Source: Escherichia coli | GTDB lineage: Bacteria; Pseudomonadota; Gammaproteobacteria; Enterobacterales; Enterobacteriaceae | DNA length: 64,000 nucleotides | Strand: one strand, 5' to 3' | Assembly: GCF_011045215.1 (NCBI RefSeq) | Contig: NZ_CP049201.1 | Part shown: in pieces, positions 1-64,000 of the stretch | Layout of the letters: the number at the start of each line of letters is the position of its first letter | Numbering within the stretch: position 1 is the first letter of the stretch | Notes under the pieces: model-generated | Seen by the model: the letters and a program-made list of their open reading frames with translations, nothing else | Told to the model about the DNA's origin: nothing | Databases searched by the model: none | Program-made: the position numbers and the translations under genes

Positions 1-9
1 ACACTCTTA

Positions 10-375
10 TCATTCGCCGCGATAGATACAACCAGCGGTGCAGGTTTCTTTTACCATCACCGCACTTAACAGCGGCACAACGGGTTTAACCTGATCCCAA
101 ATCCATTTTGCTAAAACTTCGCTAGTTGGGTTTTCCAGACCTGGAATATCATTGAGATAATGGTGATCGAGGCGCTCATAAGTTGGCTTAAACGCCGCTT
201 TTAGTTCAGCGAAATCGATAATCCAGCCCGTATGCGGATCGACTTCCCCGGTAATTTCCAGTCGCACCATAAAGGAATGCCCGTGCAGGCGACCACATTT
301 ATGCCCTTCCGGGACGTGTGGTAAGCGGTGAGCGGCTTCGAAGGTGAAATCTTTAAATAACGTGGTGGACATCAT
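10..375 (-). CDS. queD: 6-carboxy-5,6,7,8-tetrahydropterin synthase (queuosine biosynthesis)
   Basis: ORF 10..459 trimmed to the [10 protein letters not shown] start (121 aa); QueD/PTPS motifs (HGHSF, CxxxxxHGH); divergent from cysJ. Confidence 0.9.
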
Positions 376-690
376 AATTTCTCTACAGGACGATAAAACC
401 GCCGTAGAGTACCGGAAAGGCTGTTTTTTCGCATTATCTAAAACGACTTTGTTGCGCACAATCGCTGATTTATCTTAATGATTGGCTAAATTCATTTGTT
501 TTTCATTAGGTTGGTTAATCTATTTTGTTGTTAAAGACTATTGCTAAAACAGGTTAGTCGATTTGGTTATTAGTTATCGCTATCCCGTCTTTAATCCACA
601 CCGTTCACCCCGTTAACCTTACCTTCTCTTCTGTTTTATGGGCGCTGACAGGGCGCAGAAACAGCTTTGCTTACTGGAACATAACGACGC

Positions 691-2490
691 ATGACGACAC
701 AGGTCCCACCTTCCGCGTTGCTTCCGTTGAACCCGGAGCAACTGGCACGCCTTCAGGCGGCCACGACCGATTTAACTCCCACCCAGCTTGCCTGGGTTTC
801 TGGCTATTTCTGGGGCGTGCTCAATCAGCAGCCTGCTGCGCTTGCAGCGACGCCAGCGCCAGCCGCAGAAATGCCGGGTATAACTATTATCTCCGCCTCG
901 CAAACCGGCAATGCGCGCCGGGTTGCTGAAGCATTACGCGATGATTTATTGACGGCAAAACTGAACGTTAAGCTGGTGAACGCGGGCGACTATAAATTCA
1001 AACAAATCGCCAGCGAAAAACTGCTTATCGTGGTGACGTCAACGCAAGGAGAAGGGGAACCGCCGGAAGAAGCCGTCGCGCTGCATAAGTTCCTGTTCTC
1101 CAAAAAAGCGCCGAAGCTGGAAAACACCGCATTTGCCGTGTTTAGCCTCGGCGATAGCTCTTATGAATTTTTCTGTCAGTCCGGGAAAGATTTTGACAGC
1201 AAGCTGGCGGAACTGGGCGGTGAACGCCTGCTCGACCGTGTCGATGCCGACGTTGAATACCAGACCGCTGCCAGCGAGTGGCGCGCTCGCGTGGTTGATG
1301 CGCTTAAATCGCGTGCGCCTGTCGCGGCACCTTCGCAATCCGTCGCTACTGGCGTGGTAAATGAAATCCACACCAGCCCGTACAGCAAAGACTCGCCGCT
1401 GGTGGCGAGCCTCTCTGTTAACCAGAAAATTACCGGGCGTAACTCTGAAAAAGACGTTCGCCATATCGAAATTGACTTAGGTGACTCGGGCCTGCGTTAC
1501 CAGCCGGGTGACGCGCTGGGTGTCTGGTATCAGAACGATCCGGCACTGGTGAAAGAACTTGTCGAACTGCTGTGGCTGAAAGGCGATGAACCTGTCACCG
1601 TCGAGGGCAAAACGTTGCCTCTGAACGAAGCGCTACAGTGGCACTTCGAACTGACCGTCAACACCGCCAACATTGTTGAGAATTACGCCACGCTTACCCG
1701 CAGCGAAACACTGCTGCCGCTGGTGGGCGATAAAGCGAAGTTACAGCATTACGCCGCGACGACGCCGATTGTTGACATGGTGCGTTTCTCCCCGGCACAG
1801 CTTGATGCCGAAGCGCTAATTAATCTGCTGCGCCCGCTGACGCCGCGTCTCTATTCCATTGCCTCCTCGCAGGCGGAAGTCGAGAACGAAGTACACGTCA
1901 CCGTTGGTGTGGTGCGTTACGACGTGGAAGGCCGCGCCCGTGCCGGTGGTGCCTCCAGCTTCCTCGCTGACCGCGTGGAAGAAGAGGGCGAAGTCCGCGT
2001 ATTTATCGAACATAACGATAACTTCCGCCTACCAGCCAATCCAGAAACCCCGGTGATTATGATTGGCCCAGGCACCGGTATCGCGCCGTTCCGCGCCTTT
2101 ATGCAGCAACGTGCTGCCGATGAAGCACCGGGTAAAAACTGGCTGTTCTTTGGCAACCCGCATTTTACGGAAGATTTCCTCTACCAGGTGGAGTGGCAGC
2201 GCTACGTCAAAGAGGGCGTGCTGACACGTATCGATCTCGCCTGGTCGCGCGATCAAAAAGAAAAAGTTTACGTACAAGACAAACTACGCGAACAGGGCGC
2301 GGAGCTGTGGCGCTGGATCAATGACGGTGCCCACATTTATGTCTGCGGCGACGCTAATCGCATGGCGAAAGACGTTGAGCAGGCACTTCTGGAAGTGATT
2401 GCCGAATTTGGTGGCATGGACACCGAAGCGGCGGATGAATTTTTAAGTGAGCTGCGCGTAGAGCGCCGTTATCAGCGAGATGTCTACTAA
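691..2490 (+). CDS. cysJ: Sulfite reductase [NADPH] flavoprotein alpha subunit
   Basis: 599 aa; flavodoxin-like N-terminal and FAD/NADPH-binding C-terminal domains; first gene of cysJIH. Confidence 0.97.
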
Positions 2491-4202
2491 TGAGCGAAAA
2501 ACATCCAGGGCCTTTAGTGGTCGAAGGAAAACTGACAGACGCCGAGCGCATGAAGCTTGAAAGCAACTACCTGCGCGGCACCATTGCGGAAGATTTAAAC
2601 GACGGTCTGACCGGCGGCTTTAAGGGCGACAACTTCCTGCTGATCCGCTTCCACGGCATGTATCAGCAGGATGACCGCGACATCCGCGCCGAACGTGCTG
2701 AACAGAAGCTGGAGCCGCGCCATGCGATGCTGTTGCGCTGCCGTCTGCCGGGTGGAGTTATCACCACCAAACAGTGGCAGGCGATCGATAAATTTGCCGG
2801 TGAAAACACCATCTATGGCAGCATTCGCCTGACCAACCGCCAGACATTCCAGTTCCACGGCATTCTGAAAAAGAACGTCAAACCGGTGCACCAGATGCTG
2901 CACTCGGTCGGTCTTGATGCGCTGGCGACCGCTAACGACATGAACCGTAACGTACTCTGCACCTCGAACCCTTACGAGTCGCAGCTGCACGCAGAAGCGT
3001 ACGAGTGGGCGAAGAAAATCTCTGAACATCTGCTGCCTCGTACCCGCGCGTATGCGGAGATCTGGCTCGATCAGGAAAAAGTCGCCACCACTGATGAAGA
3101 ACCGATCCTCGGCCAGACCTACCTGCCGCGTAAATTCAAAACCACGGTAGTGATCCCGCCACAGAACGATATCGATCTGCACGCCAACGACATGAACTTC
3201 GTGGCGATCGCCGAAAACGGCAAGCTGGTGGGCTTTAACCTGTTGGTGGGCGGTGGGCTTTCCATCGAACACGGCAACAAGAAAACCTACGCCCGCACCG
3301 CGAGTGAGTTTGGCTATCTGCCGCTAGAGCATACGCTAGCGGTGGCGGAAGCCGTCGTGACAACTCAGCGTGACTGGGGTAACCGAACCGATCGTAAAAA
3401 TGCTAAAACCAAATACACGCTGGAGCGCGTGGGGGTTGAGACGTTTAAAGCGGAAGTGGAGCGTCGCGCGGGGATCAAATTTGAACCGATCCGTCCGTAT
3501 GAGTTCACCGGACGCGGAGATCGTATTGGCTGGGTTAAGGGCATTGATGATAACTGGCACCTGACGCTGTTTATCGAAAATGGTCGCATCCTTGATTATC
3601 CGGGGCGTCCGTTGAAAACCGGCCTGCTGGAGATCGCGAAGATCCACAAAGGTGATTTCCGCATTACGGCGAACCAGAATCTGATCATCGCCGGTGTGCC
3701 GGAAAGCGAGAAAGCGAAGATCGAGAAGATCGCCAAAGAGAGCGGGTTAATGAATGCCGTCACGCCGCAGCGTGAAAACTCAATGGCCTGCGTCTCGTTC
3801 CCGACTTGCCCGCTGGCGATGGCGGAAGCGGAGCGTTTCCTACCGTCTTTTATCGACAACATCGATAATTTAATGGCGAAACATGGTGTTAGCGATGAGC
3901 ATATCGTGATGCGTGTAACAGGCTGCCCGAACGGTTGTGGTCGCGCGATGCTGGCGGAAGTGGGCCTGGTGGGTAAAGCGCCGGGTCGCTACAACCTGCA
4001 TCTTGGCGGCAACCGTATTGGGACACGTATCCCACGGATGTATAAAGAAAACATCACCGAGCCGGAAATCCTGGCGTCGCTTGATGAACTGATAGGGCGC
4101 TGGGCGAAAGAGCGCGAAGCGGGTGAAGGCTTCGGCGACTTTACGGTGCGTGCGGGCATCATTCGCCCGGTGCTCGATCCGGCGCGCGATTTGTGGGATT
4201 AA
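2490..4202 (+). CDS. cysI: Sulfite reductase [NADPH] hemoprotein beta subunit
   Basis: 570 aa; siroheme/4Fe-4S sulfite reductase motifs (TGCPNGC); start overlaps the cysJ stop. Confidence 0.97.
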
Positions 4203-4207
4203 CCATC

Positions 4208-4255
4208 AGCCCGGTCTTGTAGGCCTGATAAGACGCGTGAGCGTCGCATCAGGCA
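4208..4255. repeat. REP-like palindromic unit between cysI and cysH
   Basis: Imperfect palindrome gcctgataagacgcg...cgcgtcgcatcaggc typical of enterobacterial REP elements; coordinates approximate. Confidence 0.6.
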
Positions 4256-4275
4256 AGGCAAACAGTGAGGAATCT

Positions 4276-5010
4276 ATGCCCAAACTCGATCTAAACGCCC
4301 TGAACGAACTGCCGAAGGTAGATCGCATTCTGGCGCTGGCAGAAACTAACGCCCAACTGGAAAAACTGGACGCTGAAGGCCGCGTAGCCTGGGCGCTGGA
4401 TAATCTGCCCGGTGAATATGTGCTTTCTTCCAGCTTCGGCATTCAGGCGGCGGTGAGCCTGCATCTGGTGAATCAGATTCGCCCGGATATTCCAGTGATC
4501 CTCACCGATACCGGTTACTTGTTCCCGGAAACCTACCGCTTTATTGACGAGTTAACGGACAAACTCAAGCTCAACCTGAAAGTGTACCGTGCTACCGAAA
4601 GCGCAGCCTGGCAGGAAGCACGCTACGGAAAACTGTGGGAGCAGGGCGTTGAAGGCATTGAAAAGTACAATGACATCAACAAAGTCGAACCGATGAACCG
4701 GGCGCTGAAAGAACTTAACGCGCAAACGTGGTTTGCTGGCCTGCGCCGTGAACAATCCGGCAGCCGCGCCAATTTACCGGTGCTGGCAATTCAGCGTGGC
4801 GTATTTAAAGTGCTGCCGATTATCGACTGGGATAACCGAACTATTTATCAGTACCTGCAAAAACATGGCCTGAAATATCACCCATTATGGGACGAAGGAT
4901 ATTTATCGGTGGGCGATACCCATACAACTCGTAAATGGGAACCCGGCATGGCGGAAGAAGAAACGCGTTTCTTTGGCTTAAAAAGGGAATGTGGGTTACA
5001 CGAAGGGTAA
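4276..5010 (+). CDS. cysH: Phosphoadenosine phosphosulfate (PAPS) reductase
   Basis: ORF 4123..5010 trimmed to the MPKLDLNAL start (244 aa); PAPS reductase family with C-terminal ECGLH motif; GAGG RBS upstream. Confidence 0.95.
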
Positions 5011-5028
5011 TTAATGCCGGATAAATTA

Positions 5029-5066
5029 AACGCCTCTGTCAGAAATGATGGGGGCGTTTTTATTTT
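5029..5066 (+). terminator. Putative rho-independent terminator downstream of cysH
   Basis: GC-rich inverted repeat (aaacgcc...ggcgttt) followed by a T-run; approximate. Confidence 0.4.
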
Positions 5067-5274
5067 GCGAGCAGCATTCCTGATTTTAAACGTGAACGCC
5101 GCTGGAAGAATTATCAGGTATAGAATGGCGTCGGGTGCTTGAGGCTGTCTGGCGTTAAGCATTCGCGAGGTTCCAGATGGACAAAAGCCCCAGGCGATAT
5201 TTCTATCAACCTGAGGCCAGCGTTCGAACCTAAGCAATTCGAATGTTAGTCTCTTCTTTGCAGGGAGGCAAGAC

Positions 5275-5427
5275 ATGCTGACAAAATATGCCCTTGTGGC
5301 AATCATCGTACTGTGTTGTACAGTACTGGGATTCACGCTGATGGTAGGCGACTCGTTGTGTGAGTTGAGTATCAGAGAACGTGGTATGGAGTTTAAGGCT
5401 GTTCTCGCTTACGAATCGAAGAAGTAG
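5275..5427 (+). CDS. hokX: Hok/Gef-family type I toxin (small membrane peptide)
   Basis: 50-aa ORF not in the track (below size cutoff): [50 protein letters not shown]; GGAGG RBS 6-10 nt upstream; hairpin downstream; symbol assigned from position in the cysH-cas3 intergenic region. Confidence 0.75.
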
Positions 5428-5459
5428 CCACCACGCGGGGGTAAAACCCCGCGTATTGA

Positions 5460-5619
5460 ATTGTGATGGTTTGGTCTCCTGCACCCTTTTTTAAATTTAT
5501 ATTTTTTATGTGAATATATTGTCTCTATTTATTATTATGAATTTCAAATGAAAATCATAAATTTATTCACAATATAAATGTTTTATTGGCTGATATATAT
5601 CACAGATAATTTTTAAAAT
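5460..5619 (+). promoter_or_regulatory. AT-rich region upstream of cas3 (likely cas3 promoter and nucleoid-protein silencing region)
   Basis: About 160 bp of very AT-rich sequence immediately 5' of cas3; no specific motifs mapped. Confidence 0.4.
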
Positions 5620-8319
5620 ATGCGTAAATATCCTTTAAGTTTACTGAAGGATAAAAATATTGTGACTTTCTTTGATTTCTGGGGAAAAACCCGACGCGAC
5701 GAGAAAGAAGGGGGTGACGACTATCACCTTCTTTGCTGGCATTCGCTGGATGTGGCCGCGATGGGCTATTTAATGGTTAAAAGAAATTGCTTCGGGCTGG
5801 CTGATTATTTTCGTCAATTAGGGATTTCTGACAAGGAACAGGCGGCTCAATTTTTCGCCTGGTTGTTGTGCTGGCACGATATTGGAAAATTTGCCCGCTC
5901 ATTTCAGCAACTTTACCTGCACCCACAACTCAAGGTTCCGGAAGGCGCAAGAAAGAATTACGAAAAGATCTCTCATTCAACGCTGGGCTACTGGTTGTGG
6001 CATCATTATTTAAGTGAATGCGAAGAATTGCTTCCTGCCTCTTCACTCTCTACTCGCAAACTTAAACGTGTAATAGCGATGTGGATGCCCATGACTACCG
6101 GGCATCATGGTCGGCCCCCTGACCGTATTGATGAACTGGATAATTTTCTGCCTGAAGACAAAGTTGCCGCGCGAGATTTTCTCCTTGAAATCAAGGCACT
6201 GTGTCCGCTCATAGAGATTCCCACATTCTGGGATAATGACGAGGGAGTTGAACTTTTAAAACAACTTTCCTGGTATATCTCTGCAACAGTCGTACTTGCA
6301 GACTGGACGGGTTCGTCAACGCGATTTTTTCCACGCGTCGCACACCCAATGGATATTAAAGATTACTGGCAGAAAACTTTAGTTCAGGCTCAAAACGCCT
6401 TAACCGTCTTTCCTCCAAAAGCAGAAACCGCACCTTTCACCGGAATTAATACGCTGTTTCCTTTTATTGAGCACCCGACACCATTACAGCAAAAGGTGCT
6501 GGATCTGGATATCAGCCAGCCAGGGCCACAGTTATTTATTCTGGAAGACGTGACTGGCGCAGGTAAAACAGAAGCGGCGCTTATCCTGGCGCACAGGTTG
6601 ATGGCTGCGAGGAAAGCACAGGGTTTGTTTTTTGGCCTGCCAACAATGGCAACGGCCAATGCCATGTACGATCGGCTGGTCAAAACCTGGCTTGCTTTCT
6701 TTTCGCCAGAATCCCGCCCCAGCCTGGTGCTGGCACACAGCGCCCGTACATTAATGGAACGCTTTAATGAATCACTCTGGTCCGGTGATTTAGTCGGGTC
6801 AGAAGAACCGGATGAACAAGCGTTCAGTCAAGGATGTGCAGCCTGGTTTGCCGACAGTAACAAGAAGGCTTTACTGGCTGAAATTGGCGTCGGCACGCTG
6901 GATCAGGCGATGATGGCAGTGATGCCGTTTAAACATAATAATCTGCGGCTTCTGGGGTTGAGTAACAAAATCCTGCTGGCTGATGAGATCCACGCCTGTG
7001 ACGCTTACATGTCGTACATTCTTGAAGGGTTGATTGAGCGACAGGTGCGTGGCGGAAACAGCGTCATTTTGCTTTCTGCTACGTTATCTCAACAGCAGCG
7101 CGACAAACTTGTCGCCGCCTTTGCGCGTGGCACAGAGGGCCAGCAAGAAGCTCCGTTCCTGGAAAAGGATGATTACCCCTGGCTGACGCATGTCACGAAA
7201 TCCGATGTGCATTCGCACCGGGTAGCGACGCGCAAAGACGTTGAGCGTAGCGTGAGCGTGGGTTGGCTTCATAGCGAACAAGAATGTATTGCGCGTATCG
7301 AATCAGCGGTAAGTCAGGGGAAATGCATCGCCTGGATCCGGAATTCTGTCGATGACGCTATTAAGGTTTATCGTCAGTTACTTGCCCGCGGCGTCATTCC
7401 TGCTTCCAGCCTTTCACTTTTTCATAGCCGCTTTGCTTTTAGCGATCGCCAGCGAATTGAAACGGAAACGCTGGCACGCTTTGGTAAAAATTGTAGTTTA
7501 AAAAGATCATCTCAAGTCATTGTTTGTACACAAGTAATTGAGCAAAGTGTGGATATTGACCTGGACGAAATGATCTCCGACCTGGCCCCCATTGATTTGC
7601 TGATCCAGCGAGCGGGGCGATTACAACGGCATATTCGCGATATTAATGGTCAGTTAAAGCGTGATGGAAAAGACGAGCGTTCCCCTCCTGAATTGCTGAT
7701 TCTGGCCCCCGTCTGGGACGACTCTCCGGGTGACGAATGGTTTGGCAGTGCGATGCGTAACAGCGCATATGTCTACCCCGATCATGGGCGAATCTGGCTG
7801 ACGCAGCGAGTATTGCGTGAGCAAGGCGCTATTCAGATGCCACACGCAGCCCGGCTTCTTATTGAATCCGTCTACGGTGAGGACGTGGTAATGCCGGAAG
7901 GATTTGCCCGCAGCGAGCAGGAGCAAGTGGGCAAATATTACTGCGATCGCGCAATGGCTAAAAAGTTTATGCTGAACTTCAGGCCCGGCTATGCCGCCAA
8001 TATCAACGATTACCTCCCGGAAAAGCTGTCGACACGTCTGGCTGAAGAGTCTGTTTCCCTGTGGCTGGCTACCTGTATTGACGGTGTGGTGAAGCCTTAT
8101 GCCAGCGGTGCTCACGCATGGGAAATGAGCGTTGCCAGAGTGCGTCGAAGCTGGTGGAAAAAACATCGGGATGAATTTTCTTTACTGGAAGGGGAAGCGT
8201 TCAGGCAGTGGTGTGTTGAACAACGGCAAGATCCGGAGATGGCAAACGTGATTTTAGTCACTGATGACGAAAGTTGCGGGTATTCGGCCAGGGAGGGATT
8301 GATTGGCAAGGTTGATTGA
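5620..8319 (+). CDS. cas3: Type I-E CRISPR-associated helicase/nuclease Cas3 (HD nuclease + SF2 helicase)
   Basis: 899 aa; N-terminal HD motifs (HLLCWHSLDVAA, WHDIGK), Walker A (GAGKTEAA) and DExH-like LADEIHA; start taken from the only upstream ATG, true start may be an internal GTG. Confidence 0.93.
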   Translation: MRKYPLSLLKDKNIVTFFDFWGKTRRDEKEGGDDYHLLCWHSLDVAAMGYLMVKRNCFGLADYFRQLGISDKEQAAQFFAWLLCWHDIGKFARSFQQLYLHPQLKVPEGARKNYEKISHSTLGYWLWHHYLSECEELLPASSLSTRKLKRVIAMWMPMTTGHHGRPPDRIDELDNFLPEDKVAARDFLLEIKALCPLIEIPTFWDNDEGVELLKQLSWYISATVVLADWTGSSTRFFPRVAHPMDIKDYWQKTLVQAQNALTVFPPKAETAPFTGINTLFPFIEHPTPLQQKVLDLDISQPGPQLFILEDVTGAGKTEAALILAHRLMAARKAQGLFFGLPTMATANAMYDRLVKTWLAFFSPESRPSLVLAHSARTLMERFNESLWSGDLVGSEEPDEQAFSQGCAAWFADSNKKALLAEIGVGTLDQAMMAVMPFKHNNLRLLGLSNKILLADEIHACDAYMSYILEGLIERQVRGGNSVILLSATLSQQQRDKLVAAFARGTEGQQEAPFLEKDDYPWLTHVTKSDVHSHRVATRKDVERSVSVGWLHSEQECIARIESAVSQGKCIAWIRNSVDDAIKVYRQLLARGVIPASSLSLFHSRFAFSDRQRIETETLARFGKNCSLKRSSQVIVCTQVIEQSVDIDLDEMISDLAPIDLLIQRAGRLQRHIRDINGQLKRDGKDERSPPELLILAPVWDDSPGDEWFGSAMRNSAYVYPDHGRIWLTQRVLREQGAIQMPHAARLLIESVYGEDVVMPEGFARSEQEQVGKYYCDRAMAKKFMLNFRPGYAANINDYLPEKLSTRLAEESVSLWLATCIDGVVKPYASGAHAWEMSVARVRRSWWKKHRDEFSLLEGEAFRQWCVEQRQDPEMANVILVTDDESCGYSAREGLIGKVD

Positions 8320-8408
8320 GATGCCTGCGACAGAGACTCTCTGAATAGTTGATACACCGAAAAGGATGGATAACCGACCTGGATGGTCTTTTTTACGAGA
8401 GGATGCGT

Positions 8409-9971
8409 ATGAACTTGTTTTCACTTCTGACAACCCCGTGGTTGCCCGTTCGTTTTAAAGACGGAACGACAGGCAAACTGGCGCCAGTCGATCTGGCTGA
8501 TGAAAATGTTGTCGATATCGCCGCGCCGCGAGCAGATTTACAAGGTGCGGCATGGCAGTTTTTGCTGGGGCTACTACAAACCAGCTTTGCGCCAAAAGAT
8601 CATCGTCGTTGGGATGATATCTGGGAAGACGGACTGGAAGCTGAAAAGCTAAGGGAAGCATTGCTGTCATTAGAACATGCTTTCCAGTTTGGCCCAGATT
8701 CCCCTTCATTTATGCAGGATTTTGAGGCGCTCACGGGAGATAAAGTTCAGGTCGCTTCGCTACTGCCTGATGTTCCCGGCGCTCAAACGACGAAGTTTAA
8801 TAAAGACCATTTTATCAAGCGTGGTGTAACGGAATATCTGTGCCCCCATTGTTTAGCATTGGCCTTGTTCTCTTTACAGTTGAATGCACCAGCGGGTGGC
8901 AAAGGCTATCGCACCGGTTTGCGCGGCGGTGGGCCGATGACCACTCTGATTGAATTACAGGAATATCAGGGCAATCAACAAACACCCTTATGGCGCAAAC
9001 TGTGGCTCAACGTGATGCCGCAGGATGAAGCCGACTTACCGCTACCCCAAAAATTTGACGATCTGGTTTTCCCCTGGCTTGGCCCGACGCGTACCAGCGA
9101 ACTGGCCGGTGCGGTGGTAACCGATGATCAGGTTAATAAACTCCAGGCGTACTGGGGAATGCCACGGCGTATTCGTATTGATTTTAATACCACCACAGTC
9201 GGCAACTGCGATATTTGCGGTGAGCAGAGCGACGCGCTTCTGAGCCTGATGACGACCAAAAATTACGGCGCTAACTATGCCATGTGGCAGCATCCCTTAA
9301 CGCCTTACCGTGTACCACTTAAAGAGGGCGGCGAGTTTTACTCAGTTAAACCACAACCGGGCGGTTTAATCTGGCGCGACTGGTTAGGCCTTATCGAAAC
9401 GGGGAAATCAGAAAACAATACGGAACTTCCCGCGCTGGTGGTGAAACTCTTTAATGCCAGCAGTCTGAAACAGGCAAAAGTGGGCCTGTGGGGATTTGGT
9501 TATGATTTTGACAACATGAAAGCGCGCTGTTGGTACGAGCACCATTTCCCGCTTCTGCTCAATAAAAAAGAAGGCCAGATACCGAAACTGCGGCTGGCTG
9601 CGCAAACGGCTTCACGGATTCTGAGTCTGTTACGGAGTGCATTGAAAGAAGCGTGGTTCTCCGATCCAAAAGGTGCACGGGGTGATTTCAGTTTTGTGGA
9701 TATCGACTTCTGGAACAAAACTCAGCATCGCTTCCTGAGGTTAGTGCGCCAAATTGAAGAAGGTCAGGATGCGGATGAATTACTCGGCAAATGGCAAAAG
9801 GAAATTTGGTTATTCGCACGTCAGGATTTTGACGAGCGTGTATTCACCAATCCTTATGAGCCCGTTGATTTGGAACGCGTCATGACCGCGCGCAAGAAAT
9901 ATTTTACAACATCGGCGGAGAAGCAAAGTGCTAAAGCCGCCAGGGAGAAAAAGCAGGAGGCTGCTGAATGA
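8409..9971 (+). CDS. casA: Cascade large subunit Cse1/Cas8e
   Basis: ORF 8349..9971 trimmed to MNLFSLLTTPWLPVR (520 aa), matching the Cse1 N-terminus pattern MNL...W.PVR; conserved GLRGGGPMTTL loop region; GAGAGG RBS. Confidence 0.9.
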   Translation: MNLFSLLTTPWLPVRFKDGTTGKLAPVDLADENVVDIAAPRADLQGAAWQFLLGLLQTSFAPKDHRRWDDIWEDGLEAEKLREALLSLEHAFQFGPDSPSFMQDFEALTGDKVQVASLLPDVPGAQTTKFNKDHFIKRGVTEYLCPHCLALALFSLQLNAPAGGKGYRTGLRGGGPMTTLIELQEYQGNQQTPLWRKLWLNVMPQDEADLPLPQKFDDLVFPWLGPTRTSELAGAVVTDDQVNKLQAYWGMPRRIRIDFNTTTVGNCDICGEQSDALLSLMTTKNYGANYAMWQHPLTPYRVPLKEGGEFYSVKPQPGGLIWRDWLGLIETGKSENNTELPALVVKLFNASSLKQAKVGLWGFGYDFDNMKARCWYEHHFPLLLNKKEGQIPKLRLAAQTASRILSLLRSALKEAWFSDPKGARGDFSFVDIDFWNKTQHRFLRLVRQIEEGQDADELLGKWQKEIWLFARQDFDERVFTNPYEPVDLERVMTARKKYFTTSAEKQSAKAAREKKQEAAE

Positions 9972-10504
9972 GTATTGTAAAAGAGGAGCACAAAGCCACG
10001 CTGCGCAAATGGCATGAGGAATTGCAGGAGAAACGCGGCGAACGTGCCAGTCTGCGGCGTAGTACGACGGTTAATGATGTTTGTCTGACGGATGGATTTC
10101 GCCTGTTTCTGAAGAACAGACAAATAAAGTGGCAGGATGAACCTGAATGGCGTATTACCGCACTGGCGCTGATAGCCGCACTTAGCGCTAATGTTAAAGC
10201 CATTGATGAACGGCTGCCTTTTGCTGCGCAGCTGGCGGCGGTAATGTCAAAGGGGCGTTTTACTCGCCTGTCGGCAGTAAAAACACCGGATGAATTACTG
10301 CGCCAGTTACGCCGCGCAGTCAGATTATTAAACGGTTCCGTTAATCTTGACTCTCTGGCAGAGGGTGTCTTCCGCTGGTGCCAGGAGAGCGACGATCTGC
10401 TCAATCATCACCGCCGTCATCAGCGGCCAACCGAATTTATCCGTATCCGCTGGGCGCTGGAATATTACCAGGCTGGCGACGCCGATAACGAACAAAATCA
10501 ATAA
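9968..10504 (+). CDS. casB: Cascade small subunit Cse2/Cas11
   Basis: 178 aa basic helical protein; ATG overlaps the cse1 stop (ATGA); position between cse1 and cas7. Confidence 0.85.
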   Translation: MSIVKEEHKATLRKWHEELQEKRGERASLRRSTTVNDVCLTDGFRLFLKNRQIKWQDEPEWRITALALIAALSANVKAIDERLPFAAQLAAVMSKGRFTRLSAVKTPDELLRQLRRAVRLLNGSVNLDSLAEGVFRWCQESDDLLNHHRRHQRPTEFIRIRWALEYYQAGDADNEQNQ

Positions 10505-10515
10505 AGGACTATCTC

Positions 10516-11571
10516 ATGACGACATTTATTCAGCTTCATTTGTTAACCGCTTACCCTGCAGCCAACCTTAACCGTGATGACACCGGAGCGCCGAAAACCG
10601 TGGTCCTGGGTGGAGCAACGCGACTGCGCGTTTCCTCGCAAAGTCTGAAACGTGCGTGGCGCACTTCTGCACTTTTTGAACAGGCACTGGCGGGCCATAT
10701 TGGTATTCGCAGTGGGCGTATTGCGCGTGAGGCGGCAACGATCCTGATTGAGAAAGGCATCGAAGAGAAAAAAGCCATCGAATGGGCGGCAAAAATTGCG
10801 GATTATCTTGGGAAAGCTAAAAACGACAAAAAACCAAAAGATCCGCTCACTAACGCCGAAACTGAACAATTAGTCCATATCAGCCCGGCAGAATTTGACG
10901 CCGTAAAAGCGCTGGCCCATCAACTGGCCGAAGAAAAGCGCGCGCCAAAAGAGGAAGATCTCGCTTTGTTACGTAAAGATCGCATGGCGGTAGATATCGC
11001 TATGTTTGGTCGTATGCTGGCGAATAAACCCGAATTTAATGTTGAAGCCGCCTGCCAGGTCGCGCATGCATTTGGTGTCAGTGAAACGATTGTCGAAGAT
11101 GATTTTTTCACCGCCGTTGATGATTTGCGCCAGGCTTCTGAAGATGCCGGTGCCGGGCATCTTGGTGAAACCGGATTCGGTTCTGCGCTGTTCTACACCT
11201 ATATCTGCATCGATAAAGATCTGCTGGTCGAAAACCTCGGCGGTGACGAAGCGTTAGCTAATCAGACCTTGCGCGCCTTTACGGAAGCCGCACTTAAAGT
11301 CTCCCCAACCGGCAAACAGAACAGCTTTGCCAGCCGTGCCTACGCCTCCTGGGCGCTGGCAGAAAAAGGGACTGAACAACCACGCTCTCTGGCGGCGGCT
11401 TTCTATGAACCCATTAATGGCACCCGGCAGTTAGATGTGGCGGTGCAGCGTATTACAACGCTTCGCGAAAATATGAATACGGTCTATGAACAGAAGACCG
11501 AATGCGCAAGCTTTGACGTGATGAACAAACAGGGAAGCATGAAGGACGTGCTGGACTTTATCTGCGCGTAA
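10516..11571 (+). CDS. casC: Cascade backbone subunit Cas7e
   Basis: 351 aa; Cas7e-like N-terminal region (LTAYPAANLNRDD...SSQSLKRAWR); third gene of the effector operon. Confidence 0.9.
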   Translation: MTTFIQLHLLTAYPAANLNRDDTGAPKTVVLGGATRLRVSSQSLKRAWRTSALFEQALAGHIGIRSGRIAREAATILIEKGIEEKKAIEWAAKIADYLGKAKNDKKPKDPLTNAETEQLVHISPAEFDAVKALAHQLAEEKRAPKEEDLALLRKDRMAVDIAMFGRMLANKPEFNVEAACQVAHAFGVSETIVEDDFFTAVDDLRQASEDAGAGHLGETGFGSALFYTYICIDKDLLVENLGGDEALANQTLRAFTEAALKVSPTGKQNSFASRAYASWALAEKGTEQPRSLAAAFYEPINGTRQLDVAVQRITTLRENMNTVYEQKTECASFDVMNKQGSMKDVLDFICA

Positions 11572-11581
11572 GGGGCGGCTA

Positions 11582-12328
11582 ATGAGCCAATATTTGATTT
11601 TTCAGCTTCATGGGCCAATGGCATCCTGGGGCGTCGATGCCCCCGGCGAAGTGCGTCATACCCATGAACTGCCTTCGCGCTCAGCATTGCTGGGGCTGCT
11701 GGCTGCCGGGGTAGGGATTCGGCGTGATGATACCGAACGATTAAACGCGTTTAACCGCCACTATTCACTGGTGGTTTGCGCCAGCCGTAACCCGCGCTGG
11801 GCACGGGATTATCACACGATCCAGATGCCAAAAGAGGTGCGTAAAGCGCGTTATTTCAGCCGTCGCGAAGAGTTGAGCGACCCTGATCTTCTGAGCGCGA
11901 TTATCTCCCGGCGCGACTACTACACCGACGCCTGGTGGATGGTGGCGGTGGCAACAACAGCCGATGCGCCTTACAGCCTCGAACAGTTGCAGGGCGGTTT
12001 ACGCCATCCAGTTTTTCCTCTTTATCTGGGGCGAAAAAGTCATCCGCTGGCATTACCACTTGCGCCGTTACTGCTCGAAGGCAACGCGTCTGATGTTTTA
12101 CGTAACGCATATCACCAGTATCAGGAGCATTTCCACGACCTGAAAATCGCACTCCCGAAACTTCAGGATGAATGCTGGTGGGAAGGGGAGCACGACGGCC
12201 TGGTCGCGAGCAAAATATTGCGCCGCCGGGATGTTCCTTTAAATCGTCAGCAATGGCTGTTTGGGGAACGCACCGTCAATCAGGGGCCGTGGCTCAGCAA
12301 GGAGGAACCATGTACCTCTCAAGAATAA
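11582..12328 (+). CDS. casD: Cascade subunit Cas5e
   Basis: 248 aa; N-terminus QLHGPMASWG...LPSRSALLGLLAAGVGIRRDD resembles Cas5e. Confidence 0.9.
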   Translation: MSQYLIFQLHGPMASWGVDAPGEVRHTHELPSRSALLGLLAAGVGIRRDDTERLNAFNRHYSLVVCASRNPRWARDYHTIQMPKEVRKARYFSRREELSDPDLLSAIISRRDYYTDAWWMVAVATTADAPYSLEQLQGGLRHPVFPLYLGRKSHPLALPLAPLLLEGNASDVLRNAYHQYQEHFHDLKIALPKLQDECWWEGEHDGLVASKILRRRDVPLNRQQWLFGERTVNQGPWLSKEEPCTSQE

Positions 12329-12956
12329 CCTTACATACCGGCCAGCTTTCGCCTGCGCAGTTGCTGCATCTGGTGGAGCGCGGGGAATATGTGATGCATC
12401 AGTGGCTGTGGGATCTCTTCCCTGGCGGCAAAGAAAGGCAATTTCTTTATCGTCGGGAAGAACTCCAGGGCGCGTTTCGCTTTTTTGTACTGTCGCAGGA
12501 ACGCCCGGCGGAAAGTGAAACGTTCACCATCGAATGCCGGTCATTTGTGCCCGAGCTGCGTACCGGACAACAACTTTGTTTCAACCTGCGGGCGAATCCA
12601 ACAATCTGTAAAGCGGGCAAGCGCCACGATCTGCTGATGGAGGCGAAACGGCAGGTGAGGGGGCAGGCGGAAGGAAGTGATGTCTGGTTGCATCAACAAC
12701 AGGCGGCGCTGGACTGGCTGGCAGCGCAGGGGGAGAGAAGCGGTTTTACACTGCTGGATACCTCGGTTGATGCCTACCGACAACAGCAACTGCGGCGGGA
12801 AAACTCCCGGCAACTGATCCAGTTCAGTAGCGTGGATTATACGGGGATGCTTACGGTCACCGATCCCGGGTTATTTCTGCAACGTCTCAGTCAGGGGTAT
12901 GGCAAAAGCCGCGCGTTCGGCTGTGGTCTGATGCTGATCAAACCCGGAGCAGAGGC

Positions 12957-12960
<4 letters not shown>
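12310..12960 (+). CDS. casE: Cas6e pre-crRNA endoribonuclease
   Basis: ORF 12172..12960 trimmed to MYLSRITLH (216 aa) preceded by an AAGGAGGA RBS; C-terminal glycine-rich GxGxxxxxGxG loop; overlaps the cas5 3' end. Confidence 0.9.
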
Positions 12961-14170
<1,210 letters not shown>

Positions 14171-14266
14171 GTTATGTGTTCTTTAAAAATAAGGAAATGT
14201 TTGAATTTAGTTGGTAGATTGTTGATGTGGAATAAATTTGTTTAAAAACAGATATGTATGCTTAGT
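14171..14266 (+). promoter_or_regulatory. CRISPR leader (AT-rich; array promoter and integration-proximal region)
   Basis: 96-bp AT-rich sequence between the cas2 stop and the first repeat. Confidence 0.8.
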
Positions 14267-14478
14267 GTGTTCCCCGCGCCAGCGGGGATAAACCGGTGCA
14301 TAAAAAATGATACCCCAGCGTTTCGTTGTGTTCCCCGCGCCAGCGGGGATAAACCGATTGAAATAGATCTCCCCGACATTAACGAACAGTGTTCCCCGCG
14401 CCAGCGGGGATAAACCGGGCGCACTGGATGCGATGATGGATATCACTTAGAATTCCCCGCCCCTGCGGTAGAACTCCC
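14267..14478 (+). CRISPR. Type I-E CRISPR array: 4 repeats (29 bp) and 3 spacers (32 bp)
   Basis: Repeat GTGTTCCCCGCGCCAGCGGGGATAAACCG at 14267-14295, 14328-14356 and 14389-14417; degenerate terminal repeat GAATTCCCCGCCCCTGCGGTAGAACTCCC at 14450-14478; spacers at 14296-14327, 14357-14388 and 14418-14449. Confidence 0.97.
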
Positions 14479-14498
14479 AGCTCCCATTTTCAAACCCA

Positions 14499-15536
14499 TC
14501 AAGACGCCTTCGCCAGCTCCTTCACCAGTGGTAGCATTATCCGCATAACATCACGGCAGCGACGTTCTATTCTTCCAGGAAGTGCCTTATCAATATGCTG
14601 TTGATTATCAAGCCTTACATCATGCCAGCTATTTCCCGCAGGGAATGCGGCTGTTTTTGCGCGTTGCTGATAACCATCTTTATTCCCAAGATTCCAGTTA
14701 GTCGCTTCCACCGAAAGTACAGCAATGCCCGCTTTGTCGAATATTTCTGCGTCATTACAACACCCAGTGCCTTTCGGATAATTTTTATTCAAACCCGGAT
14801 TGGTCGTTGCGGCTATTCCGTGACTGCGCGCAATTGCCAGCGCCCTGTCGCGCGTTAATTTCCTTACTGCTTCAGGGGTTTTTACACCGCTGTTGAAATA
14901 CAATTTATCGCCAACAATTAAGTTATCGAGATTAATCACCAGCAGCGTATTTTTCTTTTCGGTGTCACTCATCCGCTTGAGTAAATTCTCAGCGCCTAAT
15001 TTCCCTTCCTCTTCGCCGCTGGTCGCCACAAATCGAATACCATACTCGGTAGGCGTATTTTTCAGGCGTTCTGCCAATTCCAGCATGACACCTAAACCTG
15101 CGGCGTTATCATCCATTCCTTGTAACGTCAGCCCGCCGAGATTGGCATCGGCGTCAGCATCGCTCAGCGGGGCGTAAGTATCCAGATGCGCCATAATGAT
15201 GATCTGCTGCGGCGCTTTGCCTTCATGAGCGGCAATCACCGTACTTCCCGTCACGTTATGCCAGCTCTTGCGATTATCGCGGGCGGTATAAATATACCGA
15301 CTATTAAATGTCCGAATATCACTGCGATAACCCATTTGCTGAAACTGTTGGCGAATATAATCGGCAGATAACATTTCTGCAGGAGTTCCGGTCATGCGTC
15401 CCGGAAAGAAAGTAGCAATATGTCGTGCCTGGGTATTAGCAAAATCGCCAGGTTTAGGTGACGAGGCGTGTACGGGGAGAATAAAGCATACGCCGAGCGC
15501 CAGGGCAGCGGTACGGTGGCGCAATGCGGAAAACAT
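14499..15536 (-). CDS. iap: Alkaline phosphatase isozyme conversion aminopeptidase
   Basis: 345 aa with signal peptide; M28-family peptidase; conserved position next to the CRISPR array. Confidence 0.93.
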   Translation of the reverse strand: MFSALRHRTAALALGVCFILPVHASSPKPGDFANTQARHIATFFPGRMTGTPAEMLSADYIRQQFQQMGYRSDIRTFNSRYIYTARDNRKSWHNVTGSTVIAAHEGKAPQQIIIMAHLDTYAPLSDADADANLGGLTLQGMDDNAAGLGVMLELAERLKNTPTEYGIRFVATSGEEEGKLGAENLLKRMSDTEKKNTLLVINLDNLIVGDKLYFNSGVKTPEAVRKLTRDRALAIARSHGIAATTNPGLNKNYPKGTGCCNDAEIFDKAGIAVLSVEATNWNLGNKDGYQQRAKTAAFPAGNSWHDVRLDNQQHIDKALPGRIERRCRDVMRIMLPLVKELAKAS

Positions 15537-15787
15537 AGTGAGTCCTTAAATACCATGCAAATTTTTTTACCGCCATAGTATGAAACTGCCGCTGCGCTAA
15601 AACAATTTCAAATCTTCCTAAACGCCCGAAATCCGGTGCCTTAAGCACTTTTTGATATTAGCTTTGCCAAATCGTTATTCCGTTAAGGAACTACTCATTC
15701 TAATTGGTAATTTCATTCGTTCTCTTACGCTCCCTATAGTCGAAACATCTGATGGCAAGAAAATAGCGGTATTGCAAAGGAACGGTT

Positions 15788-16696
15788 ATGGATCAAAAAC
15801 GACTTACCCACCTACGACAGCTGGAGGCGGAAAGCATCCACATCATTCGCGAGGTGGCGGCAGAATTCTCAAATCCGGTGATGCTCTACTCTATCGGTAA
15901 AGATTCCAGCGTCATGCTGCATCTGGCGCGCAAGGCGTTTTATCCAGGTACGCTGCCTTTCCCGTTGCTGCATGTCGATACCGGCTGGAAATTCCGCGAG
16001 ATGTATGAGTTCCGCGATCGTACTGCTAAAGCCTACGGCTGCGAGCTGCTGGTGCATAAAAACCCGGAAGGCGTGGCGATGGGGATTAATCCATTCATAC
16101 ACGGCAGCGCGAAACATACCGATATTATGAAAACTGAAGGCCTGAAACAGGCCCTGAATAAATACGGTTTTGATGCCGCCTTCGGTGGTGCGCGCCGTGA
16201 CGAAGAGAAATCCCGCGCTAAAGAGCGAATCTATTCTTTCCGTGACCGCTTCCATCGCTGGGATCCGAAAAATCAGCGCCCGGAGCTGTGGCACAACTAC
16301 AACGGGCAAATTAACAAAGGTGAAAGCATCCGCGTCTTCCCGCTCTCTAACTGGACCGAGCAGGATATCTGGCAATACATCTGGCTGGAAAATATCGACA
16401 TTGTGCCGCTGTATCTCGCTGCGGAACGTCCGGTTCTGGAACGCGACGGTATGTTGATGATGATTGATGACAACCGTATCGACCTGCAACCGGGCGAAGT
16501 GATTAAAAAACGGATGGTGCGTTTCCGTACGCTGGGCTGCTGGCCGCTGACCGGTGCGGTGGAGTCAAATGCACAAACACTGCCGGAGATCATCGAAGAG
16601 ATGCTGGTTTCTACCACCAGTGAACGTCAGGGCCGCGTGATTGACCGCGACCAGGCGGGGTCTATGGAGCTGAAAAAACGTCAGGGGTATTTTTAA
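15788..16696 (+). CDS. cysD: Sulfate adenylyltransferase subunit 2
   Basis: 302 aa; PAPS-reductase-like ATP sulfurylase small subunit; first gene of cysDNC. Confidence 0.97.
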
Positions 16697-16697
16697 G

Positions 16698-18125
16698 ATG
16701 AACACCGCACTTGCACAACAAATCGCCAATGAAGGCGGCGTCGAAGCCTGGATGATTGCGCAACAACATAAAAGCCTGCTGCGTTTTCTGACCTGTGGTA
16801 GCGTCGATGACGGCAAAAGTACCCTGATTGGTCGCCTGCTGCACGATACCCGCCAAATCTACGAAGATCAGCTCTCATCGCTGCATAACGACAGTAAGCG
16901 TCACGGCACCCAGGGCGAAAAGCTGGATCTGGCACTGCTGGTGGACGGCCTGCAAGCTGAGCGCGAACAGGGCATCACCATTGACGTGGCTTACCGTTAT
17001 TTCTCTACCGAGAAGCGTAAATTTATTATCGCCGACACCCCAGGGCACGAGCAGTACACTCGCAATATGGCGACTGGCGCATCGACATGTGAACTGGCGA
17101 TCTTACTGATCGATGCCCGTAAAGGCGTGCTCGATCAAACCCGTCGTCACAGTTTTATCTCCACATTGTTGGGGATCAAACATTTGGTCGTGGCGATCAA
17201 CAAAATGGATCTGGTGGATTACAGTGAAGAGACGTTCACCCGTATTCGTGAAGATTATCTGACTTTTGCCGGGCAGCTGCCGGGTAATCTGGATATCCGC
17301 TTTGTGCCGCTCTCCGCACTGGAAGGTGACAACGTGGCTTCGCAAAGTGAAAGTATGCCGTGGTACAGCGGTCCGACACTGCTCGAAGTGCTGGAAACCG
17401 TGGAGATCCAGCGAGTGGTGGATGCTCAGCCAATGCGCTTCCCGGTGCAGTACGTTAATCGCCCGAATCTCGATTTTCGTGGCTACGCCGGAACGCTGGC
17501 ATCCGGTCGCGTGGAAGTCGGGCAACGTGTAAAAGTTCTGCCCTCTGGTGTGGAATCAAACGTCGCGCGGATCGTGACTTTTGATGGTGATCGCGAAGAA
17601 GCCTTTGCCGGAGAAGCGATCACCCTGGTGCTGACGGATGAAATCGACATCAGCCGTGGCGATCTGCTGCTGGCGGCAGACGAAGCGTTACCAGCTGTGC
17701 AGAGCGCGTCGGTGGATGTGGTATGGATGGCGGAACAGCCGCTTTCCCCGGGCCAGAGTTACGACATCAAAATTGCCGGTAAGAAGACGCGTGCTCGTGT
17801 TGATGGCATTCGTTATCAGGTTGATATTAATAACCTTACCCAACGCGAAGTTGAAAACCTGCCGCTGAACGGCATCGGCCTGGTGGATCTCACTTTTGAC
17901 GAGCCACTGGTGTTAGATCGTTATCAGCAAAACCCGGTTACCGGTGGGCTGATTTTTATCGATCGCCTGAGCAATGTGACCGTAGGTGCCGGTATGGTGC
18001 ATGAGCCAGTTAGCCAGGCAACTGCTGCGCCATCTGAATTTAGTGCATTCGAACTGGAATTGAATGCCCTGGTTCGCCGCCACTTTCCACACTGGGGCGC
18101 GCGCGATTTGCTGGGGGATAAATAA
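16698..18125 (+). CDS. cysN: Sulfate adenylyltransferase subunit 1 (GTPase)
   Basis: 475 aa; GTP-binding motifs ([18 protein letters not shown]). Confidence 0.97.
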
Positions 18126-18730
18126 TGGCGCTGCATGACGAAAACGTCGTCTGGCATAGCCATCCGGTCACTGTGCAACAACGCGAGCTACACCACGGTC
18201 ATCGTGGTGTAGTGCTGTGGTTTACCGGCCTCTCCGGGTCCGGTAAATCAACGGTCGCCGGGGCGCTGGAGGAGGCGTTACATAAACTCGGCGTCAGTAC
18301 GTATCTGCTGGATGGCGACAATGTTCGCCACGGATTATGCAGCGATCTCGGTTTTAGCGATGCCGATCGTAAAGAGAATATCCGTCGCGTCGGTGAAGTG
18401 GCGAATTTGATGGTTGAAGCCGGACTGGTGGTGCTGACCGCATTTATCTCGCCACACCGCGCCGAACGCCAGATGGTTCGTGAACGCGTAGGAGAAGGGC
18501 GCTTTATCGAAGTGTTTGTCGATACGCCGCTGGCGATTTGCGAAGCCCGCGATCCAAAAGGCTTATATAAGAAAGCGCGTGCCGGTGAACTGCGCAACTT
18601 TACGGGAATAGATTCCGTTTACGAAGCGCCTGAATCGGCAGAAATTCATCTCAATGGTGAACAATTAGTAACAAATTTGGTACAGCAATTATTAGATCTG
18701 TTGAGACAGAACGATATTATCAGATCCTGA
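18125..18730 (+). CDS. cysC: Adenylylsulfate (APS) kinase
   Basis: 201 aa; P-loop GLSGSGKST; start overlaps the cysN stop. Confidence 0.97.
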
Positions 18731-18779
18731 GACACCACCGGGTTTCCATGCCCGGTTCGTCAAAGTAACAGGATCAAAT

Positions 18780-19103
18780 ATGCGTAATAGCCATAACATT
18801 ACACTAACAAATAACGACAGCCTTACTGAGGATGAAGAAACCACATGGTCACTGCCTGGTGCCGTGGTCGGTTTTATCTCCTGGTTATTTGCGCTGGCGA
18901 TGCCGATGTTGATTTATGGCTCTAACACGCTGTTCTTCTTTATCTACACCTGGCCTTTCTTTCTGGCACTGATGCCTGTCGCGGTAGTGGTGGGGATTGC
19001 GCTGCATTCATTGATGGACGGAAAGCTACGCTACAGTATTGTTTTCACCCTGATGACAGTAGGCATTATGTTTGGCGCACTGTTTATGTGGCTACTGGGC
19101 TAA
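18780..19103 (+). CDS. ygbE: Inner membrane protein YgbE (DUF3561)
   Basis: 107 aa hydrophobic protein; conserved position after cysC. Confidence 0.85.
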   Translation: MRNSHNITLTNNDSLTEDEETTWSLPGAVVGFISWLFALAMPMLIYGSNTLFFFIYTWPFFLALMPVAVVVGIALHSLMDGKLRYSIVFTLMTVGIMFGALFMWLLG

Positions 19104-19296
19104 TTTGTACTTTCCCGTCTCCTCTGTTCATAATTCAAACCGTAACTAATAATGAGATTATGTTCTGCACGCCCTGGGTATACGTAACAATGGACAAATG
19201 TGGTACATTTGCCCGCGTTGTCGCGGTATCCCCAACAGAGGATGTAGAGTCGTCTTCGGATGCATGGGATGATGATGCCGTTTTTCAGGGGGCAGG

Positions 19297-19608
19297 ATGG
19301 GTAAACTAACGCTGCTGTTGCTGGCTATTCTGGTCTGGCTACAGTATTCGCTGTGGTTCGGTAAGAACGGTATACATGACTATACCCGCGTCAATGATGA
19401 TGTGGCGGCACAGCAAGCTACAAACGCGAAACTTAAAGCGCGAAACGATCAACTTTTTGCCGAAATTGACGATCTCAATGGCGGCCAGGAGGCGCTCGAA
19501 GAGCGTGCGCGTAATGAACTCAGCATGACCAGGCCGGGCGAAACTTTTTATCGTCTGGTGCCTGACGCGTCGAAGCGCGCACAGTCTGCGGGGCAAAACA
19601 ATCGATAA
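19297..19608 (+). CDS. ftsB: Cell division protein FtsB
   Basis: 103 aa; N-terminal transmembrane helix followed by a coiled coil; upstream of ispD. Confidence 0.95.
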
Positions 19609-19626
19609 ATCAGCCCGGGAATTAAC

Positions 19627-20337
19627 ATGGCAACCACTCATTTGGATGTTTGCGCCGTGGTTCCGGCGGCCGGATTTGGCCGTCGAATGCAAACGGAATG
19701 TCCTAAGCAATATCTCTCAATCGGTAATCAAACCATTCTTGAACACTCGGTGTATGCGCTGCTGGCGCATCCCCGGGTGAAACGTGTCGTCATTGCCATA
19801 AGTCCTGGCGATAGCCGTTTTGCACAACTTCCTCTGGCGAATCATCCGCAAATCACCGTTGTAGATGGCGGTGATGAGCGTGCCGATTCCGTGCTGGCAG
19901 GTTTGAAAGCCGCTGGCGACGCGCAGTGGGTATTGGTGCATGACGCCGCTCGTCCTTGTCTGCATCAGGATGACCTCGCGCGATTGTTGGCGTTGAGCGA
20001 AACCAGCCGCACGGGAGGGATCCTAGCCGCACCAGTGCGCGATACTATGAAACGTGCCGAACCGGGCAAAAATGCCATTGCTCATACTGTTGATCGCAAC
20101 GGCTTATGGCACGCGCTGACGCCGCAATTTTTCCCTCGTGAGCTGTTACATGACTGTCTGACGCGCGCTCTAAATGAAGGCGCGACTATTACTGACGAAG
20201 CCTCGGCGCTGGAATATTGCGGATTTCATCCGCAGTTGGTCGAAGGCCGCGCGGATAACATTAAAGTCACGCGCCCGGAAGATTTGGCACTGGCCGAGTT
20301 TTACCTCACCCGAACCATCCATCAGGAGAATACATAA
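19627..20337 (+). CDS. ispD: 2-C-methyl-D-erythritol 4-phosphate cytidylyltransferase
   Basis: 236 aa; IspD family; followed by ispF. Confidence 0.97.
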
Positions 20338-20816
20338 TGCGAATTGGACACGGTTTTGACGTACACGCCTTTGGCGGTGAAGGCCCAATTATCATTGGTG
20401 GCGTACGCATTCCTTACGAAAAAGGATTGCTGGCGCATTCTGATGGCGACGTGGCGCTCCATGCGTTGACCGATGCATTGCTTGGCGCGGCGGCGCTGGG
20501 GGATATCGGCAAACTGTTCCCGGATACCGATCCGGCATTTAAAGGTGCCGACAGCCGCGAGCTGCTACGCGAAGCCTGGCGTCGTATTCAGGCGAAGGGT
20601 TATACCCTTGGCAACGTCGATGTCACTATCATCGCTCAGGCACCGAAGATGTTGCCGCACATTCCACAAATGCGCGTGTTTATTGCCGAAGATCTCGGCT
20701 GTCATATGGATGATGTTAACGTGAAAGCCACTACTACGGAAAAACTTGGATTTACCGGGCGTGGGGAAGGGATTGCCTGTGAAGCGGTGGCGCTACTCAT
20801 TAAGGCAATAAAATGA
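20337..20816 (+). CDS. ispF: 2-C-methyl-D-erythritol 2,4-cyclodiphosphate synthase
   Basis: 159 aa; IspF motifs (GHSDGDV); start overlaps the ispD stop. Confidence 0.97.
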
Positions 20817-21842
20817 TTGAGTTTGATAATCTCACTTACCTCCACGGTAAACCGCAAGGCACCGGGCTGCTGAAAGCCAATCCGGAAGACTTTGTGGTGG
20901 TGGAAGATTTGGGCTTTGAGCCTGATGGTGAAGGTGAGCATATTCTGGTTAGAATCCTCAAAAACGGCTGCAATACCCGTTTTGTGGCGGATGCACTGGC
21001 GAAATTCCTGAAAATTCATTCCCGTGAAGTCAGCTTCGCTGGGCAAAAAGACAAACATGCTGTAACGGAACAGTGGTTATGTGCTCGCGTGCCGGGCAAG
21101 GAAATGCCCGATCTGAGCGCCTTTCAACTGGAAGGCTGCCAGGTGCTGGAGTATGCGCGGCACAAGCGCAAGCTGCGTTTAGGGGCGCTGAAAGGTAACG
21201 CCTTTACCCTGGTTCTGCGCGAAGTGAGCAATCGCGATGACGTTGAACAACGTCTGATCGATATTTGCGTAAAAGGTGTACCGAACTACTTCGGTGCCCA
21301 ACGTTTTGGGATTGGCGGTAGCAACTTGCAGGGCGCGCTGCGCTGGGCGCAAACCAATACTCCGGTGCGCGATCGCAATAAACGGAGTTTTTGGTTGTCG
21401 GCAGCCCGCAGTGCGTTGTTTAATCAGATTGTTGCTGAGCGCCTCAAAAAAGCAGACGTTAATCAAGTTGTTGACGGCGATGCGCTACAATTAGCCGGAC
21501 GTGGTAGCTGGTTTGTAGCAACCACCGAAGAACTGGCGGAATTACAGCGTCGCGTCAACGATAAAGAGCTGATGATAACCGCCGCATTGCCGGGCAGTGG
21601 CGAATGGGGAACTCAGCGTGAAGCGCTGGCATTCGAACAAGCAGCTGTCGCCGCAGAAACTGAATTACAAGCTTTACTGGTGCGCGAAAAAGTTGAAGCC
21701 GCGCGCAGAGCGATGCTGCTGTATCCGCAACAATTAAGCTGGAATTGGTGGGATGACGTCACCGTAGAGATCCGTTTCTGGCTTCCGGCGGGTAGTTTTG
21801 CAACCAGCGTTGTCAGGGAACTTATCAACACAACAGGTGATT

Positions 21843-21862
<20 letters not shown>
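20813..21862 (+). CDS. truD: tRNA pseudouridine(13) synthase
   Basis: 349 aa; TruD family. Confidence 0.95.
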
Positions 21863-23224
<1,362 letters not shown>

Positions 23225-23363
23225 AACGTGAGGAAATACCTGGATTTTTCCTGGTTATTTTGCCGCAGGTCAGCGTATCGTGAACATCTTTTCCAGTGTT
23301 CAGTATGGTGCCTTGCACGGTAATTATGTCACTGGTTATTAACCAATTTTTCCTGGGGGATAA

Positions 23364-24551
23364 ATGAGCGCGGGAAGCCCAAAATTCACCGTTCGCCGCA
23401 TTGCGGCTTTGTCACTGGTTTCGCTATGGCTGGCAGGCTGTTCTGACACTTCAAATCCACCGGCACCGGTCAGCTCCGTTAATGGCAATGCGCCTGCAAA
23501 TACCAATTCTGGTATGTTGATTACGCCGCCGCCGAAAATGGGGACGACGTCTACAGCGCAGCAACCGCAAATTCAGCCGGTGCAGCAGCCACAAATTCAG
23601 GCCACTCAACAACCGCAAATTCAGCCGGTGCAGCAGCCACAAATTCAGGCCACTCAACAACCGCAAATCCAGCCAGTGCAGCCAGTAGCTCAGCAGCCGG
23701 TACAGATGGAAAACGGACGCATCGTCTATAACCGTCAGTATGGGAACATTCCGAAAGGCAGTTATAGCGGCAGTACCTATACCGTGAAAAAAGGCGACAC
23801 ACTTTTCTATATCGCCTGGATTACTGGCAACGATTTCCGTGACCTTGCTCAGCGCAACAATATTCAGGCGCCCTACGCGCTGAACGTTGGTCAGACCTTG
23901 CAGGTGGGTAATGCTTCCGGTACGCCAATCACTGGCGGAAATGCCATTACCCAGGCCGATGCAGCAGAGCAAGGAGTTGTGATCAAGCCTGCACAAAATT
24001 CCACCGTTGCTGTTGCGTCGCAACCGACAATTACGTATTCTGAGTCTTCGGGTGAACAGAGTGCTAACAAAATGTTGCCGAACAACAAGCCAACTGCGAC
24101 CACGGTCACAGCGCCTGTAACGGTACCAACAGCAAGCACAACCGAGCCGACTGTCAGCAGTACATCAACCAGTACGCCTATCTCCACCTGGCGCTGGCCG
24201 ACTGAGGGCAAAGTGATCGAAACCTTTGGCGCTTCTGAGGGGGGCAACAAGGGGATTGATATCGCAGGCAGCAAAGGACAGGCAATTATCGCGACCGCAG
24301 ATGGCCGCGTTGTTTATGCCGGTAACGCGCTGCGCGGCTACGGTAATCTGATTATCATCAAACATAATGATGATTACCTGAGTGCCTACGCCCATAACGA
24401 CACAATGCTGGTCCGGGAACAACAAGAAGTGAAGGCGGGGCAAAAAATAGCAACCATGGGTAGCACCGGAACCAGTTCAACACGCTTGCATTTTGAAATT
24501 CGTTACAAGGGGAAATCCGTAAACCCGCTGCGTTATTTGCCGCAGCGATAA
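23364..24551 (+). CDS. nlpD: Murein hydrolase activator lipoprotein NlpD (LysM + M23 domains)
   Basis: 395 aa; lipobox LAGC; Gln/Pro-rich repeats; C-terminal M23 peptidase-like domain; rpoS promoter expected within this gene. Confidence 0.95.
23559..23678 (+). repeat. In-frame tandem repeat tract in nlpD (five 24-bp units encoding [16 protein letters not shown])
   Basis: Direct repeats seen in the DNA, including a near-identical 48-bp duplication (23583-23630 vs 23631-23678). Confidence 0.85.
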
Positions 24552-24613
24552 ATCGGCGGAACCAGGCTTTTGCTTGAATGTTCCGTCAAGGGATCACGGG
24601 TAGGAGCCACCTT

Positions 24614-25606
24614 ATGAGTCAGAATACGCTGAAAGTTCATGATTTAAATGAAGATGCGGAATTTGATGAGAACGGAGTTGAGGTTTTTGACGAAAAGGCC
24701 TTAGTAGAAGAGGAACCCAGTGATAACGATTTGGCCGAAGAGGAACTGTTATCGCAGGGAGCCACACAGCGTGTGTTGGACGCGACTCAGCTTTACCTTG
24801 GTGAGATTGGTTATTCACCACTGTTAACGGCCGAAGAAGAAGTTTATTTTGCGCGTCGCGCACTGCGTGGAGATGTCGCCTCTCGCCGCCGGATGATCGA
24901 GAGTAACTTGCGTCTGGTGGTAAAAATTGCCCGCCGTTATGGCAATCGTGGTCTGGCGTTGCTGGACCTTATCGAAGAGGGCAACCTGGGGCTGATCCGC
25001 GCGGTAGAGAAGTTTGACCCGGAACGTGGTTTCCGCTTCTCAACATACGCAACCTGGTGGATTCGCCAGACGATTGAACGGGCGATTATGAACCAAACCC
25101 GTACTATTCGTTTGCCGATTCACATCGTAAAGGAGCTGAACGTTTACCTGCGAACCGCACGTGAGTTGTCCCATAAGCTGGACCATGAACCAAGTGCGGA
25201 AGAGATCGCAGAGCAACTGGATAAGCCAGTTGATGACGTCAGCCGTATGCTTCGTCTTAACGAGCGCATTACCTCGGTAGACACCCCGCTGGGTGGTGAT
25301 TCCGAAAAAGCGTTGCTGGACATCCTGGCCGATGAAAAAGAGAACGGTCCGGAAGATACCACGCAAGATGACGATATGAAGCAGAGCATCGTCAAATGGC
25401 TGTTCGAACTGAACGCCAAACAGCGTGAAGTACTGGCACGTCGATTCGGTTTGCTGGGGTACGAAGCGGCAACACTGGAAGATGTAGGTCGTGAAATTGG
25501 CCTCACCCGTGAACGTGTTCGCCAGATTCAGGTTGAAGGCCTGCGCCGTTTGCGCGAAATCCTGCAAACGCAGGGGCTGAATATCGAAGCGCTGTTCCGC
25601 GAATAA
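24614..25606 (+). CDS. rpoS: RNA polymerase sigma factor RpoS (sigma-38)
   Basis: ORF 24578..25606 trimmed to [11 protein letters not shown] (330 aa); full-length, no premature stop. Confidence 0.97.
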
Positions 25607-25626
25607 GTAAGCATCTGTCAGAAAGA

Positions 25627-25659
25627 CCAGTCTCAAGCGAGGCTGGCCTTTTTCTTTTG
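25627..25659 (+). terminator. rpoS rho-independent terminator
   Basis: 8-bp stem (CCAGUCUC/GAGGCUGG with one G-U pair), 4-nt loop, then a T-rich tract. Confidence 0.7.
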
Positions 25660-25725
25660 TTTGGGAAGCTTGTGTTTTTGTCGCCTGGATAAGACACGTC
25701 AGCGTCCTACCCGGCAATTTGCATC

Positions 25726-26133
25726 CTATGTGTTCATCATCTTGCGCACCAGCTGCACAAACAGCTCCTGCTCTTCTGCACTCAAACGCCCCAAAAATTC
25801 CTCATCCACGCTGTCACCAATCGGTATCGCCGCAGCAAGTATCTTTTCTCCTTCGGCAGTCAGCCAGACAAAGCGACGCCGCTTGTCAGCGGCATCATGT
25901 TCACGTCTGACTAAGCCACGATTCTCCATTCTTGCCAACATTTCTGCCAACGTTGCTTTGGTGCTGACTGCTGCTTCTATCAGTGCCACCTGTTCGATAC
26001 CAGGCTTATCAGCAATGGCGCGCATCACCGCATACTGTGGTTTGGTCAGGTCAGGTAACTCGTGCTGCCAGCGAGCCGTGTGCTGCTGAAAAAGCTGTCG
26101 TAACTGATGGAACGCTTTATTTCGTAACGCCAT
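25726..26133 (-). CDS. MarR/SlyA-family transcriptional regulator
   Basis: 135 aa winged-helix regulator; divergently oriented to the downstream decarboxylase operon. Confidence 0.85.
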   Translation of the reverse strand: MALRNKAFHQLRQLFQQHTARWQHELPDLTKPQYAVMRAIADKPGIEQVALIEAAVSTKATLAEMLARMENRGLVRREHDAADKRRRFVWLTAEGEKILAAAIPIGDSVDEEFLGRLSAEEQELFVQLVRKMMNT

Positions 26134-26279
26134 GTAAACTCCGGGCTAATTCTCTGTCGCTATCATAGCGGTTTTTTAGTGACGAAGAAGATGTTGTTAC
26201 TTTTCAATCCTTGCCGCTGTGGAAATGAAGGAGTATGTTAATAATAACGTTCGTATACGAACAATTAAGAGAATAAGCA

Positions 26280-26873
26280 ATGAAACTGATCGTCGGGATG
26301 ACAGGGGCTACCGGTGCGCCTCTTGGTGTGGCATTACTGCAAGCGCTGCGGGAGATGCCGAATGTCGAGACTCATCTGGTGATGTCGAAGTGGGCGAAAA
26401 CCACCATTGAACTGGAAACGCCTTACAGCGCTCGCGATGTTGCTGCCCTCGCAGACTTCTGCCATAACCCGGCGGATCAGGCGGCGACCATCTCCTCAGG
26501 TTCCTTTCGTACCGACGGCATGATCGTTATTCCGTGCAGTATGAAAACGCTCGCCGGTATCCGCGCTGGTTACGCCGATGGCTTGGTAGGGCGCGCGGCG
26601 GACGTCGTGCTCAAAGAAGGCCGCAAACTGGTGCTGGTGCCGCGTGAAATGCCGCTTAGCACCATCCATCTCGAAAATATGCTCGCACTTTCACGCATGG
26701 GCGTGGCGATGGTGCCGCCGATGCCTGCCTTTTATAACCATCCCGAAACGGTAGATGACATTGTCCACCATGTGGTAGCCCGCGTGCTGGATCAATTTGG
26801 CCTCGAACATCCCCACGCCAGGCGCTGGCAAGGATTGCCGCAGGCCCGGAATTTTTCTCAGGAGAATGAATAA
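26280..26873 (+). CDS. ecdB: UbiX-like flavin prenyltransferase (decarboxylase subunit B)
   Basis: 197 aa; UbiX/Pad1 family (MKLIVGMTGATGA...); first gene of a three-gene operon; symbol recalled from the O157-type locus naming, treat as tentative. Confidence 0.85.
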   Translation: MKLIVGMTGATGAPLGVALLQALREMPNVETHLVMSKWAKTTIELETPYSARDVAALADFCHNPADQAATISSGSFRTDGMIVIPCSMKTLAGIRAGYADGLVGRAADVVLKEGRKLVLVPREMPLSTIHLENMLALSRMGVAMVPPMPAFYNHPETVDDIVHHVVARVLDQFGLEHPHARRWQGLPQARNFSQENE

Positions 26874-28300
26874 TGGCATTTGATGATTTACGCAGCTTTT
26901 TACAGGCGCTTGATGACCACGGCCAGTTACTGAAAATCAGCGAAGAAATGAACGCTGAACCGGATCTGGCTGCCGCTGCCAACGCCACCGGGCGTATCGG
27001 CGATGGTGCACCGGCGCTGTGGTTTGATAATATTCGCGGCTTTACCGATGCCCGCGTGGCGATGAATACCATCGGTTCCTGGCAGAACCACGCGATTTCC
27101 CTGGGCCTGCCGCCAAACACCCCGGTTAAAAAACAGATTGATGAATTCATCCGCCGCTGGGATAACTTCCCGATTGTCCCGGAACGCCGCGCCAATCCTG
27201 CCTGGGCGCAGAACACCGTCGATGGCGACGAGATTAATTTGTTCGATATCCTGCCACTGTTTCGTTTAAACGATGGCGATGGCGGTTTCTATCTCGACAA
27301 AGCCTGCGTGGTTTCCCGCGATCCGCTCGACCCAGATAACTTCGGCAAGCAGAACGTCGGCATCTACCGCATGGAAGTGAAGGGCAAGCGTAAGCTCGGC
27401 CTGCAACCGGTGCCGATGCACGATATCGCCCTGCATCTGCATAAAGCAGAAGAGCGCGGTGAAGATCTGCCGATTGCGATCACGCTCGGTAACGATCCGA
27501 TCATCACGCTGATGGGGGCCACGCCGCTGAAATACGATCAGTCTGAGTATGAAATGGCAGGCGCGCTGCGTGAAAGCCCGTACCCGATCGCCACCGCCCC
27601 GCTGACCGGTTTTGATGTGCCGTGGGGTTCAGAAGTGATCCTCGAAGGGGTCATCGAAAGCCGTAAGCGCGAAATCGAAGGGCCGTTCGGTGAGTTTACC
27701 GGACACTACTCCGGCGGGCGTAACATGACCGTGGTGCGCATCGATAAAGTCTCTTACCGCACCAGGCCGATTTTCGAATCGCTGTACCTCGGCATGCCGT
27801 GGACCGAAATCGACTACCTGATGGGGCCAGCCACCTGCGTACCGCTATATCAACAACTGAAAGCCGAGTTCCCGGAAGTGCAGGCGGTAAACGCCATGTA
27901 CACCCACGGCCTGCTGGCGATTATCTCCACCAAAAAACGCTACGGCGGCTTTGCCCGCGCGGTGGGCCTGCGCGCGATGACCACGCCGCACGGTCTGGGC
28001 TACGTGAAGATGGTGATTATGGTCGATGAAGACGTTGATCCGTTCAACCTGCCGCAGGTGATGTGGGCGCTCTCCTCGAAAGTGAACCCGGCAGGGGATT
28101 TGGTGCAGTTGCCGAATATGTCCGTGCTGGAACTCGACCCAGGCTCAAGCCCGGCGGGGATCACCGACAAGCTGATTATCGACGCCACCACGCCTGTTGC
28201 CCCGGACAACCGTGGTCACTACAGCCAGCCGGTGGTGGATTTACCGGAAACCAAAGCCTGGGCTGAAAAACTGACCGCTATGCTGGCTGCACGTAAATAA
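26873..28300 (+). CDS. ecdC: UbiD-family reversible aromatic acid decarboxylase (subunit C)
   Basis: 475 aa; UbiD family; start overlaps the ecdB stop. Confidence 0.85.
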   Translation: MAFDDLRSFLQALDDHGQLLKISEEMNAEPDLAAAANATGRIGDGAPALWFDNIRGFTDARVAMNTIGSWQNHAISLGLPPNTPVKKQIDEFIRRWDNFPIVPERRANPAWAQNTVDGDEINLFDILPLFRLNDGDGGFYLDKACVVSRDPLDPDNFGKQNVGIYRMEVKGKRKLGLQPVPMHDIALHLHKAEERGEDLPIAITLGNDPIITLMGATPLKYDQSEYEMAGALRESPYPIATAPLTGFDVPWGSEVILEGVIESRKREIEGPFGEFTGHYSGGRNMTVVRIDKVSYRTRPIFESLYLGMPWTEIDYLMGPATCVPLYQQLKAEFPEVQAVNAMYTHGLLAIISTKKRYGGFARAVGLRAMTTPHGLGYVKMVIMVDEDVDPFNLPQVMWALSSKVNPAGDLVQLPNMSVLELDPGSSPAGITDKLIIDATTPVAPDNRGHYSQPVVDLPETKAWAEKLTAMLAARK

Positions 28301-28310
28301 GGAGAAGAAG

Positions 28311-28547
28311 ATGATTTGTCCACGTTGTGCCGATGAACAGATTGAAGTGATGGCGAAATCGCCGGTGAAAGATGTCTGGACGGTATATCAGTGCCAGCAT
28401 TGCCTTTATACCTGGCGCGATACCGAACCGCTACGCCGCACCAGCCGCGAACATTATCCCGAAGCGTTCCGCATGACGCAGAAAGATATTGATGACGCGC
28501 CAATGGTGCCGAGCATCCCGCCGCTGCTGGCGGAAGGTAAGCGCTAA
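28311..28547 (+). CDS. ecdD: Decarboxylase small subunit D (Cys-rich, zinc-ribbon-like)
   Basis: 78 aa with CPRC...CQHC motif; immediately after the UbiD gene. Confidence 0.75.
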   Translation: MICPRCADEQIEVMAKSPVKDVWTVYQCQHCLYTWRDTEPLRRTSREHYPEAFRMTQKDIDDAPMVPSIPPLLAEGKR

Positions 28548-28555
28548 TAAAAAGT

Positions 28556-28583
28556 GCCGGGTAGTGGCTTTGCTTTACCCGGC
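28556..28583. terminator. Hairpin terminator between convergent ecdD and pphB
   Basis: Perfect 8-bp stem GCCGGGTA/TACCCGGC with a 12-nt loop; U-run on the pphB (minus) side. Confidence 0.55.
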
Positions 28584-28587
28584 CTCA

Positions 28588-29243
28588 TTACTTTATTTTA
28601 TAAAATGACAGCCGCCCGCTGTTCGGCGATCCGGTATCAATATAAATCTGGTTAGCGAACGTCTGAATGTTATCAAACATCATATGTCCAAATATAAAAT
28701 AATCAGCGCCGTTTATTTGTTGTAACTCGCCATTAAGCGATTTCTGCACACGATCAACAGGCCAGAGTAATTCGCTCTCCGCTATTTCTTTACCAAAGAG
28801 ATATTCACTCCCCGGATAATCTGCATGTGCGATGACATATTTTATGTTGTCGTTAGTGATTTAATAATATGTGGAAGGTGATGGAATTTCAGCAACAGAT
28901 CTATTGCCTCTTGTTGCTCTGAATCATTTAAATCGAAAAACCAGTCACCACCGCTGGCAAGCCACATATTTCCATCGCCAGTTTCGAATGCCTCAAGGGC
29001 CATCGCTTCGTGGTTGCCTTTAGCCGATGTAAACCAGGACTGGTTTAACAGGCGCAGCACGTTAAGACTCTCCGGCCCACGATCGATGTTATCGCCTGTG
29101 GAAATAAGTAAGTCGGTTTCAGGGCAAAAAGAGAGTTGATGTAAACGGGATTGTAATAACTGATATTCACCATGAATATCACCAACGACCCATATATGGC
29201 GATAATGATGGGCATTGACTTTTTGATAGCGTGTAGATGGCAT
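28588..29243 (-). pseudogene. pphB: Serine/threonine protein phosphatase 2 (PphB), disrupted by a 1-bp frameshift
   Basis: N-terminal 133 aa (GDIHG, GDNIDRG motifs) ends at stop 28842; the C-terminal part continues in the -1 frame to a stop at 28588; frameshift near 28860. Confidence 0.8.
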
Positions 29244-29348
29244 GGTTTTACCCTGTAAAATAAGCTTTCCTATTATACAGGGTATTTTTATTTGATTCGT
29301 CAGCTGTAGATAATATTCCCGATAGTATTTTTCTACCGGGAATTATAA

Positions 29349-31910
29349 TTACACCAGACTCTTCAAGCGATAAATCCACTCCAGCGCCTGACGCGGGGTG
29401 AGTGAATCCGGATCGAGGTTTTCCAGTGCCTCGACCGCAGGCGAAGTTTCTTCCGGTACTGACAGCAAAGACATTTGCGTACCATCCACTTGCGTAGCGG
29501 CGGCGTTCGGCGAAATGCTTTCCAGCTCACGCAGTTTTTGCCGTGCGCGCTTAATAACCTCTTTTGGCACGCCGGCCAGAGCTGCAACCGCCAGGCCGTA
29601 GCTTTTGCTCGCCGCGCCATCCTGCACGCTATGCATAAAGGCAATGGTGTCGCCGTGCTCCAGTGCATCGAGATGCACGTTGGCGACGCCTTCCATTTTC
29701 TCCGGTAACTGGGTCAGCTCAAAATAGTGGGTAGCAAACAGCGTCAATGCCTTAATCTTATTCGCCAGATTTTCCGCGCACGCCCATGCCAGTGACAGAC
29801 CATCGTAAGTGGACGTTCCACGCCCGATCTCATCCATTAACACCAGACTGTATTCGGTGGCGTTATGTAAAATATTGGCGGTTTCAGTCATCTCCACCAT
29901 AAAGGTTGAGCGCCCGGAAGCCAGGTCATCTGCCGCGCCTACGCGGGTAAAGATACGGTCAATCGGTCCAATCTCGACTTTTTGTGCCGGTACATAGCTG
30001 CCGATGTAGGCCATCAGCGCAATCAGTGCGGTCTGGCGCATATAGGTACTTTTACCACCCATGTTCGGACCGGTGATGATCAACATGCGGCGCTGCGGCG
30101 ACAGATTCAGCGGGTTAGCGATAAATGGCTCATTCAGTACTTGTTCAACTACCGGATGGCGACCTTCGGTAATGCGAATGCCCGGTTTATCAATAAAGGT
30201 CGGGCAGGTGTAATTCAGGGTATAGGCCCGTTCCGCCAGGTTCACCAGCACGTCGAGTTCCGCCAGCGCGCTCGCGCTCTGTTGCAACGCTTCCAGATGC
30301 GGCAACAGCAGGTCGAACAACTCTTCATAAAGCTGTTTTTCCAGTGCCAGTGCTTTGCCTTTTGAGGTGAGAACTTTATCTTCGTACTCTTTTAGCTCTG
30401 GAATGATGTAGCGCTCGGCGTTTTTCAGCGTCTGGCGACGCATGTAGTTGATGGGTGCCAGATGGCTTTGCCCACGGCTGATTTGAATGTAGTAGCCGTG
30501 CACCGCATTAAAGCCAACTTTCAGCGTGTCCAGGCCGGTACGTTCACGCTCGCGGACTTCCAGACGCTCCAGATAATCGGTCGCGCCGTCAGCCAGCGCG
30601 CGCCACTCATCCAGCTCTTCGTTATAGCCCGATGCGATAACACCACCGTCGCGTACCAGCACCGGCGGTGCGTCGATGATTGCTCGCTCCAGCAGATCGC
30701 GCAGCTCGGCAAACTCGCCCATCTTCTCACGTAGCGCCTGTACCGGTGCACTATCAACAGGTTCTAACTGCGCACGCAGCTCCGGCAGTTGCTGGAAAGC
30801 GTGACGCATACGGGCCAGATCGCGTGGGCGAGCGGTACGCAACGCCAGACGCGCCAGAATACGTTCCAGGTCGCCAACCTGACGTAGTACCGGCTGTAGC
30901 CCGGCGGTGAAATCCTGCAATGCGCCAATAGTTTGCTGGCGCTCAAGCAACACGCGGGTATCGCGCACTGGCATATGCAGCCAGCGTTTCAGCATACGGC
31001 TGCCCATCGGCGTGACGGTGCAGTCGAGTACAGAAGCCAGCGTGTTTTCCGCACTGCCCGCCAGGTTCTGGGTAATTTCCAGGTTACGACGCGTCGCGGC
31101 ATCCATAATGATGCTGTCCTGCTCACGTTCCATGGTGATGGAACGAATATGCGGCAGAGTCGTACGTTGGGTATCTTTCGCATACTGCAACAGACAACCG
31201 GCAGCACAAAGTCCGCGCGGCGCGTTCTCGACGCCAAAACCGACCAGATCGCGAGTGCCAAATTGTAGATTCAACTGCTGGCGCGCGGTGTCGATTTCAA
31301 ACTCCCACAGCGGGCGACGGCGCAGGCCGCGACGGCCTTCAATTAACGACATTTCAGCAAAATCTTCTGCATACAGCAGTTCCGCAGGATTAGTGCGTTG
31401 CAGTTCTGCCGCCATCGTTTCCCGGTCAGCCGGTTCGCTCAGGCGAAAACGACCGGAACTGATATCCAGCGTCGCGTAGCCGAAACCTTTGCTGTCCTGC
31501 CAGATAGCCGCCAGCAGGTTGTCCTGACGCTCCTGCAACAGGGCTTCATCGCTGATGGTGCCTGGCGTAACGATACGCACAACTTTGCGCTCAACCGGAC
31601 CTTTGCTGGTCGCCGGATCGCCAATTTGTTCGCAGATGGCAACGGACTCGCCCTGATTCACCAGTTTGGCGAGGTAGTTTTCCACCGCATGGTAGGGAAT
31701 CCCCGCCATCGGGATCGGCTCTCCCGCCGAAGCACCGCGTTTGGTCAGTGAAATATCCAGCAGTTGCGATGCGCGTTTTGCGTCGTCATAAAACAGTTCA
31801 TAAAAATCACCCATCCGGTAAAACAGCAGGATCTCGGGATGCTGGGCTTTCAGCTTGAGATACTGCTGCATCATGGGCGTATGGGCGTCGAAATTTTCTA
31901 TTGCACTCAT
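29349..31910 (-). CDS. mutS: DNA mismatch repair protein MutS
   Basis: 853 aa; Walker [10 protein letters not shown]. Confidence 0.98.
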
Positions 31911-32196
31911 GGGGTTATGTCCGGTTCCCTGATATTAAATGGGGTGTGATGGTTTTTATTTTCGTTGTAATCACATAAGGCGCACATGATACCGGAGTTA
32001 ATCATTTCAGGGGAAGAAGCGAACGGCGAGTTCTTGATGCTGGTTCCGGGAAAGATGCTGTTTTGCAGCTTTTGCGTGATGCTTATGAAGCAAGTACGCA
32101 AAATTGCGTCGGTTGAATAAACCTCCTCCTTCAGAGCCATAGTCCCCTTTGAAATTAAGTTGTAGTATAAATACACCTTAAGAGTATGGAGGCAGC

Positions 32197-32550
32197 ATGT
32201 CCGGCAAGCGTATCTCTCGTGAAAAACTGACGATTAAAAAAATGATCGATCTTTATCAAGCGAAATGCCCGCAGGCGTCAGCGGAGCCGGAGCATTACGA
32301 CGCGCTGTTTGCCTACGCGCAAAAGCGGCTGGATAAATGTGTGTTCGGCGAAGAGAAACCAGCCTGTAAGCAGTGTCCGGTGCACTGTTACCAGCCTGCA
32401 AAGCGTGAAGAGATGAAACAGATTATGCGTTGGGCCGGGCCGAGAATGCTGTGGCGTCATCCGATCTTAACCGTGCGTCATCTCATCGATGACAAGCGTC
32501 CGGTGCCAGAACTGCCGGAAAAATATCGTCCGAAAAAACCTCGTGAATAG
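32197..32550 (+). CDS. ygbA: Uncharacterised Cys-rich protein YgbA
   Basis: 117 aa; conserved position between mutS and fhlA. Confidence 0.85.
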   Translation: MSGKRISREKLTIKKMIDLYQAKCPQASAEPEHYDALFAYAQKRLDKCVFGEEKPACKQCPVHCYQPAKREEMKQIMRWAGPRMLWRHPILTVRHLIDDKRPVPELPEKYRPKKPRE

Positions 32551-32586
32551 TATGCCGGACAGGCAGATCTGTCCGGCAATTTGCAG

Positions 32587-34665
32587 TTAAATCAATGCCG
32601 ATTTATCAATTCCCAGCCGCTTCATCCGTGACAGCAGGGTCGTGCGTTTCAGCCCCAGACGTTGCGCAGCGCCTTTAGGCCCGGCAACCACGCCGTTAGT
32701 TTCTTTCAGCACGCGAACAATCAACTGATATTCATCTTCGCCCTCCTGAGCGACAACCGTTGCGGCAGGCGGCGTTTCAGGCTCCGGTAAAGCAATATCT
32801 GGCAATGACAGCTGCAGCACGTTGCCGCGTGTTAGCAATACCGCGCGCTCAATGACGTTTTCCAGTTCGCGTACGTTACCCGGCCACTCCATATTGCTCA
32901 AGGTGCGCAACGTCTCGGCAGGAATGCTGTCGATATTGCGCCCCAGACGACGGGCAATTTTGAAGGTAAAGGCTTTCGCCAGCAGCGGAATATCTTCCGG
33001 ACGCTCGCGTAGTGGCGGAAGGTGAATCGGGAATACGTTCAGGCGGTAATAGAGATCGCTACGGAACTCACGGTCGGCGACCATTTTTTTCAGATCGCGG
33101 TTAGTCGCGGCGATTAGACGCACGTCCGTCTGAATGATTTTGTTGCTGCCGAGGCGTTCAAACTCCTGTTCCTGCAATACACGCAGCAACTTCGGCTGTA
33201 ACTCCAGTGGCATATCGCCCACTTCGTCGAGGAACAGGGAGCTTTTATCCGCCAGTTCAAAACGACCGATACGCTGGGCGCTGGCACCGGTAAAAGCCCC
33301 ACGCTCATGACCAAACAGATCGCTCTCCAGCAATCCGGCAGGCATCGCCGCGCAATTCATTTTGACCATGCGGCGATTATTACGTCCACTGAGATTATGG
33401 ATAGCACGGGCAATCAGCTCTTTACCCGTGCCAGTTTCACCGAGGATCAGCACGGTACTGTCACTTTGCGCCACCATTTCAACTTGTTTAAGCACGCTGT
33501 ACATGGCTTCGCTGCGGCCAATAATCTCGCCAAATTCACTATCAACATTGTTGAGCTGCTCGGTCAGGGCGAGGTTTTCATCAACCAGCCGTTCTTTCAG
33601 ACGATGGATTTCCTGATAGGCGAGGGCGTTATCGACAGCGATTGCCACACGTTCGGCAATCTGGCGCAGTAAATTCAGATTGGTAGTGGTAAACACTTTC
33701 TCTTCACATTGCGCCAGTTTCAGCACGCCCAGCATGGTGTCGCCAGACATCAGCGGTAACAGGCACAAGGTTTGAATCTGGTTGCCCCAGGTATCGAACA
33801 ACATGCGTTCATAGGGGGCTAAATCATCCCGCTCGTGGAGATTAATCAGCAGCATCTCTTTACTTTTGAACACGCGTTCGGTGAGGGTTCCGGCTTCATC
33901 GACTTCGCTCTGTTCGTGGGCGGGATGCTGTTTATCAAGATAGTGAGTGGAGTAGATGTTGAGTTTGTTTTTACGGTGGCTGCGTAAGACGATACTGATA
34001 TCGTCAATATCGAAATAGTAATGGATTTCTTTGGCGACTTCGCTGACCAGTTCGTCCATATCCAGGCGGGAAAGCACCGCGTTGGTGATGGCGACCAGGA
34101 TGCGGAAGTTATCGCGTTCCCGGCATAACAACTCATAGTCGACATTGTTAACGACGCGACTCTGGATTTGTTCGGTGACGACAGAAACGATCTGCGTAAA
34201 TGTTTGCAGACGATTGAACTCTTTTTCGCTCCAGGGGCGATCGTCATAACGAATAAATTCACAGCCACCAAAAATATGCCCTTCCGCCGCCAGTGGCATC
34301 AGGCAATAGTGACCAAATTTTGGGTATAGCCCACCTGCGGCCAGCTGCGGCCAGGTTTCACAAAATTCTTCGTAACTGCAATGCAGCGTATCAGGGCGCG
34401 ACAAAATGCTGCGTACCGGACCGTGTGCCAGAACAGTTTCGTCTTCATATTTAATGGGGGTGTCTTTTTCACGCGATGCGTAATAAGACGCACGTTGAGT
34501 CTGCGCTTGCCACAACACAATAGCCGCGTTGTCGGCGAGCGCAGAACGCTTTACCAGTTGCGAAAGAGCCTCACACAGCGAGGCCAGATCGGGCTGCTGC
34601 AATAGTGTCCGAGTGATGTCGAACAACCCTTGCTGTCCGAGATCACTCATCGGTGTATATGACAT
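32587..34665 (-). CDS. fhlA: Formate hydrogenlyase transcriptional activator FhlA (sigma54-dependent)
   Basis: ORF trimmed to MSYTPMSDLG (692 aa); GAF domains, AAA+ sigma54-interaction domain ([14 protein letters not shown]) and C-terminal HTH. Confidence 0.96.
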   Translation of the reverse strand: MSYTPMSDLGQQGLFDITRTLLQQPDLASLCEALSQLVKRSALADNAAIVLWQAQTQRASYYASREKDTPIKYEDETVLAHGPVRSILSRPDTLHCSYEEFCETWPQLAAGGLYPKFGHYCLMPLAAEGHIFGGCEFIRYDDRPWSEKEFNRLQTFTQIVSVVTEQIQSRVVNNVDYELLCRERDNFRILVAITNAVLSRLDMDELVSEVAKEIHYYFDIDDISIVLRSHRKNKLNIYSTHYLDKQHPAHEQSEVDEAGTLTERVFKSKEMLLINLHERDDLAPYERMLFDTWGNQIQTLCLLPLMSGDTMLGVLKLAQCEEKVFTTTNLNLLRQIAERVAIAVDNALAYQEIHRLKERLVDENLALTEQLNNVDSEFGEIIGRSEAMYSVLKQVEMVAQSDSTVLILGETGTGKELIARAIHNLSGRNNRRMVKMNCAAMPAGLLESDLFGHERGAFTGASAQRIGRFELADKSSLFLDEVGDMPLELQPKLLRVLQEQEFERLGSNKIIQTDVRLIAATNRDLKKMVADREFRSDLYYRLNVFPIHLPPLRERPEDIPLLAKAFTFKIARRLGRNIDSIPAETLRTLSNMEWPGNVRELENVIERAVLLTRGNVLQLSLPDIALPEPETPPAATVVAQEGEDEYQLIVRVLKETNGVVAGPKGAAQRLGLKRTTLLSRMKRLGIDKSALI

Positions 34666-34738
34666 TTTGTTCTTCCAGGAAAGCACCGCAAAGCGGTGCA
34701 AAAGGTCATTGACTAACTATAGGAGATTTAGAATTTTA

Positions 34739-35749
34739 TTAGCATATACGCGGAAGCGGTTCGGCGTGTGGTAAATCGAGGGTTCGTTTCACGCCATACA
34801 GACCGGCAAGACGAACACCTTTACGTTCCACCACTTCACCAATCAGCGCCGCGTCTTTCCCCAGTGGATGGGAATGTAACGCTGCCAGCACTTGCTCTGC
34901 CGCGTTGCGTTCAACGGCGATCACCAGTTTGCCTTCGTTGGCAAAGTTCAGGGCGTCCAGTCCCAGCAATTCGCAAACGCCGCGCACGGCAGGTTTAACC
35001 GGCAGCGCTGATTCAGAAATTTCAATACCGCAACCGCAGGCTGCCGCGAACTCATGAACCACCGCGTTTACACCACCACGGGTGGCATCACGCAGCGCTT
35101 TCACGCCGGGAATGTCACGCAGCGTCTGAATAAGCGGCGTCAGCACCGCGCAGTCGCTGACCAGTTCGCCATCCAGCCCCAGCTGCTCACGCAGGTTAAG
35201 GATAGTCGCCCCGTGGTCGCCGAGTGTACCGCTAACCAGCAATACATCGCCTGCGGTTAGCGTCTGTGCGCCCCAGTGAATATTCGCCGGAATTGCGCCC
35301 ATGCCCGCGGTGTTGATAAACAGTTTATCTGCCGCGCCGCGCTGCACCACTTTAGTATCGCCAGTAACGATGGCAATGCCTGCCGTGCGGGCGGTTTCTG
35401 CCATGCTGGTCACTACGGCTTTCAGTGTCTCCATCGGCAATCCTTCTTCGAGGATAAAGCCACAGGAGAGATAGCGCGGAATAGCGCCACTGACCGCAAC
35501 GTCATTCGCGGTGCCGCAAATCGCCAGCTTGCCGATATTACCGCCAGGGAAGAACAGCGGGTCAATAACGTAACTGTCGGTAGAGAACGCCAGACGGTCG
35601 CCTTCCGCTACCAGCTGCGCCAGATCAAGACGTGCCTGATCTTCCTGCTCTGCCAGCCACGGGTTGGCAAAGGCTTCCATAAACAGGCTGTTGATTAATT
35701 GCTGCATCGCCTGGCCGCCGCTACCGTGGGCGAGTTGGATATTATTCAC
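34739..35749 (-). CDS. hypE: Hydrogenase maturation protein HypE
   Basis: 336 aa; HypE family ending in ...PRIC. Confidence 0.95.
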   Translation of the reverse strand: MNNIQLAHGSGGQAMQQLINSLFMEAFANPWLAEQEDQARLDLAQLVAEGDRLAFSTDSYVIDPLFFPGGNIGKLAICGTANDVAVSGAIPRYLSCGFILEEGLPMETLKAVVTSMAETARTAGIAIVTGDTKVVQRGAADKLFINTAGMGAIPANIHWGAQTLTAGDVLLVSGTLGDHGATILNLREQLGLDGELVSDCAVLTPLIQTLRDIPGVKALRDATRGGVNAVVHEFAAACGCGIEISESALPVKPAVRGVCELLGLDALNFANEGKLVIAVERNAAEQVLAALHSHPLGKDAALIGEVVERKGVRLAGLYGVKRTLDLPHAEPLPRIC

Positions 35750-36867
35750 GCTTCACTCTCCTGCTGACGATACTGATACCACGCGGCGCACGCTCCTTCG
35801 GAGGAGACCATCAGTGCACCAAATGCGGTTTGAGGATTACAGGTGTTACCAAACAGCGGGCATTGATGCGGCTTACATTTGCCCGTTAATACCTCACCAC
35901 AACGCGCGCGCGGGTCATCGCAGACCTGCTGCGGTGCCGGGCGGAAATGTGCTTCGGCATCGAATCGTTGATAATCCGGCGTCAGGTGCACGCCAGAAGA
36001 TTCAATCACGCCTAAGCCGCGCCATTCGCTGTCGCCGTTGACACAGAACACATCGGCAATCGCCTGTTGCGCCAGCAGGTTACCGGCATCCGGTACCACC
36101 CGACGATACTGATTCTCTACCTTGCTGTGGGCCGCTATTTTCTGCTCCACCAGCATCACCACGCCTTGCAGTAGATCAAGGGGTTCGAAACCAGCGACCA
36201 CCAGCGGACGATGAAAATCGCTGGCGATAAAATTATAGGCATCAGTGCCGATAACCATACTAACGTGGCCCGGCGCGAGGAACGCGTCGATACCGTTATC
36301 CGGCTGTTCCAGCAAACTGCGAAGCGTCGGGATAAGCGTAATGTGCTGGCAGAAGAAGTAAAAATTCTGCACATCACGCGCTTTCGCCTGTTGCAGAGTG
36401 ATAGCGGTGGTCGGCATGGTGGTTTCAAAACCTAAGCCGAAGAACACCACTTTGCGGGTTGGATTCTCCTGCGCCAGTTTCAACGCATCCATCGGCGAGT
36501 AAACGATGCGCACATCGGCACCGCGTGCTTTTGCCTGCAACAGCGATCCCTGTTTCCCCGGCACGCGCATGGCGTCGCCAAAGGTACAGAAGATGACTTC
36601 CGGATGGCTGGCAATCTCCACGCAGGTGTCGATTCTGCCCATCGGCAGTACGCACACCGGGCAACCCGGACCGTGGATAAACTCAACGTTTTCAGGCAGT
36701 AACTGGTCGAGGCCGAATTTAAAAATGGCGTGGGTATGACCACCGCACACTTCCATAATCCGCAGAGGGCGTTCGGCGGTGTAAGAGAGATGTGAAGCAC
36801 GTTCGCGCAGATGCTCAATTAACTGCATCACCTGTTCCGGCGCGCGATATTCATCAACAAAACGCAT
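35746..36867 (-). CDS. hypD: Hydrogenase maturation protein HypD
   Basis: 373 aa; HypD Cys motifs (CGGHTH, GPGCPVC). Confidence 0.95.
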   Translation of the reverse strand: MRFVDEYRAPEQVMQLIEHLRERASHLSYTAERPLRIMEVCGGHTHAIFKFGLDQLLPENVEFIHGPGCPVCVLPMGRIDTCVEIASHPEVIFCTFGDAMRVPGKQGSLLQAKARGADVRIVYSPMDALKLAQENPTRKVVFFGLGFETTMPTTAITLQQAKARDVQNFYFFCQHITLIPTLRSLLEQPDNGIDAFLAPGHVSMVIGTDAYNFIASDFHRPLVVAGFEPLDLLQGVVMLVEQKIAAHSKVENQYRRVVPDAGNLLAQQAIADVFCVNGDSEWRGLGVIESSGVHLTPDYQRFDAEAHFRPAPQQVCDDPRARCGEVLTGKCKPHQCPLFGNTCNPQTAFGALMVSSEGACAAWYQYRQQESEA

Positions 36868-37139
36868 TATTTTTCCTCGCCATACAACAGCGCGCCGACA
36901 TCCGGCTCAACGTCAAACATGTTTTGTAAGGCGTCGAGAGTGTCGCGTGCTTCGGCTTCATTAATTACGCTCATGGCAAAGCCAACGTGTACCAGTACCC
37001 ACTGGCCCACGCGCGGCTGACCGTTTTCATCGCAGCTGCCGACTAACGTTAAATCGACATCGCGCTGAATGCCGCAGACGTCGACTTTCGCCTGGTTGCC
37101 GTCAATGGTGCGGATCTGGCCGGGAACGCCTATGCACAT
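36867..37139 (-). CDS. hypC: Hydrogenase maturation chaperone HypC
   Basis: ORF trimmed to [10 protein letters not shown] (90 aa); start overlaps the 3' end of hypB. Confidence 0.93.
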
Positions 37140-38002
37140 CGCTGTGTCTCCAGCCAGTTCAGCCACTGGTCCATCCCTTCGCCGCTGGTGGCGGAAATAA
37201 GGATGATTTCAATTTCTGGATTGACTTCGCGGGCGCAGGCGATGCACTTCTCAACGTCAAAGTTGAGATACGGCAACAGGTCAACTTTGTTGAGCAGCAT
37301 CAGCGAGGCGGCGGCAAACATATGCGGATATTTCAGCGGTTTGTCTTCACCTTCGGTAACGGAAAGCACCGCCACTTTGTGTTTTTCACCGAGATCGAAG
37401 CTGGCCGGGCATACGAGGTTGCCAACGTTTTCGATAAACAGAATACCGTTATCGTCCAGTGGCAGGCGCGGTGCGGCGTCGGCAATCATCTGTGCGTCAA
37501 GATGGCAGCCTTTACCGGTGTTCACCTGAATCGCTGGTGTGCCGGTAGCGCGAATGCGTGCGGCATCGTTCACGGTTTGCTGGTCACCTTCAATAACCGC
37601 GCACGGAACGCTGTCTTTCAGGCGCATTAAGGTTTCCGTCAGCAGGGTGGTTTTACCGGAACCAGGGCTGGAAACCAGGTTGAGCACCAGTTGCTTGCGG
37701 GCAGCAAAGCGCGCGCGGTTGCGTTCAGCCAGACGGTTGTTTTTGTCCAGCACGTCAATTTCGACTTCCAGCATCCGGCGCTGGCTCATGCCCGGCGCGT
37801 GAGTGCCCGCTTCGCCATGACCGTAATGCAGGTCGCCTTCTTCAGTCTGGCTGGGGGTAAATTCAGGCGCTTTAATGCCGGTGATTTTCATCTTCGGGCG
37901 TGCCGCCGGGGCAAATGGCGCGCTACGAAACGCGGAATGAGGGTTATGTTCATCACCCTCGATATACAGGTTGCCTTCACCGCAACCGCATGTTGTACAC
38001 AT
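37130..38002 (-). CDS. hypB: Hydrogenase nickel-insertion GTPase HypB
   Basis: 290 aa; N-terminal MCTTCGCG metal site and P-loop GSGKTT. Confidence 0.96.
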
Positions 38003-38005
38003 CGC

Positions 38006-38356
38006 TCACTCCTGGTCTATTTCTATCCGCCGAATCTGTAAACCGTCGTCTGCCACAATCTGTAGCATGTCACCATGACACTGTGGACAGCGGCGGACGC
38101 GCTGGGTCAGTAGCGTCACATACTGTTGGCATGTTTCACACCAGCATTCGGCCTCTTGTTCTTCGAGGTGCAGTTTACAACCTTCCGCCACGCTGCCGCG
38201 GCAAACCAGATCAAAACAAAAGGCAAGAGAGCTGGTTTCGACACAAGAAAATGCGCCAATTTTGAGCCAGACCCCAGTTACGCGTTTTGCGCCGTGTTTT
38301 GCGGCCTGCTGTTCGATCAATTCCAGTGCCCGTTGGCAGAGGGTTATTTCGTGCAT
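38006..38356 (-). CDS. hypA: Hydrogenase nickel-incorporation protein HypA
   Basis: ORF trimmed to MHEITLCQRAL (116 aa); zinc-site CxxC...CxxC. Confidence 0.95.
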   Translation of the reverse strand: MHEITLCQRALELIEQQAAKHGAKRVTGVWLKIGAFSCVETSSLAFCFDLVCRGSVAEGCKLHLEEQEAECWCETCQQYVTLLTQRVRRCPQCHGDMLQIVADDGLQIRRIEIDQE

Positions 38357-38385
38357 ATCGCCTCCCATTAACTATTGCCAGCTAC

Positions 38386-38403
38386 AAGCAATAATTGTGC
38401 CAG
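38386..38403 (-). promoter_or_regulatory. Candidate sigma54 promoter for the hyp operon
   Basis: Minus-strand TGGCAC-N6-TGCT (GG-N10-GC spacing) about 30 nt upstream of the hypA start. Confidence 0.5.
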
Positions 38404-38515
38404 TGTTGATTATCCCTGCAGTGAATAATGTCGATGATGTCGAAATGACACGTCGACACGGCGACGAAATTCACCAAAATCTTAAAAATCGCTTTAATAA
38501 CAATAAATTAAAAGT

Positions 38516-38531
38516 TGGCACAAAAAATGCT
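38516..38531 (+). promoter_or_regulatory. Candidate sigma54 promoter for the hyc operon
   Basis: TGGCAC-N6-TGC with GG-N10-GC spacing, about 40 nt upstream of the hycA start. Confidence 0.5.
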
Positions 38532-38567
38532 TAAAGCTGGCATCTCTGTTAAACGGGTAACCTGACA

Positions 38568-39029
38568 ATGACTATTTGGGAAATAAGCGAGAAAGCCGAT
38601 TACATCGCACAGCGGCATCGTCGCCTACAGGACCAGTGGCACATCTACTGCAATTCGCTGGTTCAGGGGATCACGTTATCGAAAGCGCGCCTGCATCACG
38701 CCATGAGCTGCGCGCCGGACAAAGAACTCTGTTTCGTCCTTTTTGAACATTTTCGTATTTACGTCACCCTGGCGGATGGCTTTAACAGCCACACCATCGA
38801 GTATTACGTCGAAACAAAAGATGGCGAAGACAAACAGCGGATTGCGCAGGCGCAACTGAGCATTGACGGCATGATTGATGGCAAGGTCAACATCCGCGAT
38901 CGCGAACAGGTTCTGGAACACTATCTCGAAAAAATCGCTGGCGTTTACGACAGCTTATACACCGCCATTGAAAACAATGTGCCGGTGAATTTAAGCCAAC
39001 TGGTAAAGGGACAAAGCCCGGCAGCATGA
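38568..39029 (+). CDS. hycA: Formate hydrogenlyase regulatory protein HycA
   Basis: 153 aa; first gene of the hyc operon, divergent from hypA. Confidence 0.93.
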   Translation: MTIWEISEKADYIAQRHRRLQDQWHIYCNSLVQGITLSKARLHHAMSCAPDKELCFVLFEHFRIYVTLADGFNSHTIEYYVETKDGEDKQRIAQAQLSIDGMIDGKVNIRDREQVLEHYLEKIAGVYDSLYTAIENNVPVNLSQLVKGQSPAA

Positions 39030-39153
39030 GCTGAGGCTTTGCCCGTTTTGCAGGCGTTACGCCTGTTTGGGGATGGGCGTGTCGATGAGTGTCGAAAATG
39101 ACATTTCATCGGCATGTTTTCGTCAAAAATGACAATCACCTGAGGAATGCCTG

Positions 39154-39765
39154 GTGAATCGTTTTGTAATTGCTGACTCCACGCTCTGTATCGGCTGCCA
39201 CACTTGTGAGGCCGCCTGTTCAGAGACGCATCGCCAGCACGGCCTGCAATCAATGCCGCGCCTGAGAGTGATGCTAAATGAAAAAGAATCTGCGCCGCAG
39301 CTCTGTCACCACTGTGAAGATGCACCCTGCGCGGTGGTCTGCCCGGTTAACGCCATCACCCGCGTTGATGGGGCCGTGCAGTTGAATGAAAGTCTGTGCG
39401 TAAGCTGCAAACTGTGCGGCATCGCCTGCCCGTTTGGCGCAATCGAATTTTCCGGCAGCCGTCCGCTGGATATTCCGGCAAACGCCAATACCCCGAAAGC
39501 GCCACCGGCACCGCCTGCTCCGGCGCGTGTCAGCACATTGCTTGACTGGGTGCCAGGTATTCGCGCGATCGCCGTCAAATGTGACCTTTGTAGCTTTGAT
39601 GAACAAGGTCCGGCCTGCGTGCGGATGTGCCCGACTAAAGCCCTGCATCTGGTGGATAACACCGATATCGCCCGCGTCAGCAAACGTAAGCGTGAGCTGA
39701 CCTTTAACACGGACTTTGGCGATCTCACCTTGTTTCAGCAGGCTCAAAGTGGAGAGGCTAAATGA
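39154..39765 (+). CDS. hycB: Formate hydrogenlyase subunit 2 (4Fe-4S ferredoxin)
   Basis: 203 aa; multiple CxxCxxCxxxCP clusters. Confidence 0.95.
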   Translation: MNRFVIADSTLCIGCHTCEAACSETHRQHGLQSMPRLRVMLNEKESAPQLCHHCEDAPCAVVCPVNAITRVDGAVQLNESLCVSCKLCGIACPFGAIEFSGSRPLDIPANANTPKAPPAPPAPARVSTLLDWVPGIRAIAVKCDLCSFDEQGPACVRMCPTKALHLVDNTDIARVSKRKRELTFNTDFGDLTLFQQAQSGEAK

Positions 39766-41588
39766 GCGCAATTTCCCTGATCAATAGCGGCGTGGCGTGG
39801 TTTGTCGCCGCCGCTGTTCTGGCATTTCTCTTTTCTTTTCAAAAGGCGCTAAGCGGCTGGATAGCCGGAATTGGCGGCGCGGTTGGTAGTCTGTATACGG
39901 CAGCCGCGGGCTTCACTGTACTGACTGGCGCGGTTGGCGTGAGCGGTGCGCTGTCGCTGGTAAGCTACGATGTGCAAATCTCTCCGCTTAACGCGATTTG
40001 GCTGATTACGCTCGGTCTGTGCGGTCTGTTTGTCAGCCTCTACAACATTGACTGGCATCGCCACGCGCAGGTGAAGTGCAACGGCTTGCAGATCAATATG
40101 TTGATGGCTGCCGCCGTCTGCGCCGTCATTGCCAGCAACCTCGGCATGTTCGTGGTAATGGCCGAAGTCATGGCCTTGTGTGCGGTGTTCCTCACCAACA
40201 ACAGCAAAGAGGGCAAACTGTGGTTTGCGCTGGGGCGTCTTGGCACTCTGCTGCTGGCGATTGCTTGCTGGCTGCTGTGGCAGCGTTACGGCACGCTGGA
40301 TCTGCGCCTGCTGGATATGCGTATGCAACAGCTGCCGCTCGGTTCCGATATCTGGCTGCTCGGTGTGATTGGCTTTGGCCTGCTGGCCGGGATTATTCCG
40401 CTGCACGGCTGGGTGCCGCAGGCACATGCGAACGCCTCTGCGCCAGCTGCCGCGTTGTTTTCTACGGTAGTCATGAAAATTGGCCTACTGGGCATTTTAA
40501 CCCTGTCACTGCTGGGCGGTAATGCACCGCTGTGGTGGGGGATCGCGCTGCTGGTGCTCGGCATGATCACCGCGTTCGTCGGTGGTCTGTATGCGTTGAT
40601 GGAACACAACATCCAGCGCCTGCTGGCTTACCACACCCTGGAAAATATCGGCATTATCCTGCTGGGGCTGGGCGCTGGCGTAACGGGTATCGCGCTCGAA
40701 CAACCGGCGCTGATTGCCCTTGGTCTGGTCGGTGGTCTGTACCATCTGCTTAACCATAGCCTGTTCAAAAGCGTACTGTTCCTCGGGGCGGGGAGCGTCT
40801 GGTTCCGTACCGGTCATCGCGATATCGAAAAACTCGGTGGTATTGGCAAGAAAATGCCGGTTATCTCCATCGCCATGTTAGTCGGGCTGATGGCAATGGC
40901 TGCGCTGCCACCACTGAACGGTTTTGCCGGGGAATGGGTTATCTATCAATCCTTTTTCAAACTGAGCAATAGTGGCGCGTTTGTTGCCCGTCTGCTGGGG
41001 CCGCTGCTCGCTGTGGGTCTGGCAATTACCGGTGCGCTGGCGGTGATGTGTATGGCGAAAGTCTATGGCGTCACGTTCCTCGGCGCGCCGCGTACCAAAG
41101 AAGCCGAAAACGCCACCTGTGCGCCGCTCCTGATGAGCGTAAGCGTAGTGGCACTGGCGATTTGCTGCGTAATTGGCGGTGTTGCTGCGCCGTGGCTGCT
41201 GCCGATGCTGTCTGCTGCTGTACCTCTGCCGCTGGAGCCTGCTAACACCACCGTTTCTCAACCGATGATCACGTTGCTGCTGATTGCCTGCCCGCTGCTG
41301 CCATTCATCATTATGGCGATTTGCAAAGGCGATCGTTTGCCATCGCGTTCCCGCGGTGCGGCCTGGGTGTGCGGTTACGACCACGAAAAATCAATGGTGA
41401 TTACCGCTCACGGTTTTGCCATGCCGGTGAAACAGGCGTTTGCGCCGGTGCTGAAACTGCGCAAATGGCTGAATCCGGTGTCGCTGGTGCCGGGCTGGCA
41501 GTGCGAGGGGAGTGCGTTGCTGTTCCGCCGGATGGCGCTGGTTGAACTGGCGGTACTGGTGGTGATTATTGTTTCACGAGGAGCCTGA
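39762..41588 (+). CDS. hycC: Formate hydrogenlyase subunit 3 (membrane antiporter-like)
   Basis: 608 aa polytopic membrane protein. Confidence 0.95.
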   Translation: MSAISLINSGVAWFVAAAVLAFLFSFQKALSGWIAGIGGAVGSLYTAAAGFTVLTGAVGVSGALSLVSYDVQISPLNAIWLITLGLCGLFVSLYNIDWHRHAQVKCNGLQINMLMAAAVCAVIASNLGMFVVMAEVMALCAVFLTNNSKEGKLWFALGRLGTLLLAIACWLLWQRYGTLDLRLLDMRMQQLPLGSDIWLLGVIGFGLLAGIIPLHGWVPQAHANASAPAAALFSTVVMKIGLLGILTLSLLGGNAPLWWGIALLVLGMITAFVGGLYALMEHNIQRLLAYHTLENIGIILLGLGAGVTGIALEQPALIALGLVGGLYHLLNHSLFKSVLFLGAGSVWFRTGHRDIEKLGGIGKKMPVISIAMLVGLMAMAALPPLNGFAGEWVIYQSFFKLSNSGAFVARLLGPLLAVGLAITGALAVMCMAKVYGVTFLGAPRTKEAENATCAPLLMSVSVVALAICCVIGGVAAPWLLPMLSAAVPLPLEPANTTVSQPMITLLLIACPLLPFIIMAICKGDRLPSRSRGAAWVCGYDHEKSMVITAHGFAMPVKQAFAPVLKLRKWLNPVSLVPGWQCEGSALLFRRMALVELAVLVVIIVSRGA

Positions 41589-41590
41589 GA

Positions 41591-42514
41591 ATGAGTGTTT
41601 TATATCCGTTAATTCAGGCGCTGGTGTTATTTGCCGTTGCGCCGCTGCTCTCCGGTATAACCCGCGTGGCGCGCGCCCGCTTGCATAACCGTCGCGGGCC
41701 GGGCGTGTTGCAGGAGTATCGCGACATTATCAAACTGCTGGGGCGTCAGAGCGTTGGCCCGGATGCCTCCGGCTGGGTGTTCCGCCTGACGCCGTATGTG
41801 ATGGTGGGCGTCATGCTGACTATCGCTACTGCGCTGCCGGTGGTGACCGTCGGTTCTCCGCTGCCGCAACTGGGCGATTTGATCACCTTACTGTATCTCT
41901 TTGCCATCGCGCGTTTCTTCTTTGCCATTTCCGGTCTGGATACCGGTAGCCCGTTTACTGCTATCGGCGCGAGCCGTGAAGCGATGCTTGGCGTGTTGGT
42001 CGAACCGATGCTGCTGCTTGGTCTGTGGGTTGCCGCACAGGTTGCCGGTTCCACCAACATCAGCAACATCACCGACACCGTTTATCACTGGCCGCTGAGC
42101 CAGAGCATCCCGCTGGTACTGGCGCTTTGTGCCTGTGCGTTCGCCACCTTTATCGAAATGGGCAAACTGCCGTTCGACCTGGCGGAAGCTGAGCAGGAGT
42201 TGCAGGAAGGTCCGCTCTCTGAGTACAGCGGCAGCGGCTTTGGCGTCATGAAATGGGGTATCAGCCTGAAACAGCTGGTGGTGCTGCAGATGTTCGTCGG
42301 CGTATTTATCCCGTGGGGACAGATGGAAACCTTCACCGCCGGTGGGTTGCTGCTGGCGCTGGTGATTGCCATCGTCAAACTGGTCGTCGGCGTCCTGGTT
42401 ATCGCGCTGTTCGAAAACAGCATGGCCCGTCTGCGTCTTGATATTACTCCGCGCATTACCTGGGCTGGGTTTGGCTTTGCATTTTTAGCGTTCGTCTCCT
42501 TGCTGGCGGCGTGA
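41591..42514 (+). CDS. hycD: Formate hydrogenlyase subunit 4 (membrane)
   Basis: 307 aa NuoH-like membrane protein. Confidence 0.95.
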   Translation: MSVLYPLIQALVLFAVAPLLSGITRVARARLHNRRGPGVLQEYRDIIKLLGRQSVGPDASGWVFRLTPYVMVGVMLTIATALPVVTVGSPLPQLGDLITLLYLFAIARFFFAISGLDTGSPFTAIGASREAMLGVLVEPMLLLGLWVAAQVAGSTNISNITDTVYHWPLSQSIPLVLALCACAFATFIEMGKLPFDLAEAEQELQEGPLSEYSGSGFGVMKWGISLKQLVVLQMFVGVFIPWGQMETFTAGGLLLALVIAIVKLVVGVLVIALFENSMARLRLDITPRITWAGFGFAFLAFVSLLAA

Positions 42515-42531
42515 TTAAAGAGAGTTTGAGC

Positions 42532-44241
42532 ATGTCTGAAGAAAAATTAGGTCAACATTATCTCGCCGCGCTGAATGAGGCATTTCCGGGCGTCGTGCTG
42601 GACCACGCCTGGCAGACCAAAGATCAGCTGACTGTCACCGTAAAGGTGAACTATCTGCCGGAAGTGGTGGAGTTTCTCTACTACAAGCAGGGGGGCTGGC
42701 TGTCGGTGCTTTTTGGTAACGACGAACGCAAACTGAATGGTCATTACGCCGTTTATTACGTGCTGTCGATGGAGAAGGGGACTAAGTGCTGGGTAACGGT
42801 TCGCGTCGAAGTTGATGCCAACAAACCGGAGTATCCGTCCGTGACGCCGCGCGTTCCGGCGGCGGTGTGGGGCGAGCGCGAAGTGCGCGATATGTACGGA
42901 TTGATTCCGGTTGGTCTGCCGGATGAACGCCGTCTGGTGCTGCCGGATGACTGGCCGGATGAACTTTATCCGCTGCGTAAAGACAGCATGGATTATCGTC
43001 AGCGTCCGGCACCGACCACCGATGCTGAAACCTACGAGTTCATCAACGAACTGGGCGACAAGAAAAACAACGTCGTGCCGATTGGTCCGCTGCACGTCAC
43101 TTCTGACGAACCGGGCCACTTCCGTCTGTTCGTCGATGGCGAAAACATTATCGACGCCGACTACCGCCTGTTCTATGTCCATCGCGGCATGGAAAAACTG
43201 GCGGAAACCCGCATGGGTTATAACGAAGTGACCTTCCTCTCTGACCGTGTGTGCGGGATCTGCGGCTTTGCTCACAGCACCGCCTACACCACGTCGGTGG
43301 AAAACGCGATGGGTATTCAGGTGCCAGAACGTGCGCAGATGATCCGCGCCATTCTGCTGGAGGTGGAACGCCTGCACTCGCATCTGCTCAACCTCGGCCT
43401 CGCCTGCCACTTTACCGGCTTCGACTCCGGCTTTATGCAGTTCTTCCGCGTGCGTGAAACCTCCATGAAAATGGCAGAGATCCTTACCGGTGCGCGTAAA
43501 ACCTACGGCCTGAACCTGATCGGCGGGATTCGTCGCGATCTGCTGAAAGATGACATGATCCAGACCCGCCAGCTGGCGCAACAGATGCGTCGTGAAGTGC
43601 AGGAGCTGGTGGATGTGCTGCTGAGCACACCGAACATGGAACAACGCACCGTCGGCATTGGTCGTCTGGACCCGGAAATCGCCCGCGATTTCAGTAACGT
43701 TGGCCCGATGGTTCGCGCCAGCGGTCACGCCCGCGATACTCGCGCCGATCACCCGTTTGTTGGTTATGGCCTGCTGCCAATGGAAGTCCACAGCGAGCAG
43801 GGCTGCGACGTGATTTCCCGTCTGAAAGTGCGTATCAACGAAGTCTATACCGCGCTGAACATGATCGACTACGGTCTGGATAACCTGCCGGGCGGCCCGC
43901 TGATGGTGGAAGGCTTTACCTACATTCCGCACCGCTTTGCGCTGGGCTTTGCCGAAGCGCCGCGCGGCGATGATATCCACTGGAGCATGACCGGCGACAA
44001 CCAGAAGCTGTACCGCTGGCGCTGCCGTGCCGCGACCTACGCGAACTGGCCGACCCTGCGCTACATGCTGCGCGGCAACACCGTTTCCGATGCGCCGCTG
44101 ATTATCGGTAGCCTGGACCCTTGCTACTCCTGTACCGACCGCATGACCGTAGTCGATGTACGTAAGAAGAAGAGCAAAGTGGTGCCGTACAAAGAACTCG
44201 AGCGCTACAGCATTGAGCGTAAAAACTCGCCGCTGAAATAA
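42532..44241 (+). CDS. hycE: Hydrogenase 3 large subunit
   Basis: ORF trimmed to MSEEKLGQHYL (569 aa); [NiFe] ligands (RVCGICGFAH; C-terminal DPCYSCTDR). Confidence 0.96.
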   Translation: MSEEKLGQHYLAALNEAFPGVVLDHAWQTKDQLTVTVKVNYLPEVVEFLYYKQGGWLSVLFGNDERKLNGHYAVYYVLSMEKGTKCWVTVRVEVDANKPEYPSVTPRVPAAVWGEREVRDMYGLIPVGLPDERRLVLPDDWPDELYPLRKDSMDYRQRPAPTTDAETYEFINELGDKKNNVVPIGPLHVTSDEPGHFRLFVDGENIIDADYRLFYVHRGMEKLAETRMGYNEVTFLSDRVCGICGFAHSTAYTTSVENAMGIQVPERAQMIRAILLEVERLHSHLLNLGLACHFTGFDSGFMQFFRVRETSMKMAEILTGARKTYGLNLIGGIRRDLLKDDMIQTRQLAQQMRREVQELVDVLLSTPNMEQRTVGIGRLDPEIARDFSNVGPMVRASGHARDTRADHPFVGYGLLPMEVHSEQGCDVISRLKVRINEVYTALNMIDYGLDNLPGGPLMVEGFTYIPHRFALGFAEAPRGDDIHWSMTGDNQKLYRWRCRAATYANWPTLRYMLRGNTVSDAPLIIGSLDPCYSCTDRMTVVDVRKKKSKVVPYKELERYSIERKNSPLK

Positions 44242-44250
44242 GGAATCGCC

Positions 44251-44793
44251 ATGTTTACCTTTATCAAAAAAGTCATCAAAACCGGCACGGCGACCTCGTC
44301 TTATCCGCTGGAGCCGATTGCGGTTGATAAAAACTTCCGTGGTAAGCCAGAGCAGAACCCGCAGCAGTGCATCGGCTGCGCGGCCTGCGTCAATGCCTGC
44401 CCGTCAAACGCCTTAACGGTTGAAACTGACCTCGCCACAGGAGAGCTTGCGTGGGAGTTTAATCTCGGGCGTTGCATCTTCTGTGGACGCTGCGAAGAAG
44501 TTTGCCCGACGGCGGCGATCAAACTGTCGCAAGAGTACGAACTGGCGGTGTGGAAGAAAGAAGACTTCCTGCAACAGTCCCGCTTCGCGCTGTGTAACTG
44601 CCGCGTCTGCAATCGTCCTTTCGCCGTTCAGAAAGAGATCGACTACGCCATTGCGCTGCTTAAGCACAACGGCGACAGCCGCGCGGAAAACCACCGCGAA
44701 AGCTTTGAGACTTGCCCGGAATGTAAGCGCCAGAAATGCCTGGTGCCGTCCGACCGTATTGAACTGACTCGCCATATGAAAGAGGCCATCTGA
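44251..44793 (+). CDS. hycF: Formate hydrogenlyase subunit 6 (ferredoxin)
   Basis: 180 aa; 4Fe-4S motifs. Confidence 0.95.
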
Positions 44794-45560
44794 TGAGCAA
44801 TTTATTAGGCCCCCGTGACGCCAACGGCATTCCGGTCCCGATGACGGTGGATGAATCCATCGCCAGTATGAAGGCGTCGTTACTGAAAAAAATCAAACGC
44901 TCTGCCTACGTTTACCGCGTGGACTGCGGCGGCTGCAATGGCTGCGAAATCGAAATTTTTGCCACGCTTTCGCCGCTGTTTGATGCAGAACGCTTCGGCA
45001 TTAAAGTCGTTCCTTCACCGCGTCATGCGGATATTTTACTGTTTACCGGCGCGGTCACCCGTGCAATGCGATCCCCTGCGCTGCGTGCGTGGCAGTCCGC
45101 GCCGGACCCGAAAATTTGTATCTCCTACGGTGCCTGCGGTAACAGCGGCGGGATCTTCCACGATCTCTACTGCGTGTGGGGCGGTACGGATAAAATCGTC
45201 CCGGTGGATGTTTATATCCCTGGCTGCCCGCCAACGCCTGCCGCCACGCTGTACGGCTTTGCAATGGCGCTCGGCCTGCTGGAGCAGAAAATTCACGCCC
45301 GTGGGCCGGGTGAGCAGGATGAACAACCGGCGGAGATCCTGCATGGCGATATGGTGCAGCCGCTGCGTGTGAAAGTGGATCGCGAAGCACGTCGACTGGC
45401 GGGTTATCGTTACGGTCGTCAGATTGCCGATGATTACCTTACACAGTTAGGGCAGGGCGAAGAACAGGTTGCACGCTGGCTGGAAGCGGAAAACGATCCG
45501 CGTCTGAACGAGATTGTCAGCCATCTGAATCATGTTGTTGAAGAGGCGCGTATCCGATGA
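44793..45560 (+). CDS. hycG: Hydrogenase 3 small subunit
   Basis: 255 aa; NuoB-like small subunit. Confidence 0.95.
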
Positions 45561-45967
45561 GTGAAAAGGTGGTGTTCAGTCAACTGAGCCGTAAATTTAT
45601 TGATGAGAACGATGCCACGCCCGCCGAGGCGCAGCAGGTGGTCTATTACAGCCTGGCGATTGGTCACCACCTTGGGGTTATCGATTGCCTGGAAGCGGCG
45701 CTCACCTGCCCGTGGGATGAATATCTGGCATGGATTGCCACTCTGGAGGCGGGCAGCGAAGCCCGCCGCAAAATGGAAGGTGTGCCGAAATATGGTGAGA
45801 TCGTCATCGACATTAACCATGTGCCGATGCTGGCCAACGCATTCGATAAAGCCCGGGCAGCGCAAACTTCGCAGCAGCAGGAATGGAGTACAATGCTGTT
45901 AAGTATGCTGCATGATATTCATCAGGAAAACGCCATCTATTTGTTGGTGAGGAGACTGCGTGACTGA
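45557..45967 (+). CDS. hycH: Formate hydrogenlyase maturation protein HycH
   Basis: 136 aa; position in operon. Confidence 0.92.
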
Positions 45968-46430
45968 CGTTTTACTCTGTGTTGGCAATAGCATGATGGG
46001 CGATGATGGCGCAGGTCCGCTGCTGGCGGAAAAGTGCGCCGCCGCGCCGAAAGGCAACTGGGTGGTGATTGACGGCGGTAGCGCACCGGAAAACGACATT
46101 GTCGCTATCCGCGAACTGCGCCCGACACGGCTGCTGATTGTCGACGCCACGGATATGGGGCTAAACCCCGGCGAGATCCGCATCATCGACCCGGATGACA
46201 TCGCCGAGATGTTTATGATGACTACCCATAACATGCCGTTGAACTACCTTATCGATCAGTTGAAAGAAGATATTGGCGAAGTGATTTTCCTCGGCATCCA
46301 GCCGGATATCGTCGGCTTTTACTACCCGATGACCCAGCCGATTAAAGATGCGGTTGAAACCGTTTATCAACGTCTGGAAGGCTGGGAAGGGAACGGCGGT
46401 TTCGCGCAGTTAGCGGTGGAAGAAGAGTAG
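45960..46430 (+). CDS. hycI: Hydrogenase 3 maturation endopeptidase
   Basis: 156 aa; HycI/HybD protease family. Confidence 0.95.
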   Translation: MTDVLLCVGNSMMGDDGAGPLLAEKCAAAPKGNWVVIDGGSAPENDIVAIRELRPTRLLIVDATDMGLNPGEIRIIDPDDIAEMFMMTTHNMPLNYLIDQLKEDIGEVIFLGIQPDIVGFYYPMTQPIKDAVETVYQRLEGWEGNGGFAQLAVEEE

Positions 46431-46500
46431 TTTTTCAATAAGGAATCAGGACAGGGATGTTCTTGATGGGGTGAACCAGCTCTGATGCCAAATGCTAAAT

Positions 46501-46582
46501 TGCCCGATGCGCTGCGCTTATCGGGCTTTCCTGGTTCGTGCGACATGTAGGCCGGATAAGGCGTTCACGCCGCATCCGGCAC
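46501..46582. repeat. REP/BIME elements between hycI and ascB
   Basis: Two REP-like palindromes (tgcccgatgcgctgcgcttatcgggc; gtaggccggataaggcgttcacgccgcatccggcac). Confidence 0.7.
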
Positions 46583-46588
46583 TGTTAC

Positions 46589-49479
<2,891 letters not shown>

Positions 49480-49564
49480 CGGATTTTATCCTGTTATCAG
49501 TAGGGTAGATGTAGTTGTTATCAGTCGACGTGACGGAAAAATGCCGATGCTGAAACGGAATTAA

Positions 49565-49653
49565 GAAACCGGTTTCACAAAATCATGAATAGTTGTCACC
49601 AAATAAGCAAGAGAGTTAATTGTTCATTTTTTATATTTGTGAAACCGGTCACC
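49565..49653. promoter_or_regulatory. ascG/ascFB divergent control region with two LacI/GalR-type operator palindromes
   Basis: gaaaccggtttc (49565-49576) and tgtgaaaccggtcacc (49638-49653), the second an imperfect copy. Confidence 0.6.
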
Positions 49654-49738
49654 TGAATATTTTTCCCGCCGATTGTGCAAGGACAATCGGCAAACGGTGC
49701 AGTACACTGCGTTGATTGCGTGTAAAGGGATGAAAATG

Positions 49739-50749
49739 ATGACGACGATGCTGGAAGTGGCGAAGCGCGCCGGGGTTTCAAAAGCGACCGTTTCCCGCGT
49801 GCTTTCAGGTAATGGCTACGTCAGCCAGGAGACTAAAGATCGCGTGTTTCAGGCGGTAGAAGAGAGCGGTTACCGTCCAAACTTGCTGGCGCGCAATCTG
49901 TCGGCGAAGAGTACTCAGACGCTGGGGCTGGTAGTGACCAACACGCTTTACCACGGCATTTATTTTAGTGAATTACTCTTTCATGCCGCGCGAATGGCGG
50001 AAGAGAAAGGGCGGCAGTTGCTATTGGCAGATGGTAAACACAGCGCAGAAGAAGAGCGCCAGGCGATTCAGTATCTGCTGGATCTGCGCTGCGACGCGAT
50101 CATGATTTACCCGCGTTTTTTAAGCGTGGATGAGATCGATGACATCATTGACGCGCACAGTCAGCCGATAATGGTGCTTAATCGCCGCCTGCGCAAAAAT
50201 AGCAGCCATAGCGTCTGGTGCGATCATAAACAGACCAGTTTTAACGCCGTGGCAGAGTTGATAAACGCCGGGCATCAGGAGATTGCTTTCCTTACCGGCT
50301 CGATGGATTCCCCCACCAGCGTTGAACGTCTTGCCGGGTATAAAGACGCGCTGGCGCAGCATGGTATTGCGCTCAATGAAAAACTTATCGCTAACGGTAA
50401 ATGGACGCCCGCCAGCGGGGCCGAAGGGGTAGAAATGTTGCTCGAACGTGGGGCTAAATTTAGCGCGTTAGTTGCCAGTAACGACGATATGGCGATAGGT
50501 GCGATGAAAGCGTTACACGAGCGCGGCGTAGCGGTGCCTGAGCAGGTGTCAGTTATCGGATTCGATGATATCGCAATTGCCCCCTACACCGTTCCGGCGC
50601 TCTCCAGCGTAAAAATTCCGGTGACTGAGATGATTCAGGAAATTATTGGACGGCTGATTTTTATGCTCGATGGGGGCGCTTACACACCGCCGAAAACCTT
50701 CAGCGGAAAACTGATCCGCCGCGACTCACTCATTGCTCTTTCGCGATAA
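49739..50749 (+). CDS. ascG: LacI-family repressor of the asc operon
   Basis: ORF (TTG-initiated in the track) trimmed to MTTMLEVAKRAGVSKATVSRVL (336 aa); N-terminal HTH. Confidence 0.93.
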   Translation: MTTMLEVAKRAGVSKATVSRVLSGNGYVSQETKDRVFQAVEESGYRPNLLARNLSAKSTQTLGLVVTNTLYHGIYFSELLFHAARMAEEKGRQLLLADGKHSAEEERQAIQYLLDLRCDAIMIYPRFLSVDEIDDIIDAHSQPIMVLNRRLRKNSSHSVWCDHKQTSFNAVAELINAGHQEIAFLTGSMDSPTSVERLAGYKDALAQHGIALNEKLIANGKWTPASGAEGVEMLLERGAKFSALVASNDDMAIGAMKALHERGVAVPEQVSVIGFDDIAIAPYTVPALSSVKIPVTEMIQEIIGRLIFMLDGGAYTPPKTFSGKLIRRDSLIALSR

Positions 50750-50897
50750 ACATTGTCATCACATGTCATCGTCACTAGTGTCGATGACATCTTTTTTCCT
50801 GCATTACAGAAATTAATTTCCTTAAATAACAGTGAATTAAAAACTGGCATGATTTGTGAATGTATCGGCGCATTAACTGTCATTGCTGGAGAATTTG

Positions 50898-51425
50898 ATG
50901 AACCGTTTCATCATTGCTGACGCGAGTAAATGTATTGGTTGCCGTACCTGTGAAGTGGCGTGCGTGGTTTCTCATCAGGAAAATCAGGACTGTGCATCGC
51001 TGACCCCGGAAACATTTTTACCGCGTATCCATGTCATTAAAGGTGTGAACATTTCCACGGCGACAGTTTGCCGTCAGTGTGAAGATGCACCGTGCGCTAA
51101 CGTCTGCCCGAATGGTGCTATCAGCCGTGATAAAGGGTTTGTTCATGTGATGCAGGAACGTTGCATTGGTTGCAAAACCTGCGTTGTGGCTTGCCCGTAT
51201 GGCGCGATGGAAGTGGTGGTACGTCCGGTGATTCGCAACAGCGGCGCAGGGCTGAATGTACGGGCTGACAAAGCCGAAGCCAATAAATGCGACCTGTGCA
51301 ACCATCGTGAAGACGGTCCGGCGTGTATGGCGGCTTGCCCGACTCATGCGCTGATTTGTGTCGATCGTAATAAACTTGAACAACTGAGCTCAGAAAAACG
51401 TCGCCGCACGGCGCTGATGTTCTAA
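50898..51425 (+). CDS. hydN: Electron transport protein HydN (4Fe-4S ferredoxin)
   Basis: ORF trimmed to [19 protein letters not shown] (175 aa); ferredoxin Cys clusters. Confidence 0.93.
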
Positions 51426-51577
51426 AAATCTTACAGAACTGTTCTGGCATCAAAGGAATTCCCGGAAATATTCGTAGAATACGAAGCGGGCAGTATCGCC
51501 GACCTGTGACTACCGGATGCGACGCTGTCGTATCCGGCTGGGCGGGTTACGCAATTCATGATGGCGGGAATAACTCA

Positions 51578-53830
51578 ATGTCAAAAAACACATCTTGCGG
51601 TGTCCAACTGCGTATTCGTGGCAAAGTGCAGGGCGTCGGTTTTCGTCCGTTTGTCTGGCAACTGGCACAGCAATTAAATCTTCACGGCGATGTCTGTAAT
51701 GACGGCGATGGCGTAGAAGTCCGGCTGCTGGAAGACCCGGAAACGTTTCTTGTTCAATTGCATCAGCACTGCCCGCCGCTGGCGCGTATTGATAGCGTCG
51801 AGCGTAAGCCGTTTATCTGGTCACAGCCGCCCACTGAGTTCACCATCCGCCAGAGCACAGGCGGCACCATGAATACGCAAATTGTTCCCGATGCTGCCAC
51901 TTGCCCTGCTTGCCTTGCCGAAATGAATACCCCAGGCGAACGGCGTTATCGTTATCCATTTATCAACTGTACTCACTGTGGTCCGCGTTTCACCATTATT
52001 CGCGCCATGCCTTACGACCGCCCGTTTACCGTAATGGCGGCGTTTCCGCTGTGTCCAGCCTGTGATAAAGAGTACCGCGACCCGCTCGATCGTCGCTTCC
52101 ACGCCCAGCCGGTGGCCTGCCCGGAGTGTGGCCCACATCTTGAATGGGTAAGTCATGGTGAACATGCAGAACAAGAGGCGGCATTACAGGCGGCTATCGC
52201 ACAGTTAAAAATGGGCAACATTGTCGCCATCAAAGGGATTGGCGGATTTCATCTTGCCTGCGATGCACGTAACAGTAACGCGGTGGCGACACTGCGGGCG
52301 CGCAAACATCGCCCGGCGAAACCGCTGGCGGTCATGTTGCCAGTGGCTGACGGTTTACCAGACGCTGCGCGCCAGTTGCTTACCACGCCCGCCGCGCCGA
52401 TTGTGCTGGTGGATAAAAAATACGTACCTGAGCTTTGTGATGATATCGCCCCTGACCTTAACGAAGTCGGGGTAATGTTGCCTGCGAACCCGCTCCAGCA
52501 TTTGCTGTTACAGGAACTGCAATGCCCGCTGGTGATGACCTCCGGCAACCTGAGCGGTAAACCACCGGCTATCAGCAACGAACAGGCGCTGGAGGATTTG
52601 CAGGGCATTGCCGACGGATTCTTAATACATAACCGCGACATCGTGCAGCGGATGGATGATTCAGTGGTGCGCGAAAGCGGCGAAATGATGCGCCGTTCGC
52701 GGGGGTATGTGCCGGATGCGCTGGCTTTGCCTCCGGGCTTTAAAAATGTTCCGCCTGTGCTGTGTCTCGGCGCGGATCTGAAAAATACCTTCTGCCTGGT
52801 GCGCGGTGAACAAGCGGTGTTGAGCCAGCATCTGGGCGATTTAAGTGACGATGGCATCCAGATGCAGTGGCGCGAAGCGTTACGCCTGATGCAAAACATC
52901 TACGATTTCACCCCGCAATACGTTGTGCATGACGCACATCCGGGCTATGTCTCCAGCCAGTGGGCGAGTGAAATGAATCTGCCGACGCAAACGGTGCTGC
53001 ATCATCATGCCCACGCGGCGGCGTGTCTGGCAGAACATCACTGGCCACTGGAGGGCGGTGATGTCATTGCTTTGACGCTCGACGGTATCGGTATGGGGGA
53101 GAACGGCGCTTTGTGGGGCGGCGAGTGCCTGCGGGTGAACTATCGCGAATGCCAGCACCTGGGCGGCTTGCCTGCGGTGGCGCTTGCTGGTGGCGATTTG
53201 GCGGCGAAGCAGCCGTGGCGAAACCTGCTGGCGCAGTGCCTGCGCTTTGTGCCGGAGTGGCAGAATTATCCCGAAACAGCGAGTGTGCAACAGCAAAACT
53301 GGAGCGTGCTGGCGCGGGCCATTGAGCGTGGAATTAACGCGCCGCTGGCGTCATCGTGTGGGCGTTTGTTCGATGCTGTGGCGGCGGCACTGGGCTGTGC
53401 GCCAGCCACGTTAAGTTATGAAGGTGAAGCGGCTTGTGCTCTGGAGGCGCTCGCAGATTCGTGCGACGGAGTGACGCATCCGGTGACGATGCCGCGGGTG
53501 GACAATCAACTGGATCTCGCCACTTTCTGGCAGCAGTGGCTGAACTGGCAGGCACCGGTTAATCAACGCGCGTGGGCGTTTCATGATGCGCTGGCGCAGG
53601 GTTTTGCCGCGTTGATGCGTGAGCAGGCCACGATGCACGGTATCACTACGCTGGTATTTAGCGGCGGGGTTATTCATAACCGTTTGCTGCGTGCACGTCT
53701 GGCGCATTATCTCGCTGATTTCACATTGCTCTTCCCGCAGAGTTTACCGGCGGGTGATGGCGGTTTGTCTCTGGGGCAGGGGGTTATTGCTGCGGCGCGT
53801 TGGTTAGCGGGTGAAGTCCAGAACGGATAA
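51578..53830 (+). CDS. hypF: Carbamoyltransferase HypF ([NiFe]-hydrogenase maturation)
   Basis: ORF trimmed to [25 protein letters not shown] (750 aa); acylphosphatase domain, two Zn-finger CxxC pairs, YrdC and Kae1-like domains. Confidence 0.96.
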
Positions 53831-53853
53831 AGCGTGTTGCATTTGGACACCCT

Positions 53854-53939
53854 TGCCGGATGCGGCGTAAATGCCTTATCCGGCTTACATATGCGCTCCC
53901 CGTAGGTCGGATAAGACGCGCCAGCGTCGCATCCGACAT
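53854..53939. repeat. REP/BIME elements between hypF and norW
   Basis: REP-like palindromes (tgccggatgcggcgtaaatgccttatccggc; gtaggtcggataagacgcgccagcgtcgcatccgac). Confidence 0.7.
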
Positions 53940-53958
53940 TTTAGGCACAGTAGCCCAC

Positions 53959-55092
53959 CTACACCGTCAACGTTTTCAACAATCCAAATGCCTCTTTCAT
54001 CCGATCCTCACTGACCACAAAGGCGCGAAGCTGGTCAGCATCGTCAACGCCGCGCGCCACCATTCCCTGGCGTTCGGTATTAATCTGCCAGCGTAAATCC
54101 TGACGCTGGGTTTCGCCTGCCAGATGCAGCGGTAATTCCGGCGTTTTGATTTTCACCAGCATCGCCGGTAGTTTCAGCGGCGTGTTATTGCCGAGAAGAT
54201 TTTTTGCCAGCACCATCCCGCTAAGTTGAATCGGCTGCAGGAACGGCAATACCTGACTGTTAATTTCCGCGCAATCGCCCAGCGCGTAAATATCGGCATT
54301 ACTGGTTTGCAGATAACTATCGACGCAAACGCCGCGATTAATCGTCAGCCCGGCGCGTCGTGCCAGGGCGGTTTCCGGGCGCAGTCCGGTGGCGGCAATT
54401 ACCGCATCCACTTCGATACTACGCTGGCGGTCCAGCGTTGCCAGAATGCCAGAATCCGTTTTTTCCAGCCCCTGCAACTGAGATTTCAACAGCAGATGAA
54501 CGCCCATCTCCGTCAACCGATGCTGCAAGCGGCTGCTTACTTCCGGTGGCATTAACGACGCCAGAATACTGGTAGCGTTGTCGATTAGCGTAACCATTTT
54601 GCCTGCACGACAAAAATCCATCGCCAGTTCGCTACCAATCAAACCACCGCCAACAATCAACACGCGTCGGGCATCCCGCAGTTGCGTTTCACAGGCGCGA
54701 TACTCTTGCTGACTATTTAACGTCAGCATTAACTCACGCCCAGGCACAGGCGGGACAAAGGCGCTGGCACCAGTTGCCAGCACTAACTTGTCGTATTGCC
54801 ACTGATTATTCTGGCTTTTCACCACATGGGCTTCGGCATCGATATCCGTCACCCAGGTGTGCGGAAACAGGCGCAGATTAAACTGCTCGGCAAATTCACC
54901 CGCCGTCTGGCGGGTAAGGTCGTCGGCACGTTGCCCCTTACTGATAACATGGCTGAGGTCAGGTTTGTTGTACTCATCTATGCTGTCGGCGGCAATCAGG
55001 GTTAATGGAATAGTGGCGTCCTGTTTGCGAATATTTTTCACCAGTTGGCGGGCGGCGAAGCCCGAACCGATGATCACAATGCCGTTACTCAT
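53959..55092 (-). CDS. norW: Nitric oxide reductase FlRd-NAD(+) reductase
   Basis: 377 aa; FAD/NAD Rossmann motifs ([15 protein letters not shown]). Confidence 0.95.
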
Positions 55093-56528
55093 TTTGCCTC
55101 CGATGCCAGTTCGTCAAAGACGTCTTTGCCGAGGGAGCATTCCGGGCAGAGGAAGTTATCCGGGACTTCACTCCACGGCGTTCCTGGCGCAACGTCCTGC
55201 ATTGGCTCGCCTTTTGCCGGATCGTAAATCCACTGGCAGACGCTGCACTGCATCCGTGGGCCGAGGTCAGCCGTCGTGGTGGCAGAGGTTTCTTCTTTAA
55301 CTACCGTATTCACCGTGCTCTGCGGCAGCGGCGCGAGCGCCCACTGACGGGCGATTTCGCGACCGTGTTCACGGCATAACTCCAGAGCGTCCTGGTCTGG
55401 TCGCCATTTCGCTTTCAGGCTAAGCGACATTTCGAAACCCGCATCCTGCAGGCGCGTGGAAAGACGATCCACCGCACCGCCGCTCCAGCCGTGAGAGCCG
55501 AAAGCACTGGCGCGTTTGTTACGGAAGCGTAATCCGGTCATCTCCTCCACCAGCCCGGCGATTTTCGGCATCATCACGTTATTCATCGTCGAAGTGCCGA
55601 CCAGCACGCCTTTTGAGCGGAAGACATTGGTCAGGATTTCGTTTTTATCGCTTCGGGCGACGTTGAAAATTTTCACCGCCACGCGTGGGTCGGTTTCCGC
55701 AATCCCCTGGGCGATAGCGTCAGCCATCATGCGGGTGTTATTCGACATGGTGTCGTAGAAAATGGTGATTCTGTCTTCCTGATAATCAGCCGCCCATTTC
55801 AGGTACAGCTCGACAATTTGCGTCGGGTTATCGCGCCAGACCACGCCGTGAGAGGTCGCTATCATATCGACTGGTAAGTTAAAGCCCAGGATCTCGGTAA
55901 TTTTCGGCGTTACCAGGCGGCTGAACGGCGTAAGGATATTGGCGTAGTAACGCTGGCACTGCTCAAAAAGCTCCGTCTGATCCACTTCATCGTTGAACAG
56001 ATGCTCGTCGCAGTAGTGCTGACCGAAAGCATCGTTACTGAACAGCACCGCGTCGCCTGTCAGGTAAGTCATCATGCTGTCCGGCCAGTGCAGCATTGGT
56101 GTTTCGACAAAAATGAGCTGTTTGCCGTTGCCGATATCCAGCGTGTCGCCAGTTTTCACCACATTAAAATTCCACTCCGGATGATGGTGATGACCATTTA
56201 TCGAGTCGATAGCGTTGGCAGTACAGTAGATCGGCGTATCGGGAATTTGTGCCATCAGTTCGGTCAGCGCCCCGGCGTGGTCCTCTTCTGCATGGTTAAT
56301 CACGATGTAATCGATATCCGCCAGATCGATTTCATTACGCAGGTTCTGCACAAATTCGCGGCTGAATTTATGGTCGACGGTGTCGATCAGCACGTTTTTT
56401 TCTTCGCGGATGAGGTAGCTGTTGTAGCTGCTGCCGCGCAGCGTTTTATATTCCGTGCCGTGAAAATCACGCACTTCCCAGTCACGTTGACCCACCCAAT
56501 GAATGTTATTTTTCACCACAATAGACAT
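55089..56528 (-). CDS. norV: Anaerobic nitric oxide reductase flavorubredoxin
   Basis: 479 aa; metallo-beta-lactamase, flavodoxin and C-terminal rubredoxin (CxxC...CPxC) domains. Confidence 0.96.
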
Positions 56529-56574
56529 AGCAACCTCAATTTATTCAGCGTGTTCTAAAAAGATGTCTTGCTAA

Positions 56575-56592
56575 TTGCAGATTGCGTGCCAG
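56575..56592 (-). promoter_or_regulatory. Candidate sigma54 promoter of norVW
   Basis: Minus-strand TGGCAC-N6-TGCA (GG-N10-GC) about 45 nt upstream of the norV start. Confidence 0.6.
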
Positions 56593-56646
56593 TTTTTTAT
56601 CTGATTGTTTTTACTCTATAAATAAAATTATGCTCATTAATGAGTA

Positions 56647-56702
56647 GTCAAAATGACTATCAATAAAATGGTCGATATGACAATATGTATAGTCAAATTG
56701 AC
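56647..56702. promoter_or_regulatory. Three NorR-type enhancer sites (GT-N7-AC) in the norR-norV intergenic region
   Basis: gtcaaaatgac (56647-56657), gtcgatatgac (56671-56681), gtcaaattgac (56692-56702). Confidence 0.65.
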
Positions 56703-56714
56703 AGTGAGGCAAAG

Positions 56715-58229
56715 ATGAGTTTTTCCGTTGATGTGCTGGCGAATATCGCCATCGAATTGCAGCGTGGGATTGGTCATCAGGATCGTTTTCAGCGCCTGAT
56801 CACCACGCTGCGTCAGGTGCTGGAGTGCGATGCGTCTGCGTTGCTACGTTACGACTCGCGGCAGTTTATTCCGCTTGCCATCGACGGGCTGGCGAAGGAT
56901 GTACTCGGTAGACGCTTTGCGCTGGAAGGTCATCCACGGCTGGAAGCGATTGCCCGCGCGGGTGATGTGGTGCGCTTTCCCGCAGACAGCGAATTGCCCG
57001 ATCCCTATGATGGTTTGATTCCCGGACAGGAGAGTCTGAAGGTCCACGCCTGCGTTGGTCTGCCATTGTTTGCCGGGCAAAACCTGATCGGCGCATTGAC
57101 GCTCGACGGGATGCAGCCCGATCAGTTCGATGTTTTCAGCGACGAAGAGTTACGCCTGATTGCCGCGCTGGCGGCGGGAGCGTTAAGCAATGCGTTGCTG
57201 ATTGAGCAACTGGAAAGCCAGAATATGCTGCCGGGCGATGCCGCTCCATTTGAAGCGGTGAAACAGACGCAGATGATTGGCTTGTCCCCTGGCATGACGC
57301 AACTGAAAAAAGAGATTGAGATTGTGGCGGCGTCCGATCTCAACGTCCTGATCAGCGGTGAGACGGGAACCGGTAAGGAGCTGGTGGCGAAAGCGATTCA
57401 TGAAGCCTCGCCACGGGCGGTGAATCCGCTGGTCTATCTCAACTGTGCCGCACTGCCGGAAAGTGTGGCGGAAAGTGAGTTGTTCGGGCATGTGAAAGGA
57501 GCGTTTACTGGCGCTATTAGTAACCGCAGCGGGAAGTTTGAAATGGCGGATAACGGCACGCTGTTTCTCGATGAGATCGGCGAGTTGTCGTTGGCATTGC
57601 AGGCCAAGCTGCTGAGAGTGTTGCAGTATGGCGATATTCAGCGCGTTGGCGATGACCGCAGTTTGCGGGTCGATGTGCGCGTGCTGGCGGCGACTAACCG
57701 CGACTTACGCGAAGAGGTGCTGGCAGGGCGATTCCGCGCCGATTTGTTTCATCGCCTGAGTGTGTTTCCACTTTCGGTGCCGCCGCTGCGTGAGCGGGGC
57801 GATGATGTCATTCTGCTGGCGGGGTATTTCTGCGAGCAGTGTCGTTTGCGGCAGGGGCTCTCCCGCGTGGTATTAAGTGCCGGGGCGCGAAATTTACTGC
57901 AACACTACAGTTTTCCGGGAAACGTGCGCGAACTGGAACATGCTATTCATCGGGCGGTAGTGCTGGCGAGAGCCACCCGCAGCGGCGATGAAGTGATTCT
58001 TGAGGCGCAACATTTTGCTTTTCCTGAGGTGACGTTGCCGCCGCCAGAAGTGGCGGCGGTGCCCGTTGTTAAGCAAAACCTGCGTGAAGCGACAGAAGCG
58101 TTTCAGCGTGAAACTATTCGTCAGGCACTGGCACAAAATCATCACAACTGGGCTGCCTGCGCGCGGATGCTGGAAACCGACGTCGCCAACCTGCATCGGC
58201 TGGCGAAACGTCTGGGATTGAAGGATTAA
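56715..58229 (+). CDS. norR: Anaerobic nitric oxide reductase transcriptional regulator NorR (sigma54-dependent)
   Basis: ORF trimmed to [16 protein letters not shown] (504 aa); GAF domain, AAA+ domain ([14 protein letters not shown]), C-terminal HTH. Confidence 0.96.
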
Positions 58230-59191
58230 ATAATCCCGGCCTGATAGAAATCCTGCAGGTTTATTGCGCCGGTGAGTTTGCCGTTTTCATCCACCACCGG
58301 TGCGGCAGTGATTTTGCGCTTCATCAGGATCTCTTTGGCGTCGATGGCGCGACTTTGCGATTGCAACGTGGTGCCGCCGACCGTCATCGCTTCATTGACT
58401 GGCGTGGTGAGTGCGCCGCCGCCAACCAGCCAGCGACGTAAATCGCCGTCGGTAAAGACGCCTTGTACCTGTTGTTGAGCGTCACATACCGCCACCAGCC
58501 CCAGACCGGTGCGGCTGAGTTCCAGCATAGCATCCATCACGCTGGCGGTTAACGCCACCTGTGGGATGGCATCGTCACGGCGCATCAGATGATGCACTTT
58601 ATTCAGCAAGCGAGCGCCCAGTGCTCCAGCAGGGTGGGAGCGGGCAAAATCTTCTTCATTAAATCCGCGCGCCTGCATGACCGCCATCGCCAGCGCGTCA
58701 CCCATCATCAGGGTATTGACGGTGCTGGAGGTCGGCGCAAGGTGCATCGGGCAGGCTTCGCGTTCTACGGAGATATCCAGCACCGCTTTCGCCGCCAGGC
58801 CCAGCGGTGACGTCGGTTTGCCGGTCATCGCCAGCAGCGCGATAGATTTGTCTTCCAGACGCGGAATAATCAGATCCAGTTCCTTCGCCCCACCGGAGTA
58901 AGAGATAAACAGCATCACATCGCGGCTTTCGAGCATCCCCAGATCGCCATGCAGCGCTTCTGCCGGATGGACAAAAAAAGCCGGTGTGCCGGTACTGGCA
59001 AGCGTTGCGGCGATTTTCTTACCAATGTGGCCCGATTTGCCAATTCCCGAAACCACCACTTTGCCTTCGCAGTGCAGGATGATATTGGCGGCGCGAACAA
59101 AATCATCGCCCAGACGTTCCGGTAAACGGCTTGCTTCCTGCAATTCCAGCATTAACGTCTGACGTCCCGCGTTCAGTAGTGCTTCACTCAT
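58226..59191 (-). CDS. gutQ: Arabinose-5-phosphate isomerase GutQ (SIS + CBS domains)
   Basis: 321 aa; SIS motif VSGIGKSG. Confidence 0.95.
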
Positions 59192-59957
59192 TGCTCTCTC
59201 CGGTTATGATCACATCGATCCCTTTCTCTTCCAGCGCCTGACGAAACGCCGGATCGATATCTGCGTCGGTAATCAGCTTATCGACGCTTTCAAGACTGCA
59301 AACTACGTTGGGGCTTTTACGGCCAAACTTTGATGAGTCCGCCATCAAAATCACTTCGCGCGCGGCATTGCACATTGCCTTACTGACGGTATAGACCTCG
59401 TTGAAGGTGGTTACGCCCGCATTGAGATCGATGCCGTCAGTACCCATGAATAATTTGTCGAAGGTGAAATGCTCGAAGGCATTCTCTGCCAGCTGCCCGT
59501 GAAATGAGGCCGATTTTTTACGAAACGTTCCGCCTGGCATCAGGATAGTTTGTTCGTTATCCAGTTCAGATAGCGCATTGACGATATGCAGACTGTTGGT
59601 CATCACCGTGATGTTATTAAAGCGCGAGAGCAGAGGCACCATCTGCAAAACGGTGCTGCCAGCATCAAGAATGATCGAATCGCCATCATGAATAAAACCA
59701 ACGGCAGCTTCTGCTATCAGCTCTTTCTTGTGGGTGTTGATGAGTGTTTTATGATCGATAGGCGGATCGGATTCCTCTTTATTCAACACCACTCCGCCAT
59801 AAGTACGAATGACGGTTCCGGCATGTTCCAGAATGACCAGATCTTTGCGAATGGTTGTGCCTGTGGTGTCAAAGTATTGCGCCAATTCTTCAACCGAGCA
59901 TTTACCCTGCTTTTGCAGATACTCCAGAATGGCGGCCTGACGCTGACGAGGTTTCAT
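59184..59957 (-). CDS. srlR: DeoR-family glucitol operon repressor
   Basis: 257 aa; N-terminal HTH, DeoR C-terminal domain. Confidence 0.95.
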
Positions 59958-60023
59958 GGGCGTGATTACCTGATTTAGGTTTCAAAATGATAACTTCGCA
60001 AGCAAGTAACATTCACAACGAAA

Positions 60024-60383
60024 TTATCCACGTTTCAGTTTAAGCGCCAATGATAGAGCATTCTGTGATAGTGGATCATGGGGAAAGATCACATCGGGCT
60101 GTAAATCACCCGCATGCATACCGGTAATTGCGGGAATTTTTTGCGGTCGGGCGAAGACGGTCAGTCCTTTCATAAACAAGGTGTCGGCGATGCGCTGCTG
60201 ATCGTCCAGGGCGATGGCGACCACGACCCGCGGTTTAAAGCGCCCGCTGGAACGGCCCACGCCAACCCGCCCTTGCTGGCATAGTGTGTCGAAGGCACGG
60301 TTAAAACGAGAAATTTGCCAGCCGCCTAAGGCCAGTTGCGCACACCAGGCGATAACGGCGACAGTGATGAGTGCGGATACCAT
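60024..60383 (-). CDS. srlM: Glucitol operon activator
   Basis: 119 aa; position between srlD and srlR. Confidence 0.9.
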   Translation of the reverse strand: MVSALITVAVIAWCAQLALGGWQISRFNRAFDTLCQQGRVGVGRSSGRFKPRVVVAIALDDQQRIADTLFMKGLTVFARPQKIPAITGMHAGDLQPDVIFPHDPLSQNALSLALKLKRG

Positions 60384-60488
60384 AACTTTTCCTTAATGTA
60401 GTGGCGGAAGTCCTGTATGCCTGATGAGCGTAGCGCATCAGGCATTCTATTAGTCTCACGGAGATCCTTAACGGATCTCCGCTGTTGA

Positions 60489-61643
<1,155 letters not shown>

Positions 61644-61653
61644 GTTTCAGCCT

Positions 61654-63191
<1,538 letters not shown>

Positions 63192-63428
63192 TTATTGTTT
63201 TATTACCAAACGGCAACCTAATCTAATCATATTGAAAGATTTGAAAGTGTTATTTTGATCGCAAAATGAAAGATAAATATTTTAATTTGAAAGTTTGAGT
63301 AAAAGGATAGCGAGGAGAATGAGTTGAGTTATGTAAAGTCCGTATCGGGCAGTGACTACCGCTTCCTTGTGCGGGGCGTGATGCTTTACCATACTTGCCC
63401 CTGGTTGAATCTGTTAAATGGACCCCTC

Positions 63429-64000
63429 ATGTTCAAGCGTCGTTATGTAACATTGCTTCCCCTTTTTGTGTTGCTTGCCGCCTGTAACAGCAAGCCAAAA
63501 CCTACTGAGACTGAAACGACCACCGGAACGCCGTCTGGCGGCTTCCTGCTTGAGCCGCAGCACAATGTGATGCAGATGGGCGGCGATTTCGCTAATAACC
63601 CGAATGCCCAGCAGTTCATCGACAGAATGGTGAACAAACACGGTTTCGATCGTCAGCAGTTGCAGGAAATTCTCTCCCAGGCGAAACGTCTGGATTCGGT
63701 ACTGCGGCTGATGGATAACCAGGCACCAACCACATCGGTGAAACCGCCATCAGGTCCGAACGGCGCATGGCTGCGTTATCGCAAAAAATTTATTACGCCG
63801 GACAATGTGCAGAACGGTGTGGTTTTCTGGAATCAGTATGAAGATGCGTTGAATCGCGCGTGGCAGGTGTATGGCGTACCGCCGGAAATTATCGTCGGGA
63901 TTATCGGCGTTGAAACCCGCTGGGGGCGCGTGATGGGGAAAACTCGCATCCTCGATGCGCTGGCAACGCTGTCATTTAACTACCCACGCCGCGCGGAGTA
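63429..64000 (+). CDS. mltB: Membrane-bound lytic murein transglycosylase B (5' portion; continues beyond the window)
   Basis: Translation from ATG 63429: MFKRRYVTLLPLFVLLAACNSKPKP... with lipobox LAAC; no stop before the window end, so absent from the ORF track. Confidence 0.85.
   Translation, partial: MFKRRYVTLLPLFVLLAACNSKPKPTETETTTGTPSGGFLLEPQHNVMQMGGDFANNPNAQQFIDRMVNKHGFDRQQLQEILSQAKRLDSVLRLMDNQAPTTSVKPPSGPNGAWLRYRKKFITPDNVQNGVVFWNQYEDALNRAWQVYGVPPEIIVGIIGVETRWGRVMGKTRILDALATLSFNYPRRAE

Follow-up and report, generated by a model that had tools for sequence, protein, structure and literature searches.

A REP in the course of leaving its repeat family is likely to be what stands between ecdD and pphB in Escherichia coli of the O157:H7 type, where it is the sole non-coding element: a diverged, solitary, fossil REP of the enterobacterial GTAG type, placed directly after ecdD and probably serving both of the transcripts that converge on it, with Rho-independent termination on the minus strand and 3'-end protection on the plus strand. 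The window in which it was studied is a stretch of 64,000 nucleotides of an E. coli genome, and all coordinates given without a locus name are those of the window. Judged by its sequence features, the element would probably terminate mutS-pphB transcription and cap the ecdBCD message. It makes a small, clean example of a REP departing from its family while keeping, and perhaps gaining, the features of a terminator; Dar and Sorek 2018 (PMC6061677) predicted such a switch between protective stem-loops and intrinsic terminators. The evolutionary picture is corrected as well: ecdBCD next to mutS is widespread in Enterobacteriaceae, pphB and ygbI-N belong to particular lineages, and the much-studied mutS-rpoS mosaic has one of its boundaries exactly on the REP. 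Beyond annotation the finding matters little. This is ordinary biology, a degenerate addition to an already known kind, REPs between convergent genes being commonplace.

Structure of the spacer and its flanking genes

The perfect, GC-rich stem of 8 bp that the first-pass annotation had described between the stop codons of ecdD and pphB lies at exactly the coordinates then given (Table 1), and six of its pairs are G-C and two A-T. It occupies a convergent spacer of 40 bp, counted from the ecdD stop to the ancestral pphB stop, and it begins 8 nt past the former and ends 4 nt short of the latter, the tetranucleotide CTCA making up the whole of that second gap. The folding energy of the core is -16.6 kcal/mol for the plus strand and -13.9 kcal/mol for the minus strand, and so the stability on which the earlier reading had staked itself is there on both. 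In a context of 53 nt the corresponding values are -18.4 kcal/mol (z -3.0) and -19.6 kcal/mol (z -2.9) against dinucleotide shuffles. On the plus strand an inner helix of 3 bp and G.U pairs lengthen the stem to about 12 pairs: numbering nucleotides by their last two digits, G64 pairs with U75, U65 is bulged, and 28566-28568 form the inner helix with 28572-28574. The inner helix of the minus strand has only 2 bp.

Table 1. Coordinates in the window of the hairpin, its flanking genes and the canonical REPs
Feature	Position	Strand	Description
ecdD	28311-28547	+	78-aa subunit D of non-oxidative hydroxyarylic acid decarboxylase; from the ORF and RefSeq annotation of relatives
A-rich spacer	28548-28555		TAAAAAGT; opens with a second in-frame TAA; minus strand reads ACUUUUUA
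Stem, 5' arm	28556-28563		GCCGGGTA
Loop	28564-28575		12 nt, GTGGCTTTGCTT
Stem, 3' arm	28576-28583		TACCCGGC, exact reverse complement of GCCGGGTA
CTCA	28584-28587		degenerate remnant of the REP CTAC tail (GTAG tag on the minus strand)
pphB	28588-29243	-	serine/threonine phosphatase gene, pseudogene here; from split ORFs and alignment to intact pphB
Canonical REPs	4219-4256; 46500-46530; 46547-46582; 53853-53888; 53902-53939; 60415-60445		24.9-32.3 bits

Stems of such a kind are not rare by chance. When a perfect stem of 8 bp containing 6 or more G-C pairs and closing a loop of 3-12 nt was sought in the 64-kb window there were 7 matches (4 hairpins) as against 3.85 +/- 2.4 in dinucleotide shuffles, so that it is placement, flanks and conservation that speak for a real feature. 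In these it exceeds chance, by its position in a convergent spacer of 40 bp, the adjoining U5 run and the conservation of pairing. A scan of 26000-30000 with Rfam at E <= 10 returned chance-level matches only, none of them at the hairpin.

Of the two genes, whose identities are backed by RefSeq annotation of E. coli loci 98-99% identical, ecdD is the last of ecdBCD and has its stop codon, TAA, at 28545-28547. The ancestral stop of pphB is the minus-strand TAA at 28588-28590. The first-pass annotation missed that a frameshift has made pphB a pseudogene here: a G has been lost between 28862 and 28863 (ATTATT-AAATC versus ATTATTGAAATC), in consequence of which translation ends at 28842-28844 with a truncated product of 133 aa, and 28588 marks an ancestral and not a working stop. 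The deletion occurs in none of the 5,157 matching complete E. coli genomes, the best match being 99.2% over a stretch of 121 nt, and it could be strain-specific decay (e.g. in a Shigella-like lineage) or a sequencing error. Since 250 nt are left untranslated before the hairpin, Rho may halt minus-strand transcription ahead of it.

The pairing has been conserved. In an alignment of 20 taxa, 97% of cells pair in the plus-strand structure versus 30-57% in slid controls, and there are two compensatory pair changes, G-C to A-U and U-A to C-G. For the minus-strand RNA the share of paired cells is 84%, with 34 plus-strand G.U cells becoming A.C, as against 4 G.U cells on the minus strand itself. This strand asymmetry was considered as a sign of selection on the ecdD RNA and was set aside, canonical REPs having the same asymmetry built in. 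Among Escherichia lineages with flanks diverged by ~10-15%, variation affects only 3 of 16 columns in the stem, two of which retain a G.U pair, compared with 7 of 12 in the loop and 4 of 4 in the tail.

Predicted transcript ends on the two strands

Parameters and cut-offs of the TransTermHP type, including a tail cut-off of -2.5, were taken as restated in PMC12306157. Terminator prediction on both strands had been proposed as the check on a single hairpin that ends both genes, and its outcome is divided. The built-in terminator scan accepts loops of up to 8 nt and so passed over this hairpin; scored with the TransTermHP-type parameters the stem-loop itself, at -5.6, is past the cut-off, and the minus strand alone passes in full. 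There the tail ACUUUUUAUUA, whose U tract 3' of the hairpin in the pphB/mutS sense is the minus-strand reading of 28548-28555, scores -2.78 right after the stem and -5.08 with an offset of 2 nt, a value reached at 0.04% of window positions. The plus-strand tail CUCAUUACUUUAUUU scores -2.37, which is above the cut-off and so fails, and is equalled at 22% of positions; the T-rich run on the ecdD side is made of the final codons of pphB (F-Y-K-I-K-stop). A stable G+C-rich stem-loop is thus accompanied by a qualifying U tract on the minus strand and by none on the plus strand. Describing a U-run on the pphB side with a weaker T-rich tract on the ecdD side was accurate, while the claim that one hairpin ends both genes holds, by sequence criteria, for pphB/mutS and is weak for ecdD. 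All the Escherichia-clade sequences examined retain the A5-6 run beside ecdD that templates the minus-strand U5-6; Pseudocitrobacter and some Citrobacter have a weaker run or none.

These criteria support the hairpin as a putative intrinsic terminator for the pphB/mutS strand, and the case for a terminator on the ecdD strand is weak, a protective 3'-end stem-loop or a weak terminator being the more likely there. Counting against efficient intrinsic termination is the loop of 12 nt, which is long, especially on the minus strand with its inner helix of 2 bp. Known systems resemble the element in different respects. With bidirectional Rho-independent terminators it shares one G+C-rich hairpin in a short convergent spacer, flanked by an A run and a T-rich run; unlike them it has a qualifying U tract on the minus strand only, and its loop of 12 nt differs from the 4-nt loop, with symmetric tails, of the ecdD/ygbN terminator described below. 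Like the protective 3' stem-loops of Rho-dependent transcripts (PMC6061677), the ecdD-strand stem-loop lies just past a stop codon and lacks a U-rich tract, the connection with Rho being drawn here by analogy. A stem-loop without a U tract is the signature of ends trimmed by exonuclease back to a hairpin after termination further downstream, whether by Rho or otherwise (PMC6061677).

Recent REP work provides a close parallel. Convergent genes flank about 60% of E. coli REPs, and ~40% of the REPs so placed fall inside mapped bidirectional terminators; a set of 306 mapped bidirectional terminators contains 78 REPs, and REP325 combines partial, partly Rho-dependent termination with a stabilising role (bioRxiv 10.64898/2026.03.23.713779). 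The dual behaviour that we would ascribe to the window hairpin matches this by analogy.

Probable descent from a REP

Does a hairpin present once per genome qualify as a REP at all? GTAG-type REPs, or BIME units (the 'GTAG-3' family; Y-like), are imperfect palindromes of ~34 nt that combine an outer stem of 7 bp and a short inner stem with an internal G.T/TT asymmetry and lie outside genes, where convergent genes end, and the window hairpin resembles them in all of this. It lies between two stop codons; its G64.T75 wobble, T65 bulge and inner helix supply the internal mismatch and bulge, in a layout that matches the inner-stem and TT-asymmetry columns of canonical REPs; and its position holds canonical REPs in sister genera. 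It differs from REPs in that the GTAG has decayed to TGAG on its own strand, an A-T pair stands in place of one G.T and makes the stem of 8 bp 'perfect', and REPs are high-copy whereas the 45-nt hairpin region is found once per genome in 827 E. coli genomes (median 1 place, maximum 2) and once in the window. The GTAG tetranucleotide at the foot of the hairpin is required for TnpA-REP binding and cleavage (PMC3479197). In other Escherichia clades the tag position reads CACG, CTTG, TACG, CATA or CACA, and the high-scoring copies L007, L024, L031 and L035 retain CTAC, i.e. an intact GTAG.

The subtype to which the hairpin belongs is GCCGGGT...ACCCGGC, which differs from the Y and Z types usual in E. 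coli (GCCGGATG.../GCCTGATG...). Set against the REP variant TTGCCGGGTGGCGGCTTCGCCTTACCCGGCCTAC, which Kosakonia and Enterobacter carry elsewhere and in other orientations, the window's GTGCCGGGTAGTGGCTTTGCTTTACCCGGCCTCA aligns without gaps and is identical at 27 of 34 positions. The subtype is a dispersed repeat: an exact-pattern scan of metagenome contigs gave at least 120 stretches, with, among the matches listed, at least 13 exact copies on a single contig of 1.37 Mb and 5-6 on contigs of 150-250 kb.

A covariance model was built from 19 REPs of other species, with E. coli and the slot directly after ecdD excluded. Against it the hairpin is found at 28554-28586 on the plus strand with 14.8 bits, E = 0.22 for the whole window and rank 8, after the six canonical REPs that the model recovers in the window at 24.9-32.3 bits and a weaker match of 16.6 bits at 32550-32579, noise beginning at ~11 bits. 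A non-REP bidirectional terminator hairpin at the equivalent site of another E. coli architecture scores 11.9 bits, and because this is close to 14.8 the REP assignment rests mainly on the orthologous series. Alignable versions of the hairpin directly follow the ecdD stop in Escherichia clades, Pseudocitrobacter, several Citrobacter and Lelliottia, and a canonical REP follows ecdD in Klebsiella indica and C. amalonaticus (e.g. GCCGGATGGCGGCTAACGCCTTATCCGGCCTAC). In this slot Pseudocitrobacter vendiensis, with the same ecdD/pphB flanks, scores 49.5 bits; copies from Klebsiella, Lelliottia, Pseudocitrobacter and Citrobacter score 43.7, 35.6, 32.9, 32.1, 28.9, 28.8, 26.6 and 21.1 bits, and Escherichia clades 13.5-17 bits. 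We read the series, descending from 49.5 to 13.5 bits, as one REP decaying in place, its descent being supported by the comparison of orthologous sequences. On this reading the hairpin is a decayed REP and not a purpose-built terminator, a point that escaped the first-pass annotation.

The junction within and beyond E. coli

A query of 701 bp across the junction matched 5,401 of 5,426 complete E. coli genomes, in which three architectures are found. In (A), with 806 genomes, ecdD, hairpin and pphB are contiguous as in the window. In (B) ecdBCD is followed by ygbN...ygbI and then by pphB, and the match to the window ends at ~28554-28559. In (C), which is K-12-like and without ecd, the match begins within the stop codon of pphB, at 28589; this codon reads TAG in the K-12-like genomes and TAA in the architecture of the window. 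The end of the match in (B) and its start in (C) together define 28556-28588, 33 bp comprising the hairpin and its 3' tail, as the exact segment by which (A) is set apart. In 494 of the 827 genomes that have the 45-nt hairpin region it is at least 99% identical, and it is 100% identical in the first 18 of the 827 matches listed, O157:H7 and O145:H28 strains among them.

Other hairpins stand at the corresponding junctions. The ecdD/ygbN spacer of (B) holds a bidirectional terminator, AAAAGGTCCGATGcccCATCGGACCTTTTT, with a loop of 4 nt and tails of -5.09 and -4.88 (12353-12380 in locus L001, ~1855-1876 in L006), which is much stronger than the window hairpin. A further, different hairpin stands between ygbI and pphB in (B) and (C); in its K-12-like form, CTCATGCTTCacagaaGAAGCATGAG (L002, 2972-2997), the U tracts of both strands are poor (-2.13 and -2.29). 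An origin of the window spacer from the K-12 ygbI-pphB hairpin (CTCATGCTTC...GAAGCATGAG) by loss of 23 nt, which would leave CTCAT|TACTTT, was tried and rejected: the match extends over only 5 nt, REPs occupy the site in outgroups without ygb genes, and at the K-12 junction the REP model gives no match.

The hairpin had been said to mark the boundary between a variable island and a conserved pphB-mutS block. The breakpoints at 28554-28559 and 28589 fit such a boundary, while the opposition of variable to conserved is true only within E. coli. When loci were fetched with EcdD, one per species from 80 Enterobacteriaceae, mutS converged on ecdD within 3 kb in 58, so that ecdBCD beside mutS is a widespread state of the family and not an exotic island; the distance is within 250 nt in 33 of the 80, and pphB intervenes in 7 and ygbN in 1. 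It is pphB and ygbI-N that are the lineage-specific pieces of the region. An additional gene, annotated as a tetratricopeptide repeat protein, lies between pphB and mutS in a divergent Escherichia lineage (L005, 2571-3434), and an extra gene is suggested in L016 and L021 solely by the greater distance of mutS from ecdD than in other pphB-bearing loci; such a gene would add to the variable pieces.

The mosaic character of the mutS-rpoS region is well known (PMC4209514). In other E. coli a 6.1-kb ygbN-ygbI module with end hairpins of its own stands in place of exactly the 33-bp unit 28556-28588, and one could imagine the REP as the physical swap point of the mosaic, with cassette exchange driven by REP-directed recombination or REP-targeted insertion. 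REP-driven exchange would then be what made the region the classic polymorphic hot spot, though we hold this decidedly unlikely.

Interpretation and alternatives

The history that we favour would begin with a REP of the subtype GCCGGGT...ACCCGGCCTAC, in place at the 3' end of ecdD already before the separation of Escherichia from Citrobacter and Pseudocitrobacter. The Escherichia copy appears to have lost the GTAG tag and its identity with the copy family, and is presumably no longer a substrate of the REP transposase; it would have kept its stem, which adjoins the A5-6 run. In the mutS-pphB sense the stem followed by ACUUUUUAUUA would act as a Rho-independent terminator. In the ecdBCD sense the more stable hairpin, without a proper U tract, would mainly define the mRNA 3' end and shield it from 3'-to-5' exonucleases; termination of ecdBCD at the hairpin is likely to be at most partial, the remainder being expected from Rho or from collision inside the antisense pphB. 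While structure, conservation, REP ancestry, U-tract asymmetry and breakpoints are matters of observation, the two roles, termination and stabilisation, are deduced only from sequence.

The view of the first-pass annotation, that a single hairpin terminates both genes, corresponds to a purpose-built bidirectional Rho-independent terminator, without REP ancestry, that stops polymerase arriving from either side. On the minus strand that explanation overlaps functionally with a REP turned terminator, and it draws on the stability of the hairpin on both strands, the A5 run upstream and T-rich run downstream, a minus-strand tail that passes the cut-off, and the textbook bidirectional terminator at the same place in the ecdD/ygbN spacer of sister E. 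coli (-5.09 and -4.88). It is nonetheless unlikely, given a plus-strand tail that fails at -2.37 and is no better than that of 22% of positions, and a T-rich run on the ecdD side that is simply the end of the pphB coding sequence; an origin independent of REPs has further to contend with the graded series from canonical REPs at the same position and the gapless match, 27 of 34, to a dispersed subtype.

REPs <16 nt from a stop codon are reported to depress translation (Liang, Rudd and Deutscher 2015, as cited in PMC12306157), and with 8 nt separating it from the ecdD stop and 4 nt from that of pphB the hairpin is close enough. Lying within 15 nt of both stops it might stall terminating ribosomes, with cleavage of the mRNA, tmRNA tagging and a lowered output of EcdD and, formerly, of PphB. 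The short spacing may, however, just reflect the compactness of a 40-bp spacer, and pphB in this window is not translated to its end; such a translational damper seems to us very unlikely. That the hairpin is a dead REP without present function, kept because little time has elapsed or through a history as a recombination joint at the DNA level, would accord with its single copy and lost tag, with the expectation of about four perfect 8-bp stems of the kind per 64 kb by chance, and with the exact coincidence of the REP unit and the segment exchanged for ygbN-ygbI. Yet neutrality leaves poorly explained why 3 of 16 stem columns vary, two keeping G.U, against 7 of 12 in the loop and all 4 in the tail, and why the adjoining A5-6 run has also been kept, and we regard it as extremely improbable.

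Other repeats and loci

Two pairs of the canonical REPs of the window are inverted, in a BIME-like arrangement (46500-46530 with 46547-46582, and 53853-53888 with 53902-53939). A second degenerate REP-like hairpin, UUGCCGGACAGAUCUGCCUGUCCGGCAUAC, lies at 32550-32579 on the minus strand (16.6 bits, rank 7) and has a perfect stem of 8-10 bp at 32553-32578; it is just downstream of an ORF of 704 aa at 32587-34701, the formate hydrogenlyase activator gene, and is also present in L001 at 22400-22429. At 13500-15000, a possible site of a CRISPR array, tandem repeats were sought and none found.

The ecdD-mutS spacer is a hot spot for REPs in several genera. Enterobacter loci have an inverted REP pair there, and downstream of ecdD in Citrobacter koseri (L050, 1971-2446) are seven REPs of the same orientation, spaced by ~74 nt and followed by one that is inverted. 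A contig of 1.2 kb from a metagenome-assembled genome labelled 'Collinsella sp.' (L008) carries an ecdD of E. coli type (99%) together with the terminator of the ygbN side; the contig is probably contamination from binning. In Pseudocitrobacter vendiensis (L007) EcdD is 100% identical in amino acid sequence to that of the window, and the order ecdD, pphB, mutS is the same, which together suggest recent exchange with Escherichia.

Follow-up and report, generated by a model that had tools for sequence, protein, structure and literature searches.

A one-base deletion in pphB, the gene downstream of mutS, as a very probable inherited pseudogene of a rare Escherichia coli lineage

The pphB gene in the stretch of E. 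coli DNA analysed here (64 kb in all, referred to below as the window) has lost a single G from codon 128. We consider it a genuine, inherited, recent and lineage-restricted frameshift pseudogene (c.382delG, with the frame shifting at Glu128), and put the probability of that reading at roughly 0.93. At the level of assemblies, the lesion stands out against intact orthologues and is reproduced in independent sequence data.

The lesion

On the minus strand, pphB spans 28588-29243, which is 656 nt as compared with 657 nt in intact alleles, so that the initial annotation was right to describe the gene as one base short. Alignment with intact pphB alleles from other strains, which that annotation had proposed as a check, locates the missing base: against the genes of ECONIH4, K-12 and O157:H7 FRIK2455, the only gap column is CDS nt 382, and this gap is the sole one against four intact alleles. 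The interruption is thus a single-base frameshift, as had been claimed, and the pphB alignment, with its single gap column, holds no compensating second indel. Three features describe the locus:

28842..29243, minus strand: 5' ORF of pphB, 133 aa, starting MPSTRYQK (from the ORF list)
28862..28863, minus strand: site of the 1-nt deletion, ATTATT^AAATC, the G of codon 128 (GAA, Glu) being absent between these two bases
28588..28860, minus strand: 3' pphB remnant in the -1 frame, codons 129-218, ITNDNIKYVIAHADYP...FGH...IDTG...FYKIK, with its stop at 28590-28588

Where the intact alleles read CAT ATT ATT GAA ATC ACT, the window reads CAT ATT ATT AAA TCA CT. The base that is missing is a single G with TT on one side and AAA on the other, outside any homopolymer; the junction had accordingly been placed well, near 28860 (to within 3 nt), but its description as part of an A/T-rich run does not hold for an isolated G. 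The 133-codon ORF, which opens with MPSTRYQKVNAHHYRHIWVVGDIHG in the ORF list, encodes 127 native PphB residues followed by six out-of-frame codons (KSLTTT) and a TAA at 28844-28842. The earlier identification of the stop at 28842 therefore stands, and its attribution of all 133 codons to PphB shrinks to 127, codons 128-133 being out of frame. A TAA at 28863-28861 closes the -1 frame, which from 28860 onwards is open as far as its stop (28590-28588) and specifies PphB residues 129-218. A tblastn search with the intact PphB of strain PapM-32-1 divides in the same way, 29243-28860 matching residues 1-128 and 28860-28591, in the other frame, matching residues 129-218, and so agrees with the previous reading of the C-terminus as lying in the -1 frame down to a stop at 28588. 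The start codon and upstream region of pphB are unaltered. At the site itself, the opposite strand offers just short mechanical ORFs, and no Rfam family is found there.

Identity of the gene

The locus is pphB (prpB, Ser/Thr phosphatase 2) by descent, although what it now encodes falls short of the family's cutoff. When the G is restored, the resulting 218-aa protein scores 466.6 bits over positions 1-218 of 218 of the equivalog model NF007425 (PRK09968), for which the cutoff is 332; the 133-aa product that is actually encoded scores 270.9 bits and covers only profile positions 1-128. The model for the paralogue PphA gives the repaired protein 234.7 bits, which is below that model's own cutoff. 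(Pfam Metallophos is still found on the 133-aa product.) Location agrees with identity: mutS ends with its stop at 29349, pphB starts at 29243, and the 105-nt spacer between them is the same in ECONIH4, K-12, O157 and PapM-32-1. Both the profile match of the repaired protein and this canonical position next to mutS bear out the original naming of the gene. K-12 pphB/prpB occupies the same locus directly downstream of mutS and is 96-98% identical in nucleotide sequence to the window gene; the window gene differs in lacking CDS nt 382, in having a product of 133 rather than 218 aa, and in being followed by ecdD (the O157-type layout) where K-12 has ygbI.

Intact pphB encodes a lambda-phosphatase-like, Mn2+-dependent protein phosphatase 2 of the PPP family; among the bacterial enzymes of that family, PphB/PrpB falls in the lambda-phosphatase group (PMC535813). 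According to a passage of PMC6610125 that cites Missiakas and Raina (1997), PrpA and PrpB modulate the envelope protein-misfolding response via CpxRA and htrA. Many literature matches to 'prpB' were set aside because they concern an unrelated methylisocitrate lyase gene.

What the frameshift takes away

The 5' ORF keeps three motifs of the phosphatase: GDIHG (residues 21-25), GDNIDRG (50-56) and GNHE (76-79). The lambda Ser/Thr phosphatase (PDB 1g5b), to which PphB aligns over residues 6-216 with E = 2.4e-56, resembles it in having GDXHG, GDXXDRG, GNHE, metal-binding histidines and IDTG. In that alignment, PphB D22, H24, D51 and N77-H78 fall opposite the N-terminal metal-binding and catalytic residues of the lambda enzyme, and G186-H187 fall opposite lambda G185-H186. 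PphB H140 faces lambda H139, which we take to be a metal ligand. The lambda phosphatase is intact, whereas every element past residue 127 is out of frame in the window pphB; only the -1 frame still specifies H140, G186-H187 and IDTG, which lie beyond the frameshift and the stop at 28842. The GDXHG, GDXXDRG and GNHE motifs contain most of the metal ligands, lambda H186, with an invariant Gly before it, binds metal, and the Asp of (I/L/V)D(S/T)G contacts a metal-bound water (PMC535813). With two metal-binding histidines (H140 and H187) and IDTG lost, the dinuclear metal centre would be incomplete and the enzyme should be inactive; to judge from these residues, the 133-aa product should be unable to assemble either the dinuclear centre or the full fold.

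The course of events that we propose begins with the inherited deletion of one G, which would shift the frame at Glu128. From its normal start, the gene would then yield a 133-residue product with GDXHG, GDXXDRG and GNHE; the C-terminal half with His140, Gly186-His187 and IDTG would be missing and the dinuclear metal centre would not be completed. The result would be a dead enzyme and unaffected neighbours. Separate expression of the C-terminal half was considered and rejected: the first usable start, a GTG at 28749 (53 aa), comes only after H140, and no ribosome-binding site is obvious in front of it.

The two halves of the gene are otherwise undamaged and their frames overlap by just 16 nt (28860-28845), so that one -1 shift within the overlap would produce 218 aa. 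Programmed -1 ribosomal frameshifting or transcriptional slippage might in that way restore full-length PphB (as E128K), but the overlap is poorly made for it and we find such recoding scarcely credible. The TAA at 28863-28861 in the -1 frame confines any shift to AAA TCA CTA ACG ACA ACA, the P-site codons fail to re-pair after a -1 slip (AAA to TAA, TCA to ATC), and there is no X XXY YYZ heptamer or long homopolymer in the overlap 28860-28845 (AAATCACTAACGACAACA), the longest run being A3, which is much too short for slippage by RNA polymerase. Programmed frameshifting or slippage of the dnaX or IS type was rejected for want of a slippery motif. The intact alleles of thousands of genomes, moreover, have no frameshift here, and hence there is no conserved recoding signal.

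A mutation or an error of sequence

A pphB interrupted by one base could also be the work of a sequencer. The initial annotation left the choice between a pseudogene and a sequencing indel open; the evidence favours the pseudogene over the indel, the same allele being present in three assemblies and 61 other orthologues being intact. The public protein collection includes this exact 133-aa product, which is encoded by three contigs, each from its own sample: GCA_910665095.1 (referred to here as L004), Logan ERR3329057 (L005) and Logan SRR11014969 (L006). In all three the pphB nucleotide sequence is identical to that of the window, deletion included. Across 15.6 kb, L006 matches the window at 100% identity, and the two may come from one isolate; the argument from independence therefore falls mainly on the other two contigs, L004 and L005, which clearly represent different strains, because their integrase islands at the 5' end of mutS differ and the flank of L005 carries about 1% SNPs.

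The quality of the assembly was gauged by a gene-integrity check, in which the 62 annotated PapM-32-1 genes with an orthologue in the window were translated and each was compared with the window. All but one of these orthologues (61/62) are full length, with no stop or frameshift, pphB being the sole broken gene (mltB is merely clipped by the window's end); the assembly is therefore not indel-prone. On the hypothesis of a sequencing or assembly artefact, the genome would have an intact 657-nt pphB from which one base was dropped in base-calling or consensus. Single-base indels in A/T-rich stretches are indeed the commonest type of assembly error, and this deletion is absent from complete E. 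coli genomes. Against that are its recurrence in three assemblies, each built from its own read set and two representing clearly different strains, the identity of the lost base as a lone G away from any homopolymer, and the freedom of the other 61 orthologues in the 64-kb window from indels and stops. An artefact is thus very improbable, and we treat the deletion as a mutation in what follows.

Distribution of pphB and of its losses

Among 5,426 complete E. coli genomes, pphB is present in 5,231, a frequency which suggests that purifying selection usually maintains it. When the site was searched with a spanning 80-nt query, 4,779 genomes gave a match, and the extra base is there in all of the matches listed. 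A 40-nt query that could seed only across the deletion junction found no match in the 5,426 complete genomes. Complete RefSeq E. coli genomes therefore lack the allele, which is on record in three draft assemblies only. This particular loss of pphB is restricted to a rare lineage of E. coli.

Loss of pphB is nevertheless not peculiar to that lineage. When 39 full-length pphB matches were sampled at even spacing, one, from K-15KW01, had an anomalous length. Its pphB (BA058_RS06670) also has a 1-nt deletion and a gene of 656 nt, and is labelled 'frameshifted' by PGAP, but the lesion, at CDS nt 523, arose independently of the window deletion in an allele of different background. The protein cluster holds other short N-terminal PphB products, for example one of 112 aa from Shigella flexneri SFJ17B. 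With the K-15KW01 frameshift and these short products in view, sporadic loss of pphB recurs in E. coli and is an ordinary event.

Age and surroundings of the deletion

No substitution in the 3' remnant is private to the window allele, which indicates that the deletion is probably recent on an evolutionary scale. In the 5' part there are three private non-synonymous changes (I9V, P69S and V74A) and three private synonymous ones; two of the three non-synonymous changes are at positions common to K-12 PphB and the lambda phosphatase, a sample too small to speak for relaxed selection. We infer that the loss has been without selective cost. Its consequences for adjacent genes depend on the following element:

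28546..28592, minus strand: G+C-rich hairpin with a U-run after it, in the interval where pphB and ecdD converge (dG -19.9 kcal/mol, z = -3.1)

This hairpin is probably a shared intrinsic terminator of pphB and ecdD. Since pphB is monocistronic and convergent with ecdD across it, no polar effect on the neighbours is expected.

The nearest complete genome is that of PapM-32-1, to which the window is 97.8-99.0% identical, but the gene layout is of the O157 type, rpoS-marR-ecdBCD-pphB-mutS, with ygbI-ygbN absent. The ygbI-ltnD-otnK-otnC-ygbM-ygbN cluster that PapM-32-1 has between pphB and ecdD is accordingly missing at 28300-28590. Also missing, at 32540-32590, is the TOBE-domain gene that PapM-32-1 has between ygbA and fhlA, and there too the layout of the window is O157:H7-like.

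Comparison with L005 brings out a different discontinuity. From 28308 to 31884, a segment that takes in pphB and mutS, the window and L005 have no differences; leftwards of a sharp boundary at 28307-28308, through ecdC, ecdB, marR, rpoS and nlpD, they differ by about 1% SNPs. A recombination boundary at 28307-28308 fits the known pattern of mutS exchange, the mosaicism of the mutS region and the recombination and horizontal transfer of mutS being well documented (PMC4209514). An identical mutS-pphB(frameshift) segment in strains with a flank difference of about 1% is compatible with recombinational spread, and one might suppose that the segment spread because the loss of pphB was advantageous or, differently, that the 133-aa fragment has been kept functional as a metal-binding or dominant-negative protein, for which the unchanged start codon and upstream region of pphB are relevant. 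We regard both suppositions as highly unlikely. Known recombination and horizontal transfer of mutS (PMC4209514) account for the shared segment, and selection on pphB need not be invoked. Carriers of the frameshift allele on record number just three, and half a metallophosphatase fold, short of two metal ligands, would hardly be expected to fold or to act. The reading to be retained is that of a pseudogene.

Other features of the window and of related strains

In L004 and L005, integrase-bearing islands are inserted in the 5' end of mutS (7245-7360, corresponding to window position 31884), where the window has, unlike them, an ordinary ygbA-mutS junction. The islands replace the first 9 mutS codons (MSAIENFDA becomes MNED/EIDKDFSS), so that the N-terminus of MutS and its upstream region are supplied by the island. 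That of L004 has three consecutive Phage_integrase genes; that of L005 has integrase, AAA_15 and reverse-transcriptase (RVT_1) genes and is defence-like in appearance.

The nlpD gene contains a 48-bp tandem repeat (23562-23682, 2.5 copies), in which the window has one extra unit (23621-23668, 16 aa, in frame) relative to L004 and L005; its NlpD is likewise 16 residues longer than that of PapM-32-1. Between cysH and cas3 (5133-5424) is a chromosomal hok/sok toxin-antitoxin locus, made up as follows:

5133-5290: sok RNA (Rfam RF01794, 111.7 bits)
5275-5424: Hok ORF, 50 aa

A complete type I-E CRISPR-Cas operon occupies 5620-14478, with a very small CRISPR array (14266-14478) of three good 30-nt repeats and one degenerate one. 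CasB is 86% and Cas3 94% identical to the PapM-32-1 proteins, as against 99-100% for flanking genes, and these identities suggest that the CRISPR-Cas region may be locally mosaic.

Significance

The correct annotation of this locus is a pphB pseudogene (c.382delG), not two hypothetical ORFs and not an error to be 'corrected' into an intact gene. As the ordinary loss of a well-known gene, it is biologically unsurprising and carries little weight beyond annotation. The deletion could be used as a lineage marker, and it is a further instance of plasticity in the mutS-rpoS region. What it also shows is that at least one natural lineage of E. coli can do without PphB, a stress-signalling phosphatase that is poorly understood.

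Follow-up and report, generated by a model that had tools for sequence, protein, structure and literature searches.

The 211-bp region between hypA and hycA of Escherichia coli (positions 38357-38567) almost certainly holds the two divergent sigma54 (RpoN) promoters of the formate regulon, and FhlA-driven, enhancer-dependent initiation is the best explanation of its layout. All positions refer to the window, by which we mean the whole stretch of DNA analysed (64 kb). One promoter, hypAp, would read leftward into hypABCDE-fhlA, and the other, hycAp, would read rightward into hycABCDEFGHI. The divergent hyp/hyc sigma54 promoters are already known and are a textbook feature, described since 1990; the original description, by Lutz et al. 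(1990, Mol Microbiol 4:13), carries a title that begins 'Characterization of divergent NtrA-dependent promoters...'.

The spacer has a G+C content of 39%, compared to 53% for the whole window. Many E. coli chromosomes are 100% identical to it over 1 kb around the feature, and are annotated with hypB, hypA and hycA. In E. coli K-12 MG1655, hycI...hycA lie on one strand and hypABCDE-fhlA on the other. The window has the opposite orientation to MG1655, such that a window coordinate equals 2889003 minus the U00096.3 coordinate. The hypA coding sequence, first of the hypABCDE-fhlA genes, occupies 38006-38356 on the minus strand (NCBIfam HypA, E-value 9.5e-73; identical E. coli records) and is preceded by the Shine-Dalgarno sequence GGAGG, the complement of 38361-38365. 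Its start is annotated at 38356, and the open reading frame list runs to an in-frame ATG farther upstream, at 38368. On the plus strand, hycA (38568-39029; NCBIfam HycA equivalog, E-value 1.3e-90, and annotation) is the first gene of hycABCDEFGHI and is annotated as a regulator counteracting FhlA. FhlA itself, a formate-responsive sigma54 activator with GAF, AAA+ and HTH domains, is encoded at 32587-34665 on the minus strand (NCBIfam FhlA equivalog, 1548.6 bits over residues 1-692; MG1655 annotation). The NCBIfam models for all three genes scored above their curated cut-offs. The earlier note on this DNA had placed the activator gene about 4 kb upstream. The gene is indeed present, 3.7-5.8 kb away at lower coordinates, but in terms of transcription it lies downstream of the hyp promoter, since it shares the strand of hypA and closes the hypABCDE-fhlA transcription unit. 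A search of 37800-39200 against Rfam, at E-values up to 1, gave no structured-RNA match.

Both strands of the spacer were claimed to carry a TGGCAC-N6-TGC(A/T) element with GG-N10-GC spacing, and both motifs are found where they had been placed. The hyp element is the 17-mer CTGGCACAATTATTGCT (38403..38387, minus strand, directed toward hypA), and the hyc element is TTGGCACAAAAAATGCT (38515-38531, plus strand, directed toward hycA). Each fits the sigma54 promoter pattern TGGCAC-N5-TTGCW, with GG and GC exactly 10 nt apart, and each points at a gene shortly downstream. The start predicted for hyp, at about 38376, leaves a 20-nt leader to the hypA ATG at 38356, and the start predicted for hyc, at about 38542, a 26-nt leader to the hycA ATG at 38568. 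The two promoters also form an imperfect inverted repeat of 27 nt (38376-38402 and 38516-38542), 81% complementary, which spans from the -24 element to approximately +1 (TGGCACAA..TGCTT..AGCTGGCA); the portion of this repeat downstream of -12 is unconserved outside Escherichia.

The pattern TGGCAC-N6-TGCW occurs four times in the 64-kb window, compared to 0.46 expected, and none of 100 shuffles reached four matches. Apart from the two sites in the spacer (38387-38402, minus strand, and 38516-38531, plus strand), the matches lie inside hycA (38637-38652, plus strand) and in the norV promoter (56576-56591, minus strand). The looser pattern TGGC-N8-TGCW was not enriched in the same window (10 matches vs 7.5 expected), and the signal therefore resides in the full consensus. 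We also scanned both strands with a position weight matrix built from 29 E. coli sigma54 ChIP-seq sites that fall outside the window (Bonocora et al. 2015, Table 1). The four highest scores belonged to the hyp element (22.1 bits, rank 1), the hyc element (17.5, rank 2), the norV promoter (17.0) and the site inside hycA (16.4), while the maxima over 30 shuffles had a mean of 14.4 bits and reached 18.0 at the highest. Taken alone, the hyc score is near the top of the chance range, within the shuffle maxima; chance is nevertheless untenable for this element, given where it lies, which way it points and that all 89 orthologous loci conserve it.

Published occupancy data bear directly on these elements. 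Both 17-mers are letter-identical to published sigma54 ChIP-seq sites, which upholds the earlier note in its central claim of divergent sigma54 promoters between hypA and hycA, and it is through this sequence identity that sigma54 occupancy is assigned to both. Table 1 of Bonocora et al. (2015, PMC4591121) lists TTGGCACAAAAAATGCT as OS27, on the minus strand, for hycA, with 26 bp from predicted start to gene and an occupancy score of 91. It lists CTGGCACAATTATTGCT as OS28, on the plus strand, for hypA, with 20 bp from predicted start to gene and a score of 201, the highest among the rows of that table examined and just above glmY (200). Both sites are flagged 'C' there, for experimentally confirmed in EcoCyc. 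After correction for a 1978-bp offset between genome versions, their coordinates convert to window positions 38542 and 38376, as predicted starts. The hycA/hypA spacer is also among the RpoN holoenzyme targets of a genomic SELEX study. The Salmonella Typhimurium hycA/hypA promoters are likewise divergent; they bind sigma54 by ChIP-chip, FhlA is their assigned activator, and a promiscuous enhancer-binding protein raised hyc 26-fold and hyp 5.6-fold (Samuels et al. 2013). The Salmonella elements (TGGCATGGAAAATGCTTA and TGGCATAAATATTGCTTT) differ in spacer bases, with T for C after GGCA.

The two elements are also conserved in orthologous loci. Orthologous loci were sampled with one genome per species, using the first eight hypA codons as a degenerate pattern, a query that is unbiased as to the spacer. 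A divergent hycA homologue (32-99% protein identity) was present within 900 bp in 89 of the 120 loci returned. These include Escherichia, Citrobacter, Enterobacter, Kluyvera, Kosakonia, Cedecea and Buttiauxella, but also Serratia, Rahnella, Yersinia ruckeri, Pantoea and others. Both -24/-12 elements were kept in 89/89 loci. The hyp-side element retained 7/7 scored consensus positions in every one, and the hyc-side element retained 6/7 in 71 loci and 5/7 in the other 18; in shuffled spacers, 6/7 positions were reached in 0.2% of trials and 7/7 never. Sequence between -24 and -12 differs freely from locus to locus, as expected if selection acts on the two elements themselves. The distance from the -12 C to the start codon is 35-38 nt for hyc and 28-35 nt for hyp where HycA identity to E. 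coli is at least 58%, and is wider in more distant genera, where the hycA start is less certain. An alignment of 58 sequences with spacers of 185-240 bp showed conservation confined to a few blocks, namely the hypA ribosome-binding site, both -24/-12 elements, a block at the centre, an A/T-rich block adjoining the hyc -24 element on its upstream side, and the leader of hycA. The central block, ATGWCGAYGMTGWCGAAATGACAYGTCR, corresponds to 38428-38455 of the window, and AAATGACA is invariant within it.

Two weak sigma70-like matches in the spacer (9 of 12 positions each, at 38368-38395 and 38453-38480) could be taken to mean that the motif pairs are a chance occurrence or a relic, and that the operons are transcribed from sigma70 promoters. 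The probability of this is negligible, and the evidence already contradicts it. Scanning the spacer for sigma70 promoters and terminators gave matches at chance level only (two sigma70-like matches vs 1.1 expected), both on the plus strand, and the first of them points away from hypA. Furthermore, both sites are sigma54-occupied in vivo, all 89 loci keep the -24/-12 elements, and an FNR ChIP-seq study reported hyc without a sigma70 peak and described it as a sigma-N site.

A pair of sigma54 promoters calls for an activator and an enhancer. In sigma54 systems generally, the polymerase waits as a closed complex until an enhancer-bound AAA+ activator contacts it via DNA looping and opens it by ATP hydrolysis. 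Accumulation of formate activates FhlA, which then induces hyc, hyp, fdhF and hydN-hypF, and reviews name FhlA as the activator of these promoters. At the hyp/hyc locus, sigma54 RNA polymerase would sit on each -24/-12 element as a closed complex, unable to start alone, and formate-activated FhlA would bind enhancer DNA and open the promoters by ATP hydrolysis. FhlA is encoded at the locus and conserved enhancer-like DNA is present.

The main candidate for an FhlA binding region inside the spacer, which we refer to as UAS-1, is TGTCGATGATGTCGAAATGACACGTCGACACGGCGACGAAATTC (38429..38472). It shows the highest conservation outside the promoters in the 58-sequence alignment, and its invariant core, TGTCGAAATGACACGTCG (38438-38455), lies between the two promoters. 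Counted from the hyc start, UAS-1 spans -113 to -70, a range within the expected enhancer location of about 70-150 bp upstream of a sigma54 start; counted from the hyp start, it spans -53 to -96. Its spacing from hycAp is restricted. The distance from the start of the core to the hyc -24 G is 56 bp in 3 loci, 67-70 bp in 23 and 78-80 bp in 37, that is, in steps of ∼11 bp, or about one helical turn. The conservation and position of UAS-1, together with the literature assigning FhlA to the hyc and hyp operons, suggest that FhlA occupies these bases.

Motif searching gave a different result. A 16-bp FhlA consensus, CATTTCGTACGAAATG, is quoted in a review that attributes it to Leonhartsberger 2000, and is, as quoted, an idealised palindrome. 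The scan for FhlA upstream activating sequences that the earlier note had proposed came back empty for this consensus, with no match at up to five mismatches in 38357-38567. The half-site CGAAATG at 38441 is the sole part of CATTTCGTACGAAATG present in the spacer.

Between UAS-1 and the hyc -24 element lies an IHF-like site, TAACAATAAATTA (38498-38510, plus strand), at -44 to -32 of the hyc start. It agrees with WATCAANNNNTTR at 12 of 13 positions, with one mismatch, and belongs to the conserved A/T-rich block of the alignment. Many orthologous loci carry a strict or one-mismatch IHF-type motif 19-20 nt upstream of the hyc -24 G, and strict WATCAANNNNTTR matches occur at this offset in more than 20 of them. 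Judged from the motif and its placement, IHF may bind at 38498-38510. IHF reportedly stimulates hyc (Hopper et al. 1994). The promoter hycAp would then be a rigid module composed of the UAS-1 core (38438-38455), the IHF-type bend site (38498-38510) and the -24/-12 element (38515-38531). An FNR-like box, TTAATAACAATAAA (38494-38507), overlaps the IHF-like site. It was the sole box with up to three mismatches in a search around a published FNR ChIP-seq summit, and lies ∼160 bp from it, so that the summit has no good box close by. Myers 2013 assigned this summit (2,848,688 in U00096.2) to hyc; in the window it falls at about 38337, at the 5' end of hypA.

Spacing on the hyp side is of another kind. 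Across loci, UAS-1 and the hyp -24 element are anywhere from 30 to 627 bp apart. Long spacers were examined in Buttiauxella, Cedecea and Shimwellia; there the added DNA, GC-rich and repeat-like, sits on the hyp side of UAS-1 and not on its hyc side, and the hyp promoter of these three genera has no second enhancer-like cluster beside it. The hyp-side insertions are palindromic, repeat-like and GC-rich in loci L086, L093, L035, L050, L025 and L066, and the spacer of Buttiauxella agrestis (L103) measures 801 bp.

A second copy of the enhancer core, UAS-2, was found outside the hypA-hycA spacer, between hycA and hycB (39080-39134). It reads TGTCGATGAGTGTCGAAAATGACA...GTTTTCGTCAAAAATGACA, also written TGTCGATGAGTGTCGAAAATGACA...TTTTCGTCAAAAATGACA, and nearly repeats the UAS-1 core in its first half (TGTCGATGATGTCGAAATGACA). 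Neither UAS-1 nor UAS-2 figures in the earlier note. It scores 27.8 bits with the UAS-1 orthologue matrix when one extra A is allowed; the next-best score in the window is 4.6 bits. UAS-2 ends 20 nt before the hycB GTG at 39154. Of the 19 genera displayed, 18 carry a similar copy that stops ∼20 nt short of the hycB start codon; the exception is a Citrobacter werkmanii fragment, which is cut off 16 nt past hycA and shows nothing. A strict motif search recovers UAS-2 in 26 of 68 loci. Directly 3' of the hycA stop, and 5' of UAS-2, there is a hairpin, CAGGCG-TTA-CGCCTG followed by TTTGGGG (39051-39067), which the terminator scan did not call.

Pattern scans of the window detected no sigma54 element adjoining UAS-2, which must therefore work from afar. 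Relative to the hyp start it spans -704 to -758, so that at about -700 from hypAp it is well outside the usual 70-150 bp; relative to the hyc start it spans +538 to +592, some 560 bp downstream of hycAp. Which enhancer serves hypAp is something we infer from spacing. The gap between UAS-1 and the hyp -24 element is cramped (∼40 bp) and spacing on the hyp side is free, and for these reasons we lean, if only slightly, towards UAS-2 as the main hyp enhancer. The promoter hypAp, which tolerates variable spacing, would then probably be driven by UAS-2 from ∼700 bp upstream, possibly together with UAS-1.

The location of UAS-1 between the two promoters is also what would be seen if it were a single enhancer shared by both, with UAS-2 in an auxiliary role or otherwise used, perhaps to hold FhlA in reserve or to take part in looping. 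We regard this arrangement as a serious alternative, though the less likely one. Enhancers work regardless of orientation in the general account of enhancer-binding proteins, and UAS-1 is 37-38 or 48-51 bp from the hyp -24 element in most genera, which hints at helical steps on that side as well. However, ∼40 bp is a very short distance for looping, and no bend-site candidate was identified on the hyp side of UAS-1. The hyp-side distance, moreover, varies between 30 and 627 bp while the hyc-side distance is locked, and UAS-2, with no promoter adjoining it, is itself kept in the genera inspected. FhlA reportedly also binds between hycA and hycB (Schlensog et al. 1994), which speaks against a single shared enhancer.

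E. coli K-12 has the same arrangement. It shares with the window the exact -24/-12 17-mers of hycAp and hypAp, the exact sequences of UAS-1, UAS-2 and the IHF-like site, and the order of the genes, and its spacer is also 211 bp long. Seven single-base differences distinguish the spacer from that of MG1655 (38420, 38474, 38476-38478, 38480 and 38491). All of them fall outside the conserved elements, and five of them sit together at 38474-38480, where the sequence separating UAS-1 from the IHF-like site is not conserved.

The sigma54-like match inside hycA, GTGGCACATCTACTGCA (38636-38652, plus strand), coincides with hycA codons 24-28 (W-H-I-Y-C). As a functional internal promoter it would give a hycB-I transcript without the antagonist gene hycA. 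At 16.4 bits it ranks fourth in the window and outscores the median training site, which would suit such a role, and many intragenic sigma54 sites are described in E. coli by Bonocora et al. (2015, PMC4591121). A functional promoter at this position is nonetheless highly improbable. The site is absent from the published ChIP-seq tables and from the supplementary files examined; at 121 bp from a strong peak, however, a site may escape resolution by ChIP-seq. The motif coincides with a conserved peptide, W-(H/R/Q)-x-Y-C. Among the 60 orthologues that keep both Trp and Cys, the Cys codon is TGC in 46 and TGT, which destroys the -12 GC, in 14. The His is often Arg, and no more than 25 of 88 loci retain the motif in full. 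This codon-level comparison led us to reject the site as a constrained promoter, and since the motif follows the peptide across orthologues, the match appears to be a by-product of coding sequence. There is only a very slim chance that it binds holoenzyme as an internal promoter or a roadblock, possibly with UAS-2; if it did, hycB-I would be expressed without the FhlA antagonist HycA.

Related promoters place the hyp/hyc pair in context. The other FhlA-regulated transcription units, hydN-hypF and fdhF, have sigma54 sites and clusters of TGTCA/TGACA/TTTCGTC units upstream, at about -60 to -110, and FhlA is their listed activator; unlike the divergent hyp/hyc pair, they are single promoters. The hydN-hypF promoter lies in the window as CTGGCATGATTTGTGAA (50844-50860, plus strand), identical to site OS26; its -12 element departs from the consensus (GTGAA; GA for GC). 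TGTCA/TGACA repeats (TTGTCATCACATGTCATCGTCACTAGTGTCGATGACA) are found upstream of it, in the region 50754-50792. TGWCR and TTTCGTC units are common to the regions upstream of hydN and fdhF. Their enhancers cannot be matched to UAS-1 unless gaps are introduced and align poorly (49% mean column identity); aligning the four enhancer regions with gaps allowed was uninformative. The UAS-1 orthologue matrix, which is over-fitted, recovers UAS-2 but neither the hydN nor the fdhF enhancer, and the UAS-1 motif as defined here is therefore specific to the hyp/hyc locus.

Other divergent sigma54 pairs occur in E. coli, for example zraP/zraS (OS38 and OS39), in which two back-to-back sigma54 promoters likewise share one short regulatory spacer. 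There too the activator gene is part of one of the operons; the activator (ZraR) and the signal differ, and there is no antagonist gene. The norV promoter, CTGGCACGCAATCTGCA (56576-56592, minus strand), is identical to ChIP-seq site OS25, and an open reading frame for a NorR-type activator (56685-58229, plus strand) is divergent from it.

For the flagged promoters themselves there is nothing new, and the comparative results are modest refinements. These results, namely that UAS-1 is locked in helical phase to hycAp, that the hyp side is free in its spacing, and that the genera inspected conserve UAS-2 ahead of hycB, could be of use in engineering promoters for hydrogen production. The hyp/hyc spacer is the control point of formate hydrogenlyase, the hydrogen producer in fermenting E. 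coli and related bacteria, and its promoters switch on the genes for hydrogenase-3 and its maturation upon formate accumulation. The feedback loops are read from gene order, in that fhlA ends the hyp unit and hycA starts the hyc unit. The hyp transcript would include fhlA and so provide positive feedback, while the hyc transcript would begin with the gene for the FhlA antagonist, hycA, and so provide negative feedback. The locus represents a classic divergent sigma54 pair, with positive feedback through fhlA and negative feedback through hycA.

Follow-up and report, generated by a model that had tools for sequence, protein, structure and literature searches.

The closest described system is the ascFB control region of Escherichia coli K-12, with AscG operators and a CRP box; we take the description of these operators to be that of Ishida, Kori and Ishihama 2009 (J Bacteriol 191:6136). 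The region considered here is the same locus, with both sites (hereinafter sites A and B) base-identical and nothing functional that differs. For E. coli K-12, the two sites, the repressor, and the part played by CRP are thus already known, and because all of this is published and the same sequences recur here, the locus has little significance beyond annotation. What a comparison of 80 loci adds is that site A is the ancestral one of the two operators, and site B an ancestral CRP box that is AscG-like only in Escherichia and Kluyvera-like organisms, making this a small, clean example of the site of one regulator evolving within that of another. The overlaid site also offers a testable hypothesis as to why the silencing of asc in E. 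coli is so unusually tight. Among other systems, CytR-CRP at deoP2 is an instance of anti-activation and repressor-CRP competition at a catabolic promoter, and malT is a class I CRP promoter. The asc region is akin to CytR/deoP2 in having a sugar-specific LacI-family repressor acting at or beside a CRP site upstream of what is probably a weak CRP-dependent promoter. However, CytR binds cooperatively with CRP, whereas AscG and CRP would be expected to exclude each other at site B, given that an AscG half-site lies inside the CRP box. The IS-activated beta-glucoside operons (bgl, and asc itself via IS186 in ascG) are of the same operon family and share its crypticity, but the window, i.e., the whole 64,000-nucleotide stretch of E. 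coli DNA analyzed here, carries no IS element in ascG or the spacer. A more distant parallel is offered by the LacI-family regulator PtxS of Pseudomonas, whose operator, 5'-TGAAACCGGTTTCA-3', overlaps the start site and hinders RNA polymerase (PMC11678583). The PtxS operator and site A share the same 14-bp palindromic consensus and both lie over a start site (a predicted one at asc), which constitutes a likeness of sequence and mechanism rather than orthology; the PtxS system differs in its effector (2-ketogluconate), its target (kgu), and its repressor, and no overlapping CRP box has been described for it.

The asc spacer is a 259-bp segment of the E. coli chromosome (positions 49480-49738 of the window) lying between the divergent genes ascF on the minus strand and ascG on the plus strand, with the ascF start codon at complement 49477-49479 and the ascG ATG annotated at 49739 (an alternative ATG is found at 49736). 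By the RefSeq annotation of the matching regions of K-12 and E. coli C, ascF (48022..49479, minus strand) codes for a PTS EIIBC transporter for cellobiose, arbutin, and salicin; its product contains the Pfam PTS_EIIB and PTS_EIIC domains, is full length, and shows five amino-acid differences relative to K-12. Behind it lies ascB (46589..48013, minus strand), annotated in RefSeq as a family 1 6-phospho-beta-glucosidase (Pfam Glyco_hydro_1, E = 8e-132), which is likewise full length, with 11 substitutions relative to K-12. On the other side, ascG (49739..50749, plus strand), a LacI-family repressor according to the RefSeq annotation of the same matching regions, codes for an intact protein of 336 amino acids with an N-terminal LacI HTH domain (PF00356, E = 1.8e-21) plus Peripla_BP_3, so that it is a LacI-family gene that adjoins site A. 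The five substitutions separating this AscG from that of K-12 are all at variable positions. The possibility of an altered repressor arising from V195, AYT314-316, and L334 was considered and rejected, because these positions vary among the orthologs and the residues are common to E. coli C. In its gene order, hycI-ascB-ascF/ascG-hydN-hypF, the region agrees with K-12.

A 461-bp probe spanning the spacer has matches in 4698 of 5426 complete E. coli genomes, with all the matches listed being annotated as ascF/ascG, and the best of them coming from E. coli C (99.8%, as against 98.9% for K-12). Approximately 727 of the 5426 genomes (13%) have no megablast match to either the asc spacer or ascG; a cysH probe from the same window matches 5425 of the 5426. 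The ascG allele of the window is uncommon, with identity of at least 99% in only 18 records (the best at 99.0%) among the 5426 complete genomes. For the cross-genus analysis, the comparison set consisted of 80 loci encoding AscG orthologs of 66-99% identity, all 80 with a divergent ascF, from Escherichia, Citrobacter, Enterobacter, Klebsiella, Raoultella, Kluyvera, Leclercia, Lelliottia, Phytobacter, Pseudocitrobacter, Aeromonas, Dryocola, and Sodalis.

The first-pass annotation had reported a perfect 12-bp palindrome between the divergent asc genes and read it as an operator of the LacI/GalR family. The palindrome is indeed present as GAAACCGGTTTC at 49565-49576, the single exact copy within the 64-kb window, and is held within the 14-mer AGAAACCGGTTTCA (49564..49577), i.e., site A, which we take as the primary AscG operator. 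Read on the opposite strand, site A is TGAAACCGGTTTCT, which has been published as the "PascF" AscG-binding sequence (PMC8667592, Table S3), and AscG has been described as "a strong repressor" when the PascF sequence is placed at position +1 of a synthetic promoter (PMC8667592). Site A has a central CG and one mismatch to the palindromic AscG consensus, and its palindrome is retained in 80 of the 80 orthologous ascG-ascF spacers, from Escherichia to Aeromonas, with the prevalent versions being GGAAACCGGTTCCA (50 loci), GGAAACCGGTTTCA (14), and TGGAACCGGTTCCA (8), even as the sequence flanking it is barely alignable across these loci. The HTH region of AscG is nearly invariant among the 80 orthologs (mean identity of 91% over residues 1-60 versus 76% over the remainder), and a conserved operator would accordingly be expected. 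Within E. coli, a single common polymorphism is seen near site A, namely A/G at 49564, which lies outside the 12-bp core. The match to the published sequence, the neighboring LacI-family gene, and the conservation at every locus thus bear out the operator assignment. Binding of AscG to the identical K-12 sequence is known from the literature, and in the present strain site A is the predicted place of AscG binding and repression.

The palindrome taken by itself is not remarkable: a perfect 12-bp palindrome of any sequence arises in 7% of 5000 spacer shuffles, 18 of 247 window tiles of the spacer's size contain one, and mismatch-tolerant matches to the 12- or 14-mer are at chance level within the window. 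One might therefore hold that the palindromes arose by chance in an AT-rich spacer and have no regulatory role; however, site A, which is retained at 80 of 80 loci, exactly matches an AscG site that has been employed in experiments, while both the position and the half-sites of box B are conserved in the midst of largely unalignable flanks, such that this explanation is already refuted by cross-genus conservation and we give it practically no credence. Indeed, we regard conservation across species as the decisive evidence for both predicted sites. Other candidate AscG targets in the window (11166-11179 with two mismatches, 4960-4971, and others) were rejected, as they are located within ORFs and are no more frequent than chance would give. 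The 3' end of cysH (4958-4973) contains a perfect 16-bp palindrome, AAGAAACGCGTTTCTT, that resembles the AscG core but has a GCGC center; we regarded it as coincidental. On the ascF side of site A, 16-18 bp from its center and within the predicted ascF leader, there is also an orphan half-site of the AscG type, TGAAAC (49551-49556); it is exact in 43 of the 80 loci (chance about 0.006 per locus) and absent from Enterobacter, Lelliottia, Klebsiella, and Raoultella.

A scan of 49300-49900 for consensus promoters and terminators returned none at threshold, and the elements of the ascF promoter were taken instead from cross-genus conservation. On the minus strand these are a putative -35 element, TTGCTT (49605..49610), with its TTG shared by at least 95% of 81 aligned sequences, and, after a 17-bp spacer, a putative -10 element, CATGAT (49582..49587), situated directly upstream of site A; in this register 35 of the 80 loci have CATGAT and 21 have GATGAT. 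The start of ascF would thereby fall near 49575, inside site A, which would span roughly -1 to +13. The proposed hexamers match only 7 of 12 consensus positions, and such a weak promoter fits with dependence on an activator. As for its location, the distance between the centers of sites A and B is nearly fixed across the 80 loci (75 bp in 43, 74 bp in 32, 73 bp in 1, and 65 bp in 4), and in the four 65-bp loci the difference corresponds to the loss of 10 bp, i.e., one helical turn, from the segment separating the CRP box from the -35 element. Counting from the predicted start, the center of the CRP box at 49645.5 would lie near -70.5, and at about -60.5 in those four loci; a location of approximately 70 bp upstream of the start is a class I activator position. 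By contrast with the fixed spacing between the two sites, site A lies anywhere from 27 to 94 bp from the ascF ATG depending on the genus, suggesting that the CRP box, the promoter, and the operator form a constrained unit. We also considered the CRP box as serving the ascG promoter and rejected this, because, depending on the genus, anywhere between 55 and 98 bp separate the box from the conserved ascG -10 block; set against the fixed 74-75 bp to site A, this variation ties CRP to the ascF promoter. In the ascF leader, a perfect 10-nt direct repeat, TGTTATCAGT, is found shortly upstream of the start codon at 49492-49501 and 49516-49525, with its copies 24 bp apart; the proximal copy coincides in part with the GATAACAGGA ribosome-binding region of Enterobacter, and the duplication may be the source of the longer leader of Escherichia (91 bp, as opposed to 41 bp, between site A and the ATG).

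The other element of the pair, site B (TGTGAAACCGGTCACC, 49638..49653), had been taken in the first-pass annotation for a second AscG operator, an imperfect copy of the first, a proposal of which the location and the AscG-like core in Escherichia stand; across genera, though, the site is conserved as a CRP box only. The Escherichia sequence reads TGTGA-AACCGG-TCACC, matching TGTGA-N6-TCACA at 9 of the 10 core positions, and it is the TCACC found in place of TTTCA, a departure from the AscG palindrome, that yields this match. The CRP-core pattern is found twice in the 64-kb window against an expectation of 1.9, so the sequence match alone is at chance level, and the identification of the box derives from the match together with its conservation. 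Thus, in the equivalents of site B from the 77 non-Escherichia spacers, G2, T3, G4, A5, T12, and C13 are invariant, with G10 in 69 and A11 in 72 of the 77 loci, while the center is taken up by 35 different hexamers. This pattern fits both TGTGA-N6-TCACA and the extended CRP consensus, TGTGATCTAGATCACA. The inner flanks of the E. coli box (A6, G11) are less favorable than those of the orthologs.

The AscG-like 14-mer in the Escherichia site B is TGAAACCGGTCACC (49640-49653), with a left half-site that is perfect (7/7) and 3 of 14 mismatches to the AscG consensus that all fall in the right half. At the equivalent position, 69 of the 77 non-Escherichia loci show 6-9 of 14 mismatches, and an AscG-type palindrome is not conserved there in the orthologous spacers, with only 8 of the 77, all Kluyvera-like, at 3-4 mismatches. 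Conservation of the palindromes in orthologous regions therefore holds in full for site A (80/80) and not for site B, where the AscG-like core is limited to Escherichia (TGTGAAACCGGTCACC, three mismatches) and a weaker version in the eight Kluyvera-like loci (CGTGAAACCGATCACA, 3-4 mismatches). The spacer of the CRP box is AACCGG in Escherichia versus many unrelated spacers in other Enterobacteriaceae. Given the invariant CRP half-sites and the restriction of the AscG core to Escherichia and the Kluyvera-like loci, site B would have been a CRP site first, which then came to double as an AscG site; we therefore interpret it as a probable ancestral CRP activator site that in Escherichia additionally carries an AscG half-site. 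Within E. coli the 44-mer around site B is identical in 4536 of 4577 records. In the eight loci from Kluyvera and a related MAG, the CRP box is CGTGAAACCGATCACA or CGTGAAATCGATCACA and lies about 107 bp upstream of ascG; the likeness of its spacer to the AscG left half-site could be a convergence with Escherichia or a shared ancestral state.

Combining these observations, we propose that in the asc control region site A mediates repression by AscG, whereas site B serves as a CRP box and, in addition, as an AscG site, a reading to which we assign a probability of roughly 0.85. Under this proposal, a weak sigma-70 ascF promoter reading leftward would depend on cAMP-CRP bound at 49638-49653 in a class I geometry, and AscG bound at 49564-49577 would cover the start site and thereby block RNA polymerase. 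In Escherichia the AACCGG spacer of the box would supply the perfect left AscG half-site (TGAAACC-GG), by which a second AscG dimer could occupy the box and exclude CRP. The outcome would be a double repression, with promoter occlusion at site A coupled to anti-activation at site B through competition between AscG and CRP. Ishida et al. 2009 reportedly found that at ascFB a CRP box overlaps one of the AscG sites and that AscG interferes with the binding of both CRP and RNA polymerase. Further, ascF is among the known CRP targets recovered by genomic SELEX (PMC3105977), and two AscG binding sites at ascFB are reported in another study with reference to Ishida 2009 (PMC3505978).

That last report would also agree with two plain AscG operators through which two dimers repress, possibly with the DNA between them looped, site B being a degenerate copy that plays no part in CRP action. 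Members of the LacI/GalR family often use paired operators and looping, and sites A and B have in common a 14-nt inverted repeat without mismatches (49568-49581 and 49636-49649; ACCGGTTTCACAAA and TTTGTGAAACCGGT), which does exceed chance, being recovered in 0 of 5000 spacer shuffles and in only 1 of 247 tiles, namely the asc spacer tile itself. However, the 6-9 mismatches of most non-Escherichia equivalents alongside invariant CRP half-sites, as well as the status of ascF as a CRP target (PMC3105977), run counter to such an arrangement. The separation of 75-76 bp, moreover, amounts to about 7.2 helical turns, so that the two sites would not be on the same face of the DNA, and a LacI-AscG chimera displayed no looping-type behavior (PMC3505978); on both these grounds looping between sites A and B seems unlikely, and we consider the two-operator arrangement as a whole quite improbable. 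At the other extreme, site B might be a CRP site alone, with its likeness to the AscG operator being coincidental in Escherichia and AscG acting through site A only, as it presumably does in most genera. The retention of site A as the only AscG-type palindrome across genera and the 3 of 7 mismatches in the right half of site B speak for this, but the left half matches at all seven positions, the agreement with site A runs to 14 nt, the surrounding 44-mer is nearly fixed in E. coli, and published work places two AscG sites at ascFB (PMC3505978), leaving such a coincidence very improbable. We accordingly favor the reading of site B as a CRP box that doubles as an AscG site.

The overlay of the two sites may bear on the silence of the operon. 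We raise, as a speculative and rather unlikely though not negligible idea, that the conversion of the CRP-box spacer to an AscG half-site, specific to Escherichia, is part of the reason why asc is "cryptic" in E. coli. If true, AscG of Escherichia would both occlude the promoter and evict its activator, while in Citrobacter, Enterobacter, Klebsiella, and Aeromonas it would act only at the start-site operator, such that CRP would stay in place and induction would be easier; the AAACCGA spacer of the Kluyvera-like loci would then represent an independent or an intermediate case. The first-pass annotation had noted that asc is described as cryptic and that neither an IS element nor a promoter-up change signals its activation in this genome, both of which agree with the literature and with an intact, K-12-like locus. 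In the alignment with K-12, the spacer is of the same length (as it also is in E. coli C) and colinear, both sites are base-identical, and ascG, ascF, and ascB are full length. The spacer differs from that of K-12 by two substitutions, 49600 C/T and 49617 T/G, which fall outside both sites and the predicted hexamers; at 49617, K-12 alone has G among six aligned Escherichia sequences. Alignment with K-12 and E. coli C shows no IS element in ascG or the 259-bp spacer. Such insertions at the asc locus are rare in the population: an IS1 in the spacer is found in 1 of 4698 genomes (NZ_CM151383.1, strain 04A19CPO007), and an IS621 in ascG in one strain among the matches listed. The IS1 is approximately 765 bp in length with a target duplication within 49526-49536, i.e., between site A and the ascF ATG, and it cuts ascFB off from its native promoter, CRP box, and operators.

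On the ascG side of the spacer, a conserved block, GTGCAGTACACTGC (49697-49710), is present with at most two mismatches in 77 of the 80 loci, and in 67 of the 80 its -10 element begins 36-37 nt ahead of the ascG ATG (33-38 nt in 78 of the 80). With AGGACA 17 bp upstream of its TACACT, this block is probably the ascG promoter, comprising a putative -35 at 49680-49685 and a putative -10 at 49703-49708 on the plus strand (49680..49710 overall). The block contains a short inverted repeat, GCAGT-ac-ACTGC, and its conservation extends past the hexamer. A further inverted repeat with 9-bp arms, GCCGATTGT-gcaagg-ACAATCGGC, is observed at 49668-49691, between the CRP box and the putative ascG promoter, the -35 element of which it overlaps; it is restricted to Escherichia, and one of its arms is polymorphic at 49676.

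Follow-up and report, generated by a model that had tools for sequence, protein, structure and literature searches.

NorR-controlled promoters have been described at norAB of Ralstonia eutropha, at hmpA and nnrS of Vibrio cholerae and at hmp of Pseudomonas, and they share tandem GT-N7-AC repeats upstream of a sigma-54 promoter, usually beside norR (PMC1274295, PMC2831303, PMC3345576). Their targets are a flavohaemoglobin or a haem-copper NO reductase, whereas the target in the DNA studied here is a flavorubredoxin. For E. coli, Tucker et al. (2010; PMC2831303) subjected the three enhancer sites to footprinting and mutagenesis. NorR methylation-protection footprints cover sites 1-3, and a change of GT-N7-AC to GG-N7-CC at any single site abolished norV activation in vivo and led to the loss of NorR binding at that site, of enhancer-stimulated ATPase activity and of open-complex formation; also, a 266-bp fragment bearing all three sites stabilises ring-shaped NorR oligomers, and IHF binds the DNA that separates the NorR sites from the norV start site (PMC2831303). 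In genomic SELEX, the norV-norR spacer was essentially the sole major NorR binding peak (PMC8249747). With regard to the promoter, ChIP-seq of sigma-54 by Bonocora et al. assigned the motif C-TGGCACGCAATCTGC-A to norV with a distance value of 37 (PMC4591121), and norV is sigma-54 dependent in Salmonella (PMC3844500). For NorR itself, residues R75, D96, D99, C113 and D131 are the ligands of the NO-sensing non-haem iron (PMC4601167). A more distant parallel, drawn by the authors of PMC2831303 themselves, is TyrR with its three TyrR boxes, where a hexamer has been proposed to form from three dimers on three adjacent dyads. The likeness is one of principle only, as the TyrR hexamer represses and sigma-70 polymerase is concerned.

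The window analyzed here is a stretch of 64,000 nucleotides (64 kb) of E. coli DNA, and its positions 56529-56714 make up the whole 186-bp spacer between the divergent genes norV (minus strand) and norR (plus strand). We consider this spacer to be the E. coli norR-norVW divergent control region, enhancer-dependent via three NorR sites, with a probability of about 97%. On the minus strand, the start codon of norV reaches 56528, and the ATG of norR is found at 56715. The features of the locus are the following:

53959-55092, minus strand: norW, NADH:flavorubredoxin reductase, 377 aa (open reading frame; NCBIfam equivalog NF003437, 676.7 bits)
55089-56528, minus strand: norV, anaerobic NO reductase flavorubredoxin, 479 aa, full length (NCBIfam equivalog NF003954; RefSeq annotation)
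56529-56565, minus strand: predicted 5' leader of norV, about 37 nt, in which GAGG at about 56535-56538 is the ribosome-binding site
56592-56576, minus strand: sigma-54 promoter of norVW, CTGGCACGCAATCTGCA, with GG at 56590/56589 (-25/-24) and GC at 56578/56577 (-13/-12)
56610-56598, minus strand: putative IHF-like site AAACAATCAGATA, with two mismatches to the consensus WATCAANNNNTTR, centred near -39 in the interval from promoter to site 1
56647-56657: NorR enhancer site 1, GTCAAAATGAC (gtcaaaatgac), centred near -87 relative to the norV start
56671-56681: NorR enhancer site 2, GTCGATATGAC (gtcgatatgac), centred near -111 relative to the norV start
56692-56702: NorR enhancer site 3, GTCAAATTGAC (gtcaaattgac), centred near -132 relative to the norV start; the site lies 13 bp ahead of the norR ATG
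56715-58229, plus strand: norR, NO-sensing sigma-54 enhancer-binding protein, 504 aa (NF003451)

A previous reading of this DNA, made from the sequence only, had named the flanking genes norR, norV and norW, and NCBIfam equivalog scores of 823, 1047 and 677 bits, well above the respective cut-offs of 476, 711 and 392, bear out these identities. The NorV match covers profile positions 1-479 of 479, norW is the second gene of the regulated operon and carries the annotation norW in the closest E. coli genome, and the equivalog matches of NorV and NorW together define norVW as an operon for an NO-detoxifying enzyme. Pfam analysis of NorR revealed the domains GAF, Sigma54_activat and AAA_lid_14, and within the protein a Walker A motif, GETGTGKE, lies at residue 215 and the GAFTGA loop at residue 262. 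All five of the five iron ligands are present, and the first 163 amino acids are identical to those of K-12 NorR. The C-terminal Fis-type helix-turn-helix gave a weak, sub-threshold match to Pfam HTH_8 (17.6 bits compared to a cut-off of 22). An Rfam scan of the window gave no RNA family match in or near the norV-norR spacer, the sole match in the window being sok (see below).

When a 481-bp query centred on the spacer was compared with complete E. coli genomes, it was present in 5425 of 5426 of them and the neighboring genes were always annotated norV and norR. In K-12 MG1655, the same genes are separated by a spacer of 186 bp with three identical sites and an identical promoter string, and the two spacers differ by three substitutions, at 56634 (T here, C in K-12), 56665 (A here, C in K-12) and 56687 (G here, C in K-12), all of which lie outside the NorR sites, the promoter and any recognised element. 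Judged by this comparison, the published NorR binding, the need for three sites, the DNA-dependent oligomerisation and the sigma-54 occupancy concern essentially the same sequence as the one in the window. The norR-norVW control region is already known in detail and itself offers nothing new; the copy studied here is a positive control, in that a textbook enhancer-dependent promoter was recognised from raw sequence, and no new biology is implied. The switch is relevant medically, for NO detoxification during infection, and technically, for NO biosensors.

The sequence-only reading had described three evenly spaced inverted repeats, gtcaaaatgac, gtcgatatgac and gtcaaattgac, as enhancer sites. 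All three are found at the positions given above. From start to start, sites 1 and 2 are 24 bp apart and sites 2 and 3 are 21 bp apart, so that the description as evenly spaced is true approximately and not strictly. Site 1 sits within the published site-1 21-mer, which is matched exactly at 56641-56661, and the cores of sites 2 and 3 are identical to the site-2 and site-3 sequences in the mutagenic primers of the same study (PMC2831303). The proposed comparison with characterised NorR sites therefore agrees in all three cases, and enhancer-dependent activation through these sites, which had also been claimed, concerns the very sites that were footprinted and mutated.

The lack of conservation of the three sites in orthologous spacers had been named beforehand as the outcome that would speak against them as enhancer sites. 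One genome per GTDB species was scanned for NorR relatives and 80 loci were kept, all of them from Enterobacterales and with 78-99% protein identity. Upstream DNA is available for 78 of these loci, and in each of them norV and norR are transcribed divergently across a spacer of 179-192 bp. These 78 orthologous spacers, the window and K-12 form an alignment set of 80 distinct sequences. The GTC/GAC cores (18 columns) are 99.9% conserved compared to 71.6% for the remaining spacer columns, and 60 flanking coding columns of the same alignment are 89.5% conserved. Among 100000 sets of 18 columns drawn at random and 129 placements made by sliding the three-site geometry, none reached the conservation value of the cores. 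GTC-N5-GAC is kept at all three sites in 78 of the 80 sequences: the GTC/GAC core of site 1 is invariant or nearly so, GTC...GAC of site 2 is invariant and site 3 is conserved in 79 sequences. The exact 24/21-bp spacing occurs in 77/80 sequences and the distance from the start of site 1 to the -24 element amounts to 59-62 bp in 72/80. The sites are thus nearly invariant in the 78 orthologous spacers and the claim withstood the comparison. This result is in agreement with the same architecture having been reported earlier for Salmonella, Erwinia and Vibrio (PMC1274295), and the 78-species table extends such comparative work in a modest, quantitative way with regard to spacing, -24 distance and the split between GC and GA at the promoter described below.

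The minus-strand element TGGCAC-N6-TGCA, which had been proposed to drive norVW, is present as TGGCACGCAATCTGCA at 56591-56576 and has the canonical form TGGCACG-N4-CTGCA with GG-N10-GC spacing. The longer string CTGGCACGCAATCTGCA corresponds letter for letter to the sigma-54 ChIP-seq motif OS25 of norV (PMC4591121). In the alignment of 80 sequences, GGCAC of the -24 element together with TG of the -12 element is 99.3% conserved, and the region of the norV leader shows moderate to high conservation. If the C of the GC doublet is taken as position -12, as is the rule, the transcription start of norV would lie at about position 56565, and the resulting leader of 37 nt agrees with the value of 37 listed beside the norV motif in PMC4591121. 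Within the 64-kb window, TGGCAC-N6-TGCA is matched twice compared to 0.39 matches expected. The second match, TGGCACATCTACTGCA (38637-38652, plus strand), is located inside the hycA coding sequence and this string is absent from the main text of the sigma-54 ChIP-seq paper (PMC4591121); it is probably a chance occurrence, with the caveat that intragenic sigma-54 sites do exist in E. coli.

Four confirmed sigma-54 promoters are present in the window, those of norV, hydN, hycA and hypA, and the latter three are located as follows:

38403-38387, minus strand: hypA sigma-54 promoter, identical to the published ChIP-seq motif (PMC4591121)
38515-38531, plus strand: hycA sigma-54 promoter, identical to the published ChIP-seq motif (PMC4591121)
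50844-50860: hydN sigma-54 promoter CTGGCATGATTTGTGAA, an exact match to the E. coli ChIP-seq table (PMC4591121)

The FhlA-dependent hyc/hyp region (about 38387-38531) resembles the norR-norVW region in that a GAF-domain sigma-54 activator, upstream sites and divergent sigma-54 promoters are likewise involved. It differs in its activator, in its signal, formate, and in the presence of two sigma-54 promoters in the hypA-hycA spacer (38387-38531) which face outwards, whereas norR-norVW has one sigma-54 promoter, which in this contrast faces the regulator's own gene. The hyc/hyp region also holds an 11-mer of the palindrome class GTCRWWWTGAC to which the three NorR sites belong, but just one. This 11-mer, GTCGAAATGAC (38439-38449), adjoins GTCGAC at 38452-38457, and the two together presumably form part of the FhlA upstream activating sequence.

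Inverted repeats might arise in A/T-rich intergenic DNA by chance and have no function, and two observations could be taken in that sense. The window as a whole shows no enrichment of the looser pattern GTC-N5-GAC (15 matches compared to 11.3 expected), and a fourth GTC-N5-GAC palindrome, GTCACGTTGAC, occurs inside norV at 56481-56491 (codons 13-16). We rejected this fourth copy as a NorR site, and it is probably accidental, since the palindrome is not conserved and its last half-site varies freely among other species at a synonymous position of a glycine codon (GGC, GAC, GTC or GCC on this strand). However, the stricter class GTCRWWWTGAC gave seven strand matches in the 64-kb window compared to 0.52 expected, none of 100 dinucleotide-preserving shuffles gave seven, and five of the seven matches are accounted for by NorR sites 1-3, clustered within 56 bp. 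As the looser pattern shows no enrichment, the signal comes from the clustering and from the A/T-rich centres of the sites. The near-complete conservation of the cores over that of the neighboring spacer and the fixed 24/21-bp spacing in the 80 sequences also argue against chance, as does the published mutagenesis, which makes each site essential (PMC2831303). Functionless palindromes are refuted by the conservation comparison and we give this explanation virtually no credence.

Equally negligible in our judgment is the view that the palindromes are bound not by NorR but by another regulator, such as NsrR or FhlA, a related GAF-domain activator. The window also encodes FhlA, as collinearity with a RefSeq annotation shows, and the similar 11-mer GTCGAAATGAC lies between the FhlA-dependent sigma-54 promoters of hypA and hycA, but the published methylation-protection footprints on these exact sites were obtained with NorR (PMC2831303), the norV-norR spacer is the sole major peak in NorR genomic SELEX (PMC8249747), the sites always accompany a divergent norR in the 78 loci, and the NsrR consensus gATGyAT-N5-ATrCATc is a different motif (PMC1274295). 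Alternatively, the sites could serve mainly as operators that repress norR, with norVW being activated independently of them. Their position 13-68 bp upstream of the norR ATG, the naming of K-12 NorR as a dual regulator and the repression by V. cholerae NorR of its own promoter, which occurs independently of NO and for which derepression was shown (PMC3345576), would fit such a role. However, mutation of any single site abolishes induction of norV-lacZ, enhancer-dependent ATPase activity and open complexes (PMC2831303), and the distance between site 1 and the -24 element is held at 59-62 bp in 72 of the 80 sequences, which argues against operators alone because repression of norR would not need a fixed distance to the norV promoter. 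We therefore regard this explanation as very unlikely, if somewhat less remote than the two preceding ones. Activating and repressive roles are compatible with each other, and just the exclusively repressive version is rejected.

According to the reading we prefer, activation of norVW by NorR from three enhancer sites, three NorR dimers would occupy the three GT-N7-AC palindromes, whose centres lie near -87, -111 and -132 relative to the norV start, and would assemble on the DNA into a hexameric AAA+ ring. The -24/-12 element (56592-56576, minus strand) would hold sigma-54 RNA polymerase as a closed complex, and IHF would bend the A/T-rich DNA between sites and promoter such that the ring could touch the polymerase. 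Binding of NO to the non-haem iron of the NorR GAF domain would release the repression of the ATPase, and hydrolysis of ATP would then open the promoter and allow transcription of norVW. For this DNA, dimer binding, ring assembly, relief of ATPase repression by NO and sigma-54 remodelling are covered by the literature, and bending by IHF has been proposed (PMC2831303, PMC4601167). In a consensus scan of the interval between promoter and site 1 of the window, the best match to the IHF consensus had two mismatches, and its placement at 56598-56610 is a prediction from the sequence. In 69 of the 80 sequences, an IHF consensus match with zero or one mismatch, for example AATCAATAAATTA, is found between promoter and site 1, in keeping with the published IHF binding in this part of the E. 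coli region (PMC2831303).

The three repeats had also been said to overlap the 5' region of norR, in line with autoregulation. This holds for the promoter or leader of norR and not for its coding sequence, as the sites end short of the ATG. Hutchings et al. reportedly described negative autoregulation of norR in E. coli in 2002. Bound NorR would be expected to lower norR transcription as well, and to do so independently of NO, because the three sites take up the 70 bp that directly precede the norR start codon and because they are occupied with or without NO; this is how we infer autorepression to work. Autoregulation by NorR is very probable, and it is the part of the picture with the least direct support, its basis being the position of the sites, the name "dual regulator" given to NorR in the RefSeq annotation of K-12, the description of norR as well as norVW as NorR-regulated (PMC8249747) and the analogy with V. 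cholerae. A simple consensus scan of 56400-56850 gave no plus-strand sigma-70-like promoter for norR; a single minus-strand match was obtained, which is at chance level (1 compared to 1.0 expected), and hexamers checked by hand gave no convincing candidate for a norR promoter.

Across the 80 sequences, the -12 doublet of the norV promoter varies. GC (CTGCA or CTGCT) is found in 35, GA (TTGAT or similar) in 42 and GT in 3 sequences. The GC group includes Escherichia, Citrobacter, Salmonella and Kluyvera, and GA dominates in Enterobacter, Klebsiella, Raoultella, Kosakonia and Lelliottia. Sequences with GA retain the -24 element, the three NorR sites and the asymmetric 24/21-bp spacing. The hydN promoter of E. 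coli likewise has GA at its -12 position. If the C at -12 matters for how tightly the sigma-54 polymerase is held in the closed state, the norVW switch of the GA clade could differ in basal or induced output, and the 24/21-bp spacing could be a readout of the geometry of the DNA-wrapped NorR hexamer; both ideas are speculative and we consider them rather unlikely.

The norW-to-srlD stretch (54215-60726) is 98.6% identical to the best-matching E. coli genome, that of a baboon isolate, 96.5% identical to Escherichia sp. E1V33 and 94.4% identical to the GTDB representative of E. coli. At the norV-norR junction, an identity of at least 99% was found in only 74 of 5426 matching records. Judged from these identities, the window seems to come from an uncommon lineage of E. 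coli, or else the segment seems to have recombined locally.

A type I-E CRISPR-Cas system is encoded at 5494-14487, on a segment of about 9 kb that the closest complete E. coli genome (NZ_CP048605.1) lacks. This segment and its immediate upstream neighborhood contain the following features:

5133-5290: sok antitoxin RNA (Rfam RF01794, 111.7 bits compared to a gathering score of 59)
5620-8319: Cas3
8349-9971: Cse1/CasA
12957-13880: Cas1e
14266-14478: short CRISPR array beside iap, with three good 30-nt repeats and one degenerate repeat at a spacing of 61 bp

Cas3 and CasA score below the cut-offs of the K-12-type equivalog models and pass with the generic I-E models, which indicates that they are divergent alleles. 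The sok RNA is part of a chromosomal hok/sok locus located just downstream of cysH and immediately before cas3.
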